The notes beneath the pieces are model-generated. The model was given only the letters and a program-made list of their open reading frames with translations. It was not told where the DNA came from and searched no databases. Below, one piece after another: positions 1 through 64,000 of a DNA stretch of 64,000 nt; the first letter of the stretch is position 1, and each line of letters begins with the position of its first letter. The translations under genes were made by a program, and so were the position numbers. The DNA lies in the NCBI GenBank assembly GCA_034226945.1, contig CP120453.1, forward strand, positions 558,001 to 622,000. The letters run 5' to 3'. Source of the stretch: Picochlorum sp. SENEW3 (lineage: Eukaryota).

Positions 1-2065
1 CCTCTCTGCGGGTTGTGTTGCCAGCAATATCATCCCAATCGAATGCAAGGGATGAGTCTGATGTGACGCTCTTCCATGATTCGAATTCATGGATGAGCAG
101 TTCTGTCTTGCCAGAGTTGGGGATGATGTTTGTGCACAAGGAACGGAGGACTGCTGGATCTGCTCTCTTTTGCTCTGGACTCCCTAGAATTAATCCATGT
201 ACTCTCAAGCCAAGTTTATCTTTTGCTCCTGAAAGCTTACGCATAATTTCATGCTCAGGCTGGCGGAGTTCTCCATCGGAGACGAGGAGGATATCACTGT
301 TTGCCCATTGGGCCTGTGTGAGCCTTTCCAGGCACATTTGGATTGGGGCATTGAAATTGGACCCTCCATTGAACGTTTTTTCCAGAAACTCCAAGATATT
401 TTCTATGCTTTTGGCATCCATATTGAGTTCGAGTTCACGGACTTCTCGTACTCCAGCGAATGCAAAGACATAACAGCCTCGTTCTTGTATTTTGGCAGCT
501 CTCATGCATTCCAGGGTGAGTGCCTTTGCCACAACCTCGCGTGGACCCCTCATGGATCCCGAGGTATCTACGCATAGAAGAATGGGTCCTCTATCAGCTG
601 TTGGCCTGATCTCACGCCTATCAATATCGATCTGCGTGGGGAATTCACCCCACCCATCTCTCTCGTATGTTTGCAGGCTCTTCTCAACCAACTTTGCATA
701 GAAAATCAGCTTTGATGCAGGTATTTTGATTCCACGAGCAAGCGTTGCTGCCTCAGATGGTAACAGTCTGGAGATATCATCACTACGAGTCAAACCACGG
801 GTCTCCTGAGCTTCCAATGTTGTTCTCAGCAGTCCCATCCTTGCATTCATGTCCAGGTGTTGTGTTGGGGCTCTGCGCAGTGGCCCCCATCCCCCGCCTC
901 GACCAAGTGATCGTACAAGGTCTCTTAATTCTTTTATATTTTCGAGTTTCTCACGTAATTCATCCATCTTCTGCCAGCCCTTTCGATTCCACAGATTCCC
1001 ATCCAATGAGAACTCCCCACTTCCAAGTAATGATTCAAAACCTTGAAACGCTTTGCCTGCCTTATTCATGGCATCTATTGGCTTTTTCCATCTCTCAACA
1101 AGTCTTAGCACAAGAGCTTTGGCCCACTGTTCTTGCACGGTCAACTGCATCCTGTCCTCTTGATCCAGAAAGGTGACAAGCACATCATCTTGCTTCTTCT
1201 TCTTTCTCTCTTCTTCTTCTTTTACTTTCTGCGCAGCAACAATCATTTCAGGTGTCATATTAGGGTTGCGGTATTTTTTCTGCTGCTCTTCTTGCTTCTT
1301 CCCAATCTCCTCTGCATTTTCATACGCGTGACCATGCTCATCCGTCTCCCTTTCCTCTTCCTCCTCTGTATATCCACGTGTTCGTTTGACATACTCCAGA
1401 ACAGTCTCTAATATACCTCGCAAAAGAGTATCTTGTATCATGGGATACTTTGCAGCGAGGGATGAAATACCCAGCACGGACAAATCCTTGATCAAAGAAG
1501 CACGCAATGGTTCCATGGGCCACTGGCAATATTCCTCCCGACCACGGAGGCACGAGACGCCTTCGGTATGCGACAAATATTTCAAGGCTGCAGAATCAGG
1601 AACAAGGCCATGCTCGAGAGAAATCTTCCAGGCCAGTACCCCCAATGCAGTGTCCTGAATAACACCCTCAGCATGCGCTTCTGTCACTGTGTCATCTGCC
1701 GTCTCCTGTGTCATGGATTCGATATGAGCGATCCGAAGAATCAGTGGCATTAGGTGTGCTGGAACCATGCCCACATCACCCAGTCCATGGAGAAGCGCTG
1801 AATGACCCTGATGCTTTTCTTGCAACACCGCAGGAGCGTCGGTAGAAGCAGCAGCCGTGAGCCTCCGTGACGACGGCGAAAGAATTTGGGACGCACGTGC
1901 CGACGTGGAGCAATTGATCAACAGAAATGCTCTTTTAGGATGCATAATGCCATAATCACTACTCCAAAGGCCATGATGGAGCGATTTATACACACAAAAC
2001 CCTCCTGATACGGCACCAGGGTGACCCACGCCACCACCATGTATCGAAACAGGGAAAACCACCAT
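1..2065 (-). CDS. ViaA/YieM-like VWA-domain protein (3' end runs off the window), with a possible organellar transit peptide
   Basis: Absent from the ORF track because it has no stop inside the window. Hand translation gives an open frame from ATG 2065 to position 2. It contains LVRSLGRG, TRSDDISRLLPSEAATL, FYAKLVEKSLQTYE, GPILLCVDTSGSMRG (MIDAS DxSxS), FNGGSNF and DILLVSDGE, matching the ViaA motif order. The N-terminus is Ser/Arg/Ala-rich. Confidence 0.85.
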   Translation of the reverse strand, partial: MVVFPVSIHGGGVGHPGAVSGGFCVYKSLHHGLWSSDYGIMHPKRAFLLINCSTSARASQILSPSSRRLTAAASTDAPAVLQEKHQGHSALLHGLGDVGMVPAHLMPLILRIAHIESMTQETADDTVTEAHAEGVIQDTALGVLAWKISLEHGLVPDSAALKYLSHTEGVSCLRGREEYCQWPMEPLRASLIKDLSVLGISSLAAKYPMIQDTLLRGILETVLEYVKRTRGYTEEEEERETDEHGHAYENAEEIGKKQEEQQKKYRNPNMTPEMIVAAQKVKEEEERKKKKQDDVLVTFLDQEDRMQLTVQEQWAKALVLRLVERWKKPIDAMNKAGKAFQGFESLLGSGEFSLDGNLWNRKGWQKMDELREKLENIKELRDLVRSLGRGGGWGPLRRAPTQHLDMNARMGLLRTTLEAQETRGLTRSDDISRLLPSEAATLARGIKIPASKLIFYAKLVEKSLQTYERDGWGEFPTQIDIDRREIRPTADRGPILLCVDTSGSMRGPREVVAKALTLECMRAAKIQERGCYVFAFAGVREVRELELNMDAKSIENILEFLEKTFNGGSNFNAPIQMCLERLTQAQWANSDILLVSDGELRQPEHEIMRKLSGAKDKLGLRVHGLILGSPEQKRADPAVLRSLCTNIIPNSGKTELLIHEFESWKSVTSDSSLAFDWDDIAGNTTRRE

Positions 2066-2267
2066 AATGCCTGTTCTATACAACAATATATACCAATTAA
2101 AGTACAATGAATGCCACCTGGCATAGGGTTTGTGCAGAATCATACACTCTTCAGTGCTGAAAGATCCAATTGATGTATTGTTCTATTCAAGGAATATGTG
2201 AAGAGTCTCTTGATGAATGCCGCGATATACCACTTTGTTTTCATATATTTAATGCAATATAACTACA

Positions 2268-3317
2268 ATGAAGAAGCGAAAGCTGGAGGATACCGCCGAT
2301 GAGGCACCCACGACGAGCATGCCAACGAATGCAGCAACACGCGTGTCGAATATTGGGGCAAAGACGAGCCATATTAAGAATAAAATGGTACGATCTCAGA
2401 AATACCATGCATTGAAGTACGAAAAGAACAAGGAGAAGAAGAAACTGAAGAAGAAGAAGGAGAAGGAGCTTGCTCGTGCGTACCAACAGGGTCTGCCCTT
2501 GCCACCCAAAGAAGAGCCCAAGACGATTGAAAACATGCGTGAGAAAGATGAGACACATATCGATACTAAGGATGATAAGGTGATTGCGGAGGAGAAGGAT
2601 GACGAGTTTGCAGAGCATTTTGCAAACCTGAGGCCTCCAAATGTCCTGATCACGACATCCTACACGTGCTCAAAAGTCATGTACAAGTTCATTGCTGATA
2701 TCCTGGAAGTGTTTCCTGCTGCAACGTATTACAAGAGGAAAGGATATCCATTGAAAAAGATTATCGAATATGCGAGGAATAGAGAGTTCACAGACCTTGT
2801 TGTGTTCAATGAGGACAGGAAGCAGGTGAATGGAATGATTGTCGTGCATCTGCCTGATGGCCCCACGGCGTTCTTTAGGCTGTCCAGTCTCGTGCTTAGC
2901 ACAGATATTAAAGGTCACGGGAGGGCAACGTCTCATAAACCAGAGCTTGTGCTCAATAATTTTGATACAATGTTGGGACATAGGATTGGACGGATGTTTG
3001 CATCCCTCTTCTGTCAAGATCCAACATTCAAAGGCAGGAGAGTGGTGACGTTCCATAATCAGAGAGATTTCATATTTTTCAGACATCATAGGTATATATT
3101 TGAAGAGAAGGATCAGAAGAAAGTTGAGAAACAACCCGATGGGAAGATGAAAAAGGTTGTGACGCCGACTGTTCGGGCTCGACTGCAAGAGTGTGGGCCA
3201 AGGTTCACCCTGAAATTGGAAATGCTGCAGAAAGGGACGCTCGATACTAAAGGCGGTGAGTTTGAATGGATACATAAGAGCGGTATGGATACATCTCGAA
3301 GGAAATTCAATCTGTAA
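2268..3317 (+). CDS. RPF1: Ribosome production factor 1 (Brix domain)
   Basis: Brix motifs VHLPDGPTAFFRL, PELVLNNFDTMLGHRIGRMF, FHNQRDFIFFRHHRYIF and LQECGPRFTLKL; basic N-terminus. Confidence 0.93.
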   Translation: MKKRKLEDTADEAPTTSMPTNAATRVSNIGAKTSHIKNKMVRSQKYHALKYEKNKEKKKLKKKKEKELARAYQQGLPLPPKEEPKTIENMREKDETHIDTKDDKVIAEEKDDEFAEHFANLRPPNVLITTSYTCSKVMYKFIADILEVFPAATYYKRKGYPLKKIIEYARNREFTDLVVFNEDRKQVNGMIVVHLPDGPTAFFRLSSLVLSTDIKGHGRATSHKPELVLNNFDTMLGHRIGRMFASLFCQDPTFKGRRVVTFHNQRDFIFFRHHRYIFEEKDQKKVEKQPDGKMKKVVTPTVRARLQECGPRFTLKLEMLQKGTLDTKGGEFEWIHKSGMDTSRRKFNL

Positions 3318-3551
3318 ATATCAATAACATAATACAGTCAACGCAACGCGTTTTGTGTTGTGTTCTTCACTGACCCATCGAGACAGTTGTGTGACCGGAG
3401 AATATGGGTTGTAGACGTGCTTCCTCGTCATTGGAACATGGTCAACGGCCTCACAATGCCAGCGCATCCGAGGATTCCCCTGATAATAATCCTTTCATTC
3501 TTTCAGAATTATTTGATTATATTTGTGACAAAATTTCTATCGATACACGAA

Positions 3552-5522
3552 ATGAAGGCTGCCATGAGCAGAGCAGGGATCTTCCTTGCAGTTGTCTTTG
3601 CCGTTGTTAGTGGAGCTCGCGCGGCAACGAATTGTTCATCTGCGGATGGACGGCAGATTTACAAGGATGGATTCCAAGATACGTGGTTGTCTGGGTCTCA
3701 AGGAACAGTGCTCGACGATGTGAGCAATGTAACTATCCGTCCTGGAACAAACATGACACTTGCTGCTGAAATTGGAGCATTCTCGACCTTCTCCATGGTC
3801 ACAGTGGTGCCATTCTCTACAGATAGTATTCTGGATATGTGGATTCAAGGAACCGTCGTGCAGGATGCCATGCTGTACTTTGAATCAAGCCAGAGTAAAG
3901 TTCGGTCAGATTCCATTGACTTGTCGGCAATCAGTCCAGAGAGCATTGCTGCTGCTGATGTGCTTCAGGATGCTGTCAGAATTGTCGGCCCAGATGCTGC
4001 TGATTGGTTCCGCTTGTCAGTGAATACAAAGATTCTGGCACCGTCGAATGCCACGGAGACTTGGGATTCCATTGTGTTTAGAGATGCATCTGGAACTGGG
4101 TTCTCGATATTTGTGAGCGAAGCGCAGATTCTTCCAAATCTTCCCCCATGTGAGTCGCGAGCATCATCAGGTTGCATCGGAAATGTGTGCAATCCTGTGA
4201 TTGATGAGTTGTTTCCCCAGTCAGATGCCGTCCCATTGTTTGGGTATGGGCCAATTGCACAGGAGATTTCTGATGAAATCTCTGCTGCAGGGATCAGGGG
4301 CATCAGTCTGATCGCAAAATTATTTGATAATATCACATATGCCGAGGTGTTTGAAATGTGTGCAAAGCTTCAGGGTCAGGAACAGGGATCTGGGCCTGAA
4401 GATGTCTTTGTCACCAGTGTTGAGATTTTGGAAGCCCGTTCCACCATCTCCCCTAATGTCATTGCAGTGTGTGAAATCGATGCCACGACAACGTCTTTGG
4501 CGCAAGCAGATATTATGGCTCCCGTGGAATGGCCATTGTTGACCGTCAGGTCGTATTCATTCGAGAATATCACCACAATGAGGGCAATGGTGACAACCAA
4601 AGTGTCATACTTTGACAGGGATGGAATCGCGACTACCAATTCAGATGATCTCCTCGCATCCGCCGATGCTGCTTGCCCGGGAATCCCATGGGGATTGAGC
4701 CGCCTCGATCAGCCAAACTTGCCTTTGGACAATGTATTCAAGCCTGGCCTTACAGGCAGTGGAGTGCACATTTATGTGTTGGACACTGGTGTCTCCAGCC
4801 ATTCTGACTTTACAGGGAGGATAGGAGCTGGAGTATCATGCTTCACGGGGACTTGTACATCTGGGAACTTTGCCGATGCGAACGGACACGGGACCCACGT
4901 TGCTGGAACAGCTGCTGGAACATGCTTTGGTGTAGCCAAGAAGGCCATCATCCACCCTGTTAAAGTTCTCAGCGATAGTGGTTCCGGATCGTACTCTGGA
5001 ATCATCAATGGTATCAAATTTTCTGTGCAGAATAGCAAGAACAATGGTTGGAGAGGGGTGATCAATCTGTCTTTGGGTGGTGGATCCTCTGCATCCCTCA
5101 ACTCGGCAGTGAATGAGGCTGTCTCCAAAGGCCTGGTTGTGGCAGCCGCTGCAGGAAACGACTATGCCGCAAATGCCTGCACAAAATCTCCAGCATCAGC
5201 TGCAAATGCTCTCACTGTCGCCTCTGTCACCAAGCAAGACACAGCGTCATCATTCTCAAACGTGGGTTCATGCGTTGACATTTGGGCCCCTGGAACCAGG
5301 GTGGCCTCAGCCAGCAATACAAACTTCAACGGCTACAAAACGCTTTCAGGAACCAGTATGGCGACGCCTCACGTCGCTGGAGCTGCCGCACTCTACTTGC
5401 AAAAGTACCCAAGTGCTTCTCCCGGACAAGTTCGCCAGGGGCTCTTGAAGGCCAGTGTTCAAAGGAATCTGTACCCACAGACAACAACAAGCCTTCTTCA
5501 GGCATATTCTGCCGTGTTTTAA
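3552..5522 (+). CDS. Secreted subtilisin-like serine protease (S8A, proteinase K-like) with N-terminal CBM-like domain, copy 1
   Basis: Signal peptide MKAAMSRAGIFLAVVFAVVSGARA (start 3552 or 3564). Catalytic triad motifs YVLDTG, NGHGTHVAG and SGTSMATPHVAG; PWGLSRLDQ at the mature N-terminus. Intronless. Confidence 0.92.
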   Translation: MKAAMSRAGIFLAVVFAVVSGARAATNCSSADGRQIYKDGFQDTWLSGSQGTVLDDVSNVTIRPGTNMTLAAEIGAFSTFSMVTVVPFSTDSILDMWIQGTVVQDAMLYFESSQSKVRSDSIDLSAISPESIAAADVLQDAVRIVGPDAADWFRLSVNTKILAPSNATETWDSIVFRDASGTGFSIFVSEAQILPNLPPCESRASSGCIGNVCNPVIDELFPQSDAVPLFGYGPIAQEISDEISAAGIRGISLIAKLFDNITYAEVFEMCAKLQGQEQGSGPEDVFVTSVEILEARSTISPNVIAVCEIDATTTSLAQADIMAPVEWPLLTVRSYSFENITTMRAMVTTKVSYFDRDGIATTNSDDLLASADAACPGIPWGLSRLDQPNLPLDNVFKPGLTGSGVHIYVLDTGVSSHSDFTGRIGAGVSCFTGTCTSGNFADANGHGTHVAGTAAGTCFGVAKKAIIHPVKVLSDSGSGSYSGIINGIKFSVQNSKNNGWRGVINLSLGGGSSASLNSAVNEAVSKGLVVAAAAGNDYAANACTKSPASAANALTVASVTKQDTASSFSNVGSCVDIWAPGTRVASASNTNFNGYKTLSGTSMATPHVAGAAALYLQKYPSASPGQVRQGLLKASVQRNLYPQTTTSLLQAYSAVF

Positions 5523-5931
5523 TCAAATTGAATACTACCATCATGAGTAATTAATTCGTGTTCATCTATAACTGCCAACCAGTCATCATCAGACTGGGAG
5601 CAGAGGCTACGAGTGCCAAGTGTAAAACTGTCGAGTCAACGCGTGTTGACTGCCGTGTGGCACTTGCAGGGGCATGTGCGCGTTCGTTTGGCCACTGGCA
5701 GTTGGTATCAGCAAAACCTCCAGTTGCGCCTTGATCCATATGTAATTGGAAACATAGATGTTTAAAAACAAAATAAATTTAATCAAATCTAATCATTGTG
5801 GTCTGTGAATGCAAGAATCCTTGTTGGCGCAGATTGCACGAATTCCTTTCTGCTGCAAGGAAATGCGACCGTGTTTACCCATCTGGATGGAAATTAGTAC
5901 CTTCATAGTATAGTTACATATAGCAGTAGCA

Positions 5932-8128
5932 ATGAAAGTCGTATTAGTAGCCGTCTTGTTGCTCGCAGTTGCAACTGGACACACGACTGCTCTGCTGCGG
6001 GGCAATGCCTGTCGCCCTGGTAGAAAGGATGGCATGGTGACTGTCTATGAGGATGGGTATGGAGACGGGTGGGTATCGGGGAGTGTAGGAACGAACCTAA
6101 CAGTGTATTCCACGAGTGCTGTGAGAGCTGGGACGCAGACAACCATGGTTGGGACAACAGAACCATTTGGGGAATTCTCCTTGGTGAGATCAGAATCCTT
6201 GGTGAGTCTAATTCCTGTGTGCACCGAAAGCGTGCTTGATATGTGGGCCCAGGGGAGCTTCCTTTCCAAAACATCCATAGTACTTCGCTCACGTGAATAT
6301 GGCGCGGTGTCCCAAGCTGTGCCCATCTTTTCCGCAGAGCCAGAAGCTATTATTCATTCACATGTGTTCAATGGAACATTTCGGGTACAAGGGCCTGATG
6401 CGCAGAATTGGTTTCGTATCTCGATAAATTTAGAAGCTATCAAAACTGATAATCTTCCTCCCCCAACGTGGGATACGATTGCAGTACGGGATGAATCTGG
6501 CCTGGGATTTACAACAATGATTAGTTCGATGCACATTCTCCCCAATGTTCCAGTCATTAAAGAACAACTGCAAGACTGTATCGGGACGGTTTGTAATCCT
6601 GTGTTGGCGTCTGCTTCTGTATTTGGACTTGTACAGTCCAGTGTCAATCCCAGGATGGTGCCTATTTTTGGTTTTGGACCAACAGCAGGGAATGGAGAGG
6701 ACAGGTTGCATGATGATGTCACTGGAGAAGGTGACCTGGTCAGTAATTCACTCTTGGTGGAGGGAATCACACATCAAGAGGTGATGAATTTCTGTGCATC
6801 GATTCTGGGTATGGAGAGCGCCGAAGATGCACGACGTGTCATGGATAGATCAATAGAAATGATAGAGTCGAGAGCCAATCGTGGTGAGGGTGCCCTTGGC
6901 GCATGCTTTTTGAATATGATCGATGTAGAAGTTGCCCTGGAGGATCCTGAAGGTCCTTCAGAATGGCCAATTTTATCCATCATGGCATTTTCATATAAAA
7001 ATATGACAAAAATTCGCAAGATGGCTCTTGGTATTCTTGAATGGATGGACAAGGATGGAGAAGTCAGCCAAGCTGATGGTGGGTCGAGGCGTCCAGCGAG
7101 TCCTTTTGTTCAGGATGATGATCTTTCTCCAGCATCTTCCGATTGCCCAGGGTTGCCATGGGGCTTGAGTCGGTTGGATCAATACCTCTTGCCTCTGGAT
7201 ATGCTGTACAATGTCTCCTCAAATGGATCTTCTGTGCATGTGTACGTGTTTTTCTTTTTGGAATTCATTCAGATTACATCGGTTTGCGTAATTTTTTTTT
7301 ACTAAGCGTCGAGACATATTGAAAGTGACGTCATGTGTCTATTGATGCAGATATGTTGTTGATTCTGGTGTGTCACCACATGCTGACTTTGGCAATCGCT
7401 TGGGACAGGGCGTGAACTGTGTATCAGGGACATGTGCTTTGGGCAATAGTCTAGATGACACAGGCCATGGAACACACGTCGCAGCGACCATTGCTGGATC
7501 TTGCTTTGGTGTTGCCAAAGGAGCAATCATTAACCCAGTGAAAGTGTTTGGACCAGCCGGGACAGGAACTTACAACTCTGTCATCCAGGGAATTCAATGG
7601 GCAGTCATGACAACAAGGGTGAACAAATGGCCTGCCGTCATCAATCTAAGCCTCAGTGGAACCAAGAGTACTCCACTGAATATCGCCGTGAGAACAGCCA
7701 CAGAAAAAGGCTTGACAGTCGTTACAGCATCTGGTAATGATTACTTTACAAATGCGTGCACCAAGAGTCCTGCAAGCAGTGAGTTTGCCATCTCTACTGC
7801 CTCCTCGAATCGCGATGATCTTGCCAGTTCATTCTCAAATATTGGACCGTGTGTCTCAATGTGGGCGCCAGGAGAAGATATAGCCTCCGCAGATGCATCT
7901 AATCTGGACGGAGGATGGACAGTGAAATCAGGAACGAGCATGGCTGCACCACATGTGTCTGGAGCTGCAGCACTGTACCTGGGATATAATACCTCTGCAT
8001 CGCCGTTGCAGGTCCGAAATATCCTATTTCACGCATCCGTGTCGAGAAACCTCGCACCAGATACATCCAAGAGACTTCTCACCGTCTTGTTTGAAGATGA
8101 AAAAGCATTCTTGCAACAGGAGATGTAG
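5932..8128 (+). CDS. Secreted subtilisin-like serine protease with N-terminal CBM-like domain, copy 2 (exons 5932-7241, 7351-8128)
   Basis: Signal peptide. The intron 7242-7350 (GTACGT...TGCAG) joins the two track ORFs and restores VHVYVVDSG. GHGTHVAA and SGTSMAAPHVSG are present; paralogous to copy 1 along its length. Confidence 0.9.
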
Positions 8129-8139
8129 GAATTTTCTTT

Positions 8140-9717
8140 CTATGATGAAGCTGGGAGGCGTTCCATGAGGAGTCTTCGCAACTCTTGCAACTCATTTTGA
8201 ATCTCTCTCAGCGTCTCGTCATGTATTGTACTAGGTGACTGAGCATCAGCCGAGCTCAACTCTTCACCAATTCTCATGGGCCACAATGCATCCCTGGTTG
8301 CAGTATCCAATTTATCAGGATCAACTCTCAGGACATGTAAATAAGTTGGATTACAATCCAACCTCCGATACACCCACATCGGAATAGTCCGTTCTAATTC
8401 GTCAATCACAATAGCTCTGTTCAAAAGACTGCGCAAATTCTCATGCGCCGTCACTGAATCCAATGAATTTGTCATCAGACTGATCAGCAAATTAATTAGA
8501 ACCATGCCCATAATAAAGGCAAATGACACACCCAATATACATGCCATGATTGGGTTTTTCGTATCTTTATACAATTCAGCGAGTTCTGGACCGTCAAAGC
8601 TCCACGCCACGACTTGCACAAACGCTTTAGATAGACTAGAGAATTCATCATGCGCCTTTTGATCTTCTGGATCTCGAAACAGCACATGAAATGACACCGC
8701 ATATCCGGTGATAATAATGATCAAAAATAGGATGTAATACCTCACATCGCTTAGAACTGCCTTCAAATCATCCACAAAACTGAACCTAGTGTTTGGGAAT
8801 ACTCGTGAAAAGTACTGCAGCCTAAAGAGCAACAGTATTGCCAGGACAGCAGCAGCCATACTGATCCCGCCACTCTGTAGCTGCAATCGACATGTGTGAC
8901 ATACAATAATATATATCTGAATGCAGTACGTCGTCGTATCCAAAAGATTCCAGGCCGACAACCAGCGCCGCACTCCGTAGGATATCAACGACTCCCTCTC
9001 AATGATCAAGAATGGAATCATTCCCACCGTGGCCCCAATATTTGAGCACACAGCAATCTTTCCAGCAGCCGTTTGCAGAACCTCACGCAAAGACAGTGAA
9101 ACATCCTCATCTTGAAACGCAATGGTGAAACTATAAAAGCTCACCAGCCAGAGCAGATAGAGAAACATTTCAAACAACAAGAGCCTTCTTGCAAACCGAG
9201 TCCACTTGTAATCAATCACACCTTGCACAGCTGGCAGCGCAAATGTCTTAAAACTACACCCATTCTCCATCCATAAGGTTACAACTCGATGCAACAAACC
9301 ATCCCGTTCGCAAGGATATTTTATGGCGAGTACATAGGCAAGCACTTGCATACCGGGAGTCTTCAACGTGGCGCCTCTGCGGCGCCTCGAGTACCCAACC
9401 CGTCTCCTCCCATCCATCGATGAGTAGGGTTCAGTCTTTAATTCTTTTTTCCATGCCTGACTATAGTCTAGGAAAGGCGTATTCGCTCCCATTGTCACAA
9501 TAGAGTCATCCTCAATTCGACTGAGAACCAGTTCTTCGTCTACTCGGAATTCCTGCACCTTTGTCACCCCTTGTCGTGATATATACTCTATGGGGTTGGA
9601 ATGTTCAGCTACAATATCATCAATGGTGGCGTCGAAGCTCCTTGGACTCGAACGCTCTTCCAAACGATCCCACATGGCGTCCTCTTCCTCGTGTAATAAA
9701 AGCGGCGTTGCAGCCAT
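8140..9717 (-). CDS. TRP-like cation channel (6-TM ion transport domain)
   Basis: Pre-S1 VIDYKW, WLSAWNLLD, six hydrophobic segments with a pore loop (FSSLSKAF), S6 LINLLISLMTNS and a C-terminal coiled coil. Confidence 0.8.
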   Translation of the reverse strand: MAATPLLLHEEEDAMWDRLEERSSPRSFDATIDDIVAEHSNPIEYISRQGVTKVQEFRVDEELVLSRIEDDSIVTMGANTPFLDYSQAWKKELKTEPYSSMDGRRRVGYSRRRRGATLKTPGMQVLAYVLAIKYPCERDGLLHRVVTLWMENGCSFKTFALPAVQGVIDYKWTRFARRLLLFEMFLYLLWLVSFYSFTIAFQDEDVSLSLREVLQTAAGKIAVCSNIGATVGMIPFLIIERESLISYGVRRWLSAWNLLDTTTYCIQIYIIVCHTCRLQLQSGGISMAAAVLAILLLFRLQYFSRVFPNTRFSFVDDLKAVLSDVRYYILFLIIIITGYAVSFHVLFRDPEDQKAHDEFSSLSKAFVQVVAWSFDGPELAELYKDTKNPIMACILGVSFAFIMGMVLINLLISLMTNSLDSVTAHENLRSLLNRAIVIDELERTIPMWVYRRLDCNPTYLHVLRVDPDKLDTATRDALWPMRIGEELSSADAQSPSTIHDETLREIQNELQELRRLLMERLPASS

Positions 9718-9880
9718 TTTTGCTTTTTTTACCTACTGTATATCTGATGGTATATCAAAACTTGCTATAATGCTACAATATCTCTGATTTGTTTCGGTCT
9801 CAAACAGAATTCGTTCATTCAGTACAACAGAAGGAAGGTCCTAGTACTGCAGTTGATCAGCATTGATGCAATATTGCATC

Positions 9881-10455
9881 CAGGGCTTTTGATAGTGGCA
9901 TATTCCCCAGTTTTTATGCCAAATTTGAATTCTTTGCATATTTGACCAGCAAAATATGCCGTGGGATATGCCATTTCATACTAAATATGCCAGCAAAATA
10001 TGCCATCTCCTGATGAAATATGCCAAGTTTGGCCATATATATCCTGGGTTTAGATGGTAGTACAGCAGTCAAACTTTGCGAGATATCAGACTGCAAAGGC
10101 ATCGATCTTGGCATCCCTGCTGATTAGCAATGGTCCCACTCACTAAGAGAGATATTCATCTTTCTCGGACAAGAATGATAGTGATACTGTATGACACTGG
10201 AGTGCTCCATCTTGCCCAGTGGGCCTCATTCTCATCAACAATTTGACATTGATGTTAGATGACCCTTCGAAGCCCTGTCTCACAAGGCAGGGGAAACGAC
10301 CTTATAGAACTTCAGCATTCGTCCCATCAAAGCGGCTCTTGGATCGGATTCAAAAATATGCCAGAAATATGCCAACAAATATGCCGAAACGTCTCGGTCA
10401 AAGGCCAAAATATGCCGGCCAATATGCTGGGAATATGCCACTATCAAAAGCCCTG
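9881..10455. mobile_element. Non-autonomous hAT-type DNA transposon (MITE), 575 bp
   Basis: Perfect 27-bp TIRs CAGGGCTTTTGATAGTGGCATATTCCC (9881-9907 and 10429-10455). 8-bp TSD ATTGCATC (9873-9880 and 10456-10463). Eight subterminal AAATATGCC copies. No transposase ORF. Confidence 0.92.
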
Positions 10456-10464
10456 ATTGCATCA

Positions 10465-10609
10465 TGTTGGCATGAGAGGTTGATCCGGCCGATGGTGCAT
10501 CGGCCCATGGAAGAGACATCATCATCCGGATGACTGAATCCAGTCAGAAAAAACCTGACTCAGGATCGAGCTCTACCGGATCGAGTGGTGAGGTGTCCAT
10601 CATCAGCTC
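10465..10609 (+). pseudogene. Decayed fragment of the neighbouring Gly-rich repeat gene (matches 11977-12088)
   Basis: TGTTGGCA.GAGA.GTTGA.CCGGCCGATG...TCATCATCC...AGTCAG...GATCGAGCTCTAC.GG..CGAGTGGTG.GGTG...ATCAGCTC aligns by eye with 11977-12088, interrupted by 14-nt and 16-nt insertions. Confidence 0.8.
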
Positions 10610-11288
10610 AGAGTCCGAGCCTCCGACGAATCCGCACACTTGGCTGGGATTTCCCAAATAACTGGAACCAATATGCTCCTTCTGCTTCCTGGGGAATAAA
10701 ATGCCATTGATACGACTTCCCAAGCACGGATCATTCAAAATATGCCAACGAGTCGCGGCTGCTGCATGGCCAGCGGAACCTAGGACCTTGCACACAGTGG
10801 AGGTGGCGTCCCTAAAGCAGCCTGTTTGGTCGCTCGTATATCATCTGAATTCTGCAATCTTACTGATACGTCCGTGTATTTGAAAGATTGTCTTCCTGCC
10901 TATCAACCTTGGGCAACAAACAAAAGGGCTGACCACTCGTCAGTGAGCAGATTCCCCGGGACAGTCAATGCAAATCGGTACTTTCCATGGGCGGGAAACT
11001 CCCTCGGATCTGTCAGACACACCCTCTTTTCAACAGTCGCATAACGCCGCCGCATTGTCTGACCCAGATGAGCATCTATCTGGGTACTCTCTAGTGCTTG
11101 TACATCCTACGGAGGATCTAAGATTTGACTTTTTTCCGGGGACGAATAATCTGCATCATAGTTACTTAGGTGCTCAAGTTGTTGGGACAATGGCAGAAAT
11201 TAATTCATATTTTTATTTCGTTATCAATCCCATTCAATATTCAGTTGATTATTCTGAATTGTGTTTGAGATACATGTGCCAAGCGACG

Positions 11289-13064
11289 ATGAAGGTCCTG
11301 TGCTCTTTTCTGCTCCTTGCAACGCTGGCGTTGACCGCCGTTGCAAAGTCTGCAGACGGCGTGGCCCCTGCTCCAGCAGAGGATCGATTTATACTCCCAA
11401 AAGGTGCGCGTGTATGGTGTGCTTGACGCATACGGAGGTTGTGACGTGAACCTACAAGCCGCAACTGCTGCTCTCCCAAGGGCATCAATCCACCATCTAT
11501 GGTGACGTCTCATCACAATCTATCTCATGATCTTCATGATTCATTATTGAACGCATACATGCAGACCTCCCTGACGGAATTGTTTGCGAGGATGACAGCC
11601 CTTGCACAAACGAGAAGCCATACTGCCTCAAGCCCAAGTTGAAGAAGGAGGGCGTGTGTGTGTACGTTGACTTGGCCTTGTTGAAACATCTGGTGGCTGC
11701 ACTGCTGCTGCTTGATTATGTGCGCTGATGTGCTCACGTGATTTTCATCATGCAGGCAATGCCGTACAACATTGGACTGTGTTCCTGCCCAGGTGTGCAA
11801 CAAGGAGACATACAGGTGTGAGAGGAACATTTTCCTGTACACATTGGACTCTGAAGATTGGGATGAAGACTTTTCTTCGTATGCTACCATTCGAACTGGT
11901 GACGCCGTGGATACTGCTGGGTTCATCACCATCGAGGTTGGTACCAGTGGCTCTACAGAGGGCAGTGACCTCACCCTGTTGGCAGGAGACGTTGAACCGG
12001 CCGATGACGCATTGGGCGTTGGAGGAGACGTCATCATCCAGTCAGGATCGAGCTCTACTGGGCCGAGTGGTGCGGTGGACATCAGCTCGGACGATTCCGT
12101 CAGCTCTGGAGGCATCTCCATGCGAACTGGAAAGGCGTCCAATGGCGATTCTGGGCCTATCGAAATAACCACTGGCGATGCCACCGTCTCTGCTGGAGAC
12201 ATTCTCGTCCAGGTCGGCACCAGCGGCGACGGCGATGGCGGTGACCTCATCCTGTTTGCTGGTGATGCTGACGTTGTCGAAAATCGTGCTTTGGGTGACG
12301 GAGGGGACGTCATCATCCAGTCTGGGTCCAGTGCTGATAAGTCGAGCGGTAGTGTGGCCATCAGCTCGGAAGCATCACCAAGCACAGGAACCGTATCCGT
12401 GCAGACCGGGGATGCATCCACTGGTGACTCTGGCCCTCTTGAGCTGACGACTGGAAATGCCGAAGGATCTTCCGGAGATATTTCGGTTGTTGCTGGTGAG
12501 GCGACGTCTGGCTCTGGTGGTGATGTAATCATTACGGGTGGAAAGACCAATTCTGATGATGAGACTGGAGGCTTCGTCACAATCTCAGGTGGCGAAGGTC
12601 CAAACAACGAGGGAGGGTCTGTGGTAATCGTAGGAGGCGATGGGGTTGCTGGCGGAGATGTGACAATCAACGGAGGGCAACCTGATGGTGCGGTGATTAT
12701 TGGTTCACTCACGGATGATATCACCATCGGGAATGAGGATGCTGAGATTGCTGTCACTGGAGCAGTCACCTTGGATGGGTCTCTCACGTTCCCCAGTGCT
12801 ACAGGAGGGACATTGTTTGGTATTTACTATGGATCTTCGGACGCAACACCTGTTTTAGCTAATGACACTGCACCCATTGACATTTCAATTCCGGGCACAT
12901 CTCCAGGTGATGTTGCCTCCTGCTCAGTGAACGTCGCGGATCAGGTTGGCTTTGATTACATTCAGGTTGCAAACAACCAGGTGACCGTCCTGGCCAGAAA
13001 CTACGATGAAGAAAATGATGTCAATGTCATTGTTTTCTGCATGGTGCACGATTTTACGAGTTAA
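11289..13064 (+). CDS. Secreted acidic protein: Cys-rich module plus Gly/Ser/Thr-rich repeats (beta-solenoid-like); exons 11289-11403, 11565-11661, 11756-13064
   Basis: Signal peptide MKVLCSFLLLATLALTAVA. Introns 11404-11564 (GTGCGC..GCAG) and 11662-11755 (GTACGT..TGCAG) give a continuous frame CEDDSPCTNEKPYC...CVQCRTTLDCVPAQVCNKETYRC that leads into GDVIIQSGSS-type repeats. Confidence 0.8.
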
Positions 13065-13336
13065 AGCCATGATGATCAACGGATGGATGGATGCACAAAG
13101 AAGACAGTCGCCTTCCTGTCGTGAATGCAGGCAATTTTTGCCACTCACGCGGATCTATGACTTGTGCAATCTGCCACTTGCATAGCAAAGCAACTTTAAA
13201 GTACGATGCTGAATACATACGCTGGGGTCACCAAAAACTAGAGTTGGGCCAGTCCTTGTGTTGTGCAGAAGTTGCAACTATTTTGGTTCATACTATTGTC
13301 TATATAAAACCGAAAAGCATGTAAATAATATAAGCA

Positions 13337-15019
13337 TCAGCATTGCATCATCATATTTGCATGGACAAGGTCGTCTGCAAGTGACTCAATATCTCTCTGA
13401 GCAGCCCGTCTCATCTCATCGGCTGTAGGTGCATCAATGGACTCTTTTCTCGAGTCCAAAGACTGTCTGTGGGGCAGCTGAGATAAGGACCCACCACTGC
13501 CCTGCATGGCCGTACTGACAGATTTTGGCGAGTCTATGGATGGTTCCTTCTTCATATCAAATCCCGTTGCAGCTGCTGACGATCCTAACACATATTCGAC
13601 AGTGATCTGTCTCCATAATAGTTCTCCTTGCTTGGCACACCGATCTTGCAGGTATGACAAGGCATCAGGAGATTCCATGGGAGTTCGCTGCATGGCACCA
13701 AGGATGGCTGTGGAAAAGGACAGTGCCGCTTGCCACGCAAACGTTCCGAGTTCTCCACACGTGGCTTCCCAGTACTCTGATAATTTATCAGTAATACATT
13801 GCATTACAGATCCAGTATCAGCAGGTCCACCGTCGGACGGAGAGTATTCCTCTACAAGCAGGACGGATGATCGATACGGCTCTTCATAGGTATCTGGAGA
13901 ATCATCTATACATATAAAAGGCGCCGCCAGATGCGTTTCCGCATACTGATCATGCACGGTCGAGCACGATAAAGCAATCAACGCCGTCTTGTGAGCAGCC
14001 TTGGCCAACGTATCGGGATAGGTGCTCGACACACGGGCATGCCACGCATCCCTGGGAATGATTCTGGACCCTGGGTCGAGCCCTTGCCAGATCAACTCGA
14101 CGTACTCCTTCTTCCCTTTTGAACACAAGAACACCAAATATTTGTCTAAATTATCCAAAAGGTGTGCTCTAAACATTCCCCAGCCTCGCCGGACACGAAC
14201 ACGATACCTCCACTCGACACCCGACCTGGTCCATGCCATGACAAACACACGATCCTGCCTAGCATCAGCATCCTCAGACCCAGGCACATGCGCAAACCTT
14301 GCCTCAAGCTTCTGACCCGTCGACGTCTCCACGTCTGTTCTAATCCATTGTAAATCATCATCATCAATAGTATCACCTTCGTCCAACGTCGCATCCACCA
14401 GGGTATTGTCCAGATCCAGCACAACTGCCACCTGCTTATCCTGCCGGAGCGCCTCACACAGCTCCACTGCCTTGACATTCGTCGCATACACTAAAAAGTA
14501 CAGAGAATCCTTCGCAGCGACATCTGGATTTCTAGGAACAAGAACCACATCCACATCCCTCGTTCGACTCACGAGGGTCAACCCCTCATCATGACACAAC
14601 CGGCACAGCTCCAGCAACTGCCCACTATGCACCTCCTCCCCTGGAATACGACCCACCAGAGCATCAGGCCCTCTATTATTCATCAAATTCTGCACCCCCA
14701 AAGCAGGAAGACTAATTTTACGCAACTCAAACCCCTCCAAAATCTGCCTAATCACCGGATGCGTCGCTGTCGAAAAATACAGGCGAGCAACAATGCCTCC
14801 AGGCATGTCCTCATCCTGCTCCTCCACCTGGGTGCCAGAATGACGACGATACGCCCCTTCCGCCGCAGAACTCAGCACCAATCTACAGTTCCCCCAAGGA
14901 ACAGATCCCTGATTACCTCCACTCATAGGAGACGGAGGTCTGTGCGATGACTCGGCAATAATCCTCGACAATTGCTGCCGAGAATCGGACAGACTCCGTT
15001 GCAAATGTCGCGAGGACAT
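13337..15019 (-). CDS. HAD-superfamily FCP1/CPL-like CTD phosphatase-related protein
   Basis: VVLDLDNTL (DxDxT), VRVRRGW, VFLCSKGKKEY and ICIDDSP motifs of the FCP1/NIF catalytic domain. Confidence 0.7.
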   Translation of the reverse strand: MSSRHLQRSLSDSRQQLSRIIAESSHRPPSPMSGGNQGSVPWGNCRLVLSSAAEGAYRRHSGTQVEEQDEDMPGGIVARLYFSTATHPVIRQILEGFELRKISLPALGVQNLMNNRGPDALVGRIPGEEVHSGQLLELCRLCHDEGLTLVSRTRDVDVVLVPRNPDVAAKDSLYFLVYATNVKAVELCEALRQDKQVAVVLDLDNTLVDATLDEGDTIDDDDLQWIRTDVETSTGQKLEARFAHVPGSEDADARQDRVFVMAWTRSGVEWRYRVRVRRGWGMFRAHLLDNLDKYLVFLCSKGKKEYVELIWQGLDPGSRIIPRDAWHARVSSTYPDTLAKAAHKTALIALSCSTVHDQYAETHLAAPFICIDDSPDTYEEPYRSSVLLVEEYSPSDGGPADTGSVMQCITDKLSEYWEATCGELGTFAWQAALSFSTAILGAMQRTPMESPDALSYLQDRCAKQGELLWRQITVEYVLGSSAAATGFDMKKEPSIDSPKSVSTAMQGSGGSLSQLPHRQSLDSRKESIDAPTADEMRRAAQRDIESLADDLVHANMMMQC

Positions 15020-15471
15020 GTGTGCAATAGTCTACACGAGGACGCCTTGTTTCGAATCGACACCACCTACAAATAGATATTAATACAGAACTATGCTATA
15101 AAAGACCGTAAGACAACGTGGGTCTCCTGCTCCTAGAAGTACGCTGAGAATATGTCTCTTCTGGAAACTGGGGACAGTTTGGCACTGGAGTTATCTACTC
15201 GCGTTGATATTCAGAACCATTCTCTTGCATATATATATATACGTAAGGATTTATTATAAAGGAATAGTTCTGTAGGTATGAGAGCGCCTGTGTTTTCTCA
15301 CCTAGTACCATAAGATTCCTGGGGATCTTTTGGTAGTACCGAGAGATCTCTCTCTGCATGCAGCATGATACCATTCGAATCGAACAAGGACACGCGCCAT
15401 GCAGATTCAACAGCACGATTGAATGAATCCAAAAATTACATCTACGTAAGGCATACGTTCTGATTGACCCT

Positions 15472-15933
15472 ATGGCGTCGAGCAAGACGAGGTTGTTGAA
15501 GGAATTAAAATCATGTACACAGCAGTCTCACAAGGATATCGGTGTCTTGGAATTATTGCCTGATGAGAGGAATATGTATGAATGGGTTGCTATACTTGAA
15601 GGTCCAGCGGAAACGCCGTATCATGGAGGTCGGTTTCGAGTGAAATTCGTGGTTCCTCCGACGTACCCCATGGCACCTCCGCAGGCGTCTTTTTTGACGA
15701 CGATATTTCATCCGAATGTGCATTTTAAGACTGGTGAGATATGTTTGGATATATTGAAGAATGCGTGGAGTCCGGCGTGGACGTTGTTGTCTGTGTGTCA
15801 GGCTATTGTGGCTCTGTTGCACGAGCCAGCTGCTGATAGTCCTTTGAATTGTGATGCTGGGAATTTGCTTCGGGCGGGTGATATGCGGGCGTATAATGGG
15901 TTGGCTCGGATGTATACGATCGAGTATGCGTAA
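15472..15933 (+). CDS. PEX4: Ubiquitin-conjugating enzyme E2, peroxin 4
   Basis: FHPNVHFKTGEICLDILKNAWSPAWTL and DSPLNCDAGNLLRAGD are characteristic of plant PEX4/UBC21. Confidence 0.9.
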   Translation: MASSKTRLLKELKSCTQQSHKDIGVLELLPDERNMYEWVAILEGPAETPYHGGRFRVKFVVPPTYPMAPPQASFLTTIFHPNVHFKTGEICLDILKNAWSPAWTLLSVCQAIVALLHEPAADSPLNCDAGNLLRAGDMRAYNGLARMYTIEYA

Positions 15934-16080
15934 CGATATAATAATGGACGGGGTGTTTGGAGTGCGAGTACAAGCAGCTCAATAATAATGTAGGACATGT
16001 ACCTGTGTGTACAAGAGTAGTACTAGTATATGCCGTGATGGTGTGTGTACCATTCATGCGAGCAGCAGTTACATACATAT

Positions 16081-17805
16081 TCATGATAGAAACGATGAAG
16101 AAGAAGAAGATGCACCAGAAGATGCGGATATAAGTGCGTCGAGATTTTGGAGCACATGGCTGGGGCCATGTGGTGGGATGTTGTAGGCTTGAAGGAGCTG
16201 GATGACGTCCTTGTTCAGAAGGAATACGGCAATGGCGAATCGGGGTCTATCTTTGTTTGATAGACAGAATAAGGGAAACTCTGATATGGTGTCTGCGTCT
16301 GGGTACTGCCCTGCTGGTCTGTATGTGTCAATGATGGTGCTGTGCGAGCCTTTGAATACGATTGGATAGCGAAGAGGTACATCCAGGTATTCGCTCATTT
16401 TTGCCACCATGTGCGCTGCATAGCCGAGAGCGATACTCGACTCTCTATCTATAGTGGCATCCCACTGATACCCTTCTGCATCAAATGCATGCTTCCATGA
16501 TGCTGGATCGAGCCGCTGTCCTCTGACACTGTAGATGGCACTGGTGTGGGGTCGACCAATCATGGATTCTCCATCTGATGCACCAGACCATGTGATGTCC
16601 ATTCGAGCTTCTAGTTCAGTTTGAGAACTAGTTGTTTGCCTTCTCATATGCAATGCATTGGTAGGAGTTGATGATGCACGTATGTCATACATGCGTCCCA
16701 AATCTTTGAGTATGACGCGTCGACGGGCATCTAATTGCGTGCTGATACCATCAATCCTGCCCTGGCCTTGTACTCCTTCCAACGCCTGTTTACTATGACA
16801 TACTTTACTTGATGCTTGCACAAGAGCTTGTAACGTATGTATAAGAGCCTGTGATTTGATTTTGGATTCCTCCTGCATGTCATGGAGTTTCTTGAGATGC
16901 TTTTCCTTGGCATCTTCAAGTCTCTCGTGAGTGGACTGTAACTCTCGTATGCGATTTTTCAATGACGTGATGCGCTTTTGCTTCTCTAGGACATGCTGAT
17001 ATTCTTTCTGTTTCCGTCGACACATGCGTTCCATGTGCTTTGATTCGTCATATGCCATCTGCCATGCATGCTGCAGTGCATGCGTCTTTTGGATGGCCAC
17101 GCGGATATCTGTTGGGGTAGTCGTCTGACGTCCTGCAGGTTGATGTTCGACAAAAGTAAATCTCTCCGTCACTGTCGCTGCGACATTACCAAAAGATGTC
17201 AATTCGAGCTTTTCCAGGAGAGATGTACTCGTCGCATCATCATGCTGTGGTTGATTCTCTGCAAGAGTTTTTTGATTGATGCCTTCCTTATCTTTGCTCT
17301 CCACCAAGGGAATGACTTCACCATCATTCATCTCTATTGATAGATGTAAATTAGGCACCCTATGATTAGGGTCTGAGAAACGATGCACACGACAATCTCC
17401 ATGACCAATAAAGTCTATATGCCATCCATCCACACAGTCTGCCGAGTGAATCACCATCAGATCATCATGGTCATCATCATTGTCGCCATCCGATGAAAAA
17501 GTCATATCAAATACTCGAGAGTACTCTAAATCCACGTCAGCGGCATCCCGCATCGCATACACATGGATCCTACACTGCCGGGCAGACCGCAGACTGGGCA
17601 TCCCAACTGGAAACAATGCTGCTCTTGGCAACGGTTGCCACTCATTCTTTTGACCAGACAGAACATCACTTCGATATAGTATACTCCATTGATCAAAATG
17701 CTCAGCACTGCTGCGAACGGAGATGGTGAAGAAGAGATTCTCTTTAGAAACTCCAACACCAGGTCTCTCACAACCAACCCCAACAATATCGCTCAGGAAA
17801 TACAT
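16081..17805 (-). CDS. UVRAG/VPS38/ATG14-family PI3K complex subunit
   Basis: N-terminal C2-like region, central coiled coil, and C-terminal ALGYAAHMV..YLDVPLRYPI..GSHSTI and FAIAVFLLNKDVIQLL. Confidence 0.8.
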   Translation of the reverse strand: MYFLSDIVGVGCERPGVGVSKENLFFTISVRSSAEHFDQWSILYRSDVLSGQKNEWQPLPRAALFPVGMPSLRSARQCRIHVYAMRDAADVDLEYSRVFDMTFSSDGDNDDDHDDLMVIHSADCVDGWHIDFIGHGDCRVHRFSDPNHRVPNLHLSIEMNDGEVIPLVESKDKEGINQKTLAENQPQHDDATSTSLLEKLELTSFGNVAATVTERFTFVEHQPAGRQTTTPTDIRVAIQKTHALQHAWQMAYDESKHMERMCRRKQKEYQHVLEKQKRITSLKNRIRELQSTHERLEDAKEKHLKKLHDMQEESKIKSQALIHTLQALVQASSKVCHSKQALEGVQGQGRIDGISTQLDARRRVILKDLGRMYDIRASSTPTNALHMRRQTTSSQTELEARMDITWSGASDGESMIGRPHTSAIYSVRGQRLDPASWKHAFDAEGYQWDATIDRESSIALGYAAHMVAKMSEYLDVPLRYPIVFKGSHSTIIDTYRPAGQYPDADTISEFPLFCLSNKDRPRFAIAVFLLNKDVIQLLQAYNIPPHGPSHVLQNLDALISASSGASSSSSSFLS

Positions 17806-18231
17806 TCATCCAGCATTGACAATAGTGTTCATGGACTATTAGTATTATTTCTATGCATACATCATGCAATAAGATGAAGAAAGGACTGAAACACACAAAT
17901 CTGTTTTGAATTCATAAACTCGATTGAGTTTAGAGGTATCGCTGGTGAACAATAAGGCCCAGTTTGACTTTTATGAGAACTCTTGGTAGCTCTTATTGCT
18001 ATAGAAAAATCATTTCATGTCTTTTTGTTACCCTAGAATGCGTTGCTCTTGTACCTCGATGGAAGAAAGAACACTCTAAATGTTCTATTGACGGAGAGAC
18101 AGCACCTGTGACGCTGATTTTGTCCTTGGGTTGTGGATTCAATCAAACAGGATCATGTGTATCAAATCATACTCAAATTTAGATAAAATAAAGCTGCTGG
18201 GTATCATCGTAGTCATCAATACAAGCAAAGC

Positions 18232-19158
18232 ATGGCACATCTTGCAGAAGAAGAAGAAGTTCCTCACTCTCTTGAATCGGATATTCTTGTGACTGAAGAG
18301 CCTGATGTGTCTATTAAAGATATCGTTGAGGAATGTACAGATCGAGAGATCAAGACTGTGGTCATCCTTGTTGGTATGCTGTGTTTGCTTCTTGTCTACT
18401 CCTCAGGGTGTTATTTGACTGACTACATGTTCTTCTATATGTCTTTGACTGCAGCAATGGAAGCTGAAGCGCTGCCCATGGTGAAGAGTTTAAATCTTGT
18501 AAAGGATGATCCTCCTGTGATTGCGTCTCCGGCGCCATGCATCTCCTATTCAGGGTCCGATTGGGGGATGAAGGTCCATCTTGTCTGTTTTGGAAAATGC
18601 AAGGATACTGGCATGGATACTGTCGGCACAGCGCCAGCATCGTTGTTTACATATTTAGCCATTCAGGCATTTTCTCCAGATATTGTTGTTTCTGCTGGGA
18701 CTGCCGGGGGATTTAAGAGCAAAGGGGCGAGTATTGCAGATATTTTTGTGGCCACAGCGACAGTCAATCACGACAGGAGAATACCAATTCCTGGTTTTCA
18801 AGAGTATGGTGTTGGTAAACGGTTGACACTGTCTGCACCTGCTATGAGAAGGGAATTGGGTTTGAAGGCTGGTGTGGTGTCGTCGGGGAACTCTCTGGAT
18901 TATACACAGGAGGACATGGCACTGATGGAGCAGCATGAGGCAGCAGTGAAGGAGATGGAAGCGGCAGCTGTTGCATGGTCTGCATCCTTTTTTAAATGTC
19001 CTTTGATTTGTTTGAAAAGTATTACGGATATTGTGGATGGCGATAAGCCGGCGCAGGATGAGTTTTTGGAGAATCTTCACAAGTCAGCAGATGCATTACA
19101 GGCAATTATTCCAAAGGCACTTCAATTCATGGCAGGGAAAAAATTGAGTGAATTGTAA
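18232..19158 (+). CDS. MTN: 5'-methylthioadenosine/S-adenosylhomocysteine nucleosidase (exons 18232-18373, 18455-19158)
   Basis: SAGTAGGF, HDRRIPIP, SSGNSLD, KEMEAAAVA and KSITDIVDG. Removing the 81-nt GTATGC..TGCAG intron restores VILVAMEAEALP. Confidence 0.92.
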   Translation: MAHLAEEEEVPHSLESDILVTEEPDVSIKDIVEECTDREIKTVVILVGMLCLLLVYSSGCYLTDYMFFYMSLTAAMEAEALPMVKSLNLVKDDPPVIASPAPCISYSGSDWGMKVHLVCFGKCKDTGMDTVGTAPASLFTYLAIQAFSPDIVVSAGTAGGFKSKGASIADIFVATATVNHDRRIPIPGFQEYGVGKRLTLSAPAMRRELGLKAGVVSSGNSLDYTQEDMALMEQHEAAVKEMEAAAVAWSASFFKCPLICLKSITDIVDGDKPAQDEFLENLHKSADALQAIIPKALQFMAGKKLSEL

Positions 19159-19165
19159 CATAGAT

Positions 19166-20710
19166 TTAATGTATGACAACGACAGGTATTGTTGCGTTGT
19201 GGTCGACAAAATTGGCGACACTGCCGAGCAGCATCTCAGGGAATCCTCCACGAGAGTGTGATCCTAGACAGATGAGCTGGGCATTCCAGTCATCAGCACG
19301 CTCCAAAATTGCCTCTCCAATACCCTGGCTACTTCCATCTGATAACTCGAGTACAATCTCGGATCTAAAATCAACTCCTGCGTTTCGTAAAGGTTTTGCA
19401 AACCGCTCGTCCATGACTCTGTCGAATGATTCTTTGTAATCATTGGTGATTGAACTTGACAGCATAAAGCTTGTAGGAGACACGCCCATGGCTGGTGTCA
19501 TGTATACTTGCAAAAGCGATGGAATCGACGGGATCATATGTAAAAGTACGATGACATCCCCTTTTCTATATACCGTGTTTGATACCCATGATACTGCTGC
19601 TGAACTGGCATCAGTGTCATCAACAGGCACCATGATGATTCTGTGATTGTCTCTGCTGTCCAACAACCCCTTTCCCATTGATTCGTCATCATATAATAAT
19701 CCTGGAATCTCACAAATCGTCTGGCCGATCAGATTGGTATCGTCAGCGTCGCTGAAATCGTCTGATGTGACCACACCAGGAGTGTCTTGACCCTCATCAT
19801 GCTCTGGGAGAGAAATGTTTGCATACATTGGACCAGCAGCGGCGGAGATTGTCTTCGAGTCGCCATAATCACGCTTATCTGTGATACTTGCATATGCATG
19901 TGTCGCAACGTCAAGCCATTTCGTTATCTGTTCCTCGAGTTTTCTTGTAACTTGAGCAATCCTGTTTCCCTGCGTTCGGGCTTTTGAATCATGAAAGACG
20001 ACAACTGGCACATGTGCATGCCTCGCAGAATCAGCAGCAACAGATCCCGTAAGAGCCTCGGCCAAACCACCTCTGCTATGAGATGCGATGACCATACCAT
20101 CCACGCCATATCGCTCAGCTGTCTCTGAGAGAAGCGTTGCAATCTCATGTTTCATACTCATTCCAGCAGTTGTCAGCTCTTTGTGATTCAATACAAGATA
20201 CGACACGTCTGAATTATCTCCAAATACCTCATCCACAAACTGTTTCACAGTTTCATTCATCTGCTCTTCAATTCTATCCTGCATCTCCATCATTCGTGCC
20301 ACATTAATGCTTGCCAAGCGACCATCTGGCAATGTATAGACAGCCTCCATTGGAAAGGGAATAACACAATGGACAAGGATGATTTCATCCCCAGGCTGGT
20401 ACATGTTTTCCATAACCCACAAACACATTTCTTTGGACCCTGTGGACAGGTCGACTGCGACCAAAAATCGATGTTTCGAACGGTTTCGTGAAACGGAAGC
20501 TCCTGCCACGTGTGCCACGTGTGCAGGCAAAGCGCTTGGCCTGACTGTCGACATGGGTACCAATGCACGAATATTGAAATGATGAGTCACAGAAATCCTT
20601 TTGGATAGGATACAGCGTGTATTCAATATCCCACTGGTATTATTCCAAGGAGACCAAACGATGCCGTTTGGACATTGCTTTGAGCAACTTCGTTGCATGA
20701 TCGCGACCAT
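19166..20710 (-). CDS. Tandem universal stress protein (two USP domains) with N-terminal extension
   Basis: FLVAVDLS...IASHSRGG...TGSVA...VPVVVFH and IMVPVDDT...LGSHSRGG..LLGSVA..IPVVVIH. First ATG at 20710. Confidence 0.88.
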   Translation of the reverse strand: MVAIMQRSCSKQCPNGIVWSPWNNTSGILNTRCILSKRISVTHHFNIRALVPMSTVRPSALPAHVAHVAGASVSRNRSKHRFLVAVDLSTGSKEMCLWVMENMYQPGDEIILVHCVIPFPMEAVYTLPDGRLASINVARMMEMQDRIEEQMNETVKQFVDEVFGDNSDVSYLVLNHKELTTAGMSMKHEIATLLSETAERYGVDGMVIASHSRGGLAEALTGSVAADSARHAHVPVVVFHDSKARTQGNRIAQVTRKLEEQITKWLDVATHAYASITDKRDYGDSKTISAAAGPMYANISLPEHDEGQDTPGVVTSDDFSDADDTNLIGQTICEIPGLLYDDESMGKGLLDSRDNHRIIMVPVDDTDASSAAVSWVSNTVYRKGDVIVLLHMIPSIPSLLQVYMTPAMGVSPTSFMLSSSITNDYKESFDRVMDERFAKPLRNAGVDFRSEIVLELSDGSSQGIGEAILERADDWNAQLICLGSHSRGGFPEMLLGSVANFVDHNATIPVVVIH

Positions 20711-20949
20711 CTCTATCACTCACTACCCATTAAATGAATATATTTATATGTCAATTGAATTTTCGGTTTAGGTTGAATGGCAATCGACGCTGTATTATGT
20801 CGTACATGATTTGTGACTTGAAAAAACGTGCTCAACGTGGCGCCTGTTCAAACCAAAGATCAAAACAGAGCCGCACAGCAACCTACCGGTAATTTAAAAT
20901 ATATTTGATATTTCATAGATGTATTTGAATGAATATGGGATACTAATAG

Positions 20950-22023
20950 ATGGGTAGCAAGTCGGCAGAGTTTTTTAATCTCTTCTCTGATTGGTCAGAG
21001 TCTCAGCTGTTGGAGTATTTGAGAGAGCATGGGCAACGCATCAATCCAGGGACACCTCTGGAACTGTTAAAGTCATTATGCGCAGATATTGCCGAGGAAA
21101 CGGCCAAACAGAGTCGTCAGCCTGTGCCTAGGGCAATGCCACCTGCTGGTGGGGCAAAGAAGAAGGCATTTGTGTGTGGGATCAATTACATTGGGACTCG
21201 ATCGCAGTTGAATGGGTGTATAAATGATGCACGATGTATGCACTATTTGTTACGTCATCGTTTGGGCTTTATGGACGAACATATTTTGTTCATGAGTGAT
21301 GACCATCCTGATCCTGCTAGGAGGCCAACACGTGCCAATATACTTCAGGGGCTGACATGGTTGGTGACAGGGCTGCGCCCTGGAGATTCTTTAGTATTTC
21401 ATTACTCGGGGCACGGGTCGCAGGAGCGAGATCATACAGGGCAAGAGGCAGATGGAATGAATGAGACATTAGTACCCTTGGATCATCAGTATGCTGGTCA
21501 AATTTCTGATGACTTGATAAATCAGATAATAGTGCGGCCTTTACCGCAAGGTGTCAAGTTGCATGCCATTATAGATTCGTGCCATTCAGGATCCATGCTG
21601 GATCTTCCATTCATAGCTCCATGCAACAATGGCATGCTTCACTGGATTGCGCAATACCCGCATCCAGGAATTGCAGCATCCAAAGGGACATCTGGAGGTT
21701 TTGCGGTTCAATTTAGTGCAAGTGCAGATCATGAATACGCCGCGGATACCAGGAATTTATCAGGAGGTGTTGCCACTGGCGCCGCCACATTTTCCTTCAT
21801 ACAGGCTATTGAAAGACGGGGTTTAAACATCACATACGGACAGCTGGTCACTGAGATGTATCAAACGCTCATGTATGCTGGATTGGGACAAAATGCGGGA
21901 GGATATGGGCAAATGAACGGAATCTTTGGCTCCCTGATGAGCCAGTCGTCTCGATTACGAGGTCAGACACCCAGTATATCAGCAAATTATGCGTTTGATT
22001 TCAATGCACCATTTAAAGTGTAA
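20950..22023 (+). CDS. Metacaspase (type I-like)
   Basis: KKAFVCGINY, LNGCINDA, and the catalytic dyad in FHYSGHG and IIDSCHSG. Confidence 0.92.
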   Translation: MGSKSAEFFNLFSDWSESQLLEYLREHGQRINPGTPLELLKSLCADIAEETAKQSRQPVPRAMPPAGGAKKKAFVCGINYIGTRSQLNGCINDARCMHYLLRHRLGFMDEHILFMSDDHPDPARRPTRANILQGLTWLVTGLRPGDSLVFHYSGHGSQERDHTGQEADGMNETLVPLDHQYAGQISDDLINQIIVRPLPQGVKLHAIIDSCHSGSMLDLPFIAPCNNGMLHWIAQYPHPGIAASKGTSGGFAVQFSASADHEYAADTRNLSGGVATGAATFSFIQAIERRGLNITYGQLVTEMYQTLMYAGLGQNAGGYGQMNGIFGSLMSQSSRLRGQTPSISANYAFDFNAPFKV

Positions 22024-22029
22024 ATAATA

Positions 22030-23235
22030 TTAGTTATCCTGCTGATCAGTTGTCTTTTGCTCCTTTGCTGCGCGTGGGTACATGGCCTTGCCCTGTGCAA
22101 AGTTTTCCTTCCTAGCTGCAGCGGCTTTGATTCTATGGGTGCTTTTTGGAGTCACATATCTATACTTGTCCACATCTCCCCCCACTGGAACGATCAAATT
22201 GAAAGCTGACTTGTAAAACAGTCCTATATCCTTTGCTCTAATTTCACTACTATGTTTTGGTCTGCGCCGTGCCATTGCCACAGCAAAGGACACAGAGTCC
22301 TCCACAAAGTGCTGTGCCAACAACTCAAACGCAAGGTCGGCTTCTTTCGACATTTCAAAGCCCGAGCCGCAACTTCGCTGCAACAGATGTTGTGCTCTCT
22401 TAGACGGTAAGAATCTCTTCTCATCATCATTGCTGGGCACAGTAATGGTGGGAAACTGCTCCCGAAGGGTATGCCTTGCATCAGATATTCTCTTCTTGAC
22501 TTTGTCCTCTAGCGAACTCTTCTTTGTCACCACTGCACTTTTTAATTTTGTAGCGGCAATCTGTTCTTTGGAAGGACCAGAACTCGTTGGCTTACTTGCC
22601 TTGGACTGCTGTCGAATCATATTTGCCCACTGTATGTACGCTCTCAATATTTCTGGCTTATGTTTATCATAATCCGTGACAAATTTTGCCCACATATCCG
22701 GGCAAAACTTGAAAAAAGGAAAAAACAACGTATCAATGCTTTGCTTCTCATTCAACCGCACTGGATTTGGAAGTTTCACATGAGTCGTTGGGAGCGGGGG
22801 AATCTCCTTCATCATCGGCGCATCAGAAGATCGTGCACTCTGAGCTTCTGTGGACGATGATACATGCCCCCCTGGGGTGGCAGTTGATGCCGTGAGGGTT
22901 CCTCCAGACGGCATGGCACCTTGTACACCTGCGGGCGCATGGCCTCCCATGACTGCTTGCTGCATGACACCTGGCTGCATAACCCCTTGCTGCATGACTC
23001 CTTGCTGTATGACCCCTTGCTGCATGACCCCTTGCTGCATGATTCCTTGCTGTATAGCTGCTGGGTTCCCATACGCATTCGGGTTCATAGGCACACCGCT
23101 CTGAAGCGGCAACACGACATGTCCCTGTGGACGGGGCTGCTGTTGGCCCATCCCCATGCCCAACCCAGTCCCATTATCCACGCCGTAACCATGCATTTGG
23201 ATTCTATTATTAGAGTTGCCATTGTTATTATTCAT
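22030..23235 (-). CDS. TAF12-like histone-fold protein with Gln/Gly/Met-rich low-complexity N-terminus
   Basis: C-terminal histone fold (LPSKRAQHLL...EADLAFELLAQHFVEDSVSFAVAMARRR..SEIRAKDI..FNLIVP). First ATG at 23235. Confidence 0.65.
   Translation of the reverse strand: MNNNNGNSNNRIQMHGYGVDNGTGLGMGMGQQQPRPQGHVVLPLQSGVPMNPNAYGNPAAIQQGIMQQGVMQQGVIQQGVMQQGVMQPGVMQQAVMGGHAPAGVQGAMPSGGTLTASTATPGGHVSSSTEAQSARSSDAPMMKEIPPLPTTHVKLPNPVRLNEKQSIDTLFFPFFKFCPDMWAKFVTDYDKHKPEILRAYIQWANMIRQQSKASKPTSSGPSKEQIAATKLKSAVVTKKSSLEDKVKKRISDARHTLREQFPTITVPSNDDEKRFLPSKRAQHLLQRSCGSGFEMSKEADLAFELLAQHFVEDSVSFAVAMARRRPKHSSEIRAKDIGLFYKSAFNLIVPVGGDVDKYRYVTPKSTHRIKAAAARKENFAQGKAMYPRAAKEQKTTDQQDN
22957..23055 (-). repeat. 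15-bp coding tandem repeat (QQG[V/I]M, about 6.5 copies)
   Basis: CCTTGCTGCATGACC-type units visible on the + strand. Confidence 0.9.
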
Positions 23236-23745
23236 ATTGCTATTGTGGGGAAAGTTTCCTGCGAGCAAATCAAATGTCTAATCGTCACAATACACGTGAC
23301 ACGCAGCCAACACAACCCTCTTCTTTCCCTTAGACTCCTCACACGTACCTTGATTCATATCTTCTATTACATGGACGACTGACCCACGTCAGCAGCCTCG
23401 TTGGATGTCCAGACTTGCCCGTCTGCTAAAACGACACACGTACTCAACGCATGTGCTTACAGAACAGTCTCATTGAATACCTAATGATTTCTATATAATT
23501 TCTATGCGTGCAGCAGGCGGGTGACGGTGAGATATTATGATGCTGGAGAAATCCTTGATCCTCTCAATTCCGTATAAAAAACGTTAAATAATTTAAAACA
23601 ATGTCCATCATCATTGAGGAATACATGCCGCACAGCGACCCTTCCAAAGAAAACAAATATCGATATTTTTCTAGTGTCCGATACATCGCAAAGAGAGGGT
23701 CCTGAATATACACGCGGGTGGGAGTTCTCTCGGATCACTGTCTTT

Positions 23746-26082
23746 ATGGCTGCCCACGTTCAGCCTCAGAATGGCCTGGGTGTGGTTCGGGATGATCAAG
23801 ACTCATGGTTGAATCAGGCGACAAAGACAGTCAAGCGAGCTGCGTATTATATGCGTCAGGCGGTAGAAGAGTCCAACTTGGAGGATGCCCTTCGTCACTC
23901 TGCCGTGTTGTTGGGGGAGTTGCGGACATCGCATCTGGGTCCACAGAAATATTTTGAATTGTACATGAGTGTTTTCAATGAGATGCGTGATCTGGAGGGT
24001 TTTTTCTTGGCAAAAATCAACGGTTCGGAGGAGTTTGCGAGGGAGTTGTATCACAAGGTACAGCATGCTGGTAATGTCGTACCTCGTCTGTATCTTCTCT
24101 GTACTGTCGGGTCGTGTGCTATTCGGTCACATGTGTGCGATACGGAAAGTGTGTTGCGGGATATGGAGGATATGTGTAAAGGTGTGCAGCATCCTATTCG
24201 AGGCTTGTTTTTGAGGGCATATCTGGTGCAGCAGTGTAGAGGGTTATTGCCGGATGAAGAGGGTGGCTCTGTGGATGATTCGATTCGATTTTTGTTGGAA
24301 AATTTTATAGAGATGAATAAATTGTGGGTGAGGATGCGGCGACAGGGTGATATGGATGAGAGGGCTGTGAGAGCACGAGAAAAGGAGAGGGAGCAGCTGG
24401 CAGATTTGGTTGGAAAGAATCTGACACAGTTGTCCCAGTTGGAGAACCTGAGGTTTGATGTGTACAAAGAGATGGTGCTGCCGAGGATATTAGAGCAAGT
24501 TGTATCGTGTAAGGATGAGCTGGCGCAGGGATATTTGATGGAATGCATCACTGCTGCGTTTCCAGATGAGTTTCAGATTGGCACCATTGATCAGTTGTTG
24601 GATGCTTTGCCAAAGCTCGAGCCAGGAGTCGTGCTTGCGTCGGTGCTTGGATCAATGTTGGATAGATTGGCACAGTACACGAAGAATACTCCAGCTGTGG
24701 TGCAGAGTTTAGATGATATGCAGGCGTTTCATAAGATTAGCAATGCTGTGGAGGCATCAACACAAGCTCATGCAGATCTCTCTGGGGATTCTGTGGCATC
24801 CATGTATGGAGGGCTTTTAACGTTTGCTGAAGTGGTGTATCCTGATAGATTAGAGTATGTAGATAATATCTTAGAAAAGACGGCCAGTGTTTTGGAGGGG
24901 AAGAAACCATATGGGAATGGTAGAACAGAAAAAAAGGTGATGGATTTGCTGAGTATTCCCTTGGAAAAGTACGAGTTGAAGACTGTTCTTGGACTGCGGC
25001 ATTTCACCACTTTAATAGATGCTCTTGGTGAGACGAAAAAGAAGGATTTTGCGATGAAAATTGCAACAATGGCATGTCAGAGGGGAGATGTCCTCACAGA
25101 TGCGGGGTCGTGTGTGGCCCTGTTTAATATTGTTGAGAGAATCTTGACGGGTGATGAGGACGATATTGAAGATGATGCATCTCTGATGGCGAAATTGATG
25201 CACTGTTTCAATATAGAGTCGACGTCTGACCACATCCGTTTTTTGATGGACGTTTTTGAGCGTGTATCCAAGCATGGCACGCCAGCAATCAAGCATGTTG
25301 GTCCTGCGGTTGTGTTCAGCGCAACACGTAGCATTCATGCGAGCCATGATCGACAAAGCTCGAGCATGGATGATGTGAAAGAGTGGTATGTATTTCTGGT
25401 GCGAGTGTGCAAGGCAGTTGCCAATGCATCTGCCCCAGGTATTGCTATTCAATTATTGCTCAGAGTTGGCGTTGCCAGTCAGGATGAACTTCTTGCGTAC
25501 GAATGTTTCGAGCATGCCTGTGTTCTCTATGAAGACTTTATTTTCGACTCAAAAGAATGCAGCACTGCTTTGTACAGCATCATACATGCGTTGTACAAGT
25601 GTGGGGCACTGGCAGGGGACTCGAGACGCATGCTTGCATTCAAGGCAACATCATACTGTTCGAAGCTCTTGAGGAGAAAAGATCAATGCCGTGCGATACT
25701 CGCATGCTGTCACATATATTGGCAGGAAAAGGACGAGAATAGTTTTGGTGTGGAATGTAGCCTTGCGCGGGATGGCGCTTCTGTTTTGAAATTGCTTGAG
25801 AGAGCTGAGAGAACTGTTCATGCTCTCATGGAACAAAATACCCTCATGGAACGCAGCGCAGATGAATACGCAGAGCCCGGTTATTTAATGGTAGACATAC
25901 TAAACAAATATGCAATATTCAAAAAGAAGGGCGTAGAAGAAATTACGGCAGAGTCTATAGACAAGATTATTCGTGAAACTGATGCTGTCATGCAATCAAC
26001 TCATGTACTTGAGGCAGGTGATGTCACCTTGCAAGCGTATTACAAAACATCCCTTGTAGCCTTGAAGAATACCACATCATGA
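23746..26082 (+). CDS. VPS35: Retromer subunit VPS35
   Basis: ELRTSHLGPQKYFELY, VQHAGNVVPRLYLL, KGVQHPIRGLFLR, NFIEMNKLWVRM and SKLLRRKDQCRA. First ATG at 23746. Confidence 0.95.
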   Translation: MAAHVQPQNGLGVVRDDQDSWLNQATKTVKRAAYYMRQAVEESNLEDALRHSAVLLGELRTSHLGPQKYFELYMSVFNEMRDLEGFFLAKINGSEEFARELYHKVQHAGNVVPRLYLLCTVGSCAIRSHVCDTESVLRDMEDMCKGVQHPIRGLFLRAYLVQQCRGLLPDEEGGSVDDSIRFLLENFIEMNKLWVRMRRQGDMDERAVRAREKEREQLADLVGKNLTQLSQLENLRFDVYKEMVLPRILEQVVSCKDELAQGYLMECITAAFPDEFQIGTIDQLLDALPKLEPGVVLASVLGSMLDRLAQYTKNTPAVVQSLDDMQAFHKISNAVEASTQAHADLSGDSVASMYGGLLTFAEVVYPDRLEYVDNILEKTASVLEGKKPYGNGRTEKKVMDLLSIPLEKYELKTVLGLRHFTTLIDALGETKKKDFAMKIATMACQRGDVLTDAGSCVALFNIVERILTGDEDDIEDDASLMAKLMHCFNIESTSDHIRFLMDVFERVSKHGTPAIKHVGPAVVFSATRSIHASHDRQSSSMDDVKEWYVFLVRVCKAVANASAPGIAIQLLLRVGVASQDELLAYECFEHACVLYEDFIFDSKECSTALYSIIHALYKCGALAGDSRRMLAFKATSYCSKLLRRKDQCRAILACCHIYWQEKDENSFGVECSLARDGASVLKLLERAERTVHALMEQNTLMERSADEYAEPGYLMVDILNKYAIFKKKGVEEITAESIDKIIRETDAVMQSTHVLEAGDVTLQAYYKTSLVALKNTTS

Positions 26083-27369
26083 ATCCAGAAAATACCGCTT
26101 ATCAATAGTTTTAGAATGTACAATATTTTGTAACAATCCCTCTTGGTCATCTATAACATCCACCAGAAGACATGCACGTGCTATAGCTCTTGTTCTCATC
26201 AGCAATTCCTGGTGCTCCTTGAGATTTGAAAGCGCATTCACAGGAGGAACTCTCTTTTTCACCACATATGTTTTATAAAAAGATCGAAGGACCGTCAGCA
26301 TACATTGTATGTACTCATCATCACGCGCCATTTGGAATATTCGAATGCCTTTTGAAGCAGATTTTGAAACCAAAAATGCCGAGGGTGTGTTTGAGCACAA
26401 CATCTGAAACTGAAGCTGCGGCACATGTAGAACATCAACGTATTCCCTTGGACCTCTATCTCTCACATGAAATGCACATTTGCCACGAGACGAACAAGAA
26501 AACGTGAATGGACAAGAATTTTTCACCTCGACCACAGCACATGCATCCAGAAAGCTTCCAAATGTAGATACAGCAACAGATTTGTCGCAAGTGTCCATGC
26601 ACAATGCATCAGGTGTTGCTCCAATAGGAGGTAAATCATCAGGAGAAAACCCCCGCAAACGAATCTCATCGTCGTTCAACGCAAATAGCCCAACCTCAAA
26701 CAACATTTTATCAGTACGCCAATGCTCACAGAGAATGGCAAGCGTTGTTGCTTCTTGGGCAGAACCCCATGCGCATCGAACTTTATTCATATCTCTCATA
26801 CTTTTCAAACTGCGAGCTTTTCGCAGCTTCAGTGCCTCGAATGCCTCCTCATCAGTATCATTCCCATGTCGTAAACCTTGTTGGTTTGCCAACACATGGG
26901 CCTGCTCATTCCTCATACGCCCATGAGCATCTCCTTCTGCGCCTTTTGCAGCGCCTATATCATATACATCATCGCAAAGATGGTGATAGACGGAAACAAT
27001 ACGGCTGTGAGACAGCCAGCTCTTGTGTAACCGCAGTACTTTACCAGCACAAGGTTCGTAGAAACCCAATGCAGCATTCAGATTCCCAGTCGTCAATCTA
27101 CCCGCATGCAACCTACTCCATAGAACATCATCTTCCTTAATATAACGATACGATGCTCGACCGTACTCCAACGTCACATCATCACGCTCCGGCAAGCATA
27201 CAAAAGATGGATGCCCTCGAAGCACAGACAGACTTGGGATTGCTCCATACCAAACATTTGGCATCATGCCATGCATTCTCGGCGCTTTTTTCTTGCTCGC
27301 TGATCTCGATTCCTGAATCCCTGAATCAGATGCGGCATTCAAAATCACCTGATGAGGAATAAGCGCCAT
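26077..27369 (-). CDS. YqaJ-like (lambda exonuclease family) PD-(D/E)xK nuclease
   Basis: W..LHAGRLTTG, WGSAQE, IGATPDAL, VVEVKN and PQLQFQM follow the YqaJ motif order. Confidence 0.8.
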   Translation of the reverse strand: MALIPHQVILNAASDSGIQESRSASKKKAPRMHGMMPNVWYGAIPSLSVLRGHPSFVCLPERDDVTLEYGRASYRYIKEDDVLWSRLHAGRLTTGNLNAALGFYEPCAGKVLRLHKSWLSHSRIVSVYHHLCDDVYDIGAAKGAEGDAHGRMRNEQAHVLANQQGLRHGNDTDEEAFEALKLRKARSLKSMRDMNKVRCAWGSAQEATTLAILCEHWRTDKMLFEVGLFALNDDEIRLRGFSPDDLPPIGATPDALCMDTCDKSVAVSTFGSFLDACAVVEVKNSCPFTFSCSSRGKCAFHVRDRGPREYVDVLHVPQLQFQMLCSNTPSAFLVSKSASKGIRIFQMARDDEYIQCMLTVLRSFYKTYVVKKRVPPVNALSNLKEHQELLMRTRAIARACLLVDVIDDQEGLLQNIVHSKTIDKRYFLDS

Positions 27370-27814
27370 GGTTCCCTTTGAGAGGAGAGGAGAGGAGAAA
27401 AAGAGAAAGAAGCAAAAAGTTTTTCCTTTCTTCTCGTTAATGTCTCCCTCCTACCAATCAATGCTCATGCGTATCCACACAGATCTGACTTTTTTTTTCT
27501 AAATCACGTTAAAAATATGGCGCGTCGACCAAACTTCAGTCTTCTTCTTCTTCTTCATGTCGTAGCTGCTGCATCTCTTTGGTGTCAAACGCAGCTGTCC
27601 GAATACAAGCGCGATGTGGTGGTATTAAAAAAAAATTATATACAATATAGTCGATTCGATGCATACTATGAAACATATACGATTGTACACCGCAAACTAT
27701 TCAAGGAACAGGGTATGATGATGGAAAATGACAACAACAACAAGTGCTAGAAATCACAAAAAAAGAAAAACAGAAAGGCTCAGGCCCAACATTTGGTATT
27801 CAAATCCCATAGAA

Positions 27815-28789
27815 TTATTGTTGGGTGGTATCTCCTTTCATTGCCTGCTTGACTGGTGGATGTTCCACCACCACCTTTTTGTTATAGTACACATCTTCAT
27901 CCTCACTGTCCACAACATCATACTCACTGTAATACCTTCTGCGCATGCATTGCACCAATTGAAGCATCAGCAGCGACCAAACCGCTGTGCTGAGACCAAT
28001 CAATGCGACAAAGATAATGAGGCCAATGTTCAGGTTCCCTTCTTCATCCCACAAGTTCCAGTCAATAGTGTCTGCATCTCCATTGGAAGATCTCAGACTG
28101 GAGGACCAGTCAGTGATGCGGGATTCGGCACTCTGCCACCACGATGATACGTGTTCTTTCATGGAATTCATGCATCGTTTGTGTACATTCCACCAGGTCG
28201 ACGGCTCCTCTGGCTCCTGGTGGTGCTCCATGTGGTGGACAACGTGTTGGGAAATGACATCAGAATACCTCGTCTCCAGTTCCTCCTGCAACAGAGGGAG
28301 ACTCTCCACCAATCGAAGCATCATGTCTCTTGGAGACTCCATAGAACCGCGCATTGGTCCGTCCATCATATGCTCCACCCGGCGCATAAATCCTGGGCAT
28401 CTGACCATTCTCTGATGAATGATTGGCATGTCCATCTTCCTTGGGAATTTATCAGATTCAGATGTCGCCACATGCACACTTTCCACAACAAATGGTCCTC
28501 CTCTTCTTCCTAGAGCCCACAATGGCCCATTCACAACAATATCAACAGCAGAGTCTGGCATCTTCCTCTGAGGACCTCCCTCATGTCCCATCATCATGAC
28601 CGTCGTCATCTTCCTCTCGCTATTGTCTGAGTCACTATCATCGCCATGATGATGATGATGGTGGTGGTGACCATGGTGATGACCGTAGGTATCTTCCATA
28701 TCCATCCCGTGTCTATACCCAGACGCACACGTGGCCAACAACAGCCACAGGAGAGCTGTCGACAAGACCATGGCTTTCTGGGTTCTCAT
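27815..28789 (-). CDS. Type I membrane protein with His-rich N-terminus, function unknown
   Basis: Signal peptide, GHHHGHHHHHHHHG, Met-rich ectodomain, one TM helix (IGLIIFVALIGLSTAVWSLLML) and a short acidic tail. Confidence 0.7.
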   Translation of the reverse strand: MRTQKAMVLSTALLWLLLATCASGYRHGMDMEDTYGHHHGHHHHHHHHGDDSDSDNSERKMTTVMMMGHEGGPQRKMPDSAVDIVVNGPLWALGRRGGPFVVESVHVATSESDKFPRKMDMPIIHQRMVRCPGFMRRVEHMMDGPMRGSMESPRDMMLRLVESLPLLQEELETRYSDVISQHVVHHMEHHQEPEEPSTWWNVHKRCMNSMKEHVSSWWQSAESRITDWSSSLRSSNGDADTIDWNLWDEEGNLNIGLIIFVALIGLSTAVWSLLMLQLVQCMRRRYYSEYDVVDSEDEDVYYNKKVVVEHPPVKQAMKGDTTQQ

Positions 28790-29265
28790 TCTGGGTGCCG
28801 TGTATCTTCAATATTGCATCCAAATATACCAAAAACTGACTATTTTATGACTCTATACGCGGTATTTCCAAAAGCCGGAAATCCCGAGGGGTATCACGTT
28901 TCTGTGGATTGCTCCGTCTCGTATGACCGAACTAGAAGCTCGTGATGGTCGATAATAATTCTCTATCGCCAACAGAGCATTAATGTATAAATCTGTGGAC
29001 CCAAGGTAATGAGTATCATCATATCATCAAACACGTGACGTTTGGGATGAGTCTACAGTGTCCGGTCAACTACTGCCTTTGATAGTAGTAGTCTGTATTG
29101 ATATACCCCAGACTCTAACGCGCTCTGGCTTCTTCTCATGAGAAGAAGCCGTGATCACGGCGGTTGTTGTTCTTCTGTGAGGAGGATCATGAATGGCACA
29201 CACATGTATGCGACTCTACATCTCTAGTCTAGTACTATATGGCAACAAACATGGACATCAAAATG

Positions 29266-30243
29266 TTACATGCATGCTTGCTGTAGATGCTGTAGAAATT
29301 TCTTATTACGCCTCGCATTCACCCCTATATCGCTGACTCCAAGTCTCAACTGTCCCTGTGCACGTACCGAGATACCCGATCCATCTTCGGCATCCTGTAT
29401 GCTCATAAACAGATCGTCTGCGAATCCAAACACAGTGCTTAATATCCGAGCATGAATGAATGTGTTCCCGTCTTCATCTGCAGTGTCCTCTAGTATGGTG
29501 GAGAAGGTATGTGACTGGACAACCCACTCTCGTGCAATCTGGCCAATATCATCCTTGGATGCGCATGCTGATGACGGTGATGCATGAATAATCTCAGCTT
29601 CTATATCCTTGGGCGTCTTCGTAGGTTCGGGTCGCTTTTTTGCCTCACCCAATAATGCTCTTGTATTCTGTTCCTTGATCTTGCCTGGCGGTTCCTCCTT
29701 CCTCTTCTTCTCCCCACCAGTGGCACGTCTCTCGCGAGTACTACTACTATCCACAGTTGCCTTCTTTCTCGGTATCGTGATGACTGCCTCGATTCTATTG
29801 CACCCTAAATACGGAGATGGTGCAGACTCTTGACAACTGGACGGAAATGTATGGATCCCTGGATCAGGACTGTATACATGGATTGCAATACACGCTCCAA
29901 CATACACTGCCACCAGAAACATGGGCCATCGAAACACAGTAAACAATTTTCGAATTCCATGACTACCCCAGGACACAATTTTATCAATCATCCATGGAAG
30001 AGAGGTTGATTTATTGGTCATGTATGCAGTGCTCAGTGCTGTCATTCCTGTCTTGGCCACGGACAGGGCCACGGCAACGCCAAACCAATACCTCCACAAT
30101 AGACTAAGCACCGCATGCGTAGCTCCTAGTCCAATGAAGACGCAGCCAAGTGTAATCCAATAGCATTCAGAGCCACTGCTCGGCACCGTACTAGCTGCAT
30201 ATTTGCCCTTTTTGGGAGTGTTGGAAGACAGTCTGGGGAGCAT
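29266..30243 (-). CDS. Membrane protein with C-terminal DUF1499-like domain
   Basis: About three N-terminal TM segments; FIHARILSTVFGFADDL and LRLGVSDIGVNARR. First in-frame ATG at 30243. Confidence 0.75.
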   Translation of the reverse strand: MLPRLSSNTPKKGKYAASTVPSSGSECYWITLGCVFIGLGATHAVLSLLWRYWFGVAVALSVAKTGMTALSTAYMTNKSTSLPWMIDKIVSWGSHGIRKLFTVFRWPMFLVAVYVGACIAIHVYSPDPGIHTFPSSCQESAPSPYLGCNRIEAVITIPRKKATVDSSSTRERRATGGEKKRKEEPPGKIKEQNTRALLGEAKKRPEPTKTPKDIEAEIIHASPSSACASKDDIGQIAREWVVQSHTFSTILEDTADEDGNTFIHARILSTVFGFADDLFMSIQDAEDGSGISVRAQGQLRLGVSDIGVNARRNKKFLQHLQQACM

Positions 30244-30479
30244 TGTCTTCCAACCCAAGCCATATATTCTGTGTATCTACGTATTATGATGTATTTGGAT
30301 TCCATGTACGATATATCTCTGACGACTCCAGTTGTTGATTCAAAAAATCATTTTAATTCCGTCAGCGGGAAATAAAATTTCACAGGTCTGTTTTTGTATA
30401 CCCAACGGTATATGCGTCGCCGGCGCAGGACACTACAATATTTTCCTAATTTTTACCATTGAAAGGATAGACAGTCACC

Positions 30480-31714
30480 ATGCCGAAAGGAGGGCCACTG
30501 GCGTTTCTGAATAAGAAACATTGGCATCCTGGGAGATTGCAGAACCAAGAAAAGGTATGGAAGAAGGAGCAAGAGGCTGCGAAAGAGCAGCAGAAATTAG
30601 AAGACTTACGGAAGCAGATAGAGGAGGAGCGTGCGAAGGAGGAGTTGAATGCTATGGCTGCAGCTGCAGGAGTGAAAGTGTACGTGCATCGAACCTGGAC
30701 ATTGCTGTGTGATACTATCGTTCATTTTTGACCAAACCCATGTTATGATGTTGCAGGAGGGAAGAAAAGTTGGATTGGATGTATCAGGGTGGTGTAGGAG
30801 CGATGCATGATGCCAACCAGAGGGAGGAACAGAAGGGGCATGAGGACCATGCTGCTGGGACACAAGAGCAGATTGCTGGTGCTGGTGGTGAGCGGGATGC
30901 ATCAAGACCGAGTCTCCCATCGTTTTATGAACAGGATAATCCTTCATCTGCAAACGAGATTTGGCAAAGGCTTCATGGGGACCCATTAATGATCATGAAG
31001 CAACAAGAGCTGCAAGCAAGGAGGTCTATCGTATCAAATCCAGTTAAAATGGATGCCATCAAGAAGAGGGCAAAGGAAGAAAAGAGAAAGCGGCATAAAA
31101 GTAGTAAAAGCAGTAGACATCACCGTCACCACCGTCATGGGGATGAGGGTGAGGATGGTGATGATGAAAGGCGAAGGAGACGACGTCATCGCTCATCATC
31201 GCGCCATAGAAGGCACGATTCTTCATCTCGTCGAGATGAAGAGAGGACATATAGGCATGAACATAGAAGCTCACAGCGAGACGCATCTCCAGTGCAGCAT
31301 CACCTCCCTACACAGCGAGAGGACCCTCCACACCATGGCCCACGATATGGCATCTCGTTTGCCTCAAACGCACCCGAGGCTGTCAGACAGAAAGATAGAT
31401 CTTCTGTTATTCAAGATACGCAGAAGCGATTGGAAGAAGCCGCCAGGAAAAAGGAGCAAGAGCAACGAGAGCAGGCTGCTCAGAGACACAAGAAGAGAGT
31501 CCACACCACTGGGCGACTGACAGAGGAAGAGAGGCGACGTAAGCTGGAGCAAATGAGCATGTCTGCAAAAGAATTTGAGCAACATAGATCGGAGAGGGTA
31601 TCCACGTATCAGAACAGAGCTCAGGCTGAAGAAAAAGCCCTGTACGATGCAAACAGAAGCAGCACTCGTGACTTTCTGCGGCGAGAAGCCTTGGATCGAT
31701 TACATAAAACATGA
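30480..31714 (+). CDS. CWC25: Pre-mRNA splicing factor CWC25 (exons 30480-30679, 30757-31714)
   Basis: FLNKKHWHPG..QNQEKVWK, KLDWMY and GDPLMIMK. Intron 30680-30756 (GTACGT..TTGCAG) joins the two ORFs in frame. Confidence 0.9.
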
Positions 31715-31741
31715 TTTCACTGTATATATATTGTAACACGA

Positions 31742-32118
31742 CTACGGTTTTCCTCCAGGAACAAGAGCTGCAATAGTGTTCCCATTGAGCAAAATTTGGT
31801 CCAAGTGGGCAGATTCTTCAATCTTACCTTCCTCATTTCTATCAAATTCTGTAACATCTTCTAGTACCATATTTACATAGACATCGAATCCCCTGCATCG
31901 AAGACGACTGTGTGAGTCTCACGCATCCATCTATTCAAGTGCTTGACGTACCTCAGTGTCCCTACCAGTTCCTTCTCTCCCTTCATAAGAATCCAGATTT
32001 TACTACCAATACATTTATCAAGGAGTTCAGAGGGTAGAATCTGACTGGGGTTGGGAACTCCACCGGTGTCTCTCGTGTGCTGTCCACCAGGTCCTCGAGA
32101 GGTATTCTGAGCAAACAT
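31742..32118 (-). CDS. LSM5: Sm-like protein LSm5 (exons 32118-31952, 31892-31742)
   Basis: [45 protein letters not shown]...[18 protein letters not shown] after removing the 59-nt intron 31893-31951. Confidence 0.95.
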
Positions 32119-32453
32119 GATGCTAGGAGCATCAACTTATATCTCAGACTACTTTATATGTATTAATGTGTGGGTTACAGGCGTAGTATCGGTGGTATGA
32201 ACTACAAGGACTGCATTTTTTTAATTCCCATTCAGAGAATCTGATGGGCCATCTAAAGCTGGCATATACCTCATTCTACAGCTGTGTCTGCAGACAAGAG
32301 TTCCATCTCTGGATATGGGTCCATGCATGGACACACACGTGTAAGGAGATTCTTGATATTACATGGAAGGTAGGATATGCCTACTATGTACAAATATTGA
32401 TTTTCCTCATGTGTACAAATGGTGAACGTGGCATCTGTATTATTCTCTTTTCC

Positions 32454-33425
32454 TTAGCAACGGAAGCAGAAACGTCCTCCAAAGTAGCAGCAGAGCTGTT
32501 GCTGTGGTGGAGGAGGAGGAGGTGGTGGAGGAGGTGGTGGAGGTGGTGGTGATGGGGCTGGGCGAGATGGCGATGTTGGTGGACTCTGTGGGCAGAGCCA
32601 TGGGCGGCAAATGTTGAAAACGCAGCACTCTGGCCCAAGCGGTGGTGGTGTCGGTGTCGGTGTTGGCGTTGGTGGTGGTGTCGGTGTCGGTGTCGGTGTT
32701 GGCGTTGGCGTTGGAGGTGAGGCACTGCATGGGCTTGGCTCTCCTTCTTCCCCAACCTGGCTCGCAAAAGACCCGATCACATTTCCAGCTGGATAGTATT
32801 GGCACACTAGAAAGTTTCCAAAGGAGCAGCTGCGAACACCACATCCCACCTGAATCGTGCTTTTCCAGACAATCTGTGTAAAATGGCCAGTGGCTGAGGA
32901 AAACCCAGGCCCTCCTGGTGGAGGATACAGACTCTCTTCATCAATCCACAACCGCGTTCCTTCCAAGCATGATAAACCAGTTCCACTCGCCAAATTCTCT
33001 CCATAATTCGTGTTGCTGTGAGCAAACACACAGGTATCGGCAACCTCTTGGGAGGCCTCTGCCAACGTTCGAGACCAGAGGAGTGGCGCAGCACCATACC
33101 TCTCTCTCGCAGCGTTATGCGCATCCAAAACCTGCTGTGCATCAGCACATGTGCCAATCTTATCCTCCGGGATGATTGTGCTCATTCCACAGGTTTGAGA
33201 CGACGAGTCAACGTCAAAGGTCTCACCAATATAACACTCCGGATGTTGTTCCTGTTCCTGTTCGGATACAAAGCACAGTGGCTCTCCTGACTGAAATTCA
33301 TATATTTTAAAATCTGAAGAAGGCAGTTGTGTCGAGGAGGCAAGATTCCTCGCGTTCGCGGCGCAAGCTGCAGACAGCACAAGCAGCGACACTAACAACG
33401 CCATTGATTTCGACATATTCTGCAT
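32454..33425 (-). CDS. Secreted CAP/SCP (PR-1-like) protein with hydroxyproline-rich glycoprotein-type tail
   Basis: Signal peptide; LDAHNAARERYG, YGENLA, GHFTQIVWKST and VCQYYPAGN; then (TP)n and poly-Pro tracts with short Cys modules. Confidence 0.9.
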   Translation of the reverse strand: MQNMSKSMALLVSLLVLSAACAANARNLASSTQLPSSDFKIYEFQSGEPLCFVSEQEQEQHPECYIGETFDVDSSSQTCGMSTIIPEDKIGTCADAQQVLDAHNAARERYGAAPLLWSRTLAEASQEVADTCVFAHSNTNYGENLASGTGLSCLEGTRLWIDEESLYPPPGGPGFSSATGHFTQIVWKSTIQVGCGVRSCSFGNFLVCQYYPAGNVIGSFASQVGEEGEPSPCSASPPTPTPTPTPTPTPPPTPTPTPTPPPLGPECCVFNICRPWLCPQSPPTSPSRPAPSPPPPPPPPPPPPPPPQQQLCCYFGGRFCFRC

Positions 33426-34060
33426 CGTCAATGAATACTGTACACGAGAATTCCCGTGTAACAATAAATACAGAAAAAAATTGAGCACAAAGGACACGCA
33501 TACGCCTGCATTGTCCTACACGCCGGTGGATCAGTTCATCAGCAGAAAAAAGTCAACGCTCTCCCGGAGAGATCTTTAGAGATCTGCCGAGACCAGGCTG
33601 GTGTTGGTTCCTCTTTCCAATCCATGCGGCATAGAGATGCGAAGCAATCTTTTTTGTCACCTACTATGACTTTAACAGAAAGCACCGTATGTTCTGAAAT
33701 ACCAGTGTGTTGCTACACTGACAGGTAGGATGCTTGGAGAGTGAATGAAGTGGCGCCACATCATGACATGAAACCAATCCTGACAGAGACTCTTGCACAC
33801 TCCTGGGTGCAAGAGTCAACGCACGTTGGCAATGCCACGAAGGAATCAAATCATGAGACAACAACATGTGTTGATCACCAATACAACAACAACTGCATCA
33901 TGTAGAGAAAACTGAGGCAGAGAGAAAAAATCCCCAAGAATCAAACTGTCATGCAAACAGCTTGACCAAATCGCCGAGGCACATCTCCGTTTGCACAAGA
34001 ACAATGATATGCATGTATTACAGGAGAACAAAAAAATAAACATAATCTATATGCATTCAT

Positions 34061-34468
34061 CTATTGAGACAGAGCAATCCTGCACTCTTGCATCCTTTCA
34101 AAGAAGACTCTGCAGGCATCCATATCACCGCCTGACAACGACATGCAGTCACTGAATGCCTTTGCTTGCTCCCCGCACTCCATATTCTCCTGTACAATCG
34201 TCTCAGCTGCCTGCTGTGCCTCCACTGGCTGCACCGGACCATAGCGTGGCCCCAGAACAGCATCCACTGCCCTATGGGCCATAGCACTTCCTCCCCCAAA
34301 TGCCATTCCTTGCATCACTGTTCCCATAAGACCTGGAGAAGAGCTCGTCGCTTGCTGGGGTGCAGGTGGTGCAGCTGCCTTGGTTCGCTGCGGTGGTGGA
34401 GCAGAGGCAGACGTAGAGAACCTACGTCCACTACCACCTCGTGGTGACGCAGAACGACGCCTTCCCAT
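34061..34468 (-). CDS. CHCHD2/CHCHD10/Mix17-like mitochondrial protein
   Basis: Arg/Ser-rich presequence, GMAFGGGSAMAHRAVDAVLG and a twin CX9C motif. Confidence 0.9.
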   Translation of the reverse strand: MGRRRSASPRGGSGRRFSTSASAPPPQRTKAAAPPAPQQATSSSPGLMGTVMQGMAFGGGSAMAHRAVDAVLGPRYGPVQPVEAQQAAETIVQENMECGEQAKAFSDCMSLSGGDMDACRVFFERMQECRIALSQ

Positions 34469-34753
34469 GACAACGTGTTAAATACTACTGTGAAAATATG
34501 AATTAAAATAAAATTACTACCTCACCGTGGGCAGAAAACCCTGTCGGGTCATCTAGAAGCCTCGCACTCTTATGATGCAGACGCACATTCCTTTCTAACA
34601 ATCTCTTTGACCGATGATTCCTTATCCATCTCAGAATGCACGTTTCTCTCTCTCTCTCTCTCTCTCGCGTCATTCCTACATGGTTCAGGATACCATGGTA
34701 CCTGTCAGTATATAATTATTTTAGATTGACGTGAATACAAAGAGCAGACAGAG

Positions 34754-34984
34754 ATGTCGTCCACAGCAGCAGCATCTTCCTATTGGCGAGTGGCAGGGAT
34801 GTCCTACCTGAAATATTCCAATCTGTGTGCGGATATGGTCCGGAGTGTTCTGAAAGAACCTGCTAAAAAAGCTGCCCAGTCTAGAGAGGCTATTTACTAT
34901 AGGTCTGCAGTTTGGAAGGATGGAGCTCCTGAGAAACAGGTCATTACGGACATTACTGGGGGAACATCTGGGAAACTGAGTTGA
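34754..34984 (+). CDS. ATP15: Mitochondrial ATP synthase F1 epsilon subunit
   Basis: YWRVAGMSYLKYSNLCADMVRSVLKEP...WKDG. Confidence 0.93.
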   Translation: MSSTAAASSYWRVAGMSYLKYSNLCADMVRSVLKEPAKKAAQSREAIYYRSAVWKDGAPEKQVITDITGGTSGKLS

Positions 34985-35151
34985 AACTGTGTTGTTGATA
35001 AACATAGTATGTATAATTTGCTCTTTTTTTTTCAACATGTGGTGTAAGATGATGATGGAAGTGGTTTTTACAGTCCTTGTTTACATACACCGAGTCTTTC
35101 AAGCAAAAAGTAAAATACCTGTTATTCTTTAATTGTTTTTCATGCTCATCA

Positions 35152-37587
35152 TCATGCATCGTATTGCACCCGTACTGACCTCGTCTTTGGTCCATCTGGT
35201 GTATTCTCTGTGATTGTTTCGATGGGCAACTCGTCGAACTCTGACCTGTGTTCTGGGCAGAACAAGAGATACGGGTGCATTTGGTAGGTGCAGACATCAC
35301 GGGCACAATTCAAGTGATAACTTGATTTGCATCTCTTGCTGAAACATCCCAATGTGGCTCCTTTGTTCTGGCAGTGCTTGCAGCGAAGTCTTCTTCCTCT
35401 TGTGACAGCATCCTTCACACCGACAATGAGGCCTTGTCCTGTTGGGTCATGTACTTCAGGGGACCATCTTGCACATTGATCGTGTACCCACGCCGTCGAA
35501 ACAGCGCTCATTTTTACCAGCGTGAGTTCTCCGAGGCCAGTTTCTGATCGTCCAAAAAAGCCTTTACGTGACACTGGTGGGTCTTCCTCTCCTGGAAGGC
35601 CACAGAGTGCACATACCGAGTCCTTTGATGGTCCACGGAGGAGCAACTCTTGATATTCTTCAAGTTTCTCCTTTTGTCGAGACCTCTTCCATGACTCGTC
35701 TGAATGTGATCCTGGGGACACGTTCAGGAGTTGCCCTTCTTGTTGAATCACTGCATCCAGTGCAGGCTGGGGACTGACATCATCATCTCCAGCAAGACCG
35801 AGAAGCGGCAGAACGCCAGAGTACTTTGCATCTCCATATGATACATTCAAGTACAAATTTAGAGTCTTCGGATCGCATTTCCATGACTGGATGATTGGAG
35901 ATGCTTTCTCCTTTTCAGCCTTTTCAATGGCTTGCACAGCTGGCTGAGGGTTGGGATTGAACTTTTTAGGCCGTCCAACACTCTTCTTCTCAGTTGCGGC
36001 CATTTGTGCTTCTGGCAGAGCTGGTGATTGGTCAGCTGTCACGGGTAAAGGACTCTCTTTCACCCCTCCTTGTACGATTTGGTCCGTGCCAGCATGCCCA
36101 AGCGACAACAAGGCACGTTTCTTCATCTTTTCTTGCTCCTCTTGGATCTTTGGCACCATGGTGTGGTCGACCATGGATGCAATGCCCTTCCCCAATGGTG
36201 GAGCAAATTTAAATACCAACTCATCATCTGGACCCTGTATTGGCAGGATCTCAATACCCATCTTGTCAAGGTATTTCACAAGTGTTTTTGATCTCTTTCC
36301 ATTCACCAAAAGATGAATGGACGTCTTCCATTTCTTTGCATGCGCCATACCAGCATGTCGTTCGAATTCCCTTGGTGCCATGCGCAATTCCTGCTTGCCC
36401 ATATGAGTCTTAATGAGTGAACACATGCCGCAGAAACAGTCACACGTCTGTGCATCCAGGCGAAACAACCCATTTTTTCCATTGCATTCAATTTCCACAG
36501 CCTTCTCTCCAGACCGTGTCTCAATCACGACAACATTAGCAAATGGATCAGGTGGTGGGACATCTGGATTCTTTCGTGGCCGCCCCCGCTTTCGTTTTGG
36601 CGGCTTTATCTGATGCTCAGACATTGTTGTGGTTCCCTGTGATCCTGACACTTGTGGATGATATTCTGCAGCGCCATCTGCCCCTGATGATGAAAGTCCC
36701 ACTTTCTTCTCTATGTGGGACATGGTCATTGCCTTCCATACAGTTTCAAGAACAATCATCACCTGTGGTGGCACATCACTACAACGACGGAGCGTCTTGT
36801 AAAATCCCAAGAGCGTGCCAAATGTCAGATCTTTGGATGGAAAATCTGGAAACTTCAATTGAATGAGACTATGACACATTTCCACTGAAATATAAGGATC
36901 CAGCCGTGCTATTTCCTCACAGACGTCTATCAAATTGCTCACTTTTGAAGCCATCTCTGCTGCTTCTCTATCAGTCGCAGTCATTGGTCTTTCATTTCCA
37001 GTCATCGCCAATGGTCTTTCACTTCCATTCACCGCCAATCCTCCCTCATTCCCAGTCACCCCCATGGCTCCTTCATTCCCAGCCGACGTATTCAGTGTGC
37101 TGTCCCTTGTATTCCCAGGAGAATGACCAAACGAATTCGATACATGACCGGGCATCCTTGGCATATATCCACCCCATGGTCTTGTCCTCATATGCTGCTG
37201 CCCAGCATCATTGTTCATAGCAGGCTGATATCCCCCCAATGGACTGTTTGCATAGATGTGACCAGAGTTGTACATGTATCCTCCACCCGTGCTGGGTGGC
37301 AAAGGACCCGGAGGCAGAGAACCGCGAAACATCCCACCATGATTGCCAAAAGAATCTTGACCCATCCCTCCTCCCTGGCCCGAATATGGATATGAATGAT
37401 GATTCGTTGTATTCCCTGAACCAGGCAAAGAGTGCCGACCAGGCAGACCATATCCGCCGCTGGGAACCTGAGGATCTCCCATCTGTTTCTGCTGATCCTG
37501 AATCTTTGTTAAAAAATTGCTGAGAGTTTCTACATCCTGACGAAAATCCGATGCACTCTCACGCCCAGAGCGAGGAATCGAATCCAT
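35152..37587 (-). CDS. Chromatin/transcription regulator with AT-hook, SAND domain and extended PHD (ePHD) finger
   Basis: KRGRPRK; IECNGKNG...PREFERHAGMAHAKKWKTSI (SAND); CALC...WVHDQCARWSPEV...CKHC..GATLGC...CKSSYHLNCA...FCPEH (ePHD). The start is uncertain; first ATG at 37587. Confidence 0.82.
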   Translation of the reverse strand: MDSIPRSGRESASDFRQDVETLSNFLTKIQDQQKQMGDPQVPSGGYGLPGRHSLPGSGNTTNHHSYPYSGQGGGMGQDSFGNHGGMFRGSLPPGPLPPSTGGGYMYNSGHIYANSPLGGYQPAMNNDAGQQHMRTRPWGGYMPRMPGHVSNSFGHSPGNTRDSTLNTSAGNEGAMGVTGNEGGLAVNGSERPLAMTGNERPMTATDREAAEMASKVSNLIDVCEEIARLDPYISVEMCHSLIQLKFPDFPSKDLTFGTLLGFYKTLRRCSDVPPQVMIVLETVWKAMTMSHIEKKVGLSSSGADGAAEYHPQVSGSQGTTTMSEHQIKPPKRKRGRPRKNPDVPPPDPFANVVVIETRSGEKAVEIECNGKNGLFRLDAQTCDCFCGMCSLIKTHMGKQELRMAPREFERHAGMAHAKKWKTSIHLLVNGKRSKTLVKYLDKMGIEILPIQGPDDELVFKFAPPLGKGIASMVDHTMVPKIQEEQEKMKKRALLSLGHAGTDQIVQGGVKESPLPVTADQSPALPEAQMAATEKKSVGRPKKFNPNPQPAVQAIEKAEKEKASPIIQSWKCDPKTLNLYLNVSYGDAKYSGVLPLLGLAGDDDVSPQPALDAVIQQEGQLLNVSPGSHSDESWKRSRQKEKLEEYQELLLRGPSKDSVCALCGLPGEEDPPVSRKGFFGRSETGLGELTLVKMSAVSTAWVHDQCARWSPEVHDPTGQGLIVGVKDAVTRGRRLRCKHCQNKGATLGCFSKRCKSSYHLNCARDVCTYQMHPYLLFCPEHRSEFDELPIETITENTPDGPKTRSVRVQYDA

Positions 37588-38250
37588 CCTGTCCTTGACA
37601 CGCGCCTTCTCCTGCACTGGGTCAATCTATGATCCCAATAGATCTTTCAATATCAATTAATGTTTATTATTTCTCAGGCTATCACGGGTGTGGTTTTTTA
37701 TTGACGCCTATATGCTGTCTGTCTGCCATTGTTGAACACATCGACCAACTTTGTAGTCCACTCCTGTGAAGCATGATACCCACTCGTAATGATACTATGA
37801 ATAAAGAATTGAGAAATATATAGTAATGTGAGCCATGGGGGAGCGCTACCTGTTTTTACGGGTGACTGCTTGGTGTGGGAATCCCAATACGAGGAGGGCA
37901 AATCCGACGACGTCGTCGACAGGCAGTAACGTCTGTCTAGGCGGGTACAGTTCATCCACTGTCCAAGAGTATGTTTGACCGGTATATCCACTAGTCACAA
38001 AGATTAGAGTCCCGAAATACTTTGGATATATATCGTTGACTCGGTCTTCCCGTCTCATGAAAAGACAACAAAGACTCGGGTATGAAAACTCATTGTGTTA
38101 AACAGAATTTACACAAACGAATATAGATAATCTCAGCAAGAAACAAGGATATCAGCCTCACTCTGGACGAAGAGACTGAACAATCCCTCATTTCTTCATC
38201 CACACATCACATTCGCATATTCTTCTACGGTAATATAACACTACATCATC

Positions 38251-38676
38251 ATGAGTTTGAAAGACGTTGTGTCGAATCTGAGGGCTGAAATTGAGACGGC
38301 TGTGGACTCAAAGCCGATGGTCAAAGTTCATGCCAAGGAGTGGGAGAAAATCATGCAGGGAAAGCCGGTGGAGATCAATCCATCTCTGGGGCATGGATTT
38401 AAGATTATGAGTGTTGATGAATGGGCTGCTCGATGGAAGACGAATGAAGAGTTTGCAGAATGCTTGAATTGTGGAAGCACCAATACAAAGGAGCATGCAT
38501 TCACACAGACATGGTGCCGTGGCAAGAAGAAATGGGACAGCGAATGCCTGTGCTTGGACTGCCATATGTTTAGCCGTAGACAGTATTGTGATCCTGATTT
38601 CAAGACACCAGAGGAGTATGAGAAGGAGAGATGGGAGAAGCTGGTCTTGAATGACACCTCCCAGGCAGTTGCATAA
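38251..38676 (+). CDS. Hypothetical protein with CxxC...CxxC zinc-ribbon-like motif
   Basis: 141-aa ORF with gene-like composition; CLNC and CLDC pairs. Confidence 0.7.
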   Translation: MSLKDVVSNLRAEIETAVDSKPMVKVHAKEWEKIMQGKPVEINPSLGHGFKIMSVDEWAARWKTNEEFAECLNCGSTNTKEHAFTQTWCRGKKKWDSECLCLDCHMFSRRQYCDPDFKTPEEYEKERWEKLVLNDTSQAVA

Positions 38677-38978
38677 GATGGTGTTGGTTTCTTGATAGGA
38701 GGCATTTCTTCCCATTGGTAGTACTCTCATCGTCGTTGTTGTAACACACAGACACAGGGTAGTTGTAGTCTTCTTGATCTAGATGTATAGTGCGACACAG
38801 ATATCGTTGATGATGACACTTGTCAGACCAACTGGGTGGCAATGTAATGTTTTATGTAACGCGTCCGCGTGTCGAATCTCATTCATTCCTTTTAAAATAA
38901 TACTATACTCGTAGTAGGAGTACGAGTACATGAAATATTCGGACTGGTAAAGTAAAACGCGGTTCGAGGTAACACAGG

Positions 38979-39419
38979 ATGGGAAACCTTTGTGGCGGAA
39001 ATCATCAATCTCTGTCCGACCGTAAAGCCTGGAGAGCGTCTAGTGGTGGGAGGGGATCTAAAACCTCACATAGACCCCCAAGAAATTGTACGAGTGGGGT
39101 GAAGCGGTTGGTGAAGCCTCGTTGGAAGAGCCAAGAGCGACTCACCAAGGCCGAGCTGGAGGAGAAGAGGGTGGTGTTCTGGGATACGCAGCCTCATTAT
39201 GGGGGAAGCAAGGTTATCTGGGATGCGCTCAAAGCAGCATCTGAAGCAGATTTACCGACTGCGTGTTTGATTCTAGAGAGCGCAGGTGTTATAGTTGCTG
39301 AGGAGGATATGCGTGTGTGTTATGATGAGAGGGGTTGTCGGTACGACTTGCCAGTCTTTGTGCTGTCAGAACCAGACAACCTAGCCGCTGATTCAATACC
39401 CACGATAGCTGAGGAATAG
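38979..39419 (+). CDS. UBTD/DC-UbP ubiquitin-binding domain protein, probably N-acylated
   Basis: MGNLC N-terminus; R..FWDTQPHYGGSKVIWDALKAA and CYDERGCRYDLPVFVLSEPDNL. Confidence 0.88.
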   Translation: MGNLCGGNHQSLSDRKAWRASSGGRGSKTSHRPPRNCTSGVKRLVKPRWKSQERLTKAELEEKRVVFWDTQPHYGGSKVIWDALKAASEADLPTACLILESAGVIVAEEDMRVCYDERGCRYDLPVFVLSEPDNLAADSIPTIAEE

Positions 39420-39718
39420 GTTGATTGCCGTTGTGTATTGATATGATATGAAGATGCGTCCTGTATGGATAGGTCTGGATAGGTGCCTGGGCAATGTACA
39501 CACAGATATTCACACAGACATCAAGCTGCTAAAAACAACTTTCGACAGAGCAGGGGATGCATAGGCAGGGACCTTCAACCAGAGTGAGGAGGTGGATGCG
39601 TCATGGTATTCGAGGGTCATCAAGACATTGATGTGTTACAAAACGAACAGACGAAAACTGGAACAGACAAAAAAGTGCATAGACACGTGGCATTTCTCAA
39701 TACCTTGCACATCACAAA

Positions 39719-41125
39719 CTAATAAAACATATTACATTCAATGCAACCTTCCTCGTATGGTTGGTCGTCAAAGGGGCAGAGTGGGAACTCATTCGGACAG
39801 TGAATGTGTTTCTTGCACTTGGTGTTGGCTGGATCACGCGCCATTTCATCAGCGGACTCACACCTACAAATACAGTATACCAGTTGCGTCACATGTCTAT
39901 TTTCTTGTATGCATAATGGGTCCAAAAAAGGTACGTACAGCCCATACAGTGTCGGAGGAAGTTCAGAGAAGTCGATATTGTAACCATCAGAAGGAACGCA
40001 GGCATCTCGAAACATTGGTCTGTAGGAAGCGTCGCCTGGGGATGCACACTTGAATCCCGGGAACTTTCCGTTACATGTGCAGTCGTTCTCACACAGCACG
40101 GGAAAAGAGTTGACACAATCTGGCGGTGGCTGCGTGGGAAGAGGTCTCTGAACCCTCGTCCTGGGGGTATCTGAATCTCCGTTTGGAAATTCGCAGATGC
40201 CGTTCAAGTCTTCTACATACGCTTTGGCACATTTTAAATCATTACGTGTGAAGCCCTTTTCATCAATGCAACTGCAGTCTGCGTCTGACTGGCATTGGAG
40301 TCTGTTCATTTTCTCTCCTTGGCACCTGCAACAAGAGGAGAAGATGATGCTACTCACAGTAAGGAGAGGCACTCAGGATATTCAGACCCACCTGTCAACC
40401 ATACTATCCTTACCGAACTCATCGATAGGTTGCTCAGTATTTGTCAGGAATTCGACGGCCAAGCCAAATATTGCTCCAACCAAATCAGACCCAGAGTCTT
40501 GCAACAGTCGTCTCCTTCTGAAGGCAGTGTCTGACGTGGTGTTCACCAGTCGGACACCACTGTCATCAAACTCAAAGTGCTCACCGGATGTCGTGGTGAT
40601 CAAGCCATTCTGACCAGGGTTCACGGCAGCAGAGGCCACTGTAAACAAAGTCGATTCTTGGGCACCTTTTGGCCCCACAGCAAGGCTCTTTAGCTTAGAA
40701 AGGTCACGAAGATTATTTATCTTATGAAGGCTTGTCAAATTTGATACTTGGGACACTGATCCCACGGCCAGAGGCTGACCACTTGCCTTGCTCACCAAGA
40801 CGCCATTGTCATTGGCGATGGCTCTGTCCAGCTTGACAACCATGTAGATAGACCCAGCAAATGCGGCTAGAAGGGCTGCAAGTGCTACACACAATTGAAT
40901 TATGATGGACCGGGTGAGCTTGCGATCGTCCGCAGCTTGCTGTTCGTCCACCACCATCCCAATCAGAGCTTCCACGGACACCCACCCGCTGTTCCCACCT
41001 GCCGCGGCTTCCAGCCTCCTGGCCACCTCGCGGGGCAGCGTCCTGCACCCCAACACCTCGGACAGCTCCATCTGCTGGACGCCTTCAGACCCAAGGTCGA
41101 GCCTTTTAGCGTCTTCGCTGCTCAT
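39719..41125 (-). CDS. Type II membrane precursor: degenerate EF-hand-like N-terminus, one TM, RRRRLL site, Cys-rich C-terminus (exons 41125-40392, 40325-39719)
   Basis: A 66-nt intron 40326-40391 (AG|GTGGGT..TTGCAG) joins the two track ORFs in frame (MVDR|CQGEK). Confidence 0.6.
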
Positions 41126-41894
41126 CTATACCAATCGACGCGTGGGTGCAACTCTGTTGTGGAAGACTCCCACACGATACCCCCGGTATCTCTACTCTCA
41201 CTCTGCAGCGTTGCTGACCAACACGCTCACGGTAGCCTGAATAGGAATATATACCATACCGGTACGAATTTTTTTTCTTTTCTGTCAATAGGGGATTATG
41301 TGTGTAAATTTTACATTCCAAGCCATACAACAAGCGCTTGTATGGGGCTACTACAGGCGCCACTAGGCGGACGGGAATGCCCCCCTAGAAGGCCTCCTGC
41401 CATCGCAGAACTTATTATAACCGCTACAATCGGCATTTCGGGACGCATCGCTGAAACTTTTGCCGCGGGGGACGCACGTTCGACACCAGGGCGAAATATA
41501 GGACGCATTTGCCTCATTACTATGGGATAGGACGCACTGCTGTATGGTCCACTCTCGGATTGGCACTGCGGTGCCACGTTCAATAGAGGAAGTAGTTGGA
41601 CTTATTAACTTACTGTCAACCCACTTGGGACATAATGAAGGGGACAACGCGACAAGGCTCGAATCTGCAAACACGAAAAAAAAGAAGACTGCGTTGCGGG
41701 TCGACGAGTGTGAATTCGAATTCGTTTCCAAACAAAAGTCCGTCCGCCCTTTCCATTCCGAGCATCACAATGTCGATTGGACTGCCATGAGGCTCATCTT
41801 CAACAAGGGGCCCGCGAGAATGCTTTGTTTATAGCAGCGTTATTATGCAATACAATTCATTATAATACGCGCATTGTCATTATCCTTGGGAAAC

Positions 41895-42716
41895 ATGGAG
41901 AACATGCCATGCGCCACTTCTTCTTCTTTCAGCGCAACTGGACGGTATATGTGCCATCCATGCTCAAGCATACCACAATCTACTAGTACTATATATAGAA
42001 ATATTCATGGGAGAAGAGTAGAGCGATGTATCAAAGGATGGAGAAGAAATGGGGCCGGGAGGTGGTCCGTCACGACGGACCTGTTTCAGCGGCAGGCATA
42101 CGCAGATGATGGGGAGGAGGGCTTTGGTGTCGATGAAGAAGCGCGTCGTCAAGGGATAGAAGAGTATGAGGAATTAAAGGAGATGCTGTTGCGGAGGACG
42201 TGGAAGTTTGGGGCTCTATTCTCCGTGTATTTGTTTCTGGTGGCCCCTGCTGATGCTCGGAATGCATCTCTGTTGGAACTTGTGGGATGTGCGGCTGGGT
42301 ATGGGTACTTGATGGCATTAATACGACACATAGAGTCGTATGGGCCAGAGAGTGATTGTCCGATGTTTGAAGCTGAGGATATAGAGCCAACATTTCTGAG
42401 GGTGCTTGCCAAGATTGGGGTGGGGTATGGGTACTCGTTGAATCCGAGGCTGTTGATTCCGATTGGTTTGGTGATGGCATGCGCAGCATGGAATAGTACG
42501 CAAGGAGTGGATCTACAGATTAGTCTGGTAGAACAAGGGTGTTTGGTAGGTGGTTTTTTGGGGTACAAAGTGGCGTTGTTTACAAAAGTTTATGATGATT
42601 TGAAGCCCAAGGTGTTGACGGCTGAGGAATTGATGAAGGAGAAGAGACCGGATTTGGACATGGATTTGGATGATGTGTCACTCTCTGATATTATAAATAA
42701 AAGGCGTGATGAGTAA
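41895..42716 (+). CDS. CGL160/Atp1(UncI)-like thylakoid membrane protein
   Basis: Transit-peptide-like N-terminus; YEELK..., GYGYLMAL, NPRLLIP and GFLGYKVA, with four TM segments. Confidence 0.7.
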   Translation: MENMPCATSSSFSATGRYMCHPCSSIPQSTSTIYRNIHGRRVERCIKGWRRNGAGRWSVTTDLFQRQAYADDGEEGFGVDEEARRQGIEEYEELKEMLLRRTWKFGALFSVYLFLVAPADARNASLLELVGCAAGYGYLMALIRHIESYGPESDCPMFEAEDIEPTFLRVLAKIGVGYGYSLNPRLLIPIGLVMACAAWNSTQGVDLQISLVEQGCLVGGFLGYKVALFTKVYDDLKPKVLTAEELMKEKRPDLDMDLDDVSLSDIINKRRDE

Positions 42717-42745
42717 TAATGATAACAAGACATGTATTTGTGTGA

Positions 42746-43795
42746 TTACTCTTGAGTCATACAATCATATGGCGGTTGTACCCAGACGTACTCATCAACA
42801 TATCCGGCCACGTCGCAGCTTGCGGCGCAGCTGTATATTACTATCGCACCCCAATCTGGGTTATTATTATCTGATGGATCGACATCTAAATTGTTCAAGA
42901 GCTGCGGCATGATTTGAAATTCGAATCGCCGTGGTCCCTGGCAGTGGGGGCAGGGTGGAATGGATGATGGATCTGGAATCCCTGCCGGGCTAGGACACAG
43001 CGGTTTCACCCCCTCCTCGAAACAATATCGAAGTATTTGGGAAGGAGATAACGATGTTCGAGCGGCGAACGATGCAAAATGTTTCTGTTCCTCTGGCATT
43101 GTTTCTTCAATCTGATTGATCAAATCTGATGGGAGCTCCTCCTCTGTATATTTTTCTGACACGTTCGATTCCTCCGCTTTGATCCGCAATGATTCCATAG
43201 GAATATCTTGTATGGGCTCATCTTCGATGACAATCTCGAATTCTGGGAATAAGGCTATGGAACATGGAGCCTCCTGCTGTCCTGGTGCCATGACTGCCTG
43301 CTCATGTTGTGCAGCATTCCAGGGATCTCGGATAGTATTCGCTGTATCTATGGGTCTAGGACCTTGTCTATTTGCATCATCCCCTTCTTCAGGTGGCTCA
43401 AAATCGTAATATTCATTTCGACGCGGAAGCTGACACCGCATTGCTCTGACTCCATCAGAGGACTGTGAGACTTTTTTTCCATCCACACTGATAAACACAA
43501 ACACCGTTCTATGAAACGCCCTGGGATTCTCGTCCACTGGAGCGTATACTTGGAGTAAGAATTTCATACCTGCTAGTGATTCTGTCGATGGAAGATGGAT
43601 AGGGTTGAGCCATGCTGGCCGCCCACCTACTTTGCTTGGAAACCTGTGTCGTAAGAGGTCTGTATTCCGAATGGGAGGTTCTACGAACCCCAATAACCAT
43701 GGGATATCCTCTTCTTCTTCGTCATCAGAGAGTTGATTGTGCTTAAGGCATGCCTGCTTCTCGTTTTCCAAGGACATGTCTGTATCGCCATGCAT
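42746..43795 (-). CDS. PDCD2: PDCD2/TSR4-family protein
   Basis: FPSKVGGRPAWL, FLLQVYAP, FHRTVFVF, PSQILRY, CPHCQGPRRFEFQIMPQLL and DWGAIVIYSCAASC. Confidence 0.9.
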   Translation of the reverse strand: MHGDTDMSLENEKQACLKHNQLSDDEEEEDIPWLLGFVEPPIRNTDLLRHRFPSKVGGRPAWLNPIHLPSTESLAGMKFLLQVYAPVDENPRAFHRTVFVFISVDGKKVSQSSDGVRAMRCQLPRRNEYYDFEPPEEGDDANRQGPRPIDTANTIRDPWNAAQHEQAVMAPGQQEAPCSIALFPEFEIVIEDEPIQDIPMESLRIKAEESNVSEKYTEEELPSDLINQIEETMPEEQKHFASFAARTSLSPSQILRYCFEEGVKPLCPSPAGIPDPSSIPPCPHCQGPRRFEFQIMPQLLNNLDVDPSDNNNPDWGAIVIYSCAASCDVAGYVDEYVWVQPPYDCMTQE

Positions 43796-44038
43796 GTCGA
43801 TTCGTCGTTTCTTGTAGATCTCAGTGCGCCATTCTAGGTCTGGTTGGAATTTGTGCTACTTAATATTCGTATGTACAAAATTAAGATTACAAATGGGATG
43901 ATGGAAGAACAATGCCACAAAAGGTAGATGTGGAAACTGTCTGATGGAAGCAACCAACAATGGAGGGATGATTATAGTTGTTTGTTTGACGATGTGATCA
44001 GCAACAATAGTTTCTGTATCTCACCTCACCTCACAGGT

Positions 44039-45549
44039 CTATGTGGCTGTTGCAGGTGTTGTGGGAGGAGGTGGGGTCTCAAGCAAATCACTTGTGGTGA
44101 AGTACATTGGATGGAGTTGGTCCAATCTATTCCACTTGTCAACATTCTCTTTGGCTTGCTTCTCTCCCTCTGCTTTTTCCTTCATGGTCGCAGCCAGAGC
44201 TTGTTTCTCATTTGCTTCTGAAATTTTTTGATTGCCTCTGTCTTCAAACATGGCAGCTTGTCTCTCAGCTTGTCTGGCAGCAGATTCTGCCTTTGCTGCC
44301 TCTGCCATGGCTGCTTCTTTCTGTTTCTGAATTGAAACTGCAATTCTTGCAGCCTCGATGGCTTGTCTCTGGATTTCCAAGGCTCTGTCAGTGGCCTCTG
44401 TGGCAGACTTTCTGAGCTCAGCGGCATTGCCAAATTTCTGCTCTGCCATCTTTGCTGGCATCTGGGCCTCGTGGGCTGCAACAACGGATCGTTCCTTTGC
44501 ATCCTCAAGAGCCATTTGAATCATATAGTGCTTGTTCTTTAAATCGGCGATATTGGTACGACGAGTGGTGAGAAGCCTCTCCCAGATCCTTGCATTCTCC
44601 TTTCTCTCCTCAAGTTCCTTCTTGGACCACTGGATCTCTTCCTTCAATTGAATGATTCGCCTTTGCAGCATACCAAGTTCTTTCTCGCATTCAAGGATGT
44701 AGTCTGCAAGGTCCCCAGGTTTATTGTCTTCTGCTTTCACTTCCAAATCAGACAGTTCAGCCAGGGCAGAGGAGATCTGGTTGTTGAGGACATCAATCTC
44801 TTCTTGCTTCTTCTGTGCCACTTCTTTCATCTGCTCGCTTTCTGAAAGAAGAGACTTTGCTCGATTTTCGAGAATTTGAGCGTGGAATTCGTAGTCTTCT
44901 GCTTGAGATGTCAGATCTTTGGCAAGGAAATCAGCCTCATCGGCATTCTCAAGCTTTGGGAATGCTTCCATGGCAGCCTGTCTTCTCTCCTTTTCAATTT
45001 TTTCAGCTGCTTCAAACTTTGCCTGCTCCTCAGCTTCCGCTTGAAGGACTGCTTCCATTGCTTTTCGAACTTTTTCTCTCTCTTCTTCCGCTTCCTCGAA
45101 CAGTGCTTTTGATTGAGCCTCGAGATCTTCTGCCTCCTTTGTCAAGGACACAAGCTCTGCATGATGCATTTCAATTTCCTTTTGTTTTGCAGCTGCCAAA
45201 AGTGCATGCTCCTCAGCTTTCTTCGCCTCGTCGGTCATAGCTTTGACCTTTTCATCGTGATCTGCAGGGCTCTCGAATTTTCTTGGAGCTTCCCCTTGTG
45301 CAACAGGTGTCACAAATTGTGTACCAAGTTCTCCCTCGTCTGAGACATCGAGGGCGATAGGCTTGCTCTTGGGCGTATCTGCAGAGTACAGTTATTTCCA
45401 GATAACATCACGAAGATCGACAGGGCAGTCCTTCAAATTGTATCATCACGAGATTTCCTCCAAGGGATTTCTTGGAGGGCTGAGGGATACTTACCTGAGA
45501 CTGTCTTCTTGAGCTCAGACTGCTGCTGTTGGTGCGAAAGCGTCTCCAT
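44039..45549 (-). CDS. Long coiled-coil Ala/Glu/Lys-rich protein, function unknown (exons 45549-45495, 45378-44039)
   Basis: Intron 45379-45494 (GTAAGT..CTGCAG) supplies an in-frame ATG exon METLSHQQQQSELKKTVS. Confidence 0.75.
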
Positions 45550-45894
45550 GGTGGGTATTAAACCAATTTCAAGAGATAGCGTGTATCAGAGAATGAAACC
45601 TTTTGTTACTGACGTCCAACGTGGTATGGGTATGAGAAGCCAAATGTCAGGACCTGGCTGTCTGTGCAATGCAACAAAGGTTCCAGACAATAATTTGACC
45701 TGTAGTATAATGTAGCGGTGATTACAACTTTCTCGATATTCTCTTCTATAGTCTATCGTAAAGTTTGAGTGCGAATATCAGGCATCCTCTTCTAGGCTGA
45801 GACAATGTTTCTAGGACACAATCTTGGACGGTCCAATATCTGTGCTTTTCAAATAGACTGCCACATGCATACTAGATCACATCAAATTGGCAGT

Positions 45895-48867
45895 CTACGA
45901 CTTGCCCAGTCCGAATCGCTTTGCTCTGTCTTTGAGAGACATTTTAGGCCGTGCAGGCGACTTGGATGGTGGCTTCTCACGAGGTCGTTGCTCTGGCATT
46001 GTCAGATCCACCATGACAGTGTCCACGTGCTTCTGACCGCTTGCCTCTGGTTCCTTTTCGGCGGGAGAATGGTGAACATCATCGACAAGGTTGATTTCTT
46101 CCACAATAACCTCAGATGTATCTGGAGCTTTCTTCCTCTTGTGGCCAGCCTTTGGTGACACAGGACGAGATGCCTTTTGTGGAAGAGGAGCAGGTGCTGG
46201 CTTTTTCTTTTGCAAAGGAGGAGTAGGTGCTGGCTGCTTCTTCTGTGGAGATGCTCCTTCAGGTTCGCGAGCTATATCTATCAAGTCATGCTTTTTCTTC
46301 AAAACTCTAGACACCTTCTCAGGAGATTGAGTGAATGGAGAGAACGCACCGGGTATCATCCCCCGAGCAGTATCATTGTCCTCAACCCAGTCCTCCAAAA
46401 AGTCTTCTTTGCCTATCAAAGGTAGGGTGTCGCCATCCGACAAATCTTTTAGCCCTTTCAACCATCTGAGCGACATCACCTCTATATTAGATACCCTGCT
46501 GAAATGATTGGTCACGATTGTTGGGTGTCCTGCAACAACGTAATCCACCTTGGGTGTGTAATTCTGTGACACCATCCCTCCCAATTGCTTCACCAGCTTT
46601 TCACAGGATTCCTTGAAATATCGTCGTGTTGATTTCGCATCCACGGACTCTTCATACGGTCCATATATCGGCTGTTTCGAATGATTTATAAAGTATACCA
46701 TTTTAGATTCGAGGACATGTTTGCGTGGCAATTTATCTGGCACATCACATGGCAAAAATCTCTCAGCAACTGTCCTTGTCCGTATTCCACGAACCTCAAC
46801 ATGTCCATCCGCCGTTGCATCCACCTTTGACTTCATGTCTTCCATCCAGCGTGTAATATCTTTCGTCGATGTAGCCAATCGAGGCTTCTGCTGTTCTCCA
46901 AGAACAGCACCCAAGAGAGCTGGATCCCTCATCACTGCACATGACGAATTCCATCTCCCAGGAGGCATCAGTGTACCAGATATCGACACGACCCGAGACT
47001 CAATCAAATTGGTGACCCTAAAGAAAGGCTTTTCTGTGTATTCTATGCGAGGCTTCAAGTTAGAATACAAAATTTCAGAATCATAGGAAACCAAGGAATT
47101 CCTGACCCTTGCAAAAGGTACCACATGCAAACAATCCTCTTTTGAATTGTCCTTCTCGCTATCAACCACCCCAATATCCCAATACTCTACTCCACCATCG
47201 CCAATCATGGTCCCGCCGATAATAATGCCGTTGACGATCGATGCACCCATGTATGTCCTCACCACCACCGTGGACAACCTCTCCTTACTATTCCATTCAG
47301 CTTCCAACGCCCTCAAACGCACCCCTTGAGACCCAAAGCATTCCACCGTATCCCGGAACATTTTGATAGACTCTATAGTTGACGCAGTCACGCAGAGTGG
47401 AATTCCCGTCACCATGACACGCTGTGGAATGAGAGGCAATACTTTAACCCTCAATGGAAATCCCTCCTGACGATCACGCACAGAGTACTTGAATCTCGTC
47501 TCTAAACTTTCCAAACGCAGCTCTAATGCTTTTTCATAAACATTTTCATCATCTAAATAGAGTACATCAGATACAAGTATCATGATTTCCAAGTCCTACA
47601 CAATCATTATATCATCAGAGTACTGTATAGTATAGCAGTATTGAGACTTGTGTACAATAAGCAGCACACACACACACAGAAAAAATACACAGAAAAAATA
47701 CACCAAGCAAACACATACCACATATTGAGGCAATGCATATGTAGAGTACTCGGCGCACTCAACCTTCTTGAGCCCATCTTCTATCGCACCACTCTCATCC
47801 AGCACAGCATCCAACACAAAGCGTGGCTCAAAACATTCCTTGCAAGTATTCCACACAACCACCTGTGCCTCCACCACAAAATCTCCTTCATCCACCATAC
47901 CCTTTAGAGAAGATTCAAGCATTTTAAAATACCGATCAGGCACCGACTCGTTTGAAAACACAGTAACAGACCCTCCACACCGATGCACTTGAATCTGATA
48001 CCCATCAAACACACCCTCCACCACCACACTCATAGGATTCAAATTCTCTCGAAATCGCCTCTCCATCATCATATACGCATCATGAATATTCAAAACAGTC
48101 GCACTCGACTGCCTTCGCAATCGCTTCCCACACACAATGCGAGACATCTCCTCCCTCTCATCATGATGACACTCTTGCCCATGGAACGTCCTGCCCACCG
48201 CCTCCGCCAACGTCCACCCCCGCATAAAATAACACATGGAAGCATACTCACTCCACTCTTCCAACACATCCCGCACATCAATATACACCTTGGCATTCCC
48301 AAGCAGGATCCGTGTCAACCACTTGAGCTCATCTGCAGATAACTCATCCATACACCTCCGCAACAATGCCACTTGCCCATCCACACCCACCTTACAAAAT
48401 CGATCCAACATGGCATTTACATCCTCCACCTTCCAATCAGATGAAGGTTTCCGCTCAGGGCCAGAATCCCACACAAACAGCTTGCTCTTGAGCAGCTCTG
48501 ACAACTCCCGTGGCTCCCCCAGCGCCAACGCCAGTGGATCCTTCTCCCGCCAATGATACAATACATGAGTATATTCTTCATCTATTTTCCGATCTGATGC
48601 AGCCAAGAGTTCATAAATAAGACGATGCTCGCTCAATCGCTCCGTTCTACTTCGCTCGTCCAATCCCGGAAGAATCAAACGAAACACCTGAAACGCATCC
48701 TTTGTATCATCTCGAACGCATGTATCGATAAATTTAGATATTGTACGCGTTCTCATATACGGGTTCCGTCGATATCTCTCCAGTACATTGAGAAACCCGC
48801 ACACTGTACCGAATGACAGTTCCGAATTCTTCTCTACATAAATTGGGTCCTTTTCATCTCCATTCAT
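45895..48867 (-). CDS. DNA ligase IV-like protein lacking the catalytic lysine (exons 48867-47719, 47595-45895; ~949 aa)
   Basis: Ligase DNA-binding domain (FRLILPGLDER, EDVNAMLDRF, ELKWLTRILL), degenerate adenylation domain (VVEGVFDGYQIQVHR), OB-like region and a BRCT-like domain (MVYFIN..CEKLVKQLGG..DYVVAG..VMSLRWL). Intron 47596-47718 (GTATGT..TGTAG), phase 0. Confidence 0.78.
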
Positions 48868-48917
48868 ATCTCCATTCGTCTTAATATTTTTTAAGTATGA
48901 GATGCGTTGCCCTTGGT

Positions 48918-49727
48918 CTACGTGGAGGTAAACAACTGTGACAATTCCTTATCTAAAGAAAACCCTCCCCCCAAATCTACAAGGTGTACAGTCAACAGTC
49001 TCTGTCGAAAATACTCATCAACAATATGCGTGATTTCATCATGCATCTTTGCATCATCAGTATTATCTCCGTGACAGTCGACTCTATCATCATCATCATC
49101 ATCATCCTCTTGCTGCTGATCATGGTGGGTTTTTTCCTTCTTCTTCTTCTTCTTCTCAGTACTGGCCAGCACAGCCATCATGGCTGTGTTGTTGTCTTCC
49201 ATGGACAGAGGCCTCCATATGTCCTGTCCTGGAGTCTCTGGAAGAACATGATCATCATTATCATTATTCAAAGTATTACCAGGAGAGCTATGATGCTTTC
49301 GGGAAGACTCCTCATGCCGACACTGTTCTCCATGGTGGTGAAGGCGATGCAGCACCTTGTGCAGCGCTTCCACCTCACGCACAGCCTCCTCCACAACCGA
49401 CCTCAACCCATGCCGAATCCTTGTATAAACATCATCCCTACACTCTGATGTACACACATCTTCGCACAGCCGCACTGGCTCATCCAGACACTCTGATACA
49501 ATCCGCTGACACAGGGCATCTCGCCCCTCCCTCCTCCTCCCCATACCTCTCTCCCCTTCCAACTCAAACAATACCCATGCTCCCCATATAGACTCGCGTA
49601 TACATCCATATCTATCATTCTCATTTAAAACCTCTGCTACGAGCAGGCATTCTTCCAACAGCGTTTTTCGAAAGATTCGAATTCTACTGCTGTTTGGCCC
49701 TTTTGCTTCTTGTGAGGATGCTTCCAT
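48918..49727 (-). CDS. Hypothetical protein (269 aa, low-complexity K/D tracts)
   Basis: ATG-initiated ORF with the G/T-rich coding-strand bias of neighbouring genes; no family recognised. Confidence 0.55.
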   Translation of the reverse strand: MEASSQEAKGPNSSRIRIFRKTLLEECLLVAEVLNENDRYGCIRESIWGAWVLFELEGERGMGRRREGRDALCQRIVSECLDEPVRLCEDVCTSECRDDVYTRIRHGLRSVVEEAVREVEALHKVLHRLHHHGEQCRHEESSRKHHSSPGNTLNNDNDDHVLPETPGQDIWRPLSMEDNNTAMMAVLASTEKKKKKKEKTHHDQQQEDDDDDDDRVDCHGDNTDDAKMHDEITHIVDEYFRQRLLTVHLVDLGGGFSLDKELSQLFTST

Positions 49728-50081
49728 CCGTCGCTTGCCCTCTTCTTCTTGTTGGTTTTTTTTCTTCTATCTCTTCTTCTTCTTCTTCTTCATGTTCTCA
49801 TGAGATTTCCAACATACCTGTATTCATCCATCATCATCATAGTACTACTAGGGAGACCAGAGGGGGGTACCCATCTATCTAAGGATGTACATCCCATCCA
49901 GGTACCTCTCTGACCGATTGGATGGTTTCAATGCTCCAGGGACCCATGCGTGCCTCTTCTTCAATATCTACACAAATTCACCCAGAAGCAACGAGTTCTC
50001 CTATAATAACATATATATTAGATAAAAACACAGAGCAGAGTAGAAAAAAAACAAAAGAGAGATATCATTGATTTCTCGAAA

Positions 50082-51392
50082 ATGGCAGGTCAGGGGGGAA
50101 CCAGGACGTCTCAAACGGGGCCAATTGGATCCAAGGAAGATTATTCATGTCCTGTGACTCCAGAGCAATATATGGATGGTATGAATGGGTCACAGCAGGA
50201 GGATGCGTCTTCTTTGGGCCGTGGGCACGACAGCAGCCAGAGCAGCGGGAACGCGAGCTGTTCGTCTTGGGCATCTGTTGATCGGTGTGGTGAGGATGCT
50301 GAATGGGTAAAGAAGGATTTAAATCGGGTGTTTGGGGCTATGGGTCTGGATGAGGATACAGCGTCTCATGCTGCTACCACAGGGCATGCCTCCGAGGAAC
50401 ATGATGATTCGAAAGAGCCTATATTGCAGGATAATGATGAGAGATTTTGCTTACTGCCTGTCAAATATCACAAGGCGTACGAGTATTACAAAATGGCACA
50501 GGCCAGTTACTGGACTGTGGAGGAGGTGGATTTGTCACAAGATAAGCGGGATTGGGATCGTTTGAATGATGCGGAGAAGCACTTTATTAGTTATGTGTTG
50601 GCATTTTTTGCGGCATCGGATGGTATTGTGTTGGAGAATCTGGCGGTGAGGTTTATGCAAGAGATTCAGATTCCTGAAGCACGGGCCTTTTATGGGTTTC
50701 AGTCGGCGATAGAGAATGTGCACAGTGAAATGTATGGGTTGTTGTTGGAGCAGTATATTGATGATAAAAAGCAGCGGGATCATTTGTTTAGGGCTGTGGA
50801 GACGGTGCCTTGTGTGCGGAAGAAGGCTGCGTGGGCGATCAAATGGATTCAGTCATCAATGTGTTTTGCTGAACGGTTGGTGGCGTTTGCATGTGTGGAA
50901 GGGATTCACTTTTCGGGGTCTTTCTGTTCTATTTATTGGTTGAAGAAGAGATTGTTGATGCCAGGGTTGACGTTTTCGAATGAGCTCATCTCTAGAGATG
51001 AGGGCTTGCATACTGATTTCGCATGTCACTTGTATTCATTATTGGTTCACCCGCTTCCTGAAGAGCGAGTGAGGATGATTGTGGATGAAGCTGTTGCGTT
51101 GGAGAGAGAGTTTTGTTGTGAGGCGTTGAGTGTATCGTTGGTTGGTATTAATGCGCAGCTTATGGCAGAGTATATTGAGTTTGTGGCTGATAGGCTGTTG
51201 GTTGCGTTGGGGTGTGAGAAGATGTACCATACTCCGAATCCGTTTGATTGGATGGATATGATTTCGTTGCAAGGGAAGACAAATTTTTTCGAACGACGTG
51301 TGGGTGAGTATCAGAGAGCAGGCGTGATGCAAAGTGTGTCAGGCAAAACACAACAGTATGAGCATGTTTTTACATTGAATGAAGACTTTTAA
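50082..51392 (+). CDS. RNR2: Ribonucleoside-diphosphate reductase small subunit (class Ia R2)
   Basis: [32 protein letters not shown] (radical Tyr), [17 protein letters not shown] and C-terminal FTLNEDF. Confidence 0.95.
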
Positions 51393-51445
51393 CTGAATCA
51401 TAATAATACATGTAATGTGATTTGACATGAATGAAGTATTCGTAT

Positions 51446-54292
51446 TCATTGTTGGTGGTGGTGTTTGGAATCAGAGGATGGTGGAGGGGTTTTGATGTGT
51501 GTGGGAATGTAGGCCAAGTGACGCATGGTTGGCCTGCCGTGAGGGCAGTTCCATGGGGATACGAGTTTGGATAGATTATCTAAAATACGCCTCATGCTTG
51601 TCTTGGTGAGAGCTGTTCCAATCATGACGGAGCTCCTGCATGCTTTTGATGCCAAAAGGGCTCTGAATCGGGATGGATATACTGCATGTTCCTTTGTTGA
51701 ACTATCAGCATGTTCCAGATGCCATAAGGATCGCTCTCCATCCTCAATCATAGAGATCATTTCCATAACATCTGATGATCCAAATGTCATTCCCTTGCAC
51801 TGAGGGACAGTGATGAGACGAAGTGCTCCGTTTTCTGGGTTTTCCTCAAACTCAAAGCCACTGTTTGAGAATATCTTGAGGTTTTCTTTCACAATCTGTT
51901 CTTCTCTGGGAGACAGTTCAAGTTGGATTGGAGAGATAAGACCTTGTTTATGAAATTTAGCTGTTCTCTGTAGCGTTTCAAACGTGTGCTTTTCGTCAGA
52001 GGCATGTTGGTCGATGATGAACAAGTCTTGACCAAGTTTTCCAATGATAAATCCAAGGTTGAACTGTCCAATGATGTCCATCTGCTTGAAAAACTCTTTT
52101 TTGAAAATTCGTTCCAGTTCGTGTTCAGCTTTCGTTTCCTTGTCTGAGGATTCCCGAGGACGCATGTCATCCTCCATGTTGACCATTGTGGCATCCTGAA
52201 AGGCCATCCTATGCCGTGCATGAGACATATCCTTGCTCTGCTTTTGTTTTCTCGCGCGCTCGAGAAGTGCCTCTCGAATAGCAGTCATGTCACATTCTAT
52301 ACTATTTGATTTTGAGTCTGATGACGTGATGGGTTTTGTTTGTGTTTTGGCTTCTGTTGTTTGTGGTGGTGCAATGGTGTTGTTGTTATCCTCTTCATCA
52401 TCACTACTACTACTACTACTGGCAGCAGCCAGGTTGACGTCAATATGAGTATCTCGTTGTATCACGATCTGAGTCATGGGTACGTGATCCTTCATGTGAT
52501 CATCATGATGACCCACTGCTTCTGGTGTAACCGTTGCCTCCTTCATGATGCCCACTGATTTTTCCTTGTCAACATGCTCTGTAGGTTCATGTGACGTCGA
52601 GGGATCCATCGTCTCATCATCCTGAATATCATCATCTTCACTGATACTTTTACTGTTGTTCAGATCACCTTGAAGAATATCACGATCCATGGAAGCTGGA
52701 GAAGGCGAGGTGTTTCTCTCCCTTCTTGGTGAGCACGATGGTTGATCGTCACGTTGAACGTCAATCACATCCACCTGACGTACAGGAGGAGTCTGTATAG
52801 ATGATGGGAGCTTATCCATTGCAAAGTCTTCGAGCGATGCACGGCGTTTCTTGTGCTTCTGGGCATCTACATCATCATCAACCTGCTGGTGAGAAGGCTC
52901 ACTGTTGTTACCAACATCCTTTTGAGGAAATTGAGGCATTGTCATGGGCAATGTCTCAATCGCGCTGGTCTTCTTCTCCAAGACAATATTTTCATTCTTT
53001 GATATAGGCAATACTTTGTATTTTCTTTCTTCTATGTCGCCTTTACTGCCATCATCATCATCATCTTCTTCTTCTTCTTCTTCTTCTTCTTCTTCTTCTT
53101 CTTCTTCTTCTTCGTCCACCTCTTTGTCCGTGTTCCTGTGACACGCAAACATGTCGTCTATTCTTCGATCTCTATACTGCGCGTCAGTCTTTTCGACAAC
53201 TTTGGCAACTTTAAACGAACATTGCTGAGCATTCCATGCATGTATCAAGCACTCCTGAAAGATCTTGCAAATCTCTCCCTCCTTGTGAAAATACACCTTT
53301 CGTTTATCTGGAGTAACGTTAATATCTACCTTATCCGGGTCAACGTTGAAGTTCACCACACACATGGGCCTCATCGTGTGAGACGAGTATGTCTTGAACG
53401 TCTCATACAACACAGAGCCTGCCTTGGGAAACTGAATGGGTCTCTTGTTCACATAAAAAAATCGCGAATCAGTCTTTGCATGTTGACCTACACGACAACT
53501 TGATACCAGCCCCTCAATAGACAAACCATCCTTCTCGAAAGAAATCGGAACCAACGAATCTGCTATTCTTCTGCCAAACACATGCCCCACCACAAGCTTG
53601 ACTGCTTCCATACCATCCTTGCCACATGCGCTACCGAACGCCTGAGTATTCAATACAGTCGTTCTCGCAGTCCTATTTCCCACCTGATTCGTACACAGAA
53701 ACCGAACATGCGTGTATATCAGTGCATAACTTTGCAAGATGGATACCAACTTGGAGTAGTCCCTCTTCAAATTCTTCTTAAATTCTTTATGACGAACAGG
53801 GAGGCTGTGAAACAAGTCCTTTACTGCAATTGTAGTACCGACAGTCCTTGCAACCATATTCTCCCCCACCAGCTCCCCGTGAGAATCAAACTCCAACTGA
53901 ACCCCGCACTCTTCATCCTCCACCCGAGTCACAGCAGACACACGAGCAACTGCACACAACGAACTCAATGCCTCCCCTCGAAAACCAAAACTCGTCAATT
54001 CCTCTAGGTCCTCAAATGCATCAAGCTTACTCGTGTGATACTTCTTCATCAACACTGGCCTATCAACAGGCGCAACACCACACCCATTATCAGAAACTTC
54101 AATAGACTCACTCCCATACTCTTTCAACCTGATATCAATCGACGTCGCCCCGGCATCGATACTATTCTCAATTAATTCCTTGACAGCTGTAGAAAGATCC
54201 ACAATCACCTGTCCACTACAGATGCGATGAACTGACGAAGGATCGATCGCTGTAATCCTATTCCTTCGAGTATTCGCCTCTGCTGCTTCCAT
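51446..54292 (-). CDS. PMS1: MutL-family mismatch repair endonuclease (plant/yeast PMS1, equivalent to human PMS2)
   Basis: VKELIENSIDAGA, FGFRGEALSSL, DINVTPDKR, DQHASDEKHTFE, ACR and CPHGRP. First ATG at 54292. Confidence 0.95.
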   Translation of the reverse strand: MEAAEANTRRNRITAIDPSSVHRICSGQVIVDLSTAVKELIENSIDAGATSIDIRLKEYGSESIEVSDNGCGVAPVDRPVLMKKYHTSKLDAFEDLEELTSFGFRGEALSSLCAVARVSAVTRVEDEECGVQLEFDSHGELVGENMVARTVGTTIAVKDLFHSLPVRHKEFKKNLKRDYSKLVSILQSYALIYTHVRFLCTNQVGNRTARTTVLNTQAFGSACGKDGMEAVKLVVGHVFGRRIADSLVPISFEKDGLSIEGLVSSCRVGQHAKTDSRFFYVNKRPIQFPKAGSVLYETFKTYSSHTMRPMCVVNFNVDPDKVDINVTPDKRKVYFHKEGEICKIFQECLIHAWNAQQCSFKVAKVVEKTDAQYRDRRIDDMFACHRNTDKEVDEEEEEEEEEEEEEEEEDDDDDGSKGDIEERKYKVLPISKNENIVLEKKTSAIETLPMTMPQFPQKDVGNNSEPSHQQVDDDVDAQKHKKRRASLEDFAMDKLPSSIQTPPVRQVDVIDVQRDDQPSCSPRRERNTSPSPASMDRDILQGDLNNSKSISEDDDIQDDETMDPSTSHEPTEHVDKEKSVGIMKEATVTPEAVGHHDDHMKDHVPMTQIVIQRDTHIDVNLAAASSSSSSDDEEDNNNTIAPPQTTEAKTQTKPITSSDSKSNSIECDMTAIREALLERARKQKQSKDMSHARHRMAFQDATMVNMEDDMRPRESSDKETKAEHELERIFKKEFFKQMDIIGQFNLGFIIGKLGQDLFIIDQHASDEKHTFETLQRTAKFHKQGLISPIQLELSPREEQIVKENLKIFSNSGFEFEENPENGALRLITVPQCKGMTFGSSDVMEMISMIEDGERSLWHLEHADSSTKEHAVYPSRFRALLASKACRSSVMIGTALTKTSMRRILDNLSKLVSPWNCPHGRPTMRHLAYIPTHIKTPPPSSDSKHHHQQ
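53066..53113. repeat. (TCT)n microsatellite encoding poly-Glu in the PMS1 linker
   Basis: Direct reading; it adjoins a (TCA)n tract encoding poly-Asp. Confidence 0.9.
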
Positions 54293-54461
54293 TCGTACTA
54301 TACTAGGTCTCAATACATATTATGAAGCAAAAAAAAGTAGTGTAACGCTGTAGTAATGCCCATGCACAATATGCTGTGGCATGCAGGTTTGAAATGCAAC
54401 CATTATTATTAGGGATCTCTTATATACAAGAGATCTCTCTTAGGATCTTGATGAAGATCCA

Positions 54462-54515
54462 GAATATTCTCCTCTGAGATTCCCTCTCGACCGGTGAGAT
54501 TCCGGCGGAATATTC
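54462..54515. promoter_or_regulatory. Two P1BS-type palindromes (GAATATTC) upstream of GDPD
   Basis: GAATATTC at 54462-54469 and 54508-54515 matches GNATATNC, within 130 bp of the GDPD ATG. Confidence 0.55.
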
Positions 54516-54590
54516 TCCCGCGGACAGATTGCCCTCTCTTTCATCCCTACCGCATTCTCCACCCGAGCATTAATTTCTTACCTGTCTGTT

Positions 54591-56138
54591 ATGAATATAG
54601 TCTTTGCTGCATCGACCAATGGTACAGTATCCGAGTTCACGACACATTCACGCGTGACGCGCACGACAGCACCGAAAGGCTGGGTAGGTCAACCACCACC
54701 GAAACATCGGTTCGAGCATTCTAGGAGACCCGAACGGGCTTGGAGGGGTCGTATCAAAGTCAAAATCAATACGATCGGCGCAACAGCGAGGGAAACCGGC
54801 GTGTACGCGGGATCGAAGGCGACAGACGCGGAAGTGGCACGGTTGCACGAGTACAGGCACAAGATGCAGGAACATCTTGCTCAGATGGTGGCGTTGGGGG
54901 ACACGGCCGTCAGGGAGGAGACTATGGAACGTCCGTTTGATATAGAATCAATGTCCCGTGCTGGGTTTGCAGAGTTGTTACCAGGTGAAAACCATACACA
55001 GGGAGTACAGAGGACTGTGATTCCCATGGCGCTTGGTGGTCACAGAGGCATGGGTGCCAATATATGGTCAACCAACGGTCCAATGAAGGAAAAGAAACAT
55101 GCATGGAGGTACAGAGAGAATACTATTTCTTCCTTCATGGCAGCAGCTGAAGCAGGGGCGACGTTTATTGAATTTGATGTTCAAGTGACAGCAGATAATC
55201 ACCCAGTGTTGTTTCATGACAACTATCTCGTGTATGGAGACAGTGCGAATCCATCCAGTTTTCTATTGAAAGATTTGGAGCTTGTCCATTTCAAAGGGGC
55301 ATCTCCAGCGAATTCGACAATCGATGGGGGGTCGTCGTGCGGCATGAGTGATGATGAGGTCTCGAGTGCGTTGCCAGAGACGTGGCCAATGCTCGGGGGT
55401 GCAACCAATCCGTCGAGTGACCATGATCTATCCGGAAACTCTCCAACAAGTATCTTTACAAAAACGGATCTTTGTGGTGGGGAATCTCCTCGTACGCTGC
55501 TGAGGCAGCAGAAGAATGGCATTGTTGCCTGTCCGTCCGACAAGAGCTTGTCTGCATGGCAGGTGGAAGAAGAGGACGAGTTCCCCACCCTCTTGGAAGT
55601 ATTCGAGAAACTCCCACCTCACATCGCATTTGATATTGAGATAAAAATGACGACTCCGGATTCAGTGGTCCAGACGCCTGATGAGGAAATCTCTAGGGTT
55701 GTGAATGCCATTGTGCATACGTTAGGGGCCATTGAAACACGAATACAGCTTGAAGGGCTCCCAAAACGAAAGATTATGTTTTCATCCTTTGACCCAGATG
55801 TATGTTTTCGTATCAAAAAGCATAGGCCACATGATGTGGTGATGTTCTTGTCTGGAGGTGGGGTGGATGCACATGCAGACCCAAGAAGGACCTCGATGGA
55901 TGCCGCAATAGAATTTGCCGCATCAAACAACTTGCAAGGTATTATCGTAGATTCAGGAGCTCTTTTTGCTGATCAAGGAGCTGTATCGCGAGCCCGAGCT
56001 CGAGGATTATCCGTTATGACGTATGGATTGGAGAATGATGATCCCCTGTGGGTGGTGCGACAGAAGGATTTGCACGTCCATGGTGTCATTGTCGATGATG
56101 TTCCTCGAGTCGCGCGTCATTTTCTCGGTGCTCCATAA
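54591..56138 (+). CDS. Glycerophosphodiester phosphodiesterase (GDPD1/GDE-like)
   Basis: GGHRGMG, RENTISSF, IEFDVQVT..PVLFHD, FDIEIK, FSSFDPD, MTYG..N and GVIVD. Confidence 0.92.
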   Translation: MNIVFAASTNGTVSEFTTHSRVTRTTAPKGWVGQPPPKHRFEHSRRPERAWRGRIKVKINTIGATARETGVYAGSKATDAEVARLHEYRHKMQEHLAQMVALGDTAVREETMERPFDIESMSRAGFAELLPGENHTQGVQRTVIPMALGGHRGMGANIWSTNGPMKEKKHAWRYRENTISSFMAAAEAGATFIEFDVQVTADNHPVLFHDNYLVYGDSANPSSFLLKDLELVHFKGASPANSTIDGGSSCGMSDDEVSSALPETWPMLGGATNPSSDHDLSGNSPTSIFTKTDLCGGESPRTLLRQQKNGIVACPSDKSLSAWQVEEEDEFPTLLEVFEKLPPHIAFDIEIKMTTPDSVVQTPDEEISRVVNAIVHTLGAIETRIQLEGLPKRKIMFSSFDPDVCFRIKKHRPHDVVMFLSGGGVDAHADPRRTSMDAAIEFAASNNLQGIIVDSGALFADQGAVSRARARGLSVMTYGLENDDPLWVVRQKDLHVHGVIVDDVPRVARHFLGAP

Positions 56139-56540
56139 TGGCATGTGATATTTTTGTTCCTCATACATGCATGACGATGCATTTCATATTGTTGTTGCAT
56201 TTGAATGTCTTGGTATTGGTCTGTCTTTATTGTTGTCATATTCTTTTATCATCATTGTAAAACACATCTTGTTTGTATAGTATTGAATGATGGGCATGCT
56301 CATTACAGTACCGTGATAATCTACTACTGATCAGATGTTTAACAACAAGAGAGACAATGAATCGTGTGTGAAAAATACTCATGAATACACCACTTGATCA
56401 ACTGGTATCATCATCACTCATGAAGAGGCTGATGATAAGCCATGGCCCTGATGACGGGATTAGATCCCAACTACGGCTGCTTCTCTGGGCATTTCTAATG
56501 CTATAAAAGTGAATTTACATGCAATCACCCACATAGCGTC

Positions 56541-57050
56541 ATGGGTCTGCGTAAATTTAAAGGAAATGGCGTTGGTTGGGGCATTGGTATCGGTTGCGGT
56601 TTCGGAATAGGTGGGAATCCATTGCTCTTTTTATGATGATAGAATTGAGAGAATAGATTTTATATTTTTATTGATTCAGGGTATGGGTTTGGTGGAGCAC
56701 CAATCGGTATTGCTGGGCTTGGGGCAGGTGGTGGTTGTGGAGTAGGAGGTGTGTGCTTATGATTTGAGATTGTTTTGGTAGATGCGCGTTTCATAGCGCT
56801 CATGTGTGGAGTGGAATACCTTTGATGTGCAGTTGGGCTAGGATGGGGTGTAGGGATAGCATTGGGGTCAGAGTACATAGGTATGTGTGTGGGTGATTGG
56901 TGCACTACAGGAGGAAAGGCTGATGGTATTGAATTGTATGCTTTATTTGAATGTGCAGATATTAATCCCGAGTTTTTAGAGGGGAAGACGCACCGGCCTA
57001 ATGTGATCAAGCAGGTGCAGTATGCCATCAAGAGAGTTTTCAATGCATAG
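56541..57050 (+). CDS. TGD5: TRIGALACTOSYLDIACYLGLYCEROL 5-like small Gly-rich plastid envelope protein (exons 56541-56610, 56680-56748, 56833-56880, 56959-57050; 92 aa)
   Basis: Three GT-AG introns splice to [68 protein letters not shown]..., matching the TGD5 pattern G.G.GCGFG.G.GFGG.P...GGGCGVG.GLGWG.G.A.GS.Y. Confidence 0.88.
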
Positions 57051-57152
57051 AGGTTGTTGCCAATGTATGATATTTTACGTATGTATCGCCATGTAACAAA
57101 TCCATATAATGTATCAAGTGAATCTGTGATTCGTCATCATATGTATTGTTGT

Positions 57153-60100
57153 CTAGATAATGCGTATGTTCCCATGCCATGGGATGGGGAGAGTATTCGT
57201 TATGATGTCCATGTGAGCAAAGGTTTCCACTGATTGCAACGTCGGCTCTTCTTGTCTACAAGGTTGGATGAGTGTTTCTAGTATTGGCTGAACTTTTTCC
57301 ATGCACAAATCTGGACTAGGTGTCATGGAAGGCTCTGGCAGGCCATTTTTGTTGTACAAGAGGACCCAGGCTGCATCTGGGTCGATGGATGCAAGCGATG
57401 CAAAGCACGACTGCGTTTCCTGATCGATCGATTGATTGCCTCCTATACTGGATTGCATTAACTCCATCAGAGATGACAGGAAACTGCGAGTGATTGGAAG
57501 CATGACCTCTTGCGCGTTCTCTTCTGTCAGTTTGGATATGAGAGAGCTGGCAAAGTGCAGAATAGCTTTGCGTATGCGCCGTAAAATCGCAGGAGATGTT
57601 CGATCCTCTTGTCCTGGAACAATAAGAGTGCTCTTGGGAGGGCCGTTGACGAGCAATGATTGGATTTTTGGCCAGGCATCTGTATTGAATCGGCGAGCCA
57701 AGAATTTTGGAGCCAGGAGCATCATCTCCTTCAAGCATGTGATGCTCGCTTCAATGACTGGGACTCTCAAATCTCCTAGAGAGCCCATAAGTGGACGCCA
57801 CATCAAATGGACCGAGGGAAGGAACGATGGTGGGTTTGCAGACTCCACAGGAATGAACTGTCCCTCGCATTTAATGTGTTCCTCCACATCATTCTTGAAG
57901 ATCTCCAAGCCCTGGTGCGCGGCGGATAACCCACTCAGAGATTTTACCACCGCATGGAGTGACTGCACAGCGACTGGAAGCGATTTCGAGACGGCCAGGG
58001 GTCCCACTGAATCAGCTATACTTTGTTCAAGTCTGGCAGCAGCAAGCAATCTTTTCCTTGCAAGCATGAGTCTCTCCCACACGTCCAATGTGACATAGAT
58101 GTCTTCCGTGAGTTTTTCCTCTATTTTTCCACGTCTTTGTAAAAAGTAGTCAGAAATCTCTTCAATACTGACATCCTCACGCTCATCTGGCGTTGCGGTG
58201 TTGTGGAGGTCCTCTTGTTTGCCCTTGTGTAAAGATATTTGCAGAACCAAAGAATATATTTCGTCTAAATTTTCCTTAGCAACTTCCCAAGCCCCTTGAG
58301 CAATTTCCTGGGTACAGAGGACAAATGCAAGCACATTTTCTGGCTTTTCTCGCCTTTGGATGATTGAGATGCCCCTTACAACATGAGCAGCAGGCTCAGA
58401 CAAGAGTGGGATCAGAGCAGTTGCTACACCAGATTCTTTTAGCAAGGCTGCAAAAAGTTTTGGAGCGTCAGGATAAAGTGATGGCTGACGTAGCCGAATG
58501 CACATTCCATCAACAATGTAGTCGATATTCTTTTGGGCAAGTTCTTTGATTCCATTCTCATAGCCACTGTAGTGACAAATGCTCTTCACTGCATTTCTGG
58601 CGGAGGCAGATACAAACTGGTAATCGGACGCAAATTTTTCAATTACTGGCAGAATGGCTACATGCATGCATTTTCCATCGACTGCGAATTCCTCCTTTAG
58701 GCACCGAGCACAAACACTAACAAAGTTTAAACAATGGTGCTGCACAATTGCATTCAGTGTCTGCTCTTCGCCAGATGCCGAATTTTGAATGGCCCATATT
58801 GTCTTCAATAACCATACACGCTTGTCTAAAAGCAAATTGAGCGAATCAAGGACAGCCCTTTTGCAGATTTCTAACATGGATGCATGATCTTGTCCGTGAG
58901 ATCCCTCAAGCAGCTTTGCCCCTCCAAAAAGCAATTCGGATAAAACAATGACGACTTGCGTGACCTTTATTTGCCATGGTATATCGCCATAATCAAATGC
59001 TTGCTCCCGTTTCCTGCTACTGGGATGCGACACCTGATCAAAATAATGTGTGATGCTACGAGTGCAGGAATCAATGAGGCGAGCAAAAGATGCTCCTGCT
59101 TCCTGGTGAACCTGACAGTCATGAAGTAGTGCTGATATGCTAATATGTCTAATTATTTCAGCCAGCGCATCATATGTCTGCTTTGTCGTCACCAGTTGCA
59201 AAGCACTTGGGAATTCTGGAGCACCCAAGGATGTGTTTGTTGGATCACAGTTTGTTGACTTTTGTATTTCAAAGGTATCCATGATCGCGATTGAAGGCGA
59301 TCTCGCAATCATTATTGCTGCAGAAACATCGATCTGAAAACAATCAACAAAAGTTTGTAGCAGTCTATCCGCACTCTCAGAGGTGAAGGCTACACAATGG
59401 ATGACATCCTGAGGTGACATGTATTCAACATACGAGGCAAGTTTGAGAGCTTTTTGTCTTCCTTTGATCTCGTTCTCCCTTAGTTCAGAAGCTATATTAT
59501 TCAACATTTGTTGCATCGAGTCTTCAGTCGAATGAGGACCAATGTCAAGCAGGTCGCCTTCCCTCTCTGATGCCAAAAAGCCCTCAAGCCATGTACCAGC
59601 TGGTCCCTTCACAGACGGCCAGGAATCTTGGGCGAGAATCAATACTATATCTATCAAGAACTTTTCCTTACCAAAAGAACGCTTGCATTCACCCATGACG
59701 CGAGATACTAGCATGAAGAGGTGCAATCTGACGGAAGCATTCTCATGGTAGCATAGCTTTGGCAGACACATCTTCAAAATATCTGTGAGCTTCGCCACAC
59801 TCACTTGAACCCAATCCCACGAAAACTCAACTCGAAGAATATCTTTTCGCGTTTTCACACGAGATTCCAATTCGCTGAGAGAAGGCAAGTTGCTAGCCTG
59901 GCTCTTGGCAAGAGACTTTCCTGCATTACATGCTTCAGCCATAGACCCCAATGTATCAACATACTGATCAATAGAAACCCCACGAGCATATTTCGACGTC
60001 GATGAACCGTCATCGACAATAGGTTCCAATGGAAGAATGGCGTTGTCTGAGAACACAATGCATACAATCTGCTCCAGAGCCTGCACACTGGCAACGACAA

Positions 60101-60929
60101 TGGCACTGTTCTTTGACACAATGCGATCACCGTGCACACCACCAGTCGATGATTGCTGAAGAATTCTTTTCACAAGCCCAGTAGAAATTCCTGGTACAAA
60201 AAACGCAAGCACACGGGCATCGTCCACTGCCTTGAGCAGTGATGCTAGTGCTGTCAATGATGCAATTTGAACTTCCGTGTGTAGCTTGCTTAGTTTGGAA
60301 ACATCATTGTACGGATGATTTAAGAGTGTTGCTATCAAATTACCTACCAAAGGCGCAGACGATTCCTCTCGAAGCCATCCATGACAATCAGACCCGTCAG
60401 CAAAAGAATCCTTTTCAAAAATTGCACAAAGGATGTCTGCAACCACTTTGCGAGGCTGCTCAGACAGAAGCTCCTCTGGCAACGACAATAGCATCATCAA
60501 TTTTTGTGCCAGCGAAGCCATTTGACGATCATCATACAACTTACATCGCGTCAGCAAAACCTTCATGCACTTGACTGTCTCAAGCACGGCATCATCCCTT
60601 CTCAACGCGTCAACAAACCCTCTTTCATCTTCTTCTTTTTCTTCATCATCCGGCTTTCTGGATTCATCCCGAGAGGATACAGCAGCATCCACAACAACAC
60701 TCAAGGGAAACAATGCATAATCCAAGCACGCCTGGAGTCCCTCATGATCAACCTGTGCAAGTATCTGTGCCAGCCTACTCACAACTCCTTCAAACTCTGT
60801 GGTATCCTTTCTAGCTTTTAATAGATTGGAACACAACGGCTGCAGTTGCCAGAATACATGAGCTTTCTTCTCATCGAGGTTTTCATTGGGAACATCAGCG
60901 TCTGTCCCTGGACAGAAGAGTAAACACAT
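57153..60929 (-). CDS. TTI1: TELO2-interacting protein 1 (TTT complex, HEAT repeats)
   Basis: LDYALFPL, LAFFVPGISTGL, NIDYIVDG...LR, LPSVHLMWRPL and FLARRF..DAWP. The start may instead be ATG 60960 with a 40-nt intron 60908-60947. Confidence 0.82.
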   Translation of the reverse strand: MCLLFCPGTDADVPNENLDEKKAHVFWQLQPLCSNLLKARKDTTEFEGVVSRLAQILAQVDHEGLQACLDYALFPLSVVVDAAVSSRDESRKPDDEEKEEDERGFVDALRRDDAVLETVKCMKVLLTRCKLYDDRQMASLAQKLMMLLSLPEELLSEQPRKVVADILCAIFEKDSFADGSDCHGWLREESSAPLVGNLIATLLNHPYNDVSKLSKLHTEVQIASLTALASLLKAVDDARVLAFFVPGISTGLVKRILQQSSTGGVHGDRIVSKNSAIVVASVQALEQIVCIVFSDNAILPLEPIVDDGSSTSKYARGVSIDQYVDTLGSMAEACNAGKSLAKSQASNLPSLSELESRVKTRKDILRVEFSWDWVQVSVAKLTDILKMCLPKLCYHENASVRLHLFMLVSRVMGECKRSFGKEKFLIDIVLILAQDSWPSVKGPAGTWLEGFLASEREGDLLDIGPHSTEDSMQQMLNNIASELRENEIKGRQKALKLASYVEYMSPQDVIHCVAFTSESADRLLQTFVDCFQIDVSAAIMIARSPSIAIMDTFEIQKSTNCDPTNTSLGAPEFPSALQLVTTKQTYDALAEIIRHISISALLHDCQVHQEAGASFARLIDSCTRSITHYFDQVSHPSSRKREQAFDYGDIPWQIKVTQVVIVLSELLFGGAKLLEGSHGQDHASMLEICKRAVLDSLNLLLDKRVWLLKTIWAIQNSASGEEQTLNAIVQHHCLNFVSVCARCLKEEFAVDGKCMHVAILPVIEKFASDYQFVSASARNAVKSICHYSGYENGIKELAQKNIDYIVDGMCIRLRQPSLYPDAPKLFAALLKESGVATALIPLLSEPAAHVVRGISIIQRREKPENVLAFVLCTQEIAQGAWEVAKENLDEIYSLVLQISLHKGKQEDLHNTATPDEREDVSIEEISDYFLQRRGKIEEKLTEDIYVTLDVWERLMLARKRLLAAARLEQSIADSVGPLAVSKSLPVAVQSLHAVVKSLSGLSAAHQGLEIFKNDVEEHIKCEGQFIPVESANPPSFLPSVHLMWRPLMGSLGDLRVPVIEASITCLKEMMLLAPKFLARRFNTDAWPKIQSLLVNGPPKSTLIVPGQEDRTSPAILRRIRKAILHFASSLISKLTEENAQEVMLPITRSFLSSLMELMQSSIGGNQSIDQETQSCFASLASIDPDAAWVLLYNKNGLPEPSMTPSPDLCMEKVQPILETLIQPCRQEEPTLQSVETFAHMDIITNTLPIPWHGNIRII

Positions 60930-60970
60930 GTATGTCTAAATTCTTACATGACACCACCATACGATCGATT

Positions 60971-61786
60971 TCAAGGAGAAACCTCAAACTCATGCCAATC
61001 ATCATCGTCGTCATCATCATGGCCAAACATACCTCCAGATCCACTAGGAAATGTATCATTCATACTTTTTACGAGCCCTTGTATCATAGACTCCATCTCA
61101 CCCTCATCACGTGTGGGACCTGATGCTGCATGTCTGCCCAGATCCACGCCATGCGTGACCTCAGAGGTCTCCTTCAATAACTCCTGATGGTCATCCTCAT
61201 GAGCGTGTCGTTCTTCTCTCTTCCTATCATGAGACTCTTCTTCGGTCACAAGGCCATGCCCACCCTGCTCTTCCTCCTCCTTCTCCACAGCATCCAGCAT
61301 GCGCTGAAACTCCTTTGACACTTTCACCCTACATGAAATCAATGCAGTTGATAAAACACAATGATCACACAGACACATGCATATATATATATAGCTCTCT
61401 TTCCTTGAAGAAGGACAAAGAAAAAGGACGTACTTTGGAAGATCTCGCTGAATACTTTCCTGCAGCCTTGCCACAAAATCTTCCTCACCTCCAACGTCTG
61501 CTGAGATACCAGGAACATCATCATCATCATCATGATGGTATACAACATCTGAGACACCACTCACACGCTCCTTCTCCTCCTCCTCCTCATCGTGTTCGGT
61601 CAAAATTCGAAAGATGCCATCATCATCATCATCATTACCACCCTCAACCAGACCAGCTGCATACACATCCTCCACATACTCTCCTCTCCACACCATCTCA
61701 GCCGGAACACCTTCTACCACCTCGTGTATATCACTAGAATCACCATCATCCATACCATCAACCGTGCCAGCATGTCGAGGCGCCAT
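60971..61786 (-). CDS. Acidic hypothetical protein (probable exons 61786-61434, 61328-60971)
   Basis: D/E-rich ORF interrupted by a compositionally foreign hydrophobic stretch bounded by GTACGT..TGTAG (105-nt in-frame intron 61329-61433). Confidence 0.6.
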   Translation of the reverse strand: MAPRHAGTVDGMDDGDSSDIHEVVEGVPAEMVWRGEYVEDVYAAGLVEGGNDDDDDGIFRILTEHDEEEEEKERVSGVSDVVYHHDDDDDVPGISADVGGEEDFVARLQESIQRDLPKYVLFLCPSSRKESYIYICMCLCDHCVLSTALISCRVKVSKEFQRMLDAVEKEEEEQGGHGLVTEEESHDRKREERHAHEDDHQELLKETSEVTHGVDLGRHAASGPTRDEGEMESMIQGLVKSMNDTFPSGSGGMFGHDDDDDDDWHEFEVSP

Positions 61787-61789
61787 CCC

Positions 61790-61849
61790 CTCCAACAATC
61801 ACACAGTACTACACAAAGAGCCACTCCAACAATCACACAGTACTACACA
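61790..61849. repeat. Direct repeat CTCCAACAATCACACAGTACTACACA x2 (34-bp period)
   Basis: Copies at 61790-61815 and 61824-61849 duplicate the TMEM234-like stop region. Confidence 0.9.
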
Positions 61850-62403
61850 GTGCCACTCCCAATCCCAAGCACACCACTCCAGGAACACCAGGCCACACCG
61901 GCACCCCTTCTCCTATAATAAAATCAACCACAGCAGTACTCACAATACTCGTCCCGTTGGTCAACGGCACCGCCAAAGAAATCTGAGAATCCTTCAACGC
62001 CCTTGCAAACAGCACACTCCCCAACAGATTCAAACCCTGGGGAAGACTAAACTGCCAGCACACAAGGTGATCATAAACACTCTGAAGCACAGTAAACAGC
62101 ACGCTCTCTGTCGCACGATACCTTTTAAAACCGCCTGCAGCTCTTCTTCTCTTCTCCACTAACAGAGTCCCTCGACGTATCAATGGGTTGGTCACACCTG
62201 CATCGGATCCAATCAATAATCAGTACGTTTTAAACACAGAGTCGCAGCTGGTATGCTGCCATACTTGTATTCTTTCTTCTGTCGGTCACATGATGATGTG
62301 GTCTTTCTTAAAAGAATGGTTGTTTGTTGCTCTGTCAATTCTGATCAACACGCACCCCACAGCACTCCAATCAAAATAAATACCCAAATACTCATCCACA
62401 CAT
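61833..62403 (-). CDS. TMEM234-like small DMT-superfamily membrane protein (exons 62403-62356, 62197-61833)
   Basis: Intron 62198-62355 (GTGCGT..TGCAG) gives MWMSIWVFILIGVLWG|VTNPLIRRG; also LNLLGSVLF and ISLAVPLTN. Confidence 0.85.
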
Positions 62404-62887
62404 AGTGTATTCAAAATACAGCAGAGCAGTATAGCACATCCATGCAGTCATCTGTGAGTATCTAAATGTATCTATTTACGGACTCGTACGCTTCGTACGC
62501 CTGATCATCCAAATCTTCTTTCAACACCCATGCTCCGAGAAAAAGTGATTGAACCGATACAAGTAAAAATAGTATATTTGTATCTCACAAGAGCCTGTAG
62601 TGGATGTGCATAATCACCGAATCAGTCGTCTCTGATTCGCATTCTTTCACAGAACATTTCAGGATTGTTATTATTTACTAGGAAAGAAAAGAAACAATCA
62701 ACATCATTAGCTCATAAAACATTTATATGGAAGTATTGATCTATTCATGAAGTAAAAGAAACGAGACTCTTCAAGCAGCAACACAGCAAAAAAGAAGAAA
62801 CTGAAGAAGAAGACAGTGCAACTAGAATAGAATAGAATAGAATAGAAGACGTTAGTAGTAGTACTCTGACCATCATCATCGTATGCG

Positions 62888-63991
62888 ATGAGTAGTAGTA
62901 GTAGTATGGATCAACAGCAGCAACAGGGGAGTGGGGGTCACAAACCCATGGTTCGCATTGCGTCCATCCTGTATTTTATGGGGTCCTCCATGCTGGTGCA
63001 ATTCACCACCAAGGCCATCTTCACGACGTATCAGTTCCATTTTCCTTTGACGGTAGCATTATTACAGATGACATTTATATCCATCGTGACATTCATCGTG
63101 GCAAAGCCAGAGGTATCGTTGGGGCTGTTCAAGAGCCTCGCGCCCCTCGCTGTGATCAACGTGCTCAATGTGGTGTCTGGCTTGGTCGGGACTGGTGGCC
63201 TCAATGTACCCATGTTCATCGCCTTGAGGCGCTTTACGCTTTTATTTACCATCCTATTAGAGCGGTTTTGGTTGAAGAAAACGCACGATTGGCCGACGCT
63301 GAGCGCCATGGGGATTATGATTGGTGGGGCTCTGATTGCAGCCCTCACAGACATGACATTTTCCTTGTACGGGTATTCTGCCGTCTTGTGCAACGACGTC
63401 CTGACGTCGTTGTATTTAATCATGGTGAAGAATGCTCCGGTGACGAGAGGTCTCACGACCACGAGAATGTTGTTTTATAATTCAACAATGAGTATTCCTC
63501 TCCTTTTGTTTGCCATGTACTCGAGGAATGAGCTTGGTCGACTCTCCACAGCACCTCAGCTTCAGAATCCAGAGTTTGTCGTTGTATTATTCTTGGCAAG
63601 TGCGCTTGGGTTGAGTATCAATCATTCCACATTCATCTGCACTCGTATTAATGAACCGCTGATGACATCTGTGGCTGGAAACTTGAAGAATGCAGTCATG
63701 ACTGTTGTTGGGGCCTTTGCCTTTCCAGACTTTGTGTTTGACCCAGCCAATACGCTTGGTCTTACATTGTCCATGACCGGTGCTATTTGGTATGCGACAA
63801 GATCTGCATTGAAAGCTCGACAAAAGACCATGAAGGATACGTTGTTACAGCAACAGCCAGTGATTGGTAAGGATCGAATGAGAAAATTGAGCGGCACCAG
63901 CCAGGATGATATCCAACCCATCATTCTCCAGGGGAGGAATGATTCGCTCGAGATGCGAATGACGCAGAATCAGCCATTCTCCCCTGAATAA
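62888..63991 (+). CDS. Nucleotide-sugar transporter (SLC35D/UTr7-like)
   Basis: Multi-TM protein; TKAIFTTYQF, LNVPMFIALRR, LFYNS and CTRINEPLMTSVAGNLK. Confidence 0.88.
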   Translation: MSSSSSMDQQQQQGSGGHKPMVRIASILYFMGSSMLVQFTTKAIFTTYQFHFPLTVALLQMTFISIVTFIVAKPEVSLGLFKSLAPLAVINVLNVVSGLVGTGGLNVPMFIALRRFTLLFTILLERFWLKKTHDWPTLSAMGIMIGGALIAALTDMTFSLYGYSAVLCNDVLTSLYLIMVKNAPVTRGLTTTRMLFYNSTMSIPLLLFAMYSRNELGRLSTAPQLQNPEFVVVLFLASALGLSINHSTFICTRINEPLMTSVAGNLKNAVMTVVGAFAFPDFVFDPANTLGLTLSMTGAIWYATRSALKARQKTMKDTLLQQQPVIGKDRMRKLSGTSQDDIQPIILQGRNDSLEMRMTQNQPFSPE

Positions 63992-64000
63992 TTATAATTA

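Follow-up and report, generated by a model that had tools for sequence, protein, structure and literature searches.

In Picochlorum sp. SENEW3 a DNA ligase IV has been kept as a gene but, to judge by its motifs, lost as a ligase. The gene lies on the minus strand of a 64,000-nucleotide stretch of contig CP120453.1 (positions 558,001 to 622,000; the window), and its product, which we call pseudo-ligase IV, retains the fold of its ancestor but none of the catalytic motifs. We think it probable that the protein is a maintained, non-catalytic LIG4 descendant that would serve as a scaffold at DNA ends and is perhaps the sole LIG4 of its lineage.

Gene structure and expression

Read on the minus strand, the gene has two exons and a product of 949 amino acids with no internal stops. 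It is made up as follows (window coordinates).

47719..48867, minus strand: exon 1, amino acids 1-383, with the start codon, the DNA-binding domain and the first half of the nucleotidyltransferase domain (open frame; agrees with the P0001 model)
47596..47718, minus strand: intron of 123 nucleotides, GTATGT...TAG, with an in-frame TAG stop inside (sequence; X2 and X17 contigs)
45895..47595, minus strand: exon 2, amino acids 384-949 (566 residues), with the rest of the nucleotidyltransferase domain, the OB and BRCT domains, the tail and the C-terminal motif, and the stop (open frame; P0001)

The coding part of exon 2 runs from 47595 to 45898 and the stop codon occupies 45897-45895. P0001, the NCBI model from Picochlorum sp. 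BPE23, shares the exon junction and is 94% identical across exon 2. Contigs from runs X2 and X17 join 47594/5 to 47718/9, leaving out exactly the 123 nucleotides of the predicted intron, and the X2 contig spans exon 1 with zero differences; the intron sequence is retained in DNA-like contigs of runs X14 and X9. The original prediction of an unbroken spliced frame of about 949 codons thus agrees with the gene model and its junction, and the splice itself is seen in contigs from two studies. We found that the gene is spliced and expressed, transcription being deduced solely from the intron-less contigs, which come from two of the four runs compared and from runs whose kinds are guessed ('?' for X2 and 'RNA?' for X17). 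Two other splice sites were considered: an acceptor at 47623 was rejected because the reading reaches an in-frame TAG, and a donor at 47763 is in frame yet unused by the contigs.

Loss of the catalytic motifs

ATP-dependent ligases require the lysine of the KxDG motif for the enzyme-AMP intermediate, and their motif III is typically LDGE. Neither is present in pseudo-ligase IV, where the motif positions read as follows.

47995..48018, minus strand: motif I position, E-G-V-F-D-G-Y-Q, with Val286 (GTG, 48012-48010) in place of the adenylated lysine (sequence, alignment, hhalign)
47848..47877, minus strand: motif III position, VVEAQVVVWN, canonically ILDGELVVWN (motif alignment)
47305..47331, minus strand: motif IV position, SQGVRLRAL, canonically EEGIVIKAL; the glutamate is lost and the lysine has become arginine (motif alignment)

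We refer to the group of relatives that share these losses as the dead clade. In an hhalign comparison of this clade with canonical green-algal LIG4 (100% probability, E 1.4e-70, 733 columns), Val286 falls on the lysine of ETKFDGERIQVH, and the profile-profile alignment places no other lysine in that column. The GTG codon had been singled out at the start as the replacement of the motif I lysine, with another lysine in motif I as the alternative; the alignment upholds the former and gives no sign of the latter. Motif alignment likewise agrees with the initial readings of FSN (at the position of the canonical YFSR) and VVEAQVVVWN, and with the failure to find EGxxxK.

The losses are not peculiar to one strain. 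Motifs I, III (LDGE), IIIa (FD), IV (EGxxxK), V (LxKxK) and VI (RFPR) are replaced in all eight full-length members of the clade, in which the motif I lysine position is occupied by V, M, V, S, A, A, H and H; two N-terminal fragments also lack the lysine and have N and C there. The claim that several catalytic positions had been lost together, with frame and scaffold domains kept, was therefore more modest than the facts. The KxDG lysine and motifs III to VI, by which a catalytically competent ATP-dependent DNA ligase (EC 6.5.1.1) is recognised, are absent. On these motifs, pseudo-ligase IV is predicted to be unable to form ligase-AMP; we propose that it would therefore be unable to seal DNA.

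Some features of the nucleotidyltransferase domain might be taken to mean that the protein is still an enzyme, a ligase or nucleotidyltransferase whose lysine has moved or whose chemistry has changed. The dead clade retains the D-G of motif I, Lys343 is invariant in eight of eight members, and the domain is conserved to the same degree as in active ligases (40% versus 42% mean pairwise identity); moreover, part of PMC10211241 deals with pseudoenzymes whose catalytic residues have migrated. However, Lys343 lies just past motif III, where canonical proteins have R, K, E or T; besides the nucleophile, the residues of motifs III, IIIa, IV and V that bind the nucleotide have gone, as has motif VI, a requirement for adenylation. 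We regard a surviving enzymatic activity as highly improbable.

Domains and fold

Apart from its motifs, the protein is recognisably a ligase, with these parts.

48133..48855, minus strand: DNA-binding domain, amino acids ~5-245 (Pfam DNA_ligase_A_N, E 7.7e-15, 55.9 bits, cut-off 24.6; helical bundle, pLDDT mostly >85)
47305..48120, minus strand: degenerate nucleotidyltransferase (adenylation) domain, amino acids ~250-480, with the intron within (weak Pfam DNA_ligase_A_M; fold recovered; motifs I-IV replaced)
46810..47277, minus strand: OB-fold domain, amino acids ~490-645, without motif V (WLKLKPDY) and motif VI (LRFPR) (AlphaFold beta-barrel strands E492-E613; motif alignment)
46381..46722, minus strand: single BRCT domain, amino acids ~675-788 (beta-alpha-beta-beta-alpha-beta-alpha at 682-767 in the AlphaFold model; weak Pfam BRCT, 0.012)
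45961..46380, minus strand: disordered Pro/Lys-rich tail with PPLQKKKP-type repeats and acidic V/I-rich stretches (pLDDT <50 over 789-948 of P0001)
45898..45960, minus strand: C-terminal motif ...PKMSLKDRAKRFGLGKS (60% mean identity; common to canonical green-lineage LIG4)

The AlphaFold model has a mean pLDDT of 77.6 and is ordered over residues 5-788. Its best structural matches in Foldseek are human LIG4 in NHEJ synaptic and ligation complexes (PDB 9n83, 7lsy and 9cq6) and its catalytic domain (6bkg and 3w5o), with E 1e-28 to 1e-23 over 680-830 columns, headed by chains from the complexes (9n83_F, 1.1e-28; 7lsy_Y, 5.3e-28; ~830 columns). Matches at E <=1e-19 take in LIG4, LIG1 and archaeal ligases, and the three-domain core of the ligase superfamily is present. 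Human LIG4 is only 14% identical to pseudo-ligase IV and differs from it in that the latter has a single BRCT and neither catalytic lysine nor motifs. Searched with phmmer, neither exon matched a ligase among PDB sequences, the protein having diverged too far for pairwise comparison; its annotation in the ESM Atlas is 'DNA ligase with BRCT'.

Across the clade Pfam detects DNA_ligase_A_N in six of six members (best 5e-19), BRCT in five of six (best 6.8e-5) and DNA_ligase_A_M in three of six, the last scoring 18.5 bits on exon 1 by itself and 30.1 bits on the complete P0001 protein (cut-off 26.2). The OB domain, DNA_ligase_A_C, was matched in none of the six although the AlphaFold model folds it.

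The statement that the LIG4 architecture (DNA-binding, nucleotidyltransferase, OB, BRCT) is kept proved only in part correct. Domain order and fold stand, as they do in comparison with the LIG4 of Chlorellales (Chlorella variabilis CHLNCDRAFT_138420, Auxenochlorella, Micractinium), the nearest branch of the tree, but the linker and the second BRCT region are missing. Tandem BRCT domains flanking an XRCC4-interacting linker were not found; there is one BRCT (682-767) and then the disordered tail, whereas Chlorellales LIG4 has ~290 structured residues past BRCT1, which the Chlorella model folds into a helical linker and a second BRCT-like region. Pfam PF11411 is detected neither here nor in the Chlorellales LIG4s. 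Those proteins also have ETK(F/L)DGERIQVH, ILDGE, FDIL, EEGIxxK, WLKxKPDY and LRFPR, none of which occurs in pseudo-ligase IV.

What the two do have in common is a basic C-terminal K-L-S-L-K/R-E-R motif. This is the most conserved segment of the dead clade, and a helix is predicted within it (954-960 in the AlphaFold model). A basic motif of the (V/L)S(L/Y)K(D/E) type ends nine of ten dead-clade models, and the tenth looks truncated, its relative L001 having the motif; similar C-termini are found in the LIG4 of Auxenochlorella, Micractinium, P0016, P0021, Klebsormidium, Selaginella and Fragaria. Thus the ligase clamp (DNA-binding, nucleotidyltransferase and OB domains), one BRCT and the green-lineage C-terminal peptide have all been kept.

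Selection and conservation

Strain differences show how the gene is evolving. The 28 coding differences among the 40 listed (110 more are unlisted) comprise 17 synonymous and 11 nonsynonymous changes, giving a pN/pS of ~0.19 for this subset, pooled over three runs. Two indels in the coding sequence, of 15 and 18 nucleotides, are each in frame; in-frame length differences between strains fall in the disordered tail. Picochlorum orthologues that are 94, 84 and 77% identical have open frames, and the eight full-length relatives with the same motif losses are 31-39% identical. We conclude that purifying selection maintains the gene.

The gene also keeps its place. The order PMS1, RNR2, pseudo-ligase IV gene, PDCD2-like gene, membrane protein gene is preserved in L001 and L002, which hold two of those relatives and in which the pseudo-ligase is 31% identical and its neighbours 49-67%; it evolves faster than they do. 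The loss of the motifs is thus old, being common to Picochlorum and to uncultured relatives that have the gene at the same chromosomal position.

Faster divergence and missing motifs are what a decaying pseudogene would show, and an assembly or annotation artefact could imitate them. Against decay stand a 949-codon frame that is open here and in relatives down to 31% identity, the splicing seen in two studies, the low pN/pS, the in-frame indels, the conserved synteny and the confidently predicted fold; against artefact stands the presence of Val286 in an independent assembly (P0001). Absence of expression with a dN/dS near 1, the signature of ordinary decay named in advance, is contradicted by the pN/pS of ~0.19 and the intron-less contigs. 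Expression, selection and synteny rule these readings out, and we give them next to no credence.

Conservation within the altered domains is as tight as in active enzymes. Mean pairwise identity in the dead clade is 43% for the DNA-binding domain, 40% for the nucleotidyltransferase domain and 42% for the BRCT, compared with 40%, 42% and 28% in canonical relatives. The clade has conserved motifs of its own (RNPYMRTK, LALALGEP.ELSELLK, YMERRF, CFEPRFVLDA, LRALE..WN and PPGKW), and the stem of the clade is long, at 2.21 changes per column in a 22-row IQ-TREE analysis. A burst of change on the stem was therefore followed by conservation of its products. An enzyme fold without its catalytic residues, under selection and expressed, is the mark of a pseudoenzyme, inactivity in this instance being judged from the motifs; retention of fold and sequence with loss of catalytic motifs is also how pseudoenzymes are described in parts of PMC10211241 and PMC5106787. 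We found no literature report of a pseudoenzyme among ATP-dependent DNA ligases, and the 'pseudoligase' matches listed concern ubiquitin.

The same long stem and the new clade-specific motifs that followed it, together with the loss of the XRCC4-binding region, would suit a neofunctionalised DNA- or chromatin-binding protein working outside double-strand-break repair, with the clamp reused, for example, for nick or end binding in the control of replication, telomeres or recombination. Yet it is the C-terminal LIG4 peptide that is best conserved, and BRCT1 is kept, which argues that the original recruitment is retained, and the evidence points to no particular other process. We consider such a change of process decidedly unlikely.

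Descent and the question of a second LIG4

Pseudo-ligase IV is a descendant of a green-algal DNA ligase IV gene. In the 22-row tree the dead clade (support 100/100) lies within an 11-row clade (100/99) that includes the LIG4 of Chlorella, Micractinium and Auxenochlorella, and a quick 40-row tree agrees with a place inside Chlorella-type LIG4; both trees were built without LIG1 or LIG3 sequences. Every sequence match with an intact motif carries the LIG4-type signature E-x-K-x-DG-(E/D)R.

The original prediction offered two explanations, a lineage whose LIG4 is dead or an extra paralogue, and the data lean towards the first: the clade nests where the species should fall, and the matches listed include neither an intact Picochlorum LIG4 nor a dead copy from Chlorella, Micractinium or Auxenochlorella. 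A search profile made from LIG4s of the canonical Chlorellales type, which ranked at the top the LIG4s of two Micractinium species, Auxenochlorella and Chlorella variabilis, gave no Picochlorum protein among the best 120 of its 265 matches; this search scored the 7,999 candidates sharing most words with the query, in a database that included the BPE23 proteome. Conversely, the six matches to the dead-clade profile include none named from Chlorella, Micractinium or Auxenochlorella. Among named genomes the dead and canonical forms therefore look mutually exclusive, as far as sequence searches go. Less firmly, pseudo-ligase IV may be the only LIG4-type gene of its lineage, because a search that finds four named Chlorellales LIG4s gave no intact one from Picochlorum.

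The second explanation, an ancestral duplication that left an intact LIG4 (unannotated or fragmentary) beside a dead paralogue that acts non-catalytically in end joining as regulator, decoy or adaptor, has points in its favour. The quick 40-row tree places P0009, a canonical fragment, next to the dead clade as its nearest sister (SH-aLRT 93), and if it comes from an organism that has a dead copy too, a duplication would be indicated. Loss of BRCT2 and the linker and a very long stem are typical of a released duplicate, and end joining is active in P. celeri (part of PMC10497401). These points have to be set against the outcome of both profile searches and the position of the clade in the 22-row tree, which is that expected of the Picochlorum orthologue. 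On balance we think a paralogue unlikely.

Proposed function

We propose that pseudo-ligase IV is a non-catalytic scaffold that would bind or bridge DNA ends in double-strand-break repair, with another ligase, most likely LIG1, sealing the break. Recruitment would probably still be through the conserved C-terminal peptide and the BRCT. Canonical binding of XRCC4 is probably lost because the inter-BRCT linker and the second BRCT region are absent, and loss of that region, which would deprive the protein of LIG4's best-known partner, weakens a simple picture of the same complex minus catalysis.

There is precedent for a structural LIG4. Ligase-dead lysine mutants of LIG4 or Dnl4 in yeast, human cells and mice support repair structurally while another ligase seals, according to parts of PMC3694833, PMC9638927, PMC11754673 and PMC10858965. 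Those are point mutants made in the laboratory, in which the other motifs and the XRCC4-binding region are intact, whereas pseudo-ligase IV arose in nature long ago and has been extensively remodelled. For engineered dead LIG4 in mammals, LIG3 is the back-up. The green lineage is not known to have LIG3. End joining works in Picochlorum celeri, for which random integration, indels and homology-free insertion of markers at Cas9 cuts are described in part of PMC10497401; PMC12301381 and PMC10943592 contain nothing on DNA repair in Picochlorum.

These observations allow a more far-reaching suggestion, which we offer tentatively and with less confidence than the scaffold itself. A green picoalgal lineage may have replaced its only LIG4 by an ancient pseudo-ligase that neither adenylates nor binds XRCC4 in the canonical way and yet remains indispensable at DNA ends. 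LIG4 would in that case contribute nothing but structure to classical end joining, sealing would fall to LIG1 or a different ligase, and nature would have its own parallel to the mouse with catalytically dead LIG4; the C-terminal peptide would be an unrecognised motif by which green-lineage LIG4 docks a partner.

As far as we are aware, engineered active-site mutants have so far been the only means of studying how LIG4 holds DNA ends without catalysis. If confirmed, a ligase-dead LIG4 conserved over a long time in nature would give independent evidence, from evolution, that the scaffold function can be selected by itself. It would also map the surfaces on which that function depends: those of the DNA-binding domain, the remodelled nucleotidyltransferase domain, BRCT1 and the C-terminal peptide would be required and the second BRCT region dispensable. 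Picochlorum is being developed as a production alga, and a non-catalytic LIG4 bears on how transgenes integrate there and on whether knocking out the gene would favour homologous recombination.

Loss of catalytic motifs from a retained ligase fold

The ligase-like gene encodes a protein with a predicted DNA ligase fold from which, by sequence alignment, every catalytic motif is absent; it is conserved, and it is expressed. The codon at 48012-48010 is GTG and specifies Val286 within VVEGVFDGYQIQVH, where the canonical LIG4 proteins that we recovered have ETK(F/L)DGERIQVH. The original prediction held that the motif I lysine had been replaced; this is borne out by the codon and by aligning profiles of the dead clade (the motif-less LIG4-like proteins of Picochlorum and uncultured relatives) and of canonical green-algal LIG4, where the valine falls in the column of the lysine (probability 100%, E 1.4e-70, 733 columns). 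Judged from the aligned motifs, the damage extends beyond the nucleophile to motifs III, IIIa, IV, V and VI. VVEAQ stands where canonical proteins have ILDGE (motif III) and VSDVL where they have AFDIL (motif IIIa), and alignment with canonical LIG4 revealed neither motif V (WLKLKPDY) nor motif VI (LRFPR) in the window protein. FSN in place of YFSR and VVEAQVVVWN at motif III were present as first read, and the EGxxxK motif IV reported missing is represented by SQGVRLR, the canonical form being EEGIVIK. Such a protein would be unable to form enzyme-AMP or to seal DNA. That it is a non-canonical enzyme, for which the invariance of Lys343 speaks but against which the loss of the nucleotide-binding motifs tells, ranks third in likelihood among four rival explanations.

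Pfam gave a clear DNA-binding domain (DNA_ligase_A_N, 7.7e-15), a weak adenylation domain (18.5 bits with exon 1 by itself, 30.1 bits with the whole of P0001, the Picochlorum sp. BPE23 protein), a weak BRCT match and no OB match, and phmmer matched no ligase among PDB sequences. An AlphaFold2 model of P0001 from a 52-sequence alignment is confident (mean pLDDT 77.6) and ordered over residues 5-788, with a helical DNA-binding domain, a nucleotidyltransferase, an OB barrel and a single BRCT (682-767), followed by a disordered tail (789-948) and a short C-terminal helix. Foldseek matched it best to chains of human LIG4 from synaptic and ligation complexes of NHEJ (9n83_F, 1.1e-28; 7lsy_Y, 5.3e-28), ahead of LIG4 catalytic-domain crystals, LIG1 and archaeal ligases. 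In canonical LIG4 of Chlorella variabilis, as modelled, about 290 more structured residues follow BRCT1 and form a helical linker and a second BRCT-like region, and the canonical alignment carries matching D.(F/L)GD.Y and GG...THV signatures there, whereas the dead protein has no counterpart. Therefore the LIG4 architecture, originally described as kept, is retained only through BRCT1.

Expression and conservation of the gene

Both exons are free of stops over 949 codons.

Structure of the ligase-like gene, from the sequence
48867-47719, minus strand: exon 1
47718-47596, minus strand: intron of 123 nt, GTATGT...TAG, with an in-frame TAG inside
47595-45898, minus strand: exon 2
45897-45895, minus strand: stop codon

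P0001, entered as 'hypothetical protein M9435_003979 [Picochlorum sp. BPE23]' (966 aa), was assembled and annotated independently; it has the identical exon junction and 94% identity to the window protein over exon 2, where two more relatives have 84% and 77%. This match marks the window's source as a Picochlorum-like green alga of the trebouxiophytes. Contigs from four public sequencing runs were aligned to 45700-49000. Those of runs X2 (an exact match to the window) and X17 (a different organism label and study) join 47594/5 to 47718/9, omitting exactly the predicted 123 nt and upholding the proposed splicing, while DNA-like contigs of X14 and X9 contain the intron. We conclude from the intron-less contigs, the kinds of both runs being guessed, that the gene is expressed. 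Upstream of the ATG the X2 contig continues for about 76 nt, as far as 48943.

Strain comparison listed 40 differences, with 110 further; the 28 coding differences among those listed (17 synonymous, 11 nonsynonymous) give a pN/pS of about 0.19 (640 synonymous and 2207 nonsynonymous sites). Both length differences within the coding sequence are in frame and fall within the tail's Pro/Lys repeat: 15 nt are missing in X17 and 18 nt are added in X14 (listed as three adjacent pieces). In BPE23 the repeat is 17 residues longer.

46185-46245: PPLQKKKP-type repeat in the disordered tail, varying in length by strain, in frame

Mean pairwise identity in the dead clade is 43% for the DNA-binding domain, 40% for the nucleotidyltransferase, 30% for OB and 42% for BRCT, against 40%, 42%, 41% and 28% in canonical Chlorellales-type LIG4. 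The disabled adenylation domain, at 40% versus 42%, is therefore not drifting.

The metagenome loci L001 and L002, on GC-rich contigs, encode members only 31% identical to P0001 and to the window protein. Window (41835-54319), L001 (323-11749) and L002 (341-12145) have a common order of PMS1-type MutL, RNR small subunit (transcribed divergently from the ligase-like gene), ligase-like gene, PDCD2-like gene and small membrane protein, the neighbours being 55-67%, 49% and 62% identical; it follows that the gene has stayed at a single locus ever since the lineages diverged. A pseudogene, the least likely of the four rivals, or an artefact is excluded for practical purposes by the open spliced frame, pN/pS, in-frame indels, conserved domains and synteny.

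Other features around the gene
44039-45391, minus strand: extra coiled-coil ORF, 450 aa, Glu/Ala/Lys-rich, between the ligase-like and PDCD2-like genes
48868-50080: divergent intergenic region, 1.2 kb, between the ligase-like gene and RNR2
48918-49766, minus strand: long ORF, 282 aa, with poly-Asp and poly-Lys runs, inside that region

At the corresponding place L001 and L002 have nothing equivalent to the coiled-coil ORF, and the 282-aa ORF is probably not coding.

Origin of the dead clade

Exon 1, searched exhaustively with HMMER, matched 80 sequences. The seven nearest that span motif I (P0001, P0004-P0008, P0012) all lack the lysine, and nearly all the more distant ones that reach across this motif have the LIG4-type E-x-K-x-DG-(E/D)R. 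A dead-clade profile gave six matches in all, adding members P0098 and P0099, and all six motifs are lost in 8/8 full-length members. A careful IQ-TREE run (22 rows, 836 columns) recovered the dead clade as monophyletic (100/100), with a stem 2.21 changes per column long, and nested it with Chlorella, Micractinium and Auxenochlorella LIG4 in an 11-row clade (100/99), outside which Scenedesmus, other green algae and streptophytes branched successively. A quick 40-row tree concurs, the nearest sister being the canonical fragment P0009 (SH-aLRT 93). The deeper-branching P0007 and P0012, both N-terminal models only, are among those lacking the lysine; P0007 still has ILDGK at motif III, which hints at a stepwise loss of motifs.

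A canonical Chlorellales-type LIG4 profile, in a word-limited search, matched 265 database proteins, led by Micractinium (two species), Auxenochlorella 'LIG4' and Chlorella variabilis. No Picochlorum protein was among the best 120 of these, though the BPE23 proteome is in the collection, and the dead-clade profile matched no protein named from Micractinium, Auxenochlorella or Chlorella. Canonical and dead forms therefore look mutually exclusive among named genomes. Between the alternatives first proposed, a dead lineage LIG4 and a scaffold paralog, this pattern in the best 120 of 265 matches favours the former, falling short of proof; a dead paralog alongside an unseen intact LIG4 is still the likeliest of the four rivals. 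A preprint on the relative Auxenochlorella reports Ku70, Ku80, LIG4 and XRCC4 in it (PMC12633428). Our literature search found no publications on Picochlorum LIG4.

A putative structural role

The extreme C-terminus (...PKMSLKDRAKRFGLGKS) is the dead clade's most conserved segment (60% mean pairwise identity).

45898-45960, minus strand: C-terminal motif (last ~21 codons), a basic patch then (V/L)S(L/Y)K(D/E)R/..L

It resembles the ends of canonical green-lineage LIG4, such as Auxenochlorella ...PKLSLRERMARIRAAKQG, and those of Micractinium, P0016, P0021, Klebsormidium, Selaginella and Fragaria. The dead clade has the motif in common with canonical LIG4 from both green algae and land plants. 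It might serve as a nuclear-targeting signal, or as a docking peptide for partners that has so far escaped notice.

Retention of this peptide and of BRCT1 suggests that the original recruitment was kept, and absence of the linker and second BRCT suggests that binding of XRCC4 in the canonical manner was not. A DNA-binding protein repurposed outside DSB repair is the second likeliest rival. By analogy with engineered ligase-dead LIG4/Dnl4, the most economical role for the dead protein would be structural. Four papers describe such proteins as still promoting end joining, with another ligase sealing (PMC3694833, PMC9638927, PMC11754673, PMC10858965). In Picochlorum celeri, end joining is clearly at work: random linear-DNA integration, small indels and homology-free marker insertion at Cas9 cuts are all on record (PMC10497401). 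Sealing in the window's alga would most likely fall to LIG1. LIG3 is not known from the green lineage. The literature search found no natural ATP-dependent DNA ligase pseudoenzyme, its 'pseudoligases' being ubiquitin E3s only. A pseudo-LIG4 should interest DNA-repair specialists and is directly testable, the alga being transformable.

The tail also has acidic stretches, conserved across the Picochlorum species and to some extent in P0098, that we take to resemble SUMO-interaction motifs.

~45990-46130: acidic V/I-rich tail stretches, EVIVEEINLVDDV and DTVMVDLT
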